DNA of 38,263 nt, taken from the NCBI GenBank assembly GCA_046757665.1, contig JBHHYO010000015.1, forward strand, positions 1 through 38,263, in the 5' to 3' direction. Below, piece by piece: positions 1 to 38,263 of this stretch (positions are counted from its first letter, which is position 1; each line of letters starts with the position of its first letter). This stretch comes from Nitrospinales bacterium (lineage in GTDB: Bacteria > Nitrospinota > Nitrospinia > Nitrospinales > JAJDAT01). A model generated the notes under the pieces. That model saw only the letters and a list, made by a program, of their open reading frames with translations, had not been told where the DNA came from and did no database searches. A program made the translations under genes and the position numbers.

Positions 1-35
1 TGCTGATCCCCGAAATCAAGCACGGCCGCCGATGA
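1..35 (+). CDS. 3' end of a gene entering the window (...LIPEIKHGRR*)
   Basis: Open frame from position 3 to TGA at 33-35; too short to identify. Confidence 0.35.
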   Translation, partial: LIPEIKHGRR

Positions 36-51
36 CCGGCGCACGCCTTCC

Positions 52-235
52 TTAAAACGTGTACTGGAACATCAAATAGGTAAAATTAATATCATCGGCG
101 GCTCCGGATTCCTCGATAAAATCGCCGGAGTACAAGTGACTGTAACCCAGCAGAACATCGAAGTGCCGGTTGAAATCATAGGTGGCGGTGACGTCGATTT
201 CATTGCCGATTTCGCGGGACGCTCCTGCCGACCCA
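52..235 (-). pseudogene. C-terminal fragment of an alginate-export (AlgE-like) outer-membrane beta-barrel protein
   Basis: The last ~60 aa of ORF 52..516 (GASREIGNEIDVTATYDFNRHFDVLLGYSHLYSGDFIEESGAADDINFTYLMFQYTF*) show alternating beta-strand periodicity and a terminal Phe. The upstream in-frame sequence looks non-coding and there is no room for a full gene. Confidence 0.6.
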
Positions 236-439
236 GGTTCGCAGGCTGTTGCTCCACGGCAGTGGGCTGACCAGCCTTTGCTTGCCCATCGACAGTTCCT
301 GCCGCCCCGGACGAATGGTGAAAGAGACGTTGCTGGAGACCGGAATCCGCACGTCGAAAAAAGCCTATTGCAGTGCAATCGAATCGGCGTCAACTGTCCT
401 GCGGCCGCCCGGCAGGGCGCGTCCGTGCTTGAGCGGATT

Positions 440-1426
440 TTACCGCCGACGGTTGCGCTTGCCGGAATGGTTGTCGGCAATGCGGCACAGACCGGCCACG
501 AGACTCCCCAGAACACAGTGGGTGAGGGCCGAGACGGCGCCCGGAACCGTCGCCAGACCGAAACCGGGAAAGTTGTTGCGCGCCAGTTCCGTCGCCAGTC
601 CGGAGTTTTGCATCCCCACCTCGATGGATACCGTGCGCGAATCCGTCTCCACGAACTTCAGCAAGCGGGACAGCGCGTAGCCCAACAAAAACCCAAAAAC
701 GTGCAGTCCCACCACCGCCATCATCAACAGCGCCCCCGTTTCCAGCACCGCTTCCTTCTTGGCGGCCAGAATGAAATCGACAATGAAGACGATGGCAAGC
801 ACCGCCAGAAACGGCGTGTACGGATTGACGATTTTGATCCAGCGGTGAAAGTAGTGGTTCAGAAAAACGCCCGCGGAGACCGGAAGGATCACCACCTTGA
901 AGGTGTCGATCAACAGTCCCAGGGTGTCGACCTCAATGCCTCCCACCGGCAGGTCCCGCGCCAGCGATTCCACAAGCACGGTGGTCAGCAAGGGGGTCAT
1001 CACAACCGCGAGCAGTGTGGAGCAGGTGGTCAGGCTCACCGACAACGCCACGTTGGCGCGGGCAATGAAGCAAACGACGTTGGAGGCGGTGCCTCCCGGA
1101 CAACTGGCCACCAGCACCAGGCCGATCATGTAGTCGGCGGGCAGTTTCAGAAACTTCGCCAGAGCGTATCCCAGGACGGGCATGATGAGGTATTGCAGGC
1201 CGACGCCCAGCAAAATGGAGCGCGGCGCCTCCAGGACGCGCCGGAAATCCTCGAAGTCCAGCGTCAGCCCCATGCTGAGCATGATGATTCCCAGAAACAC
1301 CGGCGTCCAGCCGGGCTGGAACCAGGTGGCCGTTTCGGGTTTCCAGAGAGCCAGGGCGGCCCCCGCCACCACCCAGACGGGAAAGGCGTTGGCGAGCGTC
1401 GCAAACAGTTTCTCGACGCTGTTCAA
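440..1426 (-). CDS. Bile acid:sodium symporter (BASS/SBF) family transporter
   Basis: Motifs MLSMGLTL, SCPGGTASNV and SIEVGMQNSGLA, with many TM helices. Start placed at TTG 1426 (uncertain; the ORF extends to 1480). Confidence 0.92.
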   Translation of the reverse strand: MNSVEKLFATLANAFPVWVVAGAALALWKPETATWFQPGWTPVFLGIIMLSMGLTLDFEDFRRVLEAPRSILLGVGLQYLIMPVLGYALAKFLKLPADYMIGLVLVASCPGGTASNVVCFIARANVALSVSLTTCSTLLAVVMTPLLTTVLVESLARDLPVGGIEVDTLGLLIDTFKVVILPVSAGVFLNHYFHRWIKIVNPYTPFLAVLAIVFIVDFILAAKKEAVLETGALLMMAVVGLHVFGFLLGYALSRLLKFVETDSRTVSIEVGMQNSGLATELARNNFPGFGLATVPGAVSALTHCVLGSLVAGLCRIADNHSGKRNRRR

Positions 1427-1492
1427 GGAACCGCTCGAAGGGGAAGGGGAAAAAAACCGCGGCAAACCGGCTCGCGGCAAGTGCGCGGACCC

Positions 1493-2143
1493 TCAGGGCT
1501 TTTGAGCGATGATGCTCGAATAGGCCGTCTTGCCGTCATCGACTTCCTGATAACGAATGATCTTGAAATCCTTGAAAATTTCCCGGAGTTCATTGGGCTT
1601 GAGCAGATAATCCTTGTTGAACCGGCGGTATTTCAGCAGGTTCGTGTTATAGGTTTCCACCACCGCCACGCCGCCGCTTTTCAATGCCCTCTTGATTTGC
1701 GGAAAAAGGCTTCGTTGCAAATAATACGTGTCGAGCACCACGTCGTAGGCGTTTTTTTCCAGTTGATAACTTTCCAGGTCCGCCACGCGGGTTTTGATTT
1801 TGACGCCGTGCGCCTCGGCGAGCTTGCGGGCTTTTTGCAGGCCCACGTCGGAAATATCCAACCCCAGCACGTCAAATCCCCGGGTGGCGAGGTAAACCCC
1901 GTTTCGTCCTTCACCCATGGCGAGATCCAGCGCCTTGCCCTTGGGCAACAAGCCGACGTTGTCCGCCAAAAAGCGGATGGGTTCCTTGCCGAACAGGTAC
2001 TTTCCCGTGTCGTACTTCCTGTCCCACCGTTCCTGATCCCGGGGACTGGCTTCCAGGAAAACCGCGGAGAGGACGACGATCAGGCAGGCCGCCAGCAAGC
2101 TGGTGGCATTGCGAATCGGGACGGATTGCTTGCCGGGGATCAT
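1493..2143 (-). CDS. Class I SAM-dependent methyltransferase (TehB-like) with an N-terminal hydrophobic/signal-like segment
   Basis: Motif I ALDLAMGEGRNGVYLA, GLDIS, ALKSGG, and N-terminal RWDRKY. ATG 2143 lies just downstream of a sigma70 promoter motif. Confidence 0.88.
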   Translation of the reverse strand: MIPGKQSVPIRNATSLLAACLIVVLSAVFLEASPRDQERWDRKYDTGKYLFGKEPIRFLADNVGLLPKGKALDLAMGEGRNGVYLATRGFDVLGLDISDVGLQKARKLAEAHGVKIKTRVADLESYQLEKNAYDVVLDTYYLQRSLFPQIKRALKSGGVAVVETYNTNLLKYRRFNKDYLLKPNELREIFKDFKIIRYQEVDDGKTAYSSIIAQKP

Positions 2144-2172
2144 GGGAAACCTTTTGGTGAATGCTGAACGAT

Positions 2173-2200
2173 ATTCTATCCCAGCCGCCCGGCCTGTCAA
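2173..2200 (-). promoter_or_regulatory. sigma70-type promoter for the methyltransferase-BASS genes
   Basis: Minus strand TTGACA-N16-TAGAAT. Confidence 0.6.
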
Positions 2201-2213
2201 GACCAATTCCCCG

Positions 2214-2242
2214 TTTACTTGGCGCCCGGGACAAGCTAAAAT
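2214..2242 (+). promoter_or_regulatory. sigma70-type promoter for the DUF1566 gene (divergent)
   Basis: TTTACT-N17-TAAAAT. Confidence 0.45.
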
Positions 2243-2301
2243 TTCAAATGAAGCCACTTTTGCAATTTTTCTCCTTACATCAAGAAAGGATAAGCGCAAA
2301 A

Positions 2302-2838
2302 ATGAAACTTTGGATACGATCCCTTCTGGCGCTGGCGGTGTTGAGTTTGTTGCCGGCCCATCAAGCCGCGTCGGCGACCGCGGAAAAAACGCCGGTGGTC
2401 CGGTCCGTGGATTCGCGGTTCATGGATTTCGGCGACGGCACCATCCTCGACACCAAGACCCGTCTGATGTGGATGAAACAAGACTACTGGCAGATGGAGG
2501 GCAAATGGGTGAACTGGTACACCGCCAACGAGTTTCTGCAAAAAATCAATCATAAAAAATTCGCCGGCCATGCCGATTGGCGACTGCCCACGCCCGAGGA
2601 AGCGGCGACCCTTTACGACCGCCGCAAACGCAATACCGACAAGGACGGCGACAAAGTTTATATCGACCGGATTTTCCCCGCCGGGCCGGGATGGGGAACC
2701 TGGACCAGCAAGGAAAACGGCGGCCAGGCGGTCGTCGTCTCCTACAAGGACGAAGGCGGCCAGGCGTTCCAGGACAAAATCAGCGGCCCGGACGCTTTCA
2801 TCCGCCCGGTGCGCGGCCCCGTTCCAGCGCCGGAGTGA
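2302..2838 (+). CDS. Exported DUF1566 (Lcl C-terminal-like) domain protein
   Basis: Signal peptide MKLWIRSLLALAVLSLLPAHQAASA; motifs DFGDGTILDTKTRLMW and FAGHADWRLPT.EE. Confidence 0.85.
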   Translation: MKLWIRSLLALAVLSLLPAHQAASATAEKTPVVRSVDSRFMDFGDGTILDTKTRLMWMKQDYWQMEGKWVNWYTANEFLQKINHKKFAGHADWRLPTPEEAATLYDRRKRNTDKDGDKVYIDRIFPAGPGWGTWTSKENGGQAVVVSYKDEGGQAFQDKISGPDAFIRPVRGPVPAPE

Positions 2839-2899
2839 AAACGGATTCGGACGCGGAAGACAACCTTTGCGAAGCCTCGGCTACGGCGTCAAGAACCGC

Positions 2900-2928
2900 T
2901 TGATGTTGAAGCGGATTCCAGATACTAT
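2900..2928 (+). promoter_or_regulatory. sigma70-type promoter for hicB
   Basis: TTGATG-N17-TACTAT upstream of ATG 2964. Confidence 0.5.
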
Positions 2929-2963
2929 CCAGACAGGTTAAGTCAACATAACAGGAATGGAAC

Positions 2964-3128
2964 ATGGCCAGAACGTACACCATCATCATAGAGAAAGACG
3001 AGGAAGGGTGGTATGTTTCCGAGGCGGTCGGATTGCCGGGTTGCCATACACAGGCCAAATCGGTGGATGAGCTGATGGAGCGTACCAGGGAGGCCATCAA
3101 AGCGTATCTTTCCCCACCACGCCGGTGA
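2964..3128 (+). CDS. hicB: HicB-family antitoxin, 54 aa, probably C-terminally clipped (absent from the ORF track)
   Basis: MARTYTIIIEKDEEGWYVSEAVGLPGCHTQAKSVDELMERTREAIKAYL matches the HicB/UPF0150 signature LPGC.TQ...EE...EAI..YL. Confidence 0.85.
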   Translation: MARTYTIIIEKDEEGWYVSEAVGLPGCHTQAKSVDELMERTREAIKAYLSPPRR

Positions 3129-3210
3129 AGAGATCGGCCCCGGATTGCTCACCAAAATCATCAAAAAAGACCTTGGCATCACCAGGGAAGAATTTCTTAA
3201 AAAACTATAA
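3112..3210 (+). pseudogene. hicA: C-terminal remnant of a HicA-family toxin
   Basis: PHHAGEEIGPGLLTKIIKKDLGITREEFLKKL* is a typical HicA C-terminus. There is no start codon after the in-frame TGA at 3073 and the N-terminal GSH region is absent. Confidence 0.75.
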
Positions 3211-3318
3211 ACCAACCCTCCCGCCGCGCGAATCCGCGCCATCCATAACATCTTGTTTTACATGGTAATTTTGATACAATGCGGGTGTCGGCAATTTTAA
3301 TCCGCACCCGAAAAAACC

Positions 3319-6216
3319 ATGGCCCAGGAAAGCAAACAAAAGCCCTCCGGCAAAAAGCTCCGCACCTCGCAATTGACATTCGCTCTCCCCAAGGAGTTGC
3401 ACAATGAATTCAAAGCCCGGTTGGAGGAGGTTCGAGATCGGGAAAAAGCCGCCGCCGAAAAAATGCGGCAATTGCTCGAAAAGGAAAAAACCGTCGATGC
3501 CGTCCGCCTGAAGCTGGAAGAGCAAGAAACCGCGTTCAGAATGCAAATGCAAAAGCAGATGGCCGCGTTGCAACAGCGCTCCGAGCAAGAAAAAAAACTC
3601 TCGCGGGCCGAAATCGGCCGCCTGAAAAAAGAATTGGAGGACAACCGGCAACAATGCGAAATCCTCCGGGCCAACCGCGACAAAACCCTCGAAGAATGGC
3701 AAAAACAAAAAACCCGACTGGAGAACAAACTCCTGAGCGAAGAGGCGGCGTATAAGGAAAAATTCGACGTCCTGACAGAGCAACTGCACGCCCTCACCGA
3801 GGACAAGGCCGAATTTCTTGAAAGGAAAAAACGCGATCGCCGGCGCGCCGCCCAGAAAGAAGCCCACGCAAAAAAAGCCGCCGCCGAACAAGCCAAAAAA
3901 ATACGCGAAATCAAAGCCGCACTCAAGGAAGCCGAACAAACCAAAAAACAATACAAAGCCCAACTGGACCAGGAATTCCAGGCCAAGGTCGAAGAACTCA
4001 AAAAGGAATTCGACGAACGATCCGAGTACCACAACCGCCGGCTCGACGAGGCCCGGGAAGAAGAAATTCAACTCGAACGCAAATGGGAAGCTTTGAAAAC
4101 CCGGGAACAAAGCCTGATCCTGGAAGCCCAAAGAAAAAGCGACGAACAGACCAAGGTGAAGCAAGCCGAGTTGGACAAGCGCGACAAGGCGCTGGTCCAA
4201 CTGCAAAAACAACTGACCGAACAGGAAGAAATCCTGAACGAGCAAAGAAAACAGCTCATCAGAACCCTGAAAGTCCCCAAGGGAGCCAAGTTTATCGCCG
4301 CTCAGCTGAACAACCTTGCCCTGGAGGAAGAGAAGGTTTTAAACAGCAAGAAAGAATTCCTCCAGTCGCTCAAAAAACTGCACGCCCCCGACGACGAAAT
4401 CATCCGACGGAAAATCCAGGTTTACGAAAAGGAAAAAAACAAGGCCCTTGCCAAGCTCAGGGAAGAACAGGAGGAACTCAAAAAAGAGCGGGAAAGGCTC
4501 CGGAAAAAAGAGCAGGCCTTCATCCGCCGCGAAACCGCGGAACTCAAGCGCCTCAATGAAGACTACGAGGAATTCAAGGATTCCCTGGAAATCGAACAAA
4601 TGGAACAAAACACGCAACTGGACGAAATGCGCGACAAACTCCACCAGGAAGAACAAAAGCTCCTCGAACGCATGAAACAACAGCAACAAGATGAACTGGA
4701 AGCGGCCCAGAGAATCAAGGAACGCGAGGACCTGGCAGTCAAGGAACTCGAAGCAGTTCAGAAAGTCGAGAAAGCCTTGCTCCTGAAACAACAGGAAATG
4801 GACAACTTCCTGAACAATTTCCAAACAACTTACAAGCGCCGGCTGGATCTGCAAGCCTCGGAATTTGAAACTTTCAAAAAGAAACTCGACGACCTGAAAG
4901 CCGAGGCCGAGACCATGAACCGATCCCTGAAAGAAAAAGAAGAACGCATCCGGGAACAATCCCGCGCAATCGAGGAAGCCGCCTCTACAAAACTCCGGGA
5001 CCGCGAAGCCCTGATCGACGCCATGGAGCAGGAACTGCGCGGCAAGCTGAAAGAATACCAGGCCCATGTAACGGCGTTGCGATCCGCGAAAAAGGAAATC
5101 ATCCTCCGCGACCAGGCCCGCCAGGCCGAATACCTTGAAAGCCTGAGCCACTACGAAAGCAGGCTGTTCAAGCTGGGCAAGGCGTTCGAGGACTTGTCCG
5201 CGGCGTTCCAGGCGGAGAAGGACAGCGGGCGGGTCGAAGTCATTGCCGATGAAGGCGGCGTCCAGGGCAATTACAAAACCCGCATTACCAAGGACGGCGA
5301 CCTGGCAAAACTCGAATGGCCCTTCGCCGTCCGCTGTAAAATTGACCCCGATTCCATGAACATCGACGACTCAATGCTCAAGGAATACCTGGATGCTACC
5401 GCCGAACGCTGGGACGAGTGGATCGACGTTCCGCCGGGTGAGTACTGGATGGGACTCCCGGACTCCCGGGAGTCGTCGCCTCATCGCCGCATCAAAATCG
5501 ACAAACCCGTCGCCATCGCCAAATACCCGCTGACCAGCGCCCAGTTCTATCAATTCATCCACGCCACCGGCTACAAAACCGAAGCGGAACAGACGGTGAA
5601 CGGCATTGTCTATCACGACGGCCGGCATCTGTACGCGAACGCGGAGGGAAGGCTCATCAACCAATCCTACGCCAACCCCAGTCTCAACCCCGAGGAAGCC
5701 GCCGCTTGGTTTCGCCCCAACGGGCAACCGGAATCGCTCTTCGAAAAACACAATCACCCCGTCACCCAGGTGACGTGGAACGACGCCATGGCCTATTGCC
5801 GGTGGAAAAGCGAACAGATGGGCGCGACGGTCCGCCTTCCCTGGGAAAGCGAATGGGAGTACGTCGCAAAAAATTTCGGCACACTGCCGCCGGAGGAATT
5901 TTACTGGAGCCAGGACGAGATCAAGGACTATTGCAATATCGAGGAAACCGGAATCGGCGACACCACGCCCGTCAATTATTTCCCCGAACCGGAGATGGGC
6001 GTTCGGGATTTGTTCGGCAACGTTTATGAATGGATGATGGACGCGCGCGCGCAACATCCGTCCCGGTCCGCAAAAAACGGCCTCGAATACAAAATGGCGC
6101 GGGGGGGCAGTTACATCACCCATTACCGGCACATCGCGCCCTGGCGGCGACTGCCGTTTGTGATCAATTATTGCACCTCATTTCTGGGGTTCCGGGTGGT
6201 GGTCGAGGGAGGCTAA
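3319..6216 (+). CDS. Long coiled-coil protein with a C-terminal formylglycine-generating-enzyme (FGE/SUMF1)-like domain
   Basis: About 630 aa rich in E/K/Q/L/R, followed by VPPGEYWMG, HPVTQVTWNDAMAYCRW, RLPWESEWEY, DLFGNVYEW, RGGSY and LGFRVV. Confidence 0.88.
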   Translation: MAQESKQKPSGKKLRTSQLTFALPKELHNEFKARLEEVRDREKAAAEKMRQLLEKEKTVDAVRLKLEEQETAFRMQMQKQMAALQQRSEQEKKLSRAEIGRLKKELEDNRQQCEILRANRDKTLEEWQKQKTRLENKLLSEEAAYKEKFDVLTEQLHALTEDKAEFLERKKRDRRRAAQKEAHAKKAAAEQAKKIREIKAALKEAEQTKKQYKAQLDQEFQAKVEELKKEFDERSEYHNRRLDEAREEEIQLERKWEALKTREQSLILEAQRKSDEQTKVKQAELDKRDKALVQLQKQLTEQEEILNEQRKQLIRTLKVPKGAKFIAAQLNNLALEEEKVLNSKKEFLQSLKKLHAPDDEIIRRKIQVYEKEKNKALAKLREEQEELKKERERLRKKEQAFIRRETAELKRLNEDYEEFKDSLEIEQMEQNTQLDEMRDKLHQEEQKLLERMKQQQQDELEAAQRIKEREDLAVKELEAVQKVEKALLLKQQEMDNFLNNFQTTYKRRLDLQASEFETFKKKLDDLKAEAETMNRSLKEKEERIREQSRAIEEAASTKLRDREALIDAMEQELRGKLKEYQAHVTALRSAKKEIILRDQARQAEYLESLSHYESRLFKLGKAFEDLSAAFQAEKDSGRVEVIADEGGVQGNYKTRITKDGDLAKLEWPFAVRCKIDPDSMNIDDSMLKEYLDATAERWDEWIDVPPGEYWMGLPDSRESSPHRRIKIDKPVAIAKYPLTSAQFYQFIHATGYKTEAEQTVNGIVYHDGRHLYANAEGRLINQSYANPSLNPEEAAAWFRPNGQPESLFEKHNHPVTQVTWNDAMAYCRWKSEQMGATVRLPWESEWEYVAKNFGTLPPEEFYWSQDEIKDYCNIEETGIGDTTPVNYFPEPEMGVRDLFGNVYEWMMDARAQHPSRSAKNGLEYKMARGGSYITHYRHIAPWRRLPFVINYCTSFLGFRVVVEGG

Positions 6217-6239
6217 CCCTTCCCGGACGCGGCCGTTCC

Positions 6240-6268
6240 TTGATATCGCCCTTGAAACCTGTTATAAA
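6240..6268 (+). promoter_or_regulatory. sigma70-type promoter for the purE operon
   Basis: TTGATA-N17-TATAAA with an extended -10 TG. Confidence 0.45.
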
Positions 6269-6295
6269 ATCGGACTTCGATCAACTTTATCCGGA

Positions 6296-6811
6296 GTGAA
6301 CCGTTCCTTGAAAAAACCCATGGTCGGCATATTGATGGGCAGTGATTCGGATTTCCCCGTCATGGAAGAATCCTGCAAAATCCTGGACCAGCTCGGCATC
6401 GCGCATGAAACGCGGGTGGCCTCGGCCCACCGGTCGCCGGGGCGGACGCAGACCTACGCCCGCGAGGCCCGGAAACGGGGGATCAAGGTATTGATCGCCG
6501 GCGCCGGCGGCGCCGCCCATCTGGCGGGAGTGCTGGCGGCGGAAACCGTTCTGCCGGTCATCGGCGTTCCCATCTCGTCCACCACCTTGCAAGGCCTGGA
6601 CTCGCTGTTGTCCACCAGCCAGATGCCGGGGGGCGTTCCCGTGGCGGCCATGGCCGTCGGCAAGGCCGGCGCCAAAAACGCCGGCATCCTCGCCGCGCAA
6701 ATCCTCGCCCTGAACGACGCCAAACTGGCCGGCAAGCTCCAACGGTTCAAAAAAAACCTGGACCGGGAAGTCGAAGCCAAAAACCGCAAACTCAATTCCC
6801 GCCATGCCTAA
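6296..6811 (+). CDS. purE: N5-carboxyaminoimidazole ribonucleotide mutase
   Basis: VGILMGSDSD, SAHRSP, IAGAGGAAHLAGV and PVIGVP motifs; start codon uncertain (GTG 6296 or ATG 6320). Confidence 0.97.
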   Translation: MNRSLKKPMVGILMGSDSDFPVMEESCKILDQLGIAHETRVASAHRSPGRTQTYAREARKRGIKVLIAGAGGAAHLAGVLAAETVLPVIGVPISSTTLQGLDSLLSTSQMPGGVPVAAMAVGKAGAKNAGILAAQILALNDAKLAGKLQRFKKNLDREVEAKNRKLNSRHA

Positions 6812-7472
6812 AATCGTTAGCATTGATTTCCGCCATCCGGAGAAAGCGCAACCCGCTCTCAAAACCATCCGGGGCGTTCTGGAGGCGGGCGGGGTCATCG
6901 CCTTTCCCACGGACACCTTTTACGGCCTGGGGGCCGACCCCGGCAACGAGCGGGCGGTCAAAAAAATTTTCCGTATCAAGCGCCGGCCGGCCCACAAGCC
7001 ACTGCTGATCCTGGTGGCGTCCCGAAAACAAGCGGCGGCGGTGGTAGAGGAAATTCCGCCCGACGCGGAAACCTTGATGCAGGCGTTATGGCCGGGGCCG
7101 CTGACCCTGCTGTTGCGCGCCCGGCCCGTCCTGCCGCAATCCCTGACCGCCGGCTCGGGAAAAATCGGCGTGCGCCTTCCGGCAAGCCCGTTCGCCCGGC
7201 AACTGATCGAACACCTCGGCCACCCGCTCACCGCTCCCAGCGCCAACATCAGCGGCGCGGAAAACATTCGCACCGCGACGGAAGTCCGCCAAGCCCTGGG
7301 CTCAACCCTGGATCTGATCGTCGACGGCGGCCCGACGCCCGGCGGCAAGGCGTCCACCATTCTCGACACCACCCTGTCGCCCCCCGAACTTTTGCGGGAA
7401 GGACAGATAACGCGGGAACACATTGAAACGATCCTGGGAAAAAGCGTCGCGCAACCCGTGCCCATCCATTAA
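6804..7472 (+). CDS. tsaC: L-threonylcarbamoyladenylate synthase (YrdC/Sua5 family)
   Basis: AFPTDTFYGLGAD, IKRRPAHKPL, WPGPLTL, APSANISG and ASTILD motifs. Confidence 0.95.
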   Translation: MPKIVSIDFRHPEKAQPALKTIRGVLEAGGVIAFPTDTFYGLGADPGNERAVKKIFRIKRRPAHKPLLILVASRKQAAAVVEEIPPDAETLMQALWPGPLTLLLRARPVLPQSLTAGSGKIGVRLPASPFARQLIEHLGHPLTAPSANISGAENIRTATEVRQALGSTLDLIVDGGPTPGGKASTILDTTLSPPELLREGQITREHIETILGKSVAQPVPIH

Positions 7473-7510
7473 CGACCCGCGCCAAGCGGCGGCGGACTCC
7501 GGAAAACGCA

Positions 7511-7891
7511 ATGATCCACGGCACCGGCATCGACATCATAGAAATCGCCCGCATTAAAAAATCGTTGCAACGGTTCGCGGGCCGGTTCGAGGAAAAAGTT
7601 TTCACGGCGCCCGAAATCGAGTATTGCCGCGGCAAAGCCGACCCTGGCAAGCATTTCGCCGCCCGCTTCGCCGTCAAGGAAGCGGTGCTGAAATCATTGG
7701 GCACCGGAATGAGCCGGGGAATCGCCTGGAAAGACATCGAGGTGCTCAACCACGCCGAAAGCGGTAAACCCTATCTGCGGATGGACGGCAAGGGCAAAGT
7801 GGTCTTTGAAACTCTCAAGCTCAAACACATTCACATTTCCATTTCCCACGAAAAACATTACGCCGTCGCCCATGCCGTCGCGGAAAAATAA
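7511..7891 (+). CDS. acpS: Holo-[acyl-carrier-protein] synthase
   Basis: GTGIDIIEIARI, FAARFAVKEAVLKSLGTG and ISISHEKHYAVA motifs. Confidence 0.97.
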   Translation: MIHGTGIDIIEIARIKKSLQRFAGRFEEKVFTAPEIEYCRGKADPGKHFAARFAVKEAVLKSLGTGMSRGIAWKDIEVLNHAESGKPYLRMDGKGKVVFETLKLKHIHISISHEKHYAVAHAVAEK

Positions 7892-7936
7892 GCCCCGGCG
7901 TAAACCGCCCGGCGCGGCCCGCGGCCAACGAAACCC

Positions 7937-8899
7937 TTGCGAACCGCCCGCGAAACATTGAAACACCCGATCCTAAAACAAATCAGGCACCGGCTGGAAT
8001 ACGGCGCGTTTTTGTGTTTCCTCCTGCTGGTTAGCCCCCTGTCCGCCCGCGGCGTCTTCCGTCTCGGACGCCTGCTGGGCGGCCTGGTCTACGCCGCCGG
8101 ACGCCAACGCAAACGCATCGCCGCAATCAATCTCGACATCGCCTTCGGCAACAATAAAACCCGCACCGAAAAAAAACGCATCGCCAGGGAATCTTTCCGC
8201 CAGCAGGCGGTGTCCCTGTTGCAATGCCTCTGGCTCCGCCACCGTCCGGCGGAGCGGCTGGGCGAACTGATCGACGGCGCACCGGAGGGAGTGGACGTGC
8301 TGCGGGATTGCCTGGCGCGGAAAAAGGGGGTGTTGCTCCTGACCGCCCATTACGGCAACTGGGAGGTGATGGGGCACTGCCACGGCTCGCTGGGCATCGC
8401 GCCGCTGGTCTCGGTCGCCCGCAAACTGGACAACCCGCTGCTGGAAAAGAACGCCGGGGAGTTCCGGGCGCTGTTCGGCAACGCCATCGTGCACAAGGAC
8501 GAGTCGCCGTTGAAAATGACGCGGGCGCTGAAAAACAACCACTGCGTCATCGTCATGATGGACCAGAACATGGCCCGCGACGGCGTATTCGTCGATTTCT
8601 TCGGCAAACCCGCCGCCACCACCGACTCCATTCCGCGGCTGAGCCTCGCCACCGGCGCGGCCATCGTCCCCCTGTTTGCCCTGCCGAACCGCGAGGGCCG
8701 GTACAAAATCAGGTACGGACCGGAAATCAAATATAAAACCACCGGGGACAAGAAAGCCGATGCCTTGACCCTGACGCGGCAGTGCGAACAATTTATCGAA
8801 TCGGTGATCCGGGAGCGCCCCGAACCGTGGATGTGGGGCCACCGCAGATGGAAAACCCGCCCGCCGGAAGAACACGCCCCGCCTGTTTATCCAGGATGA
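7937..8899 (+). CDS. Lipid A late acyltransferase (LpxL/HtrB family)
   Basis: TAHYGNWE, MDQN, VDFFGKPA and PEPWMWGHRRWKTRP motifs. Confidence 0.92.
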   Translation: MRTARETLKHPILKQIRHRLEYGAFLCFLLLVSPLSARGVFRLGRLLGGLVYAAGRQRKRIAAINLDIAFGNNKTRTEKKRIARESFRQQAVSLLQCLWLRHRPAERLGELIDGAPEGVDVLRDCLARKKGVLLLTAHYGNWEVMGHCHGSLGIAPLVSVARKLDNPLLEKNAGEFRALFGNAIVHKDESPLKMTRALKNNHCVIVMMDQNMARDGVFVDFFGKPAATTDSIPRLSLATGAAIVPLFALPNREGRYKIRYGPEIKYKTTGDKKADALTLTRQCEQFIESVIRERPEPWMWGHRRWKTRPPEEHAPPVYPG

Positions 8900-8933
8900 A
8901 GGAAGACCTTTTGCATAAGTATCCTTGTTCGAC

Positions 8934-9026
8934 TGTCATTGCGAGGCGGCAATCCAGAAAGGGCTCATACCCACCGGGCGCGGCCCGGCTGGATCGCCAC
9001 GCCGCTGATGGCGGCTCGCGATGACA
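8934..9026. repeat. Palindromic REP/RPE-like element
   Basis: Outer inverted repeat TGTCATTGCGAG...CTCGCGATGACA, inner GGCAATCCAG...CTGGATCGCC, and hairpin GCCGC-tgatg-GCGGC. Confidence 0.75.
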
Positions 9027-9036
9027 CCTGGCAGTT

Positions 9037-9187
9037 TCACGCGGGAATGACCTCATCCCTGACGAAATGCAGGCGGATCATGGAAGGTTTGTCGTTTTCT
9101 CCGAAATGGCAGGCTACGGCGTCCCGCGTCATTTTTTTCAGGTCCTCAAGGTTGTCCGCCTCGGTAAAGATCGAGTCCCAAGGCCCT
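9037..9187 (-). pseudogene. Truncated, frameshifted HicB-like antitoxin
   Basis: RALG / frameshift / SIFTEADNLEDLKKMTRDAVACHFGENDKPSMIRLHFVRDEVIPA* matches the small HicB-like family often mislabelled 2-oxoisovalerate dehydrogenase. The N-terminus is missing. Confidence 0.7.
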
Positions 9188-9265
9188 GATCTTCCTAAAA
9201 ATTAGTGGGCTACATTAAGCGACATTGGCACAACCCTTGGCTATCAACGTTCCGCCTGTGGCAAG

Positions 9266-9676
9266 TCAATCTTTCAGGCTGAACTTTCCCGAGCCCATCA
9301 GCAGGATGGAGACCAGGACGGCGATCAGGATCATGTTGTATTCGTAACCGGAGTTGACGATATCGAATCCGTTCCGGCCGGTCACGGCAACGATGGCGAC
9401 GGCCATGGTGGCGATGAGGGGGATGGTGGCCCAGCGGGCGAGGAATCCGAGTATCAACGCCAGGCCGCAAAAGAACTCCGCGCCGGCGGCCAGGTAGGCG
9501 CTGATTTCCGGATAGGGGATTTGCAGGTTTTTCAGGTAGCGGGTGAACCCCGCCATGCCCGCGCCGCCGAAGGGGGCGAACAGTTTCAAGACGCCATGGT
9601 AAACAAACACGACGCCCGTCGATACCCGCAAAATGATTTTCGCCGCTTCGGGAAACGTCGAGGTGAATTTCAGCAT
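9266..9676 (-). CDS. DoxX family membrane protein
   Basis: LRVSTGVVFVYHGVLKLF, AEFFCGLALILG, GYEYN and GSGKFSL motifs. Confidence 0.93.
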   Translation of the reverse strand: MLKFTSTFPEAAKIILRVSTGVVFVYHGVLKLFAPFGGAGMAGFTRYLKNLQIPYPEISAYLAAGAEFFCGLALILGFLARWATIPLIATMAVAIVAVTGRNGFDIVNSGYEYNMILIAVLVSILLMGSGKFSLKD

Positions 9677-9756
9677 AAATCCTCTCTTTAGACGGAAAGA
9701 TCAAAGAATACAACAGGCGAGTTTGCGGGAAAAACGACGGGACGCACCCGTCGGGA

Positions 9757-10518
9757 TTAAATTTCCTCGGCGATCAATGCCTTTAACTTGGTGCGCAGCT
9801 TGAGCACGGCCTTGGAGTGGATTTGCGACACCCGCGACTCGGTGATGCCCAGCACCTCGCCGATTTCCTTCATGGTCAACTCTTCGTAATAATACAGGGA
9901 AATCATCAGGCGCTCTTTTTCCGGCAGGGTGTCGATCGCCTTGGCGATGATGCCTTTCAGTTCGCTGAGGTGGAGTTGAACCTGCGGGTCGGCGTCGGCC
10001 TTGCCCGCCAGGCAGTCCAGGAGGCTCCGGGCATCGCCCTCGTCCCTGGATATTCCCAGTTCCTCCAAACTCAACATGGGCATGGTTTGCGTCTGGTTGA
10101 GCGTTTCAAAGAACTCGTCTATGCTGATGCCCATTTCACTGGCGATTTCCTCATGTTCGGGGGGACGCCCCATTTGGGCCTGCAGTTTTTGGCAGACCGC
10201 GTCCAGCGAGGAGGCTTTCTGGCGGATGGACCGCGGCACCCAGTCCATGGAGCGCAGTTCGTCGAGGATGGCGCCGCGCACCCGGAACTCCGCGTAGGTC
10301 TTGAATTTCGCTCCCCGGTTGGGGTCGAACTTTTCGATCGCGTCAATCAGTCCCAGCACGCCGACGCTGATCAAGTCGTCCATTTCAACCTGCGGCGGCA
10401 GGCGGAGCGCGATGCGGTTGGCCACGTATTTGACCATCGGAGCGTATTCCTGGATCACCCGATCCGAATTTTCGGGAGAAATTTTGATTTCTTCCAATGT
10501 CTGGGATTTTTGCGTCAT
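9757..10518 (-). CDS. fliA: RNA polymerase sigma-28 factor FliA/WhiG
   Basis: DLISVGVLGLIDAIEKFD, GAILDELRSMDWVPRS and LTMKEIGEVLGITESRVSQIH motifs. Confidence 0.97.
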   Translation of the reverse strand: MTQKSQTLEEIKISPENSDRVIQEYAPMVKYVANRIALRLPPQVEMDDLISVGVLGLIDAIEKFDPNRGAKFKTYAEFRVRGAILDELRSMDWVPRSIRQKASSLDAVCQKLQAQMGRPPEHEEIASEMGISIDEFFETLNQTQTMPMLSLEELGISRDEGDARSLLDCLAGKADADPQVQLHLSELKGIIAKAIDTLPEKERLMISLYYYEELTMKEIGEVLGITESRVSQIHSKAVLKLRTKLKALIAEEI

Positions 10519-10535
10519 GGGTCAATTCTCGCGGA

Positions 10536-10787
10536 TCAAGCGACCTTTTCCAGATTCTGACCTTTTTGATTGTTGTCGGACTCGGCGTCCTCTTTCCCAT
10601 CTTCCTCTTCTTTCAGCAGGAGGAAACTCAACGCCCACGCCAGCAGTCCGAAAACCAGCCCCGCCTCCACACCCCGGACAAGCGAAGTGACGATCCTGGC
10701 GCCATTGAGCAGACTGCCGAAAGCCAGAACGGCAAAGGACAGCAGAGCGAAACCCGTGGCGATTTTTCTTGCGGTTAATGAGGTCAT
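10536..10787 (-). CDS. Small two-TM hypothetical protein with an acidic tail, between flhG and fliA
   Basis: 83 aa with two hydrophobic segments; its ATG overlaps the flhG stop (ATGA). Confidence 0.7.
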   Translation of the reverse strand: MTSLTARKIATGFALLSFAVLAFGSLLNGARIVTSLVRGVEAGLVFGLLAWALSFLLLKEEEDGKEDAESDNNQKGQNLEKVA

Positions 10788-11650
10788 TGTATGGGGAAAA
10801 TACTGTTCCAGAGAAAGGGTTGTTCCGAATGGTCGGACGCCAATTGGCTTTCGATGACGATCTTCCCGGACAGTTCGTCGATACAGCGGACGGCCCGGCT
10901 ATGGGGGTACAGTTCAAAAAGGGGTTTTTGCTTGCGAACCGCCTTGCGGACATTTTCATCAAACAAAATATAACCCAGATAATCCACCAAAACACCCGGC
11001 AGAAACCGGTCGGTCACCGCCGCCAGATGACGAAAAATTTCCAAGGCCTCCTTTTCCGACTTGACGATATTGAGAATCAGGCGGAACCGGGTCTGACCGT
11101 GTTTTTGGTGCAACACCTTCATCAGGGCATAAGCATCGGTCAGCGAAGTGGGCTCGGGGGTGACGACGAGGATGATCTCGTGAGCCGCCGAACAAAAATA
11201 CGTCACGTTGGAGGATATGCCGGCTCCCGTATCGAAAATAAAAAAATCGTAGGCGTCGCGGATCCGGCCCAGTTCCTCGACCAGGATCAACCGATCCTCC
11301 TTGTTGAGTTGCGTCAGTTCCTGGACGCCGGAAGTCGCGGGCAGGATGTCGATTCCCGCCGGCCCCTTGATGATGATTTCCTCGATGGAGTTTTGCCCGC
11401 TCAACACATGTTGCAAGTTGAGCCTGGGAGCCAGGCCGAGCAGGATGTCGATATTGCCCAGGCCCATGTCGGCGTCGAACACCAACACTCGCCGGCCTCT
11501 TTTCTCAATGGCGCAGGCCAGGTTGGCGACCACGTTGGTTTTGCCGACCCCACCCTTTCCGCTGGTGATGGCCAAGACTTTGAGTGGACCTGTTTTTTTC
11601 CCTCCGTCCATAATTCTTTTCAATGTTTTTGCCTGCCTTCCGGGTTCCAT
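10784..11650 (-). CDS. flhG: Flagellar number regulator, MinD-like ATPase
   Basis: SGKGGVGKT, DADMGLGN, DTGAGIS and TPEPTSLTDAYA motifs; follows flhF. Confidence 0.95.
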   Translation of the reverse strand: MEPGRQAKTLKRIMDGGKKTGPLKVLAITSGKGGVGKTNVVANLACAIEKRGRRVLVFDADMGLGNIDILLGLAPRLNLQHVLSGQNSIEEIIIKGPAGIDILPATSGVQELTQLNKEDRLILVEELGRIRDAYDFFIFDTGAGISSNVTYFCSAAHEIILVVTPEPTSLTDAYALMKVLHQKHGQTRFRLILNIVKSEKEALEIFRHLAAVTDRFLPGVLVDYLGYILFDENVRKAVRKQKPLFELYPHSRAVRCIDELSGKIVIESQLASDHSEQPFLWNSIFPIQ

Positions 11651-11676
11651 TTTTCCGAATTTACCTTATCCCGATT

Positions 11677-12768
11677 TCAGTTAAAAATCAAATGAATAAC
11701 CTTGTCCCTGGCGGCCACTTCAATGTCTTCCGGCACACGTTGCCCGGTCGTAAAGTATGAAAACGGCAATCGGGTTCGCAAGGAAAAATTAAACATCGGT
11801 CCATAGCTGACTCCCTCGTCCAGTTTGGTGAACAAAACCCGGTTGAGGTTCAGGGAAGAAAACTGCCTGAACGCCTCGGAAAAGATTTTTTCCTGCAGGG
11901 TCACGCTAAGGACGAGATAGGTTTCCACCGGCGCGGACCGGCCGAGGATTTCGCTCAACTGACCTGCATACGCGCGGTCGCCGTGGCTCCGCCCCATGGT
12001 ATCGACAAACACATAATCCTTGTCGGAATGTTTGCGCAGAAGTTTGCGAAACTCATCCGGGCCGGAAGCCGTCTCGACGGGGACGCGCATGATTTCGCCG
12101 TAAACTTTCAATTGATCGACCGCGCCGATTCGATACGTATCCAGGGTAATGAGGGCGGCGGTTTTTTTCTCCCGAACAACGCACTGGGCGGCCAGTTTGG
12201 CGATGGTGGTGGTTTTCCCCACGCCGGTGGGGCCGACGAACGCCGCGACTTTCGTTCGGTTTGCCGCCGGGCGGATCGGCCCCTTGCAGACCAGAACGCG
12301 CTTCATCAAATCGGCCAGCAATCGCTTGTGAACCGCCGGGTTGGCATCCGGGCCTGCGGGTTCGCTCCGTTCGAACATTTTCGCCACCAGTTTTTCGTTG
12401 ATGCCGCTGTCCACCAACTGTTGGTACAGCGTCAGTTGATGGCCCTTCAGCCCCATGGCCCGGGCCTTGTCGGTTTGGCTCAACAAGGCATAAACCAGCG
12501 CCCTGAAATCCTCGCCGTCTTCCGGAGCAAGCGCGGCTTGGGGTTCCGGCAGAGCGGTTTCGGCGGCGGGCGCCGATTGCCGCGGTGCATCGGGGAAATC
12601 CCTGGCGGCGGTCAGTTCCACCCACGGTTTCGCTTTCCCGCCGCGGCCCGGAGTTTTCCGTGGCTGGACGGAGCGGGTGTTCAACACCAGGGCATCCTCG
12701 CCCCATTCTTTTTTGACCTGTTGCATGGCGGCCCAATGACTGTCTGCCGTGAATTTTTTAATTTGCAT
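11677..12768 (-). CDS. flhF: Flagellar biosynthesis SRP-type GTPase
   Basis: GPTGVGKTTTIAKLA, DTYRIGA, TKLDE and GQRVPEDI motifs. Confidence 0.96.
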   Translation of the reverse strand: MQIKKFTADSHWAAMQQVKKEWGEDALVLNTRSVQPRKTPGRGGKAKPWVELTAARDFPDAPRQSAPAAETALPEPQAALAPEDGEDFRALVYALLSQTDKARAMGLKGHQLTLYQQLVDSGINEKLVAKMFERSEPAGPDANPAVHKRLLADLMKRVLVCKGPIRPAANRTKVAAFVGPTGVGKTTTIAKLAAQCVVREKKTAALITLDTYRIGAVDQLKVYGEIMRVPVETASGPDEFRKLLRKHSDKDYVFVDTMGRSHGDRAYAGQLSEILGRSAPVETYLVLSVTLQEKIFSEAFRQFSSLNLNRVLFTKLDEGVSYGPMFNFSLRTRLPFSYFTTGQRVPEDIEVAARDKVIHLIFN

Positions 12769-14836
12769 TCAGCGCAACCACTTTCAAAGTTTTGATCTGT
12801 ACGGACGGTGAAATTTCATTGTGCGACAAAATCACCAGTTCCGGCAGGAACCGCTCGGTCAACCGCCGCACATAAGAGCGGATGACGGGCGAAGCCAGCA
12901 GAACCGGCGGCGTCTCGATCTGGGGAACGACGACCTCCACCGCCTCTTTCAAACGGGTGATGATGCGTTCGGCGACTTTCGGCTCCAGCGCCAGAAAGGA
13001 TGCCGTCTCCGTTTTTTGAATGGAGCCGGCGATAATATCCTCCACCTCCCGCTCCAGGGTCAACACGGACAAACTGCCGTCGTCGGCCTGATACTGCTTG
13101 GTGATGGGCCGCGCCAAGGCCTGGCGGACATATTCCGTAAGGGTGTCGGGGTCCTGAACCGTGGGGGCGTAATCCGCCGCCGTTTCCAGGATGGTGCGCA
13201 AATCCCGGATGGAAATCTGTTCCTTCAACAGGTTCTGCAAAATCTTCTGCACCTTGCCGAGGCTCAACAGGTTGGGGATCAATTCCTCGAGCACTTTCGG
13301 ATTGGTCTCCTTGAATTTGTCGAGCAGGTTCTGCGCTTCCTGGCGTCCGACCAGTTCGTGGCCGTGCCGCTTGATGGTTTCCTTGACGTGCGTGGTGATC
13401 ACCGTTGTCGGATCCACGACGGTATATCCCGCGACTTGCGCTTCCTGCTTGCCAGCCTCATTGATCCAAATCGCCGGCAGGCCGAAAGTCGGCTCCTTGG
13501 TCTGGATGCCTTCGATCTGTTTTTCCACCGTGCCGGGATTCATGGCCAACAGTCTGCCCATGATCACCGAACCGTGGGCCACTTCCACCCCCTTGATCAA
13601 AATGGCATACTCATTCGGCTTCAACTGCAAGTTGTCGCGAATGTGGAGAGGCGGCACGATGAATCCCATTTCCAGGGCAAACTGCCTGCGGATCGACTTG
13701 ATCCTCTCGAGCAGTTCACCCTCGCGGTCGGAATCCACCAGCGGAATCAACTCATACCCCACTTCCAGTTCCATCACATCGAGAGGCAGGATGGATTCCA
13801 CCCGTTCGGCCACCGGCGCCTTGGCCTCGTCCTCGGCCTTTTTTCGTTCCAGCAATTTTTGCGAATCGATTTCCTGGTATTTATAGTAGGCAATCGCTCC
13901 GGCAATTCCCGCCAGCAAAAAAAACGGAAGGTGCGGAAGGCCGGGAATCAGGCCAAAGAAAAACAGCGCCGACGAGGCGATAACGAATGCCTTGGGATGG
14001 TCGAAAATCTGCCGTATCAGGTCGGTGGCCAGGTTATTTTCGGAAACGGCGCGCGTCACCACGATACCGGCGGCGGTCGAAACGATCAGCGCCGGGAGCT
14101 GGGACACCAGGCCGTCGCCGATGGTCAACAAGGTGTAAACCTGGGCCGCCTCGCCGATTTGCATGTCCTGTTGAAAGACGCCGATGCTAAACCCGCCGAT
14201 GACGTTGATGAGGGTGATCAAAATTCCGGCCACGGCATCGCCGCGGACAAAACGAATGGCGCCGTCCATGGAACCGTAGAAGTCGGCTTCGCGCTCCAGG
14301 GCCCGGCGGCGGTCGCGCGCGTCCTGTTCCGTGATGATACCCGCGTTCAAATCCGCGTCGATACTCATTTGCTTGCCCGGAATCGCGTCCAGGGTGAACC
14401 GGGCGGCCACTTCGGAGGTACGCACCGTTCCCTTGGTGATGACGATAAAGTTGATGAGGACGAGGATGACAAAAATGACGGCGCCGACCACAAAGTTTCC
14501 GCCCACCACAAAGGCGCCGAATGATTTGATGACCTGCCCGGCGGCGGCGGCGCCCTCGTTGCCGTGCAACAGGATAATGCGGGTGGACGCCACGTTGACC
14601 GCAAGCCGCATCAGGGTAACGATCAGCAACAACGAGGGAAATACGGAAAACTCCAGCACGTTCATCATGAAAACGGAAACCAGCAGGATGATCAGGGAAA
14701 AGGTGATGCTGAAGGACAATAAAATATCCAGAAGAAACGGCGGGATGGGAATGACCATGACCACCAGAATGGCGATCACGGAAACCCCAATCAACACTTC
14801 ATTGGATTTTTTGAGCAGTTCCAGCGGATTGGCCAT
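12758..14836 (-). CDS. flhA: Flagellar export apparatus protein FlhA
   Basis: EVAARFTLDAIPGKQMSIDADLNAG and FYGSMDGAIRFVRGDA motifs. Confidence 0.98.
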   Translation of the reverse strand: MANPLELLKKSNEVLIGVSVIAILVVMVIPIPPFLLDILLSFSITFSLIILLVSVFMMNVLEFSVFPSLLLIVTLMRLAVNVASTRIILLHGNEGAAAAGQVIKSFGAFVVGGNFVVGAVIFVILVLINFIVITKGTVRTSEVAARFTLDAIPGKQMSIDADLNAGIITEQDARDRRRALEREADFYGSMDGAIRFVRGDAVAGILITLINVIGGFSIGVFQQDMQIGEAAQVYTLLTIGDGLVSQLPALIVSTAAGIVVTRAVSENNLATDLIRQIFDHPKAFVIASSALFFFGLIPGLPHLPFFLLAGIAGAIAYYKYQEIDSQKLLERKKAEDEAKAPVAERVESILPLDVMELEVGYELIPLVDSDREGELLERIKSIRRQFALEMGFIVPPLHIRDNLQLKPNEYAILIKGVEVAHGSVIMGRLLAMNPGTVEKQIEGIQTKEPTFGLPAIWINEAGKQEAQVAGYTVVDPTTVITTHVKETIKRHGHELVGRQEAQNLLDKFKETNPKVLEELIPNLLSLGKVQKILQNLLKEQISIRDLRTILETAADYAPTVQDPDTLTEYVRQALARPITKQYQADDGSLSVLTLEREVEDIIAGSIQKTETASFLALEPKVAERIITRLKEAVEVVVPQIETPPVLLASPVIRSYVRRLTERFLPELVILSHNEISPSVQIKTLKVVALNAN

Positions 14837-14945
14837 GTCTTATTCTCTCTACTCGAGCAACCTGTAACCATTTGCCCGCGCGATCGCAAAGCCGGGCAGG
14901 GCAAACGTCAAAAAAGCTTCTATTCGCAGTCTGAACCCTATTTCT

Positions 14946-14961
14946 TGCAAAGCCTATACCG
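14946..14961 (-). promoter_or_regulatory. sigma54 (-24/-12) promoter motif upstream of flhA
   Basis: Minus strand CGGTAT-AGGCT-TTGCA (GG-N10-GC), overlapping the flhB stop. Confidence 0.55.
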
Positions 14962-16027
14962 TTGTTTTCTTTTTCAACTGATAGACATAGGCCAGAATTT
15001 CGGCGATGGCCTTGTACAGGCTTGCCGGGACCAGTTGGCCGACTTCAACGGTCTGGTTCAAGGTTCTGGCCAGCGGCTTGTCCTCGACCAGCGGGATGCC
15101 GTGTTCCCTGGCAATTTCGCGGATTTTCGCGGCCACATGCCCCATGCCCTTGGCTACCACCAGGGGCGCATTATATTTTTCCCGGTCGTATTTGAGAGCA
15201 ACGGCGATATGCGTGGGGTTGGTGACCACTACGTCCGCCTCGGGCACGGCGGCCATCATGCGGCGTTTTGCCATTTCCAGTTGGACGTTGCGGGTGCGCT
15301 GTTTGATTTGCGGGTCGCCTTCCGTCTCCTTGCGTTCCTGCTTGACCTCCTGTTTGGTCATTTTGATGCTCTCGGCGTGCTGAAAGATCTGAAACGCATA
15401 ATCGACCAGCGCCAGAACCATCATGAACAAAAGAGCCTTCAGCATAATTTCCAGGCTCACATCCCCTATGAACGACAACGTTTGACCGACGCTCAGCCCT
15501 CCCAGACCCGGGATTTGATCGAACCGGCTCTTGATGGTGACAAACCCGATCAGGCCCAGCACGCCGATTTTAAAAAGGGATTTGAGCAGTTCGACCAGGG
15601 AGTTTTTGGAAAACAGGCGGCCGATGCCCTTGATCGGGTTGAACTTGCCGAAATTCGGTTTCAGCGGTTGCAAGGAAATTTTGATGCCGCGGGTTTGAAT
15701 AAGATTCGCAACGATCCCCGCAACCATCAAGGACAGCAGGATCGGCCCCATGATCCGCATCGTCTGGTTCGCCACCCATTTCAACAGAAGAAACAGTTCT
15801 TCGGGCGTCAGCCGCATCGCATGTGATTCGCTGAAAATGAACGTCCAGGACTGCATCATGCGCTGGGTCGCCTGCCCGCCGATGGTGAAAAATGCCAGGA
15901 TGGCCGCCATGAGGAGGAACATGGAGGTCAATTCCTTACTGTTGGCAAACTGGCCCTTTTCCTCGGTTTCGCGGACGCGCTTGGATGACGCTGTCTCTGT
16001 TTTTGAGTCTTTGTCTTGCTCGGCCAT
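14954..16027 (-). CDS. flhB: Flagellar export protein FlhB
   Basis: KMTKQEVKQERKETEGDP, NPTH autocleavage site and PLVEDKPLAR. Confidence 0.97.
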   Translation of the reverse strand: MAEQDKDSKTETASSKRVRETEEKGQFANSKELTSMFLLMAAILAFFTIGGQATQRMMQSWTFIFSESHAMRLTPEELFLLLKWVANQTMRIMGPILLSLMVAGIVANLIQTRGIKISLQPLKPNFGKFNPIKGIGRLFSKNSLVELLKSLFKIGVLGLIGFVTIKSRFDQIPGLGGLSVGQTLSFIGDVSLEIMLKALLFMMVLALVDYAFQIFQHAESIKMTKQEVKQERKETEGDPQIKQRTRNVQLEMAKRRMMAAVPEADVVVTNPTHIAVALKYDREKYNAPLVVAKGMGHVAAKIREIAREHGIPLVEDKPLARTLNQTVEVGQLVPASLYKAIAEILAYVYQLKKKTTV

Positions 16028-16055
16028 AACCCCGTCCCCGGGAAAAAACCCGCCG

Positions 16056-16832
16056 TTACATAGTCCGCATCAGTCCCACAAAATGGAAGGGCATGTCGAG
16101 AAACTGTTGCTTGACGATCATGACGAAAAACGTCATGGTCAGCCCGATCATGAGCAGGCCCATTCCGATTTGCAGTGGGAAGGCGACGATGAATACGTTC
16201 ATCTGGGGAACCGTTCTGGCGATCAGCCCCAGAGCCACGCTGATAAAAAACAATACCGCCATGGCCGGCGCCGCCAGCTTGACGGCGGTGACAAAAGCCC
16301 CGGCAAACAAATTCAGGAAAAATTCCATGGTCGAGGCGGAAAAATTAAAATGGTCCGGATTGATGATTTTGAAACTGTCGACTATCGCGTGAATAAAAAA
16401 ATGATGCGCGTCCAGCGCCAGAAAAAGCAGAATCGCGAGGATGCTTTGAAATTGCGCGGTCACCGAAACCTGGGTATTGGTCTGCGGGTCTATCACGTTA
16501 ACCACCCCGAATCCCATCTGAAAATCAATCACGGTTCCGGCAACCTGGACGGCAACAAACACCAGCCGGGCGGCATAGGCAATGATCAACCCGATGGCGC
16601 CCTCGGATAACAGGCGAACGCCGAGGTCCAGCATCCCCCGGGGCCGCACCAACAGAACGGAATCCACCAGCGGAAACACCAGGACGCTCACCATGAAGAT
16701 CAAACCGATTTTCAGGGTGCGCGGTACGGTGCCGCTACCCAGGACGGGCGCAAAAATAACAATCGCCCCAACGCGAATGAATACGAACAGAAAAATCTCA
16801 AATTCTTCATAATTGAAATCGAAAATGTTCAT
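16056..16832 (-). CDS. fliR: Flagellar export protein FliR
   Basis: AGTVIDFQMGF and ARTVPQMNVFIVAFP motifs. Confidence 0.96.
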   Translation of the reverse strand: MNIFDFNYEEFEIFLFVFIRVGAIVIFAPVLGSGTVPRTLKIGLIFMVSVLVFPLVDSVLLVRPRGMLDLGVRLLSEGAIGLIIAYAARLVFVAVQVAGTVIDFQMGFGVVNVIDPQTNTQVSVTAQFQSILAILLFLALDAHHFFIHAIVDSFKIINPDHFNFSASTMEFFLNLFAGAFVTAVKLAAPAMAVLFFISVALGLIARTVPQMNVFIVAFPLQIGMGLLMIGLTMTFFVMIVKQQFLDMPFHFVGLMRTM

Positions 16833-17101
16833 TATTGAATGTAGGCGGGGAAATTCTCCAGCACATTGGACGTGAAGCTGAGAATCAGATGAAGCAACCA
16901 GGGGAAAAACAGGATCAACGCGAAAAACACCGCCAGAATTTTCGGGATGAAGGTCAGGGTCATTTCCTGAATGGACGTTACGGCCTGGAATATGGAAACC
17001 GCCAGCCCCGTTATCAGGCCGAAACCCAGCATGGGGGCGGACAACAGCAGGGTGGTCTTGATGGTTTCCATGGCGAATGAAATGATGAACTCTTCGTTCA
17101 C
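16832..17101 (-). CDS. fliQ: Flagellar export protein FliQ
   Basis: SIFQAVTSIQEMTLTFIPK; GTG start at 17101 with an upstream GGAG. Confidence 0.95.
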   Translation of the reverse strand: MNEEFIISFAMETIKTTLLLSAPMLGFGLITGLAVSIFQAVTSIQEMTLTFIPKILAVFFALILFFPWLLHLILSFTSNVLENFPAYIQ

Positions 17102-17126
17102 AACCGTCCCTCTCCGCGCAAAAAAA

Positions 17127-17891
17127 TCAGGCAAAACTTCTCATCAGCGATCCGACCGTCAGGTGCCAGCCGTCCACCATGACGAACAACATCAATTTGA
17201 ACGGCAGTGAAATCAACACCGGGGGAAGCATCAGCATTCCCATGGAAAGCAGGATGCTGGCCACCACCATATCCAGGATCAAAAACGGAATGTAGATCAA
17301 AAACCCGATTTGAAAAGCGGTTTTCAATTCGCTGATGATAAAAGCCGGAACAATGGAGCGCAGGCTCAAGTCGTCGATGCCGGTGGGCCGTTTTCCATCT
17401 TCCAGGTTGACGAAAAGCGCCAAATCTTTTTCCCGGGTCTGTTCGATCATGAAGGCTTTGATGGGCTTTTGCGCCAATTGAAACGCCTGCACCTGCGAAA
17501 TTTCCTCCTCCAGGTACGGCTGGAGCGCCTTCTGGTTAATTTCCGACCATACCGGTTGCATGATAAAGAACGTCAAAAACAACCCCAGGCCGACCAAAAT
17601 CTGCGTGGGGGGCGTTTGCTGGGTTCCCATCGCCTGGCGCAGAAAGGACAAGACGATAATGACGCGGGTGAACGAAGTCGTCATGATCAAAATCGACGGC
17701 GCCAGCGTCAGGATGGTGAGCAGAAACATGATCTGCAACGAGGTCGATATTTTCTCCGGGGCATCCGTATCTTCAAAGCCGAACTGCACCGTGGGCAAGG
17801 GAATCGCCCAACTGTCGGCCAGAGCCACCCCGAAAACCAGGCCCGCCGCCAAGATCAATATGATTGATGTCTTGCGGATTTTCATCGTCAC
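17127..17891 (-). CDS. fliP: Flagellar export protein FliP
   Basis: TSFTRVIIVLSFLRQAMGTQQTPP, PAFIISELKTAFQIGF and SLPFKLMLFVMVDGW motifs. Confidence 0.97.
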   Translation of the reverse strand: MTMKIRKTSIILILAAGLVFGVALADSWAIPLPTVQFGFEDTDAPEKISTSLQIMFLLTILTLAPSILIMTTSFTRVIIVLSFLRQAMGTQQTPPTQILVGLGLFLTFFIMQPVWSEINQKALQPYLEEEISQVQAFQLAQKPIKAFMIEQTREKDLALFVNLEDGKRPTGIDDLSLRSIVPAFIISELKTAFQIGFLIYIPFLILDMVVASILLSMGMLMLPPVLISLPFKLMLFVMVDGWHLTVGSLMRSFA

Positions 17892-19042
17892 GCCGTTTGC
17901 ATTTTACCGACTTTTTTCCGAATCATCTTGATCACTCCGGCTGTCAACTGCGCTTTCGTCGGCTTAACGTCGGTAAAATGTTTCAGATATTTTCTAAAAT
18001 CCTCGGCGGATTGGTTGACCTCTCTGGGGGTTTGACCGGCGCCGTTTTCCCCGGGGCCGGATGGGGACCACAATTTGCCCGAGGAGCCGTTTTCTTTCTT
18101 GATCTGTTCGATCTTCTTTCCATCCCGAATGGTTGAAAGGAGGGCAATCTGGTCGTTGGAAATTCCCAGGACCAGGACTTCCCCCGCCACCTCAACGAGG
18201 GCGATGGTTTTTCTTGGGGCGATCATGCCGGTTCCCAGCACCTTGATCAGCTTGCCATTGCCGCCCAGCAGGCCGTTTTTCAAAACAAATTTCTTGAACA
18301 GGTAAAAGACGAAAAATACCAGCGCCAAGACCACGGCCAGCATGGAGAACATGGTGATTCCCGAGGAAACCAGGTCGGGAGACGCCGTATCCGGCGAATG
18401 CCGCCAATCGGAAAGTTGAAAGGTTTTTTCATCACCGGCCATCCTTAACGTCTTCACGGCCGGGGAGGCCTTTTCCAGGCCTTGATTCGACGGGCGTTCC
18501 ACCGCATCGTTTGCGGAGTACGGGGAAGAAACATCGGCCGTCTCCACGGACAATCCGGACGCCGCCTCGGCGGCATGGCCTCCGGCTTCTTCCCTGATCT
18601 TTTTGAGAAGTTTCTCCAAAAGGTCCGACTCGGTTTTTTCAACGCGGGCGACGAGAAACCGGCCCTGCCTGCTCAAATGAAACTTGTTGCGAAGGCCGCG
18701 CCCGTCACTGCCAAGCATAAAACGGACGCGGACGGTATGGGGGTCGAACTGCACGGCATATATCTCGGAGACCCGCGAATCGCCCGTGGCAAAGCGCCGC
18801 TTGGCCGGCTTGATAAACGAACCGCCAAGATCCACCTGGACGGACTTTTTATAAAAGACCGGCTCTTTGTAACTGCCCACCGGTTTCCGAAATTCCAGAC
18901 GGAAAACAACCGCGCCCTCTTCCTGCCGCGTGACGATATTCTTCAACAAGTTAAGGTGAGTCAACTCCACCGCCTCGGCGGCGCCGGCGATCAGGAAAAC
19001 CAGAAAGAACAAACCGCTTTTGAAAATCCTTTGCGAATACAT
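17888..19042 (-). CDS. fliO: FliO with a large N-terminal periplasmic extension
   Basis: Signal peptide, beta-rich domain, TM helix, then the FliO core (IKVLGTGMIAPRKTIALVEVAGEVLVLGIS); located between fliN and fliP. Confidence 0.85.
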   Translation of the reverse strand: MYSQRIFKSGLFFLVFLIAGAAEAVELTHLNLLKNIVTRQEEGAVVFRLEFRKPVGSYKEPVFYKKSVQVDLGGSFIKPAKRRFATGDSRVSEIYAVQFDPHTVRVRFMLGSDGRGLRNKFHLSRQGRFLVARVEKTESDLLEKLLKKIREEAGGHAAEAASGLSVETADVSSPYSANDAVERPSNQGLEKASPAVKTLRMAGDEKTFQLSDWRHSPDTASPDLVSSGITMFSMLAVVLALVFFVFYLFKKFVLKNGLLGGNGKLIKVLGTGMIAPRKTIALVEVAGEVLVLGISNDQIALLSTIRDGKKIEQIKKENGSSGKLWSPSGPGENGAGQTPREVNQSAEDFRKYLKHFTDVKPTKAQLTAGVIKMIRKKVGKMQTA

Positions 19043-19109
19043 GGCAGACCACAGAAATAGTTTTTAATTGTGTCAAAAAAAGCATCACTGTCTACGAATA
19101 CAGGAGAGT

Positions 19110-19125
19110 TGCAAAGGATGTACCG
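19110..19125 (-). promoter_or_regulatory. sigma54 promoter motif upstream of fliO
   Basis: Minus strand CGGTAC-ATCCT-TTGCA (GG-N10-GC). Confidence 0.6.
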
Positions 19126-19302
19126 AAATTTGCTTCTTCGGAATTTTTAAGACGTTGAGAAGGAAGGAAAACAGCCCGGGAGGGTTCGCGGCAAACTGCG
19201 TGTGAGGCAGGCAAACGGGCCGGTCAAGCCGCCGGCCCCGGACAGCACCCGGTTTACAAAATTTTACGATGGAAAAACAGGGGGAAGCGCGCCGCGTCCG
19301 GA

Positions 19303-19325
19303 CCGGCAATCCGCAGGATTGCCGG
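19303..19325 (-). terminator. Hairpin downstream of fliN
   Basis: Perfect 10-bp stem CCGGCAATCC-gca-GGATTGCCGG; the U-tract is not immediately adjacent. Confidence 0.45.
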
Positions 19326-19360
19326 AACCCGGCAACCGCGCCAAATACCGATCCCCGCTT

Positions 19361-19747
19361 TCAGGAAAGCGACTGCACGCGCTCCAGGGGAGAGACGATG
19401 TCCGTTAACCGGATGCCGAATTTTTCATTGACCACAACCACCTCGCCGCGGGCCACCAGCTTTTGGTTGACAAGCACCTCCAGAGGTTCGCCCATCAGTT
19501 TGGTCAGTTCCACAACCGAGCCCTGGTTTAACTGCAACAGGTCGTTGATCAGCATTTTGGTACGGCCCAGCTCAACGCTTACGGTGAGGGGAATATCGAG
19601 AATCAGGTCAAGGTTCCGTGTTTCCTCTTTTGTGCCAAGGGCAACACTCTCATCCCCGCCCGCATCCTCATTGGCACCCTCGTCAAGATCGCCAACATCG
19701 CCGATGTCGTCGAGATCATCAATGGTATCCATATCGTCTTCTTGCAT
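19361..19747 (-). CDS. fliN: Flagellar motor switch protein FliN
   Basis: ILDIPLTVSVELGRT and ARGEVVVVNEKFGIRLTDI motifs; acidic N-terminus. Confidence 0.97.
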   Translation of the reverse strand: MQEDDMDTIDDLDDIGDVGDLDEGANEDAGGDESVALGTKEETRNLDLILDIPLTVSVELGRTKMLINDLLQLNQGSVVELTKLMGEPLEVLVNQKLVARGEVVVVNEKFGIRLTDIVSPLERVQSLS

Positions 19748-19751
19748 GGTG

Positions 19752-20732
19752 TTACCTGTCCCTTTCTATGATATCGGTTATTTGAATGGCTTTGGACCCC
19801 CGGGAACTTCCGGGGTAGCCCTTGAATTTGCGAACTCCTTCCACACTGACGGACAAGGGGTCGGACACGTCGTTTCCCAGCATCAAGGTATCGCCGACTT
19901 TCACCTTGATCAGTTTTTTGGCATCGATGGTGGTCGAACCCAGTTCCACAACCAAATCTACCTCGGTACGCATCAACTGGTTCCGCAACCGGCGCATCCA
20001 CGCCTGATCGACCTCCACCTGTTCGCTCTGAAACTGCTCCCGCAGTTTGGGCATGATCGGCTCGACGGTGGCATAAGGAATACAAACCGTGATCGTGCCG
20101 GAGAACATCTCCATCTCCACTTCAAAGAGAATGACGAGAACAACATCCGTAGGCGGGACGATGGCGGCAAACTGCGGGTTCACCTCCGACCGGACATAAT
20201 TGATATTGACGGAGTGAACGGGCTTCCAGGCTTTTTCCAGGTCCTCCAGGGTTTTGATGACGACATTCTTGGTCATGCGAATTTCGATGGCGCTGAAATC
20301 CCTGCCGGCGATTTTAACCTTGGTGCCGCCGGTGCCGCCGAAAAAGGTATCGACCAGGGAAAACACCAGTTTGCTTTCTATCACGATCATGCCGTGCCCG
20401 TGCAGGGGCTCCATGCGGAATACATGGAGACTGGACGGCAGGGGTAATGCCTTTAAAAACTCGCCGAATTTCACCGTATCCGTGGAAACCGTGCTGACCT
20501 CCACCGTCTTCCGCAACATGGAAGTCAGCGAGTACTGGAGCAGGCGGGAAAACATTTGATTGATGATGTCGAGAGTGGGTAGCCGGCCGCGGATGATTTT
20601 TTCCTGGCTGGTCAGATCATAAGCGACGACTCCGGACACTTCTTCCGGCTGGTCCGTTTCCGTCTCCACCTGGCCTTCGCTGACGCCCCGCAACAGGGCG
20701 TCAACTTCGTTTTGAGATAAGACTTCGCTCAT
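19752..20732 (-). CDS. fliM: Flagellar motor switch protein FliM
   Basis: N-terminal CheY-binding LSQNEVDALL; RSEVNPQFAAIV. Confidence 0.97.
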   Translation of the reverse strand: MSEVLSQNEVDALLRGVSEGQVETETDQPEEVSGVVAYDLTSQEKIIRGRLPTLDIINQMFSRLLQYSLTSMLRKTVEVSTVSTDTVKFGEFLKALPLPSSLHVFRMEPLHGHGMIVIESKLVFSLVDTFFGGTGGTKVKIAGRDFSAIEIRMTKNVVIKTLEDLEKAWKPVHSVNINYVRSEVNPQFAAIVPPTDVVLVILFEVEMEMFSGTITVCIPYATVEPIMPKLREQFQSEQVEVDQAWMRRLRNQLMRTEVDLVVELGSTTIDAKKLIKVKVGDTLMLGNDVSDPLSVSVEGVRKFKGYPGSSRGSKAIQITDIIERDR

Positions 20733-20826
20733 CGGATCGCTATGACTCCCGGAACCGTTCCTCGTCCGCCGGCATTTCCCGGCGGATGAAATCGGGTGGC
20801 TTTAACGTATCTTGTCCCATTATAAA

Positions 20827-21348
20827 TCATTGAATCACAAATTCGGTAAAATATGCGTCCTTGACATGGCCTAAAACCAGAAACCGGTTGACGCGGGTTG
20901 TGATTTCGTCTTTCAATTTAAACTTGCCCTGAACGGAATAAACCTCCTCGAAGGTTTTGCTACTCAACAAAATCAATATGGAATCGGCAATTTTCTGGAG
21001 GTTTTCGTTGATCTCGGCATTAACTTCCGGCGAGCTTAGCTCAAGCGTGATGGCAACCTTCAAAAAGCGCTTTCCCTTGGTTCCAGCCAAATTCACCACA
21101 AAAGGTTTCAGCGGCACCATAACACCCAAGACGGGCGCTTCGGGTTTCTTTGTCGCCGGGGCGCCTGTCGCCGGAGCTTGTTTCCCCGCCTGTTTCGGTG
21201 CAGGGGGAGCAAAAAAATTCAGATAGGCAAAATACCCGCCGGCACCAAGTAGCGCCAAAACAACGGTCCCTATCAAAACCCATCTCATCCTGGATTTTTT
21301 TGGCGCCTCTTCCTCTTCTTCTATTTCAGCAACTTCCTCTTCCGCCAT
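20827..21348 (-). CDS. fliL: Flagellar basal body protein FliL
   Basis: Single TM, PFVVNLA and VKDAYFTEFVIQ motifs. Confidence 0.95.
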   Translation of the reverse strand: MAEEEVAEIEEEEEAPKKSRMRWVLIGTVVLALLGAGGYFAYLNFFAPPAPKQAGKQAPATGAPATKKPEAPVLGVMVPLKPFVVNLAGTKGKRFLKVAITLELSSPEVNAEINENLQKIADSILILLSSKTFEEVYSVQGKFKLKDEITTRVNRFLVLGHVKDAYFTEFVIQ

Positions 21349-21442
21349 TTACCGTCTCCCAAATTGCAGTCACGATTTGCCTTTGCCCACGATTTTTACC
21401 GACGCCAAAAAACTCGACGCGCCATCCTTCTGTTGCAGTAGA

Positions 21443-21458
21443 AGCAAGGACTATGCCA
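21443..21458 (-). promoter_or_regulatory. sigma54 promoter of the fliL operon
   Basis: Minus strand TGGCAT-AGTCC-TTGCT, near consensus TGGCAC-N5-TTGCW, about 95 nt upstream of fliL. Confidence 0.75.
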
Positions 21459-21731
21459 ACCTACAACCCTCCGGAAAAATATAAATACCCATTAAAAACA
21501 ACCCGTTACGAAAAGTCCTCCTGCCGAGGCTCGCTCCGGGGCGGAAAAAATTCCCCCCTGACGACTGTTTGTTTCCGTAGCATAAAATTTTTCAGATGCG
21601 CGATTTCGTGGCATAAAAACCTGTAAAAACCTCGTCCCCCGGAAAAATGAAAGAACGACCGAACAAATCAAAGCATATATTTTCAATAGGTTATAAGTAC
21701 CTTTACGGTCTTTCCCAAAATAAATCAAGCT

Positions 21732-21747
21732 TGGCACAAAATTTGTA
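21732..21747 (+). promoter_or_regulatory. Divergent sigma54-like promoter motif
   Basis: TGGCAC-AAAAT-TTGTA (-12 GC replaced by GT). Confidence 0.45.
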
Positions 21748-21844
21748 GCTGATTTAGCGAAATTGTTCCAAATGATTCCTTAATCCGACTACCCGAATTA
21801 TGGAGTCAATTGGGAGATTCATTCGATACGGAGATAAAATAGCC

Positions 21845-22024
21845 ATGCCCCGCAAAAACCGGAACCGAAAAGCAGTCCTTGTTGAAGGAAAACCGCTCAT
21901 TCCCCCAAAAACAGGCGGATTTTACGCAAGATTGCAGTCGCAATGGAATTTTGGCCGCCGCTTCGTCCAAAAGTCCGACCCCAAAGCTGAAGAGTTTGCC
22001 CGCAACTCAAGTTCGGGCTTATAG
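21845..22024 (+). CDS. Possible 59-aa basic small protein
   Basis: ATG with GGAG 11 nt upstream, downstream of the sigma54-like motif; no recognisable family. Confidence 0.3.
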   Translation: MPRKNRNRKAVLVEGKPLIPPKTGGFYARLQSQWNFGRRFVQKSDPKAEEFARNSSSGL

Positions 22025-22069
22025 GATATCATTTGAACAAGAAAAAAAAACCCGGCAAACATTATTTTG

Positions 22070-22098
22070 TTGACTTTTTCGATCAAAAATCCTAATTT
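22070..22098 (+). promoter_or_regulatory. Candidate sigma70 promoter for the twin-motif RNA
   Basis: TTGACT-N17-TAATTT. Confidence 0.4.
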
Positions 22099-22154
22099 AT
22101 AGGTGTTTTTCTTATGCTTAATAGGAAAACAAGCCGATTGCTCAATCGAAATTT

Positions 22155-22328
22155 AGCAGAGTCGTGGACTTGTCCTCCCTTCCCCCGCCTCGTGGCGGGG
22201 GCTCTGCTTACTTCAAATATTTTCCCGGCTAAAAAATGAGCCGGGGCTTCCTTGGAAACTACCGATCAGAGCTATGGGCTGTGTCCTCCCTTCCCCGTCT
22301 GGTGACGGGGGCTCTGATTCGGTTTTTT
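22155..22328 (+). ncRNA. Candidate small RNA made of two 54-nt structured units with an anti-Shine-Dalgarno core
   Basis: Units at 22155-22208 and 22265-22318 share GTCCTCCCTTCCCC and GGGGGCTCTG with compensatory changes in two stems; the second unit is followed by a T-tract. Confidence 0.65.
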
Positions 22329-22497
22329 CTATTCCCGCTTCTGCTTCACAGAAAAAGTCACTCCTGACTTGCCGACCGTCCCGCCCAAGGTAAAGCAATT
22401 CCATCAACAGCACGTTAGCTTTTAACGCTTTATTCCCTTCCCGGGAACCGCTAAAATGAGTTCCGGCAATACGATCCTGATGCGCCGACGGGGAAAC

Positions 22498-22806
22498 ATG
22501 CTGACGGAACCTCAAAACACCGTAATTTACCTGATGTTTTTAAACGGGTTGCTTTTTCTGGGATTGAATTTTGTCGCTTTTTCGATCATTTCTCCCGGCC
22601 CCCGGGGGTCCAAGAGGTTGGGATATACGCTGATCGTTGCCGCGATTTCCGCATTTTTCGCCCAGCAGGAATTCCAGGGCCTGGTTTCGATGGGGTTTGC
22701 GCCGGCAAGCGCCGGCCAGATTCTGCTGGCCGGATTTGTGGTCCCCGTATTTTTGGTTTCCCTGGTTTATTATCGAATCAAGAAAAACCGCCGGGGACAA
22801 CCATGA
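22498..22806 (+). CDS. Small three-TM hypothetical membrane protein
   Basis: 102 aa with three hydrophobic segments and a basic tail; its stop overlaps the ltaE start (ATGA). Confidence 0.75.
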   Translation: MLTEPQNTVIYLMFLNGLLFLGLNFVAFSIISPGPRGSKRLGYTLIVAAISAFFAQQEFQGLVSMGFAPASAGQILLAGFVVPVFLVSLVYYRIKKNRRGQP

Positions 22807-23840
22807 AACCGATCGACCTGAGAAGCGACACCGTAACGCAACCGACCGATACCATGCGTACCGCCATGGCCCAGGCGGAGGTGGGAGACGATGTCCTGGA
22901 GGAAGACCCGTCCATTCACCGCCTGCAAAACGCCGCGGCGCGCAAGACGGGTAAGGAAGAAGCGCTGTTCGTGGCCAGCGGCACCATGGGCAACCTGGTC
23001 GGCGTTCTCACCCATTGCGGACGGGGCGACGAAATCATCCTGGGCGACCGCAGTCACATTTTCCTCAACGAAGTCGGCGGCATTGCCGCTCTGGGCGGCG
23101 TGCATCCCCGCACCCTGGGCAACCGGGAGGACGGCACCCTGCCGCTTGCCGCCCTCGAAAACGCCGTCAGGCACGACGACCTTCATTATCCGCCCACACG
23201 CCTGATCTGCTTGGAAAACACGCACAACTTTTGCTCCGGCGCGGCCCTGAGCCCACAATACATGGAAGACGTGGCGCGTTTCGCAAAACAACATGCGCTC
23301 AAGGTGCACCTCGACGGCGCCCGCATTTTCAACGCGGCGGCCGCCCTGGCGGTGGATGTCGCGGAGTTGACCCGTCATGCCGACTCCGTCATGTTTTGCC
23401 TTTCCAAGGGGCTCTCGGCGCCCGTCGGCTCCCTCATCTGCGGGTCAAGGGAATTCATCGGCCGCGCCAGGAAAATCCGCAAAATGGTCGGCGGCGGGAT
23501 GAGGCAGGCCGGACACCTCGCCGCCGCCGGAATCGTCGCCCTGGATCAACTTGTCGACAGGCTGAAGCAGGACCATGACCATGCAAAAAAACTGGCGCAC
23601 GGCCTCGCGGCCATTGCCGGAATCGAACTGGCGTTGGACCGCGTGCAAACCAATATTGTTTTCTTCTCCCTGAACCATCCCCGCGTGACTCCGGAAACCT
23701 TTCTCCGGGAACTGGAAACGCGCCAGGTCAAGCTGTTTATGACTGGCCCCGCCATATTCCGGGCCGTACTGCACAGGGAAGTCTCCGAGGAGCAGGTCGA
23801 CTGCGTGCTGGACGCGGTCGGCGCCATTCTGAACTCATAG
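22803..23840 (+). CDS. ltaE: Low-specificity L-threonine aldolase (GntG/LtaE family)
   Basis: IDLRSDTVT, SGTMGN, LENTHN, HLDGARIFNA and CLSKGLSAPVGS (PLP lysine). Confidence 0.96.
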   Translation: MKPIDLRSDTVTQPTDTMRTAMAQAEVGDDVLEEDPSIHRLQNAAARKTGKEEALFVASGTMGNLVGVLTHCGRGDEIILGDRSHIFLNEVGGIAALGGVHPRTLGNREDGTLPLAALENAVRHDDLHYPPTRLICLENTHNFCSGAALSPQYMEDVARFAKQHALKVHLDGARIFNAAAALAVDVAELTRHADSVMFCLSKGLSAPVGSLICGSREFIGRARKIRKMVGGGMRQAGHLAAAGIVALDQLVDRLKQDHDHAKKLAHGLAAIAGIELALDRVQTNIVFFSLNHPRVTPETFLRELETRQVKLFMTGPAIFRAVLHREVSEEQVDCVLDAVGAILNS

Positions 23841-23903
23841 ACACGCATCGGAAGGATACCCCGCAATGCTCGATCCTCTCCGGCCCGGGCCAGCCATTCC
23901 GAT

Positions 23904-23932
23904 TTGACTCTAACAGCGATAATCATTACAAT
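23904..23932 (+). promoter_or_regulatory. Strong sigma70 promoter for rpoZ
   Basis: TTGACT-N17-TACAAT. Confidence 0.7.
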
Positions 23933-23981
23933 GAAAAAACAGCCAGCAAAGGCTCTCGCCGTCAGACAAAGGAGGAATATC

Positions 23982-24212
23982 GTGACAGATATGGTAGAAA
24001 TTCTGGAGTTGGAGAAACAAGCTCTTAACGTCGTAAAGAGCCGATACCTGTTGTGCATTCTTATTGCCCAAAGAATTCATCAACTGGAAAAGGGTGCGCA
24101 ACCGAGTATCGAAATCGAGCCGGACGAATACAAAAACCCGAAAACTTTTTATCAGCTTGCGCTGAGAGAAATCATAGAAGGCAACATGGACCTGGAACAA
24201 GCCAGCGAATGA
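23982..24212 (+). CDS. rpoZ: RNA polymerase omega subunit (or homolog)
   Basis: SRYLLCILIAQRIHQLEKGAQP...LALREIIEG matches the omega pattern; GGAGG lies 6 nt before GTG 23982 (alternative ATG 23991). Confidence 0.8.
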   Translation: MTDMVEILELEKQALNVVKSRYLLCILIAQRIHQLEKGAQPSIEIEPDEYKNPKTFYQLALREIIEGNMDLEQASE

Positions 24213-24290
24213 ATCTCTGATTCCCGCGGAATCCGGATTCGCAAAATTCCCCGGTGGCCTGCCCCGGTTGCAAGAACAAAACCCGCGCAT

Positions 24291-24327
24291 AAAAAAAAGC
24301 CCGCCTTTTGCGGCGGGCTTTTATTTT
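24291..24327. terminator. Bidirectional intrinsic terminator between rpoZ and the cytochrome cluster
   Basis: A8-GCCCGCC-ttttgc-GGCGGGC-TTTTATTTT between convergent genes. Confidence 0.9.
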
Positions 24328-24348
24328 GCGCTAAATCACAAGGGTCGA

Positions 24349-26061
24349 TTACTTGACCTTACCCTCGGCGTACATCTTCCTTGTCCTCTTGGTCATCCAC
24401 ACCAACCAGCCCTGGAGGCCCGCGAAAATCAGGGCGGCAATCGGCGGCAGGTATTTCCTGGATTCCGGAAGCGGAGGCTCCAGAATGGTGTAATACCACG
24501 TGGAAATGGCCATGTGCTCGTCTTTTTCCTTGTTGGCGCCCGACCATTGCATAAAGGATACCGGAATAAACTTTCCCGTGGGAATCTGCACATCGACGTC
24601 CTTGTTGTCCGTCGTCAGGGAACGCCGAATCAATATGCTGACCATGCCCTGCCTGAAAACAGCATCCACCACCTGAACGTTCGGCTCGGTCTCCTTGACC
24701 TCCAACTGGTCGAATCCATGCCCGATAATTTCCTGCACCGAGGTGTTCAGCTCATATCCCTTCTCGTTGGGCGCGTTGGTCGGGGCGTAACCCTTGGCCA
24801 GAAAAGTGACTTTCCACAGGTCCACGGGCTTTTTGGAGTCGCCTAAAATGAAATACGGTTTTTCGGCCCCGAACAAACCCTGAAGTTTCCCCGGCCACTG
24901 GATGGCCACGGCATCGGGGTACTCTTCATCGGTGGAGAGGAACCGCAAATGGTACTCGACCAGATAATACACCGCGTTTTCCTCGGTGCTCCATCGAGAC
25001 GTTATCCAGAGATTGTCCGACCGGGGTTTAAAATTCCTTTCTCCCCGGGTAATTTGTCCTGCCAGGGCCACATAGCTTCTGTACTGGTCTCCCGTGTAAT
25101 CTTCGGCGCGGGGGACGATGCGGTCGTCATCGTAGGGGGCTTGCCACATGGGGTCATTCATGTCATGGGAAACCTTGCCCTCCGTATATTTGGACTTGAT
25201 CAGGAAATCGTTACCCGGTTTGTTTGTCAGCGGATCGATTTTTTTCCTTGGACAAAGGGAGTTGACAAAAGCGGCCAGTTTCCATCGGTCCTCGACGGAA
25301 ATGGAATCCTTGAAGTTCGGCATCGGCGTCCCGTTCAATCCGGTGGAAACGGTTCGGACGATATTGAAGGGGTTATAGGGGTCCCTTCTGCTACCGCGGA
25401 AATTCCAGCACTGTTGCCAGTTGGCGGCCACGATGCGAAATCCCCAATCGTCTTTCATGGTCGGGTTGCCGTCGCCCCGGCCCTCGCCGCCATGGCACTC
25501 AAAGCATTTGTTTTTGAGGAAAATTTCCCTGCCCGCCGCTATATCTTCCTTGGGGATACCGAGATGGTACGGTCCCTTGCTACCCCAGGGATTGGTACCG
25601 AAGTCCTGAACCGTCAGTTCTTCATCTTCATCCTCGAAACTGCGGTCCTGCACCAGCGTCTTGACGAACTGAATGACGGATACGATTTCCTCCTTGCTGA
25701 GGATTTCGCCCCATGCCGGCATGGCGGAACCCGGCAGACCGTTGGTCACGGTTTTGATGAGGTCGGAATCCAGCGGCAACTCACCGGAATCGGTCGTGCG
25801 AATCTTAAAGGTGCCTTGCAGGAAGTTTCTCGGCCGGGTGGCCAGCCGGTCGGCGGAAGGACCGTCGCCGCCGCCTTTAACGCCATGGCACCAGACGCAC
25901 CTTCTGTAGTATGTTTTCTTTCCCAGTTCCAGTTTGTCTTTCAAAACGGGATCGGGGAGTCGGGGCTCATTCTCTGCGAATGCCACGGCAGGCAGACAAA
26001 ACATGAGAATCAAGAAAGCCGGGGCGATCAGCCGTATGGCCGTTTTTCGGTTAATCCTCAT
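24349..26061 (-). CDS. Membrane-anchored diheme cytochrome c with an ethylbenzene-dehydrogenase-gamma/DOMON-like domain (NxrC-candidate type)
   Basis: Signal peptide, CVWCH and CFECH, then PDAVAIQWP...PYFILGD...VDLWK and IPVSFMQW, and a C-terminal TM; ATG 26061 with GAGG. Confidence 0.85.
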   Translation of the reverse strand: MRINRKTAIRLIAPAFLILMFCLPAVAFAENEPRLPDPVLKDKLELGKKTYYRRCVWCHGVKGGGDGPSADRLATRPRNFLQGTFKIRTTDSGELPLDSDLIKTVTNGLPGSAMPAWGEILSKEEIVSVIQFVKTLVQDRSFEDEDEELTVQDFGTNPWGSKGPYHLGIPKEDIAAGREIFLKNKCFECHGGEGRGDGNPTMKDDWGFRIVAANWQQCWNFRGSRRDPYNPFNIVRTVSTGLNGTPMPNFKDSISVEDRWKLAAFVNSLCPRKKIDPLTNKPGNDFLIKSKYTEGKVSHDMNDPMWQAPYDDDRIVPRAEDYTGDQYRSYVALAGQITRGERNFKPRSDNLWITSRWSTEENAVYYLVEYHLRFLSTDEEYPDAVAIQWPGKLQGLFGAEKPYFILGDSKKPVDLWKVTFLAKGYAPTNAPNEKGYELNTSVQEIIGHGFDQLEVKETEPNVQVVDAVFRQGMVSILIRRSLTTDNKDVDVQIPTGKFIPVSFMQWSGANKEKDEHMAISTWYYTILEPPLPESRKYLPPIAALIFAGLQGWLVWMTKRTRKMYAEGKVK

Positions 26062-26267
26062 TTCCAAACCTCAATCGAAAAAATTAAAAAAGTGTCCGGC
26101 AATCCTTCCGTCAAAATTCAGGAAGCACCCGGCATCGTCCTTGTCGGCAAGGCCGATGCCGGCTACGCCGCGAATCCAGCGGCCTTTATCCCCGGCCCGG
26201 CGGCGTCATGCTTCCGCCGGAGCCGGGGGGTAAAGGTTTTCAATCCATAACCACTGCCTTCAAAAAC

Positions 26268-28346
26268 TTATTTCCCGCCGCCGGCATACCAGTTCAGGAA
26301 CGTAACCACTTCCCAGATCTGGTCCTTGCTCAGGAAATCCTTGAAGGCCGGCATTTCCGAGTTGGATCCACCACCTTCGGAAATAACCTTGAACAAGGCG
26401 CCCTCTCCCTTAAGCTGGGAGACGAAGTTGGACGGCGCGGGGCGGTAAGACTGGGACATCATACCCAACCCGTTCAACTGGTCGCCGTGACACTGGTGGC
26501 AATTCTGGAAGTAAGCCTTGCCGCCATTGGTCACATGCTTCATATACTCATCCGACTCCGCATCGAGGAACGCCGTCTTGTCCTGGCTGGCCCCGGCGCT
26601 GAAAGGATTCTTGCCGTCGCCGGAGGCAACCGCCGCCACAACCGGCGGTTTGTAGTCGGGAATCTTGCCGTCCGGCCCCTCAAGAACGAGGTTGTTCCAG
26701 CCGGTAACGGACATGACCTCGCCCGACTCCTTGGCGCGCGCCGACCATTGCAGAATGGCCATCGGCACGAATTTGCCAACTGCCAGCGACGTGCCGTCCA
26801 GGGGATGCTTGAACAGAACGCTCACCTTGCCCCGGTTAAACCTCGCGAAGACAACCTCGGTGCCGGACCCACCCGGCTTGACGGAGTTGACGCCGTTACC
26901 AACCAGGTCTTCCACCTTCGTGTCAAACTTGTAGCCATCTTCCTTGGGCTGAGCGGTCTCGGTGTAGCCGACGGCATTCATGGAGGCTTTCCAGATACTC
27001 ACGGCGTTGTTGGCATCGCCAAAGACCAAACCGGGTCTTGGACCGTCCGCGTTGGCCGCAAGCTGAATGCCCACGCCTTCGGGATCGCTACCACCCAAAA
27101 AGCGGTTGTGATATTCCACGAAAACGTAAACCGCTTTTTCCTCTTCACTCCAGCGCGCGGATACCCAGAAGTTGTCGATCTGGCTCGGGAAATTTCTTTT
27201 CCCCGCCGACATTTGCCCGGACGCCGCTATATAGGCATGATGCACCGTCCCCTTGGGCTTCCACGGGAAATTGGTGTAATCCTTGTCCCGGGTCGCTTCC
27301 GGAATGCGCTTGTCGTCATAGGAACCCTGCCACTGCGGATCATCGGGATCGTGGGAAATTTTCCCCTTCGTGTAAGTCGCTACGACATACGGATCGGTTT
27401 TCGGTTTCTGGGTCATCGGATCGATTTCCCGACGCGGGCAGATCGAATTGACGAACGCCGCGAGTTGCCATCGCTGTTCGACTTCAAGGGCATCCTTGAA
27501 GTTCGGCATCGGCGTACCATTCAACCCCGTGGAAACGTCACGAACGATGTTGAAGGGCGTGTAGGGATTCCTTCTGCTACCGCGGAAATTCCAGCACTGT
27601 TGCCAGTTGGCGGCAACGATGGGGAAACCCCAGTCATCCTTCATGGTCGGGTTACCGTCGCCCCGGCCCAATCCGCCATGACACTCGAAACACTTGTTCT
27701 TGATGAAGAGGGCGTGTCCCTTCTTGATGTCCTCGTCCGGCGCGCCGATATAATACGGCGCTTTCAGGCCCCACGGATTTTCAAAGTTGGTTCCACCCAA
27801 TTCCTGCTGATACACTTCTTCGTCCTCATCGGCGAAATCCCGGTCCACCACCAGCGTTTTGACAAACTGGATGACAGCGGCGATTTCTTTTGGGGAAAGT
27901 ACTCCGCCCCAAGCGGGCATGGCCGAACCGGGAAGCCCGGTCGTAACGGTACGAACCAGGTCTGCCTCAAACGGCAGTTCACCGGAATCCGACTGTCGGA
28001 TCTTGAACATTCCGGAAAGGAAGTTCCGTGGATTGGTAACCAGAAGCTTGGCGGACGGGCCATCGCCGGCCCCCTTCACGCCATGACACCATACACAGCG
28101 CCTGAAGAAAGTCTTTTTGCCCAAAGGCAACAGTTCCTCAACGGGAGGAGCGCCGAAAAATTGCCCCTCGTCCTCACCCGGCGCATTTTTGGATGCCAGC
28201 GCCAAGGTTTCGTTGATGATCCCCTCCATCTTCTGGATATCCCCCATGAGGGACGACGCCGCAAACAGGCTTGCGGGCAAACCGAGCAAAAAAATCAAAA
28301 AAACCGAAAGAAACAATCGCTTTAAAATTCTCGCATTAAACCTCAT
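26268..28346 (-). CDS. Periplasmic triheme cytochrome c, paralog of both flanking cytochromes
   Basis: Signal peptide; CVWCH, CFECH and CHQCH; no C-terminal TM. Confidence 0.88.
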   Translation of the reverse strand: MRFNARILKRLFLSVFLIFLLGLPASLFAASSLMGDIQKMEGIINETLALASKNAPGEDEGQFFGAPPVEELLPLGKKTFFRRCVWCHGVKGAGDGPSAKLLVTNPRNFLSGMFKIRQSDSGELPFEADLVRTVTTGLPGSAMPAWGGVLSPKEIAAVIQFVKTLVVDRDFADEDEEVYQQELGGTNFENPWGLKAPYYIGAPDEDIKKGHALFIKNKCFECHGGLGRGDGNPTMKDDWGFPIVAANWQQCWNFRGSRRNPYTPFNIVRDVSTGLNGTPMPNFKDALEVEQRWQLAAFVNSICPRREIDPMTQKPKTDPYVVATYTKGKISHDPDDPQWQGSYDDKRIPEATRDKDYTNFPWKPKGTVHHAYIAASGQMSAGKRNFPSQIDNFWVSARWSEEEKAVYVFVEYHNRFLGGSDPEGVGIQLAANADGPRPGLVFGDANNAVSIWKASMNAVGYTETAQPKEDGYKFDTKVEDLVGNGVNSVKPGGSGTEVVFARFNRGKVSVLFKHPLDGTSLAVGKFVPMAILQWSARAKESGEVMSVTGWNNLVLEGPDGKIPDYKPPVVAAVASGDGKNPFSAGASQDKTAFLDAESDEYMKHVTNGGKAYFQNCHQCHGDQLNGLGMMSQSYRPAPSNFVSQLKGEGALFKVISEGGGSNSEMPAFKDFLSKDQIWEVVTFLNWYAGGGK

Positions 28347-28497
28347 TTTCCCCCCTCGATAAAAAAAGTTTTAATGAAAACCAAACAACTGACGAACTCA
28401 AAACATTTCCTGCCCGGGCTTGCCTCCGGGCAGGTACTCCCCCTTGTTTCTCTTGAGCCGTTTCATGCAATAATCGTCGTTTCATTCAATCCATCCG

Positions 28498-29490
28498 CTA
28501 ATAAAGTCCTTCCTTGGACTCGTCGCCGACAAACCGTGGTTCCGTATCGAAGGTCCGCGGATGCCAGCCGGTATACCAGAATTCAAAGAGAATGATTTTC
28601 CACATTTCATCAGTTTTCAAATGCTCTTCCCACGGCGGCATGGCGGAAGACCAGGGCGTCGATTCATTAGGAAGACCCAGCCCGCCCTTGGCCACGCGCC
28701 AGAACAGGAAGGATTCCCGCAACATGGCAATGGTCCCGGGGTCCACGAAGTTCGCCGGCGTAGGGTTGAACACATGCGAAAACATCCCTAACCCATTCAA
28801 CTGGTCGCCGTGGCAGTAATGACAGTTTTCAAAGAACAACTTGCCGCCCTCGGTTACGTTCTTCATGTACGGATACTTGTCCGCGTCCAGGAAAGGAAAT
28901 TTGTCCTGATACTTGTCCTGCTCGTCAATCCGGAAAGGATTCACCGTCGTTTCCAGGGGATAGGTTTTTCCATGAACGCGCGTGGTGGCGGGCGGAGCGG
29001 GATGAACGGTGCGCAGTTCCACGGGCTCCTCGAACTTCGGCAACAAGCTCTGGTACGTGCCGAAACCCACCAAAATCGGCAGTGTGATGAATACCACAAT
29101 CCGTGCCAGCTTGTATTCGCCGATGATCATTTTGACGATGGGCAGGCGAAATTCCCGGAACGTTTCCGGGTCCTGGCTGATGTACAAAAAGGTGCCGATG
29201 GACCACAGCATCATGTAGGTGATAAAGAGCGTCCAGGGAATATGCGGCGCCAAAATGACATTGTAAAAGTAAAAGCCCATCGACCAGACGTAGAGGGCTT
29301 TCAGCGTCATATTCGGCTTCAGCTTCAAGATGAGATGGGACCCGATCAGAAACACACAGAAAATAAGAAAATAAATGTACCTGCCGGGATTCAAGCCGGA
29401 TTTGGCCGTGAAGAACGGGAACAGGCCATAATGAAACGCCAGCAACCCACCGGCGGCCAAAGCAAATGATATCAATCCATGTTTTTTCAT
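28498..29490 (-). CDS. Multi-TM monoheme cytochrome c
   Basis: About five N-terminal TM helices, CHYCH, and distal SAMPPW. Confidence 0.88.
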   Translation of the reverse strand: MKKHGLISFALAAGGLLAFHYGLFPFFTAKSGLNPGRYIYFLIFCVFLIGSHLILKLKPNMTLKALYVWSMGFYFYNVILAPHIPWTLFITYMMLWSIGTFLYISQDPETFREFRLPIVKMIIGEYKLARIVVFITLPILVGFGTYQSLLPKFEEPVELRTVHPAPPATTRVHGKTYPLETTVNPFRIDEQDKYQDKFPFLDADKYPYMKNVTEGGKLFFENCHYCHGDQLNGLGMFSHVFNPTPANFVDPGTIAMLRESFLFWRVAKGGLGLPNESTPWSSAMPPWEEHLKTDEMWKIILFEFWYTGWHPRTFDTEPRFVGDESKEGLY

Positions 29491-29506
29491 TCTCAAAACC
29501 CCTTGG

Positions 29507-30865
29507 TTAGCCGTCTTTCGGCGGCTCGGTCTGACTGATAAAGTCCACTAATTTATCAAGCGCTTCAATGGATAATTTGTTTTTGAAATCCTGGGGCATT
29601 AACCCATCCGGGAAAAGCTCCCCGGCGGCCTCGTTGAAAACGATATAAGCGCTGGGATGCAGGATAGACTCTTTGACATACTCCTTGGTGTTTTTGGCTT
29701 TTCCCTTGTAGCGGGGGTCCTTGATCCGCTTCGGCGCGTTGATTTTTTCATGCAATAACGGACCCAACTGCCCCACCGCGCCGGGAATCCCTGGAATGGT
29801 ATGGCAAATCGGGCACCCCAAAGTGTTGATCATATCCTCGATCGGCTCGGTTCCGGTAACGAAGATTTTCTTTTCACCCTCCTCTTCACCAGATGCCTGG
29901 GCGGTGGCGGTGTCCTCCGCCGAGGGTAACGGAACGGTCACTTTGGAAAAATCGCCGGGAGTATCTTTCGACTGTAGCCAGGCGATCACGGCGTTGACCT
30001 CAACCGGGCTCAAACTGATGGGAGGCTTGACGATAACCGGCATGGGGCTTACCTTATCCCCTGCCTTGCCGTAGCCTTTCACCACATAACAGGAAGGGCA
30101 CATCACGGATTCTCTTATATAATCCTCCCCGGTCATTTCCTCGGAGCCGCTTTTGCGCCTGTACGCGGGATCGATTTCCATGGGCTTGCCCTTGACCACG
30201 TGAGTCGCGGGATCTTCCTCACCCACCTTGATCGGCTCGTTCAGATACCGATCCTCCTTGATGCGGGTATGGCTACGCTCCTCCACGCCGAACAGGTTGG
30301 GACAGCGCCCGATATTGTCGCCGGGATCAAACGTATGGCACAGGGGACACTGCCCCTTGCCGATGGCTTTCTGGCCCGCCACCTGCTTGGCCCCGAAGAC
30401 GATGATTCGCCCCATTTCGGCGTATTCCTCCATCGTCAGGTCATCGCTGATCACGGCGCCGCCCTTGGGCGGAGGATCGCTTCTTTGCTGGGGAAGCCAG
30501 TTGGTGTAGCCGGCCAACAGCGTCGAAACCGTCACCCAGAAGAAAAACCCGCGGACAAACGGCGGCGACTGATTCTCGATTTTCTGGCTTTTGAAAAACA
30601 ATCCCCAGATCAGGAGAATCACAAAAGTCGTCAACACCTGCCAGGGGATGAAGGCCATCTGGTCATGTTGGACCAAGCTGAACATGTGGCGGGTCAGCAA
30701 CACGCTGACGATAAACAACCCGCCGAAAATTCCCCCCCACAGGGGTGTGTTGACCTCTTTATGCTCGCTACAATGTCCAAGGACATTCACGAAAACAAAC
30801 AGCGAGTACACCGTAAACAACAGTGTCAAAAACGTCCACAAAATGTCATGTTGCGTTTCTAACAT
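29507..30865 (-). CDS. Multi-TM diheme cytochrome c
   Basis: Four N-terminal TMs; CPLCH and CPICH, each followed by a YI/V.ES motif and a distal MP. Confidence 0.88.
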   Translation of the reverse strand: MLETQHDILWTFLTLLFTVYSLFVFVNVLGHCSEHKEVNTPLWGGIFGGLFIVSVLLTRHMFSLVQHDQMAFIPWQVLTTFVILLIWGLFFKSQKIENQSPPFVRGFFFWVTVSTLLAGYTNWLPQQRSDPPPKGGAVISDDLTMEEYAEMGRIIVFGAKQVAGQKAIGKGQCPLCHTFDPGDNIGRCPNLFGVEERSHTRIKEDRYLNEPIKVGEEDPATHVVKGKPMEIDPAYRRKSGSEEMTGEDYIRESVMCPSCYVVKGYGKAGDKVSPMPVIVKPPISLSPVEVNAVIAWLQSKDTPGDFSKVTVPLPSAEDTATAQASGEEEGEKKIFVTGTEPIEDMINTLGCPICHTIPGIPGAVGQLGPLLHEKINAPKRIKDPRYKGKAKNTKEYVKESILHPSAYIVFNEAAGELFPDGLMPQDFKNKLSIEALDKLVDFISQTEPPKDG

Positions 30866-30913
30866 AGCCTTTCTTCCCCTATTCTCTTAACGATTGACGA
30901 TAAGTCCAGTGTC

Positions 30914-32992
30914 TTACTGTTGCTGTTGAGCCGGGACCGGGACGCCCACGGGAGCTTTCTCTTCGGCTTTCTTACCGGTCAAACTGCCGACCCAGAACAC
31001 CACGGTCACCTGCACCCAGAAGAACAGGGTGTTGAATGTTAAAATTTTCCCCGCCTCACCGATCGTCAAGGTGTAAGCGTCCGGCGAATTGTCACGCAAA
31101 ACCTCGGTCACATGCCAGAACAAACGAACGGCGGAGCGGATATAACCCATCAGACCCATCAGCCAGGTGAAGGAAATCGCCAGCATGAAAATCGCATACG
31201 TTCCTACCTTGGACTGGGTACCCCATTCGATTTCCCCATAGGACCCCGCATCCTTGAACATGGAAATGTTGATGGCGGTTCCCGCAAACAGCGTCGTCAA
31301 CGTGGAGGTCACCTGAGGCACGGACAGCCCCACGCGCTGATTGGCGGGAAGGAAATAACCGTAAACGCCCAGGAAAATGATATTCGCCGCGGCGCCGACA
31401 AGAATCGCCGCAATCCAGCAATTACCTACCGTCGCCCAAGGCACCGTTATTTTCTTGTTCGCTCTCTGATAAAGAATAAAACACAGCACCGTCGTCACAA
31501 TCATGATGTTGACCGCGGTATTCTTTGCGGACATGACGCCGAAATGCCCCACAATGGGATGTTGGGCCCCTCCCATTACTTTCAACTCTGCGGGGGTCAT
31601 TACGATCGTGTGCGGGGTCATCCACATGGTGAACATCAGGATCAACAACAGCACCATGTATTTACAATACTTCATATAGCGCTCGGAGCCCTTGACCCGC
31701 GCCATGCCGTTATGCAAATAGGAGTTGGCGCCGAAAAACAGCAGGCCGATCATAACGGCCTGAATAATGAACAACCAGGCCATGATGCCGCCCATGAGCG
31801 TGATCCCCATCTGTTGCCGGAAGGCATACACTTCCTTCATCAGCCAGTACCCGGCGAAGGGCAGAGGAATCAGACCGAAAATAGCGATAAACATCGCCAC
31901 GTAGCAGACCCAGTCATAGTGGGCTTTTTCCTCTTCGGTCCTGGCGCTCAAATAATGATACGCCGCGTAGGCGCCGACGATGCCGCCGCCAAAAACGATG
32001 TTCCCCAAAATGCGGTGAACGCCTACCGGGTTCCACAGGGTGGAATGGATGACGTGCCAGATGTTGCCGAGAAACCTTCCTTGCTCATCAATCCCGCCCG
32101 GCGCCTGCATAAAGGTCGCCCAGGAATTGGCCAGAAACATCAGGATCGTTCCGACAAGATTCAGCAAAACCGACATGCTGACGTGAATCCACTTCAGAAA
32201 CGTCGTTTCATTCATTCGGTCCCAGCCGTAGTAATAGACGTACAAAATCCCGCTCTCCGCCAGGAACATCAAGGCGTACACGTGCATTACCGGCCGGAAT
32301 ATGGTGGCCATGTACTTGAAGAAACCGGGGAACAGGGTAATGAAAGTAAAGAGCAAAATTCCGCCCAGAATCGCCGTCCACGAATAAGCCGTAAGGCTGA
32401 TCTTCATCAGGTCATGGGCCAGCTTGTCGTATTTTTTGCTCATGATGGGGTCGTCCCTGCGGGCGCGAATGCCGATGAACTCGATGACCATACAGAAAAT
32501 AGGCACCGCAAGAACAAAACTGCCGAAATAAAGATGCTGTTGATTGGCGATCCACATGATCATCCGGCTGGGCGCGAAATCATAATGATTGTAATCGTTT
32601 TCGCCCAGCTCAGGCGCGGCGGCTCCACTGACGCAACCTTTCAGCGGATTGCCTTCCCAGTCCTTGTAAAAAACGTCCTGGCTCCACTCCTCGCACTCAT
32701 CCGCGGCGGCCGCCGCTTCGGCGCCCTCTTCGGCCGCGCCGGCACCTTCTTCGCTGAATTCTTCACTGAATTCCTCGCTGAACTCCTCACCAAATTCCTC
32801 GGCGGCGCCTGCACCTTCCTCATCGGCAAATACTTCCTTGGCAAACGCTTCCTCGGCAAAGGCGCTTTCGGCAAACGCTTCCTTCGCAAAAGCATCACCG
32901 GAAAAACCGAAACACATCAGCAGGTAGAAGGCAAATGCCGGTATTGCAAAAAGCGGAATCCCTATCCTTCTCTTGGCTTCTTGGCCAAACAT
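30914..32992 (-). CDS. Cytochrome bd-like terminal oxidase subunit I (CydA-like)
   Basis: QHLYFGSFVLAVP, FLAES, ANSWATFMQAP, HRILGN and MGYIRSAVRLFWHV motifs, many TMs; AAAGGAGG precedes ATG 32992. Confidence 0.88.
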   Translation of the reverse strand: MFGQEAKRRIGIPLFAIPAFAFYLLMCFGFSGDAFAKEAFAESAFAEEAFAKEVFADEEGAGAAEEFGEEFSEEFSEEFSEEGAGAAEEGAEAAAAADECEEWSQDVFYKDWEGNPLKGCVSGAAAPELGENDYNHYDFAPSRMIMWIANQQHLYFGSFVLAVPIFCMVIEFIGIRARRDDPIMSKKYDKLAHDLMKISLTAYSWTAILGGILLFTFITLFPGFFKYMATIFRPVMHVYALMFLAESGILYVYYYGWDRMNETTFLKWIHVSMSVLLNLVGTILMFLANSWATFMQAPGGIDEQGRFLGNIWHVIHSTLWNPVGVHRILGNIVFGGGIVGAYAAYHYLSARTEEEKAHYDWVCYVAMFIAIFGLIPLPFAGYWLMKEVYAFRQQMGITLMGGIMAWLFIIQAVMIGLLFFGANSYLHNGMARVKGSERYMKYCKYMVLLLILMFTMWMTPHTIVMTPAELKVMGGAQHPIVGHFGVMSAKNTAVNIMIVTTVLCFILYQRANKKITVPWATVGNCWIAAILVGAAANIIFLGVYGYFLPANQRVGLSVPQVTSTLTTLFAGTAINISMFKDAGSYGEIEWGTQSKVGTYAIFMLAISFTWLMGLMGYIRSAVRLFWHVTEVLRDNSPDAYTLTIGEAGKILTFNTLFFWVQVTVVFWVGSLTGKKAEEKAPVGVPVPAQQQQ
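32748..32896 (-). repeat. In-frame tandem repeats in the CydA-like N-terminus (15-nt x5 and 12-nt x4)
   Basis: GCAAA recurs every 15 nt from 32826 to 32886 (DAFAK-EAFAE-SAFAE-EAFAK-EVFAD), followed by EEFG-EEFS-EEFS-EEFS. Confidence 0.9.
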
Positions 32993-33220
32993 AACCCAAC
33001 CTCCTTTAATGAAGGACCCATCTATGCCCAACAGTCGCATGGGTAAACAATATTCCGTACCGCCGCCATTCAAGCGGCGTCTATTTAAACCAAACAGAAT
33101 CGGGAAAACGGACAAAACTAAGGTTGATCGGCATGAAAAAAACGGTTTTTAAATCCACTTTAAAAAGGATTTAAAGGCCTCTGATTTTTAATTAGTCCCC
33201 CCTCATGAAGAGCTTTTTCT

Positions 33221-33250
33221 ATCATAGCTTCCGCAAGCTTGTCAAGTCAA
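33221..33250 (-). promoter_or_regulatory. sigma70 promoter of the oxidase/cytochrome cluster
   Basis: Minus strand TTGACT-N18-TATGAT, implying a leader of about 220 nt. Confidence 0.55.
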
Positions 33251-33326
33251 TTCGATATTTTTTAATTACCGGTTTTTTCTTAGGTTAGCTAAGATTCTTC
33301 CGAAATTTTCGAGACCAAAATCCTCC

Positions 33327-34610
33327 CTAAATCACCCTGATTTTCACGGCGTTGGCATGAGCATCCAGCGCTTCCATTTCCGCCAGCGAGCAACAAATGC
33401 CGGCGGCATTTTTCAGGGCCTGCTTGCTATACGATATCAGGCTGGTCCTCTTGATAAAGTCGTAAACCCCCAAGGGTGAAGAGAATCTTGCCGTGCCGCT
33501 GGTCGGCAAGACATGGTTGGGACCGGCAAGGTAATCCCCAATGGCTTCCGGGGTGAAATGCCCCAAAAACACGGCCCCGGCGTTTTGGATTTCACCGGCC
33601 CATTTTTCAGGGTTTTTCACGGCCAGTTCGAGGTGCTCCGGCGCAACACGATTGGCAAGAGCCACGGCATCCTCCAGCGATGCGACGACCAGAGTTTTTG
33701 CCTTGCCAGACAGACAGGCTTCAATGATGGTTTTGCGCCGCAGACGTTCCTTTTGCTCGCCGATTTGTTCGATCACTTGCCGGGCCAGGTCCGCCGAAGG
33801 GGTAACCAATATGGGAACCGCCTCTTCGTCATGTTCCGCCTGCGACAAGAGGTCGGCGGCGACAAACTCCGGCCGGGCGGTCTCGTCCGCTATAATCAGG
33901 ATTTCGCTGGGCCCGGCGATCATGTCGATATCGACGATGCCGAACACCAGGCGCTTGGCCAGGGCGACAAAAACATTTCCCGGCCCGACGATCTTGTCCA
34001 CCCGCGGCACCCGCCGGGTGCCGTAGGCCATGGCGGCCACCGCCTGGGCGCCGCCGATTTTGAAAATCCGCGCCACCCCGGCCAGGTCCGCCGCCACCAG
34101 ACAGTGCGGACGACTCTCGCCGCGCGGCGTCGGACTGCACATGACGATTTCCTTCACCCCCGCCACCTGCGCCGGAATGGCGTTCATCAGCACCGAGGAC
34201 GGATAAGCCGCCTTGCCGCCCGGCACGTACACGCCAACCCTTTCCAGAGGACGCACCATCTGCCCCACACCCACGCCATTGTCCTTGTACTCCCAGGAAG
34301 TCTGCTTCTGTCGCTCGTGAAATTTGCGAATATTGCCGGCGGCGGTTTTCAACGCCTCCAACTCCAGGCCGCTCAACTGATCGTAGGCGGCGCGGATTTC
34401 CTCCGGGCGCACCTCCAGCTCCTCCAACCCGAACTCCGTCTGGTCAAACCGGTTGGTGCAGGCCAGCGCCGCCTCGTCGCCGCCGCGCCGCACCTCCTCG
34501 ATGATGCCGCGCACGGTCTCATCATGAGCCCGCAAGTCCAGGTCGGCGCGGTTCACCAGAGCATCGACCACCGCGGCAAAGTCCTCGTCCGTGTATGCGT
34601 GAATTTTCAT
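33327..34610 (-). CDS. hisD: Histidinol dehydrogenase
   Basis: GVYVPGGKAAYPSSVLM, GGAQAVAA, IDMIAGPSE, APEHLEL and GPNHVLPT motifs. Confidence 0.98.
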   Translation of the reverse strand: MKIHAYTDEDFAAVVDALVNRADLDLRAHDETVRGIIEEVRRGGDEAALACTNRFDQTEFGLEELEVRPEEIRAAYDQLSGLELEALKTAAGNIRKFHERQKQTSWEYKDNGVGVGQMVRPLERVGVYVPGGKAAYPSSVLMNAIPAQVAGVKEIVMCSPTPRGESRPHCLVAADLAGVARIFKIGGAQAVAAMAYGTRRVPRVDKIVGPGNVFVALAKRLVFGIVDIDMIAGPSEILIIADETARPEFVAADLLSQAEHDEEAVPILVTPSADLARQVIEQIGEQKERLRRKTIIEACLSGKAKTLVVASLEDAVALANRVAPEHLELAVKNPEKWAGEIQNAGAVFLGHFTPEAIGDYLAGPNHVLPTSGTARFSSPLGVYDFIKRTSLISYSKQALKNAAGICCSLAEMEALDAHANAVKIRVI

Positions 34611-34614
34611 GGCG

Positions 34615-34935
34615 TCAAGGAGCCGAGGGCTCTTTAAGGTGGAAGGTTTTAATCGTTTTTAATTCCCGTGTCTCCACACGTTTTGCTTTATACAAATCCC
34701 AGCGAAGCTGGAGGCTCATCCAAAAATCCTCGGAAACTCCAAAGAATTTTGCGAGCCTCAAGGCAGTGCTGGGCGTAATCCCTCGTCGTTTATTAACAAT
34801 TTCGTTCACCCTCTGGTATGGGACATGAATCTCGTCCGACAACTCCCTTTGGGTAATGCCCATGGGGACCAAAAATTCCTCAAGCAACATTTCCCCGGGA
34901 TGGGTCGGCTCGCGATGTGTCGGCACTCGCACCAT
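34615..34935 (-). CDS. higA: HigA-family addiction module antitoxin
   Basis: PTHPGEMLLEEFL, HTH region, ITPSTALRLAKFFG and FWMSLQ. Confidence 0.95.
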   Translation of the reverse strand: MVRVPTHREPTHPGEMLLEEFLVPMGITQRELSDEIHVPYQRVNEIVNKRRGITPSTALRLAKFFGVSEDFWMSLQLRWDLYKAKRVETRELKTIKTFHLKEPSAP

Positions 34936-34966
34936 TATCTACCTCCAAAAATTATTTTGCACCGTG

Positions 34967-35170
34967 TCAATGATAGTCAACGATCTCCACTTGTTCCGGC
35001 CCGGATGTCGACCATTCAAAGCATATACGGTACTGATCGTTTATTCTGACGCCATATTGGTCTTGCCGATTTCCCTTGAGAATCTCAAATTTATTGCCGG
35101 GAGGAACGCGAAGCTCTCCGGGGAATTTAACGGAATCGAGTTGATCCAGTTTTCTCGCGGCAATTCGCCC
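34967..35170 (-). pseudogene. higB: 5'-truncated HigB (RelE-like) toxin
   Basis: AARKLDQLDS...LRVPPGN...RINDQYRICF...VEIVDYH* is present, but the usual ~30-aa N-terminus and a canonical start are missing; the upstream gene stops at 35188. Confidence 0.8.
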
Positions 35171-35187
35171 TGAAAGTAGCAGGGATT

Positions 35188-35865
35188 TTACAAATCCAGC
35201 CGCGTCAAAAATTCGCCCGTGGCGCGGCAATGGTTGCCGCCGCCATGCGCCAGCAGGCGTAAGTGGGTTTTTAAAAACCGCAGGTCCGCCAGCGTATCCA
35301 CATCGTACCACAACGGGAGAAGTTCCAGTGTGGCCCCGGTGTTTTTAATGCGTTCCAGGGTTGCCTCGAGCACCGTCTCCGAGCCCCAGGCCACGGCGTC
35401 GAAAATCTCCGTCACCCGGCGGTTCATGCCGACCAGGTAATAACCGCCGTCGGCGGAAGGCCCCAGCACCACGTCACGTGAAGAGCGAAACGCCGTTTCG
35501 ATATAAGCCGGTGGAAGGGAGGGGCTGTCCGAGCCGACGATCATGGTTTTTTCGTAGCCTTCCGCGAACCGGTCGCGGAAGGCGTTGCGCATCCTTTCCC
35601 CCAGCCCTTCGCCTTCCTGGGCAAAAACCGCGATCCCCCGACGCGCCGCCACCTCATCGAACCAACCCGACTGCTCCGGCGGATACGCGCCGATAAAAGG
35701 GTCAACCTCCCGTAACGAGCACAGCGTGTCGATGCCGTCGTCCAGAAAACACCGGTAAAGTTTGCAAATCGTTTCGTGGTCCAAGTCCGGGTGCAGGCGA
35801 GTCTTGACCCGCCCCAATCGGGGAGCCCGCGCAAATAAAATCAGTGCGTTCGCATGGGATTTCAT
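35188..35865 (-). CDS. DUF2064 / TIGR04282-family glycosyltransferase-like protein
   Basis: LFARAPRLGRVKTRL, QEGEGLGERM, VGSDSPSL, LGPSADGGYYLVG and WYDVDT motifs. Confidence 0.92.
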   Translation of the reverse strand: MKSHANALILFARAPRLGRVKTRLHPDLDHETICKLYRCFLDDGIDTLCSLREVDPFIGAYPPEQSGWFDEVAARRGIAVFAQEGEGLGERMRNAFRDRFAEGYEKTMIVGSDSPSLPPAYIETAFRSSRDVVLGPSADGGYYLVGMNRRVTEIFDAVAWGSETVLEATLERIKNTGATLELLPLWYDVDTLADLRFLKTHLRLLAHGGGNHCRATGEFLTRLDL

Positions 35866-35882
35866 AACCGCCAAGGCTCCCT

Positions 35883-36036
35883 GGCACTTCGTTGCAAAAG
35901 TTCATAGCCGTTATTTCACGCTTCGACAGAGCCTGTCCTGAGCCCGCCGAAGGGCTCAGCGTGACAGCCAGGTTGTCGTCCTGAGTCCGTCGAAGGGCGA
36001 CATTTTCCGGTTACTTAATCTTTGCAACGAAGCGCC
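35883..36036. mobile_element. MITE-like element with 16-bp terminal inverted repeats and internal REP-like palindromes
   Basis: GGCACTTCGTTGCAAA...TTTGCAACGAAGCGCC (15/16); internal 21-nt direct repeat at 35935-35955 and 35978-35998 (19/21); hairpin CTGAGCCC-gccgaa-GGGCTCAG. Confidence 0.65.
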
Positions 36037-36052
36037 CGCATCAAGTATTGGT

Positions 36053-36081
36053 TTGACTCCGGGCCGGCCGCCCTTTAAAAT
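36053..36081 (+). promoter_or_regulatory. sigma70 promoter for the PAP2-GT9 operon
   Basis: TTGACT-N17-TAAAAT. Confidence 0.7.
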
Positions 36082-36116
36082 TCAATCCATTACCACTTAT
36101 TGCCGGGAGCCGGGCC

Positions 36117-37766
36117 ATTTTTTCCGACTGGGACGTTTCGTTATTCTACTGGATCAACAACCATTTGCATACCCGGATGTTGGACGTTTTCATGGCGTTC
36201 ATCACCAACAAGAAAAACTTTGTCGTCCCCGGCGCACTGCTCATAGCCGCCATCTTGTGGATTCACAAAAAACGCGGCCTGGCGTTTGTGCTGGCCACGA
36301 CGATCATCATTTCCCTCAACGACGTTATCGTCGCCGAGATTTTGAAACCCTTCTTTGCCCGGCCACGGCCCTGCCACGTGCTGGAGGGGCTGGAGCACGT
36401 TACCAGTTGTTCCGGCAACTTTTCCTTTCCCTCGGGCCACGCCAGCAACATCTTCACCTTCGCCGCCATCACCAGCCTGTGCTTCCGCAACACCCTGCCG
36501 CTGGTTTTCATCATTGCCGGCCTGGTCGCCCTGTCCAGGGTGTACCTTGGCGTGCACTATCCCGCGGACGTGATCGCCGGCGCGGCGGTCGGCCTCTTCA
36601 TGGGGTTTCTCGGATACAAACTGTATAACCTCATGCGCCGCGTGTTCGAGGGGAAAAGCCCGCCGGCTCCGGCAGGCGCAAGGAAACAATCAAGGAAAAA
36701 ATTTCTGATCGTCAAATTGAGTTCCCTGGGGGACATCGTGCATACGCTCCCGGTACTGCGAACTCTGCGCGAAAATTATCCCGACGCTTTCATCGCCTGG
36801 ATCGTCGAGGAAAAAGTCAAGGCGGTGCTGTACGGCAACCCGGACCTGGATGAACTGATCGTGGTGCGCACGAAACACTGGCGGCGCAACGGCTCCATCG
36901 AAACGTTGCGGGAAATCGGCGGCGCCGTGCGTCGCCTGCGCGGCCATGCGTTCGACGTCGCGTTCGATTTTCAGGGACTGCTGAAAAGCGGCGTCATCGC
37001 CCGCCTCTCCGGCGCCCGGCGGCGCATCGGCTTTCACCGCGAGGATTGCCGCGAGCGGCTGAACGTTTTGTTCACCAACCGCAAGGCCCCCCGCATCGGC
37101 AAGCCCATCCACGTCGTGGACAAAAACCTCGCCCTGCTGAAGACGCTGGGCATCGACCGGGTCCATAAACAGTTTCCCGTCCGGGTTCCCGGCACGGCCG
37201 ACGAATACATCGAAACCTTCTTCGAGGCCAACCCGGAACTTGCCGCCGGCCCCGTGGTGGCGATCAACCCCGGTGTCGGTTTTCAAACCAAGCGCTGGGA
37301 GCCGCGGCGGTTTGCCGAACTGGCGGACCGCATCGCCGGGGAACTGCACGGCAACCCGCTGTTCACCTGGGGGCCCGGTGAACGGGACATGATCGAGGAA
37401 ATCACCTCGCAAATGAGCCAACGGTTCTGGGTGGCGCCGCCCACCGACGTGCATCAATCCATCGCCCTGTACCGGCGACTGCAACTGTTCGTCGGTTGCG
37501 ACACCGGCCCCCTTCACCTCTGCGCGGTGCTGGGGATTCCCACCGTTTCCCTGTTCGGCCCCACCGACCCGGCGCGCAACGGCCCTTGCGGAGAAGGGCA
37601 CCGCGTCGTTTGCAAACCCCTGCCCTGTAGCTTCTGCTACAAACGGAAATGCCCGACGGACAACGAATGTATGAAAGAGATCACCGTGGAAGAAGTGTTT
37701 GAACCCGTCCGCGAAACCCTTTATAATCACCAACGAACGCCGGCAGACGCCCGGCAAGGCATCTGA
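36117..37766 (+). CDS. PAP2-family phosphatase fused to a GT9 LPS heptosyltransferase (WaaC-like)
   Basis: PAP2 motifs KPFFARPRP, FPSGH and SRVYLGVHYPAD; GT9 motifs IVKLSSLGDIVH, DFQGLLKS and DTGPLHL in one frame. Start proposed at ATT 36117 (ORF track gives TTG 36165). Confidence 0.88.
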   Translation: MFSDWDVSLFYWINNHLHTRMLDVFMAFITNKKNFVVPGALLIAAILWIHKKRGLAFVLATTIIISLNDVIVAEILKPFFARPRPCHVLEGLEHVTSCSGNFSFPSGHASNIFTFAAITSLCFRNTLPLVFIIAGLVALSRVYLGVHYPADVIAGAAVGLFMGFLGYKLYNLMRRVFEGKSPPAPAGARKQSRKKFLIVKLSSLGDIVHTLPVLRTLRENYPDAFIAWIVEEKVKAVLYGNPDLDELIVVRTKHWRRNGSIETLREIGGAVRRLRGHAFDVAFDFQGLLKSGVIARLSGARRRIGFHREDCRERLNVLFTNRKAPRIGKPIHVVDKNLALLKTLGIDRVHKQFPVRVPGTADEYIETFFEANPELAAGPVVAINPGVGFQTKRWEPRRFAELADRIAGELHGNPLFTWGPGERDMIEEITSQMSQRFWVAPPTDVHQSIALYRRLQLFVGCDTGPLHLCAVLGIPTVSLFGPTDPARNGPCGEGHRVVCKPLPCSFCYKRKCPTDNECMKEITVEEVFEPVRETLYNHQRTPADARQGI

Positions 37767-37780
37767 CAGGAGATAACGCC

Positions 37781-37951
37781 ATGGCATTTGACAAGGAACT
37801 ACTCGACATCCTCGCCTGCCCGAAATGCAAGGGCGACCTCACCCTGACACCGGAAGAGGACGGCCTGATCTGCGAACCCTGCAAATTGAAATACGAAATC
37901 AAGGACGACATCCCCATCATGCTGATCGACTCGGCCATCAAACTGGATTAA
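37781..37951 (+). CDS. Trm112-like (UPF0434/YcaR) small protein, 56 aa (absent from the ORF track)
   Basis: MAFDKELLDILACPKCKGDL...CEPCKLKYEIKDDIPIMLID; AGGAG SD. Confidence 0.93.
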   Translation: MAFDKELLDILACPKCKGDLTLTPEEDGLICEPCKLKYEIKDDIPIMLIDSAIKLD

Positions 37952-38072
37952 CCCAAAGGGCCAAGTCCTCACTTGACTACAAGTTGGCGCGCCGACACCT
38001 ACCCCCCTGGCCTTTCCAACCCGCCGGAACAAAAAGGCTATTGCAACCGCATACCTGCACCCGGCGCTATAT

Positions 38073-38263
38073 ATGAGGGACAAAAAACGGAGACCGGAGG
38101 CGGGCAACGCCCGCGGGAAGTGGGCTGAACTTTTGACTGCAATCAAACATCGAAAAGCGCAATGGGTGTCATGGTTCGACTGGCTCACCATGACAGGGGC
38201 GGGCAACGCCCGCGGGAAGTGGGCTGAACTTTTGACCGGGTTCAAGCGTTCACAGGCGCAATC
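38073..38263 (+). CDS. Possible 5' end of a gene leaving the window, with an in-frame 33-aa period duplication
   Basis: Frame open from ATG 38073 to the window end: MRDKKRRPEAGNARGKWAELLT...AGNARGKWAELLT...; no clear SD. Confidence 0.4.
   Translation, partial: MRDKKRRPEAGNARGKWAELLTAIKHRKAQWVSWFDWLTMTGAGNARGKWAELLTGFKRSQAQ
38099..38236. repeat. Exact 39-nt direct repeat, period 99 nt, enclosing a REP-like hairpin
   Basis: GGCGGGCAACGCCCGCGGGAAGTGGGCTGAACTTTTGAC at 38099-38137 and 38198-38236; TGTCATGGT-N11-ACCATGACA lies between them. Confidence 0.9.

Follow-up and report, generated by a model that had tools for sequence, protein, structure and literature searches.

The window analysed here, the whole stretch of 38,263 nucleotides from a Nitrospinales bacterium (genome G000; 2.97 Mb in 160 contigs, 97.6% complete), carries at positions 22140-22337 (+ strand) a two-copy RNA motif, each copy of which spans about 85 nt. 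Our analysis, in which structure and covariation, strand, distribution, complementarity, seed-target co-variation and target rank were computed, indicates that this motif is almost certainly a genuine structured RNA family. We propose that the twin element is a tandem pair of a Nitrospinales-specific regulatory RNA, whose C-rich stretch 5'-GGRACUUGYCCUCCCUU-3' would pair with the translation-initiation region of one type of nxrA mRNA (hereafter T), from the Shine-Dalgarno sequence to the start codon. Judging from the sequences of the two partners, a base-pairing RNA that occludes the nxrA ribosome-binding site is a fairly probable explanation. Such pairing would keep the 30S subunit off the nxrA(T) mRNA, most likely lowering nitrite oxidoreductase synthesis.

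The first-pass annotation of this DNA had described two 54-nt units, a hairpin between them, an extended stem closed by a T-tract and an upstream TTGACT-N17-TAATTT motif, and all of these elements are present. The 54-nt units, as read from the sequence, lie at 22155-22208 and 22265-22318. Unit 1 (22140-22226, +) is recognized by our covariance model R1 with 71.4 bits (E 1.7e-15). It has a short, weak P1 of 7 bp (AGCAGAG/CTCTGCT, 22155-22161 with 22202-22208, +), followed by P2 and then by P3, which the alignments and pair counts identify as CCCCCGCC-TCGT-GGCGGGGG (+). Its seed, i.e. the stretch predicted to pair with the nxrA mRNA, is CGUGGACUUGUCCUCCCU (22163-22180, +) and provides the better match of the two units. 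Unit 2 (22250-22337, +; 76.0 bits, E 9.5e-17) folds with an extended P1 (ACCGATCAGAGC/GCTCTGATTCGGT), and its seed UGGGCUGUGUCCUCCCU (22275-22291, +) is likewise complementary to the nxrA start region. An inter-unit hairpin, CCCGGCT-AAAAAATG-AGCCGGG (22225-22246, +), is apparent in both the sequence and the minimum-free-energy fold, and was not found in relatives. The two units are identical at 44 of 56 aligned core columns; they are about as distant from each other as from the copies of other families, and both carry the same U in the seed.

Three helices make up each unit: P1 is a long stem, P2 has 3 bp and P3 is a hairpin. The invariant C-rich stretch lies on the 5' side of the junction, and a near-invariant stretch, GGGACUUGCCCUCCCUU, is found between P1 and P3. 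The flanks of the copies found in relatives also pair, giving a longer outer stem, and we therefore define the unit as a hairpin of about 85 nt. The + strand of the 241-nt stretch is markedly stable (z = -5.85), none of 200 shuffles being as stable. Covariation was judged from pair counts, shuffles and slid partners in a set of 20 copies, 19 of them distinct. Across these copies, 96.9% of the cells are paired and 17 of 29 pairs show double-sided changes, a result that none of 500 shuffles matched on any of five covariation measures; when the partners are slid by 1-3 columns, pairing falls to 38-54%. Double changes affect 11 of the 19 pairs of P1 and five of the seven pairs of P3, and a single one of the three pairs of P2, where it is found in the variant copies of G011 and G014. 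The compensatory differences between the two units that had been noticed at first, from G-C to U-A in the closing stem and from C-G to U-A in the inner stem, are also borne out. The gaps between copies are mostly of 1-2 nt, which argues that the motif region is not coding.

The - strand folds equally well as the + strand, as expected for hairpins, and folding alone therefore does not tell which strand is the RNA. Two other observations place it on the + strand: P1 contains many G-U pairs, and model R1 gives 61-98 bits in the forward orientation vs 22-37 bits in reverse. They also run counter to the suggestion, made in the first-pass annotation, of a GGA-type sponge on the opposite strand. A more general version of this idea, in which the motif is a protein-binding RNA or a sponge for CsrA or another RNA-binding protein, can draw on the presence of CsrA in the genome (G000:C6:25198-25374, locus L171; 83.1 bits) and of GGGAC or UGGAC in most copies. 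However, the GGA is located in the P2 stem and not in a hairpin loop, unit 2 has no GGA on the + strand, and the GGA-rich reading requires the disfavoured - strand. Instead of the multiple loop-exposed GGA motifs expected of a CsrA sponge, the transcribed strand is C-rich and contains no more than one GGA in each unit; a sponge with only one or two sites would be poorly equipped. We consider this explanation barely plausible.

The motif appears to be previously undescribed. No Rfam 15 family matched at the gathering threshold anywhere in the window, nor in 12 loci of relatives, 10 of which hold the motif; together with the covariation, this upholds the original suggestion of an undescribed structured RNA. 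At E<=10, positions 21950-22500 gave four matches, all far below their thresholds. The best of them, anti-hemB (RF02837), reached 18.9 bits against a gathering score of 49.5 and is a chance match; it covers P3 of unit 1 and the inter-unit hairpin, not the motif itself, the likeness being limited to two GC-rich hairpins in series. A literature search of full texts retrieved no regulatory RNA in the phylum, no post-transcriptional control of nxr and no study of the nxrA leader.

By BLAST, copies with 83-85% identity to the unit were detected in further families of the order. The covariance-model search of related genomes, which the first-pass annotation had proposed, showed that the motif is conserved: model R1 found it in 18 of 102 Nitrospinales genomes, distributed over four families of the order as 5/5 (f1), 8/70 (f2), 0/21 (f3) and 4/5 (f4), and in none of the 18 genomes of the phylum from outside the order. 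In the 2.97-Mb genome of G000, BLAST and model R1 (E<=1) recovered only the two copies of the twin, and the motif occurs in 1-3 copies per genome overall. A dispersed repeat of the REP or MITE type can thus be rejected, in agreement with the first reading. In most draft relatives (G001-G005, G008, G020, G023, G029, G039, G051, G076 and G082), the contig extends only 190-620 nt past the motif and usually breaks off within the 5' end of nxrA. Nitrospina gracilis possesses two nearly identical nxrABC operons, according to the accessible text of PMC3578206, and breaks inside nxrA are to be expected if the operons of these relatives resemble that pair; the contig ends near the motif are probably such an assembly effect. 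These breaks limit what can be claimed about the absence of the motif or of a T copy.

In relatives, most copies of the motif share one genomic context. Sixteen of 19 copies sit 52-276 nt upstream of a gene that begins MRLNRRKFLQVSAGVATAMAL and is followed by beta, chaperone and gamma genes. This gene is nxrA, encoding the Tat-exported alpha subunit of a periplasmic nitrite oxidoreductase of the type II DMSO-reductase family. When 55 nxrA loci were examined together with the 1.5 kb upstream of each, only four contained the motif, indicating that it marks one particular nxrA copy, which we named L. In G011 and G014, variant copies with the core GGAACUUGCCCUUCCUU (L017:1501-1583, + strand, and L018:1465-1547, - strand) are located about 170 nt upstream of a gene for a 270-aa secreted protein with a CarboxypepD_reg-like domain, and not of nxrA. 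Their core carries G-to-A and C-to-U changes that compensate each other within P2, and a G-U pair still allows the variant seed to bind the canonical start region. The search for a start region matching the variant seed itself, GGAAGGGCAAGT, returned the motif as the only exact match, and matches with one mismatch were no commoner than those of a control pattern. A third, weaker copy in G082 (34.8 bits; L033:1501-1581, - strand; core GGGAUUGCCCUCCCUUU) lies alone in a gap of about 1 kb between HU-like and OmpA/Pal-like genes and is followed by a T-tract; we regard it as a second case of a free-standing motif. The L leaders of families f2 and f4 (L013-L029) contain, 40-80 nt after the motif, a purine-rich box (AAAGGAGG/GGAGGGG) behind which a small GC hairpin is often found. 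The box AAAGGAGGGG was considered as a cis partner of the seed, and performed no better than shuffled leaders in 14 of 15 cases.

The position of most copies in front of nxrA(L) raises the possibility of a cis-acting leader, riboswitch-like or an attenuator, that would control its downstream gene, i.e. nxrA(L) in relatives and the 116-aa membrane protein and ltaE genes in G000, the match to T being a by-product. A same-strand downstream gene indeed follows 18 of the 19 relatives' copies (nxrA in 16, the 270-aa secreted protein in two), aptamers typically show, as the motif does, invariant junction nucleotides between covarying stems, and P1 is followed by a T-tract in unit 2 and in some lineages. 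Yet neither the constant position nor the conserved expression platform expected of a riboswitch or leader was seen, the start codon lying anywhere between 52 and 276 nt away. In 15 of 16 cases, the seed matched its own downstream start region no better than shuffled seeds did (fraction at least as good 0.17-0.87), and the intervening leader offers no significant partner for the seed, only G020 reaching 0.025. The operon of the 116-aa protein and ltaE is moreover found in relatives without the motif upstream (11 loci), and a cis-acting leader leaves unexplained the paired changes of seed and T start in G000 and G051 that are described below. A purely cis-acting role is thus unlikely in our opinion.

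The evidence instead points to the other nxrA copy as the partner of the RNA. A single nxrA was found in G000 (C22:10463), and it is preceded by a 376-aa ORF which is present upstream of nxrA(T) in 10 loci, identifying the gene as the T ortholog. The model search detected no motif in its leader; an L-type nxrA could be missing from the 160-contig assembly. The start region of the G000 gene, ...CAGAUGGGAGGACAAGUCUUAUG, contains a 13-nt perfect complement, GGGAGGACAAGTC (G000:C22:10448-10460), to the stretch GACUUGUCCUCCC of unit 1 (window 22167-22179). The seed of unit 1 is predicted to form 17 pairs with G000:C22:10447-10466, from the Shine-Dalgarno sequence through the AUG, with a duplex energy of -29.0 kcal/mol and a net value of -18.7 kcal/mol once opening energies are added to the duplex energy. 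Unit 2 has a 9-nt perfect complement to the same region (GGGAGGACA; duplex -23.5 kcal/mol, net -11.8 kcal/mol). Among 1,569 start regions of G000 (ORFs of at least 300 aa, accessibility-corrected), nxrA ranks first at -18.7 kcal/mol; the mean is 0.0 (sd 4.2), and the next-best value is -14.6 kcal/mol. When raw duplex energy is used instead, nxrA comes only fifth among 24,626 candidate starts, after G-rich sequences whose ORFs are doubtful.

The same pattern is observed across the order. We searched it for the complement of the canonical stretch and listed the nxrA starts with 30 upstream bases. Of the 51 starts obtained, 21, including that of G000, are of the T type (AAAGGGAGGGCAAGUUUUAUG or a close variant), and a further T start, beginning ATGCGA, was found in G020 beyond these 51. 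Of the 17 relatives with the motif, 15 yielded a T start; the two others, G005 and G082, are 65% and 88% complete, respectively. In motif-bearing relatives, the longest perfect complement to the core measures 8-15 nt in the T copy vs 4-8 nt in the RNA's own L copy, and duplex plus opening energies range from -9.4 to -21.5 kcal/mol for T vs -4.5 to +8.9 kcal/mol for L. As expected of a trans-acting base-pairing sRNA, a conserved seed complementary to its target is seen in 15 of 17 relatives (8-15 nt) and in G000 (13 nt), and seed and target show paired changes in G000 and G051. T-type start regions also exist in at least six genomes in which the motif was not detected (G048, G049, G053, G054, G077 and G083), which implies that the target is conserved independently of the RNA, although several of the motif-less contigs end beside nxrA and could have left the motif unassembled.

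The seed is partly held in P2, within a junction closed in relatives by a 19-bp P1. When the whole motif was co-folded with start regions, unit 1 reached -14.3 kcal/mol, but eight of 14 relatives gave -2.6 kcal/mol or weaker. As this procedure has no means of modelling a loop that binds a second molecule with P1 still closed, the net duplex score was used in its place.

The C-rich core, already proposed in the first-pass annotation as an anti-Shine-Dalgarno sequence sequestering ribosome-binding sites, thus stands as the functional centre of the motif, and the generic trap gives way to a specific match to the nxrA start region. The opposite view would be that of a general anti-Shine-Dalgarno sRNA with many targets, of which nxrA is only one. 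The CCUCCC core can pair with any GGAGG, and seed complements of 11-12 nt exist at the start regions of two other G000 genes, both for small secreted proteins without a Pfam match: a 135-aa protein with the start region AAGGGAGGACAAuuccAUG (L157:1818-2225; G000:C24, start 30724, - strand) and a 149-aa protein with the start region AAGGGAGGACACgcagAUG (L158:1558-2007; G000:C48:8056, + strand). A 12-nt complement in the relative G005 precedes a gene starting VNIILNSYCNLKCNYCF (L156; G005:C440:1900-2053, - strand; start region UUGGGAGGGCAAGUAUUGUG), which encodes a CxxxCxxC motif that we take to be radical-SAM-like; from its sequence, this gene is a possible second target. Against broad targeting, conservation extends past the anti-Shine-Dalgarno bases into ACUUG, which matches the nxrA-specific spacer CAAGU, and the 13-17 bp of the seed duplex correspond to the start region of a single gene, nxrA. 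None of the other candidates has demonstrated conservation as a target, and the other occurrences of the 12-mer in relatives are mostly away from gene starts. It is improbable, on balance, that the motif serves as a general anti-Shine-Dalgarno RNA. Two further complements in G000, of 14 nt on C63 and of 12 nt on C65, lack an in-frame ORF downstream and seem to lie within genes; they were rejected as start regions.

A further argument for pairing comes from the joint variation of seed and start region. All 18 relatives' copies read UUGCCC vs UUGUCC in both G000 units, the U in place of C occurring in G000 only among 20 copies. At the position that pairs with it, T starts read GGGCA elsewhere vs GGACA in G000, and this A in place of G is again found in G000 only, among the 21 T-type starts. 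RNA and target thus each carry, at one and the same base pair, a substitution found in this lineage only, and the two substitutions are complementary. In G051, both the seed (ACUGCCC) and the start region (GGGCAGU) are non-canonical, and 13 nt still pair. In G001, a C-to-U change of the seed is tolerated as a G-U pair. G076 provides a counter-example, with a seed shortened by a deletion facing a canonical start region (12 nt plus a bulge), and the match in G039 is of only 10 nt. As the relatives share ancestry, independent co-variation events number only two or three. The motif lends itself to concrete testing, as both its seed and its target are defined and compensatory variants occur naturally.

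One may also ask whether the 12-14 bp shared by the two nxr loci could act as DNA, i.e. as an operator of one transcription factor present in opposite orientation at both loci. The same double-stranded sequence is indeed found at both, and a candidate factor of the NarL response-regulator type is encoded nearby: genes for a histidine kinase and a LuxR-type regulator, resembling NarX and NarL, lie directly upstream of the L leader in G027, G050 and G020, and the same two genes precede the ORF376-nxrA(T) unit in G000, with no L copy between. An operator, however, would explain neither the covarying, G-U-rich enclosing helices nor the strand asymmetry; the G000 copies are far from any nxr gene, beside an unrelated operon, and the site at the T copy coincides exactly with the Shine-Dalgarno sequence and spacer. 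This makes a DNA operator highly improbable. In G000, the interval between the regulator gene and ORF376 was also searched for remnants of the motif, and none were found (best score 5.8 bits).

The genomic setting of the RNA differs between G000 and its relatives. In most copies of the latter, the RNA is part of the nxrA(L) leader, and if it acts on nxrA(T), transcribing or inducing L would silence translation of T. In G000, it is free-standing and duplicated, upstream of an unrelated conserved operon. This operon had been put forward in the first-pass annotation as the target of a tandem leader or attenuator, a proposal that the relatives do not support: all 26 genomes searched, among them G000, have the gene for the 116-aa membrane protein, and the pair that it forms with ltaE occurs in all 11 relatives' loci examined, none of which has the motif upstream (best score 16 bits, from simple hairpins). 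The conservation of the operon without the motif indicates that the RNA persists away from nxrA, as expected of a trans-acting RNA; transcription may read through from the twin into the operon.

One possibility, which we advance tentatively, is that a leader riboregulator silences the paralogous nxr operon, forming an RNA-based isoenzyme switch, and that the RNA of G000 has outlived its host operon, duplicated and co-evolved with the ribosome-binding site of the remaining nxrA. In these marine nitrite oxidisers, the amount of the enzyme that produces most oceanic nitrate would then depend on RNA pairing as well as on transcription, and the comparison of these sequences would illustrate how a leader element turns into a free-standing sRNA. 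For the nxrA-pairing mechanism itself we infer transcription of the RNA, pairing in the cell, a repressive effect and a signal that drives it. The motif bears on how poorly cultivable organisms tune a central energy enzyme and choose between paralogous operons.

The cuckoo/CcsR RNAs carry C-rich anti-Shine-Dalgarno loops, and the RsaE/RoxS RNAs of Firmicutes are C-rich sRNAs with similar anti-Shine-Dalgarno-like sequences. The accessible texts on the cuckoo/CcsR RNAs of Alphaproteobacteria (PMC4615179, PMC8034643) allow a comparison with the twin motif, which has in common with both groups its tandem modules and C-rich, anti-Shine-Dalgarno-like sequences. As far as these sources go, the differences are nevertheless clear. 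No Rfam family, these included if present in Rfam 15, matches the twin motif even at E<=10; rather than in a hairpin loop, its C-rich stretch is placed at a three-helix junction, on the 5' side, and its conserved stretch of 14-17 nt is specific to one start region.

Trans-acting leader-borne RNAs as such are already known. SreA and SreB of Listeria are SAM-riboswitch RNAs, derived from leaders, that act in trans. In Sinorhizobium meliloti, rnTrpL is a leader-derived trans-acting RNA, according to the accessible part of its description (PMC6614838). In these cases, as proposed here, an RNA from the 5' leader of one operon pairs with the mRNA of another operon of the same pathway. On the same partial source, the twin motif differs from rnTrpL and SreA/SreB in having no sequence or structural relation to them, no leader peptide and no known aptamer; the proposed cross-talk would connect paralogous copies of the same enzyme operon, and the RNA of G000 has left its host leader altogether. 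A parallel from nitrogen metabolism is NarS, an sRNA from the 3' UTR of narK in Salmonella; such sRNAs associate with RNA-binding proteins such as Hfq (PMC7038943, accessible text). NarS resembles our proposal in the post-transcriptional cross-regulation of nitrogen-oxyanion energy mRNAs through an mRNA-borne RNA. In contrast, within the limits of that text, the twin motif belongs to another phylum, resides in a 5' leader or stands alone, and would target a catalytic subunit; in addition, no Hfq was found in the 97.6%-complete G000 genome. The motif is thus distinct from these known systems in its fold, its junction-placed seed, the proposed cross-talk between paralogous operons, and its release from the leader and duplication in G000.

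The transcript of G000 would be roughly 225 nt long (about 22105-22330) and end at the stem and U-tract of unit 2. The 12-bp outer stem of unit 2 is followed by U6 (3' strand of the stem and U-tract, 22309-22327, +; TTTTTT at 22322-22327). This arrangement looks like an intrinsic terminator, and unit 2 probably doubles as one. Comparable T-tracts follow the outer stem in G039, G051, G023 and the extra G082 copy. A terminator scan did not flag the stem, whose loop exceeds the size limit of the scan; the T-tract-closed stem noticed in the first-pass annotation is therefore present in the sequence and passed over by the scan. The promoter-like motif noticed at the same time fares similarly: the TTGACT-N17-TAATTT sequence exists (22070-22098, +) and looks weak, with a -10 hexamer matching the consensus at three of six positions, and a consensus promoter scan of 21700-22900 reported no promoter-like site. 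The organism appears to possess sigma-70-type consensus promoters, as judged by a perfect TTGACA-N16-TATAAT at L038:5008-5035 (G000:C22), about 165 nt upstream of the 376-aa ORF preceding nxrA, which makes the weak -10 hexamer of the putative twin promoter more noticeable. The neighbourhood of the twin in the window further comprises the flagellar genes fliM and fliL (19752-21348, -), an rpoZ-like gene (RNA_pol_Rpb6; 23904-24212, +) and a gene for a multi-haem c-type cytochrome with Cytochrome_CBB3 and Cytochrom_C domains (24349-26067, -), none of them linked to nxr.
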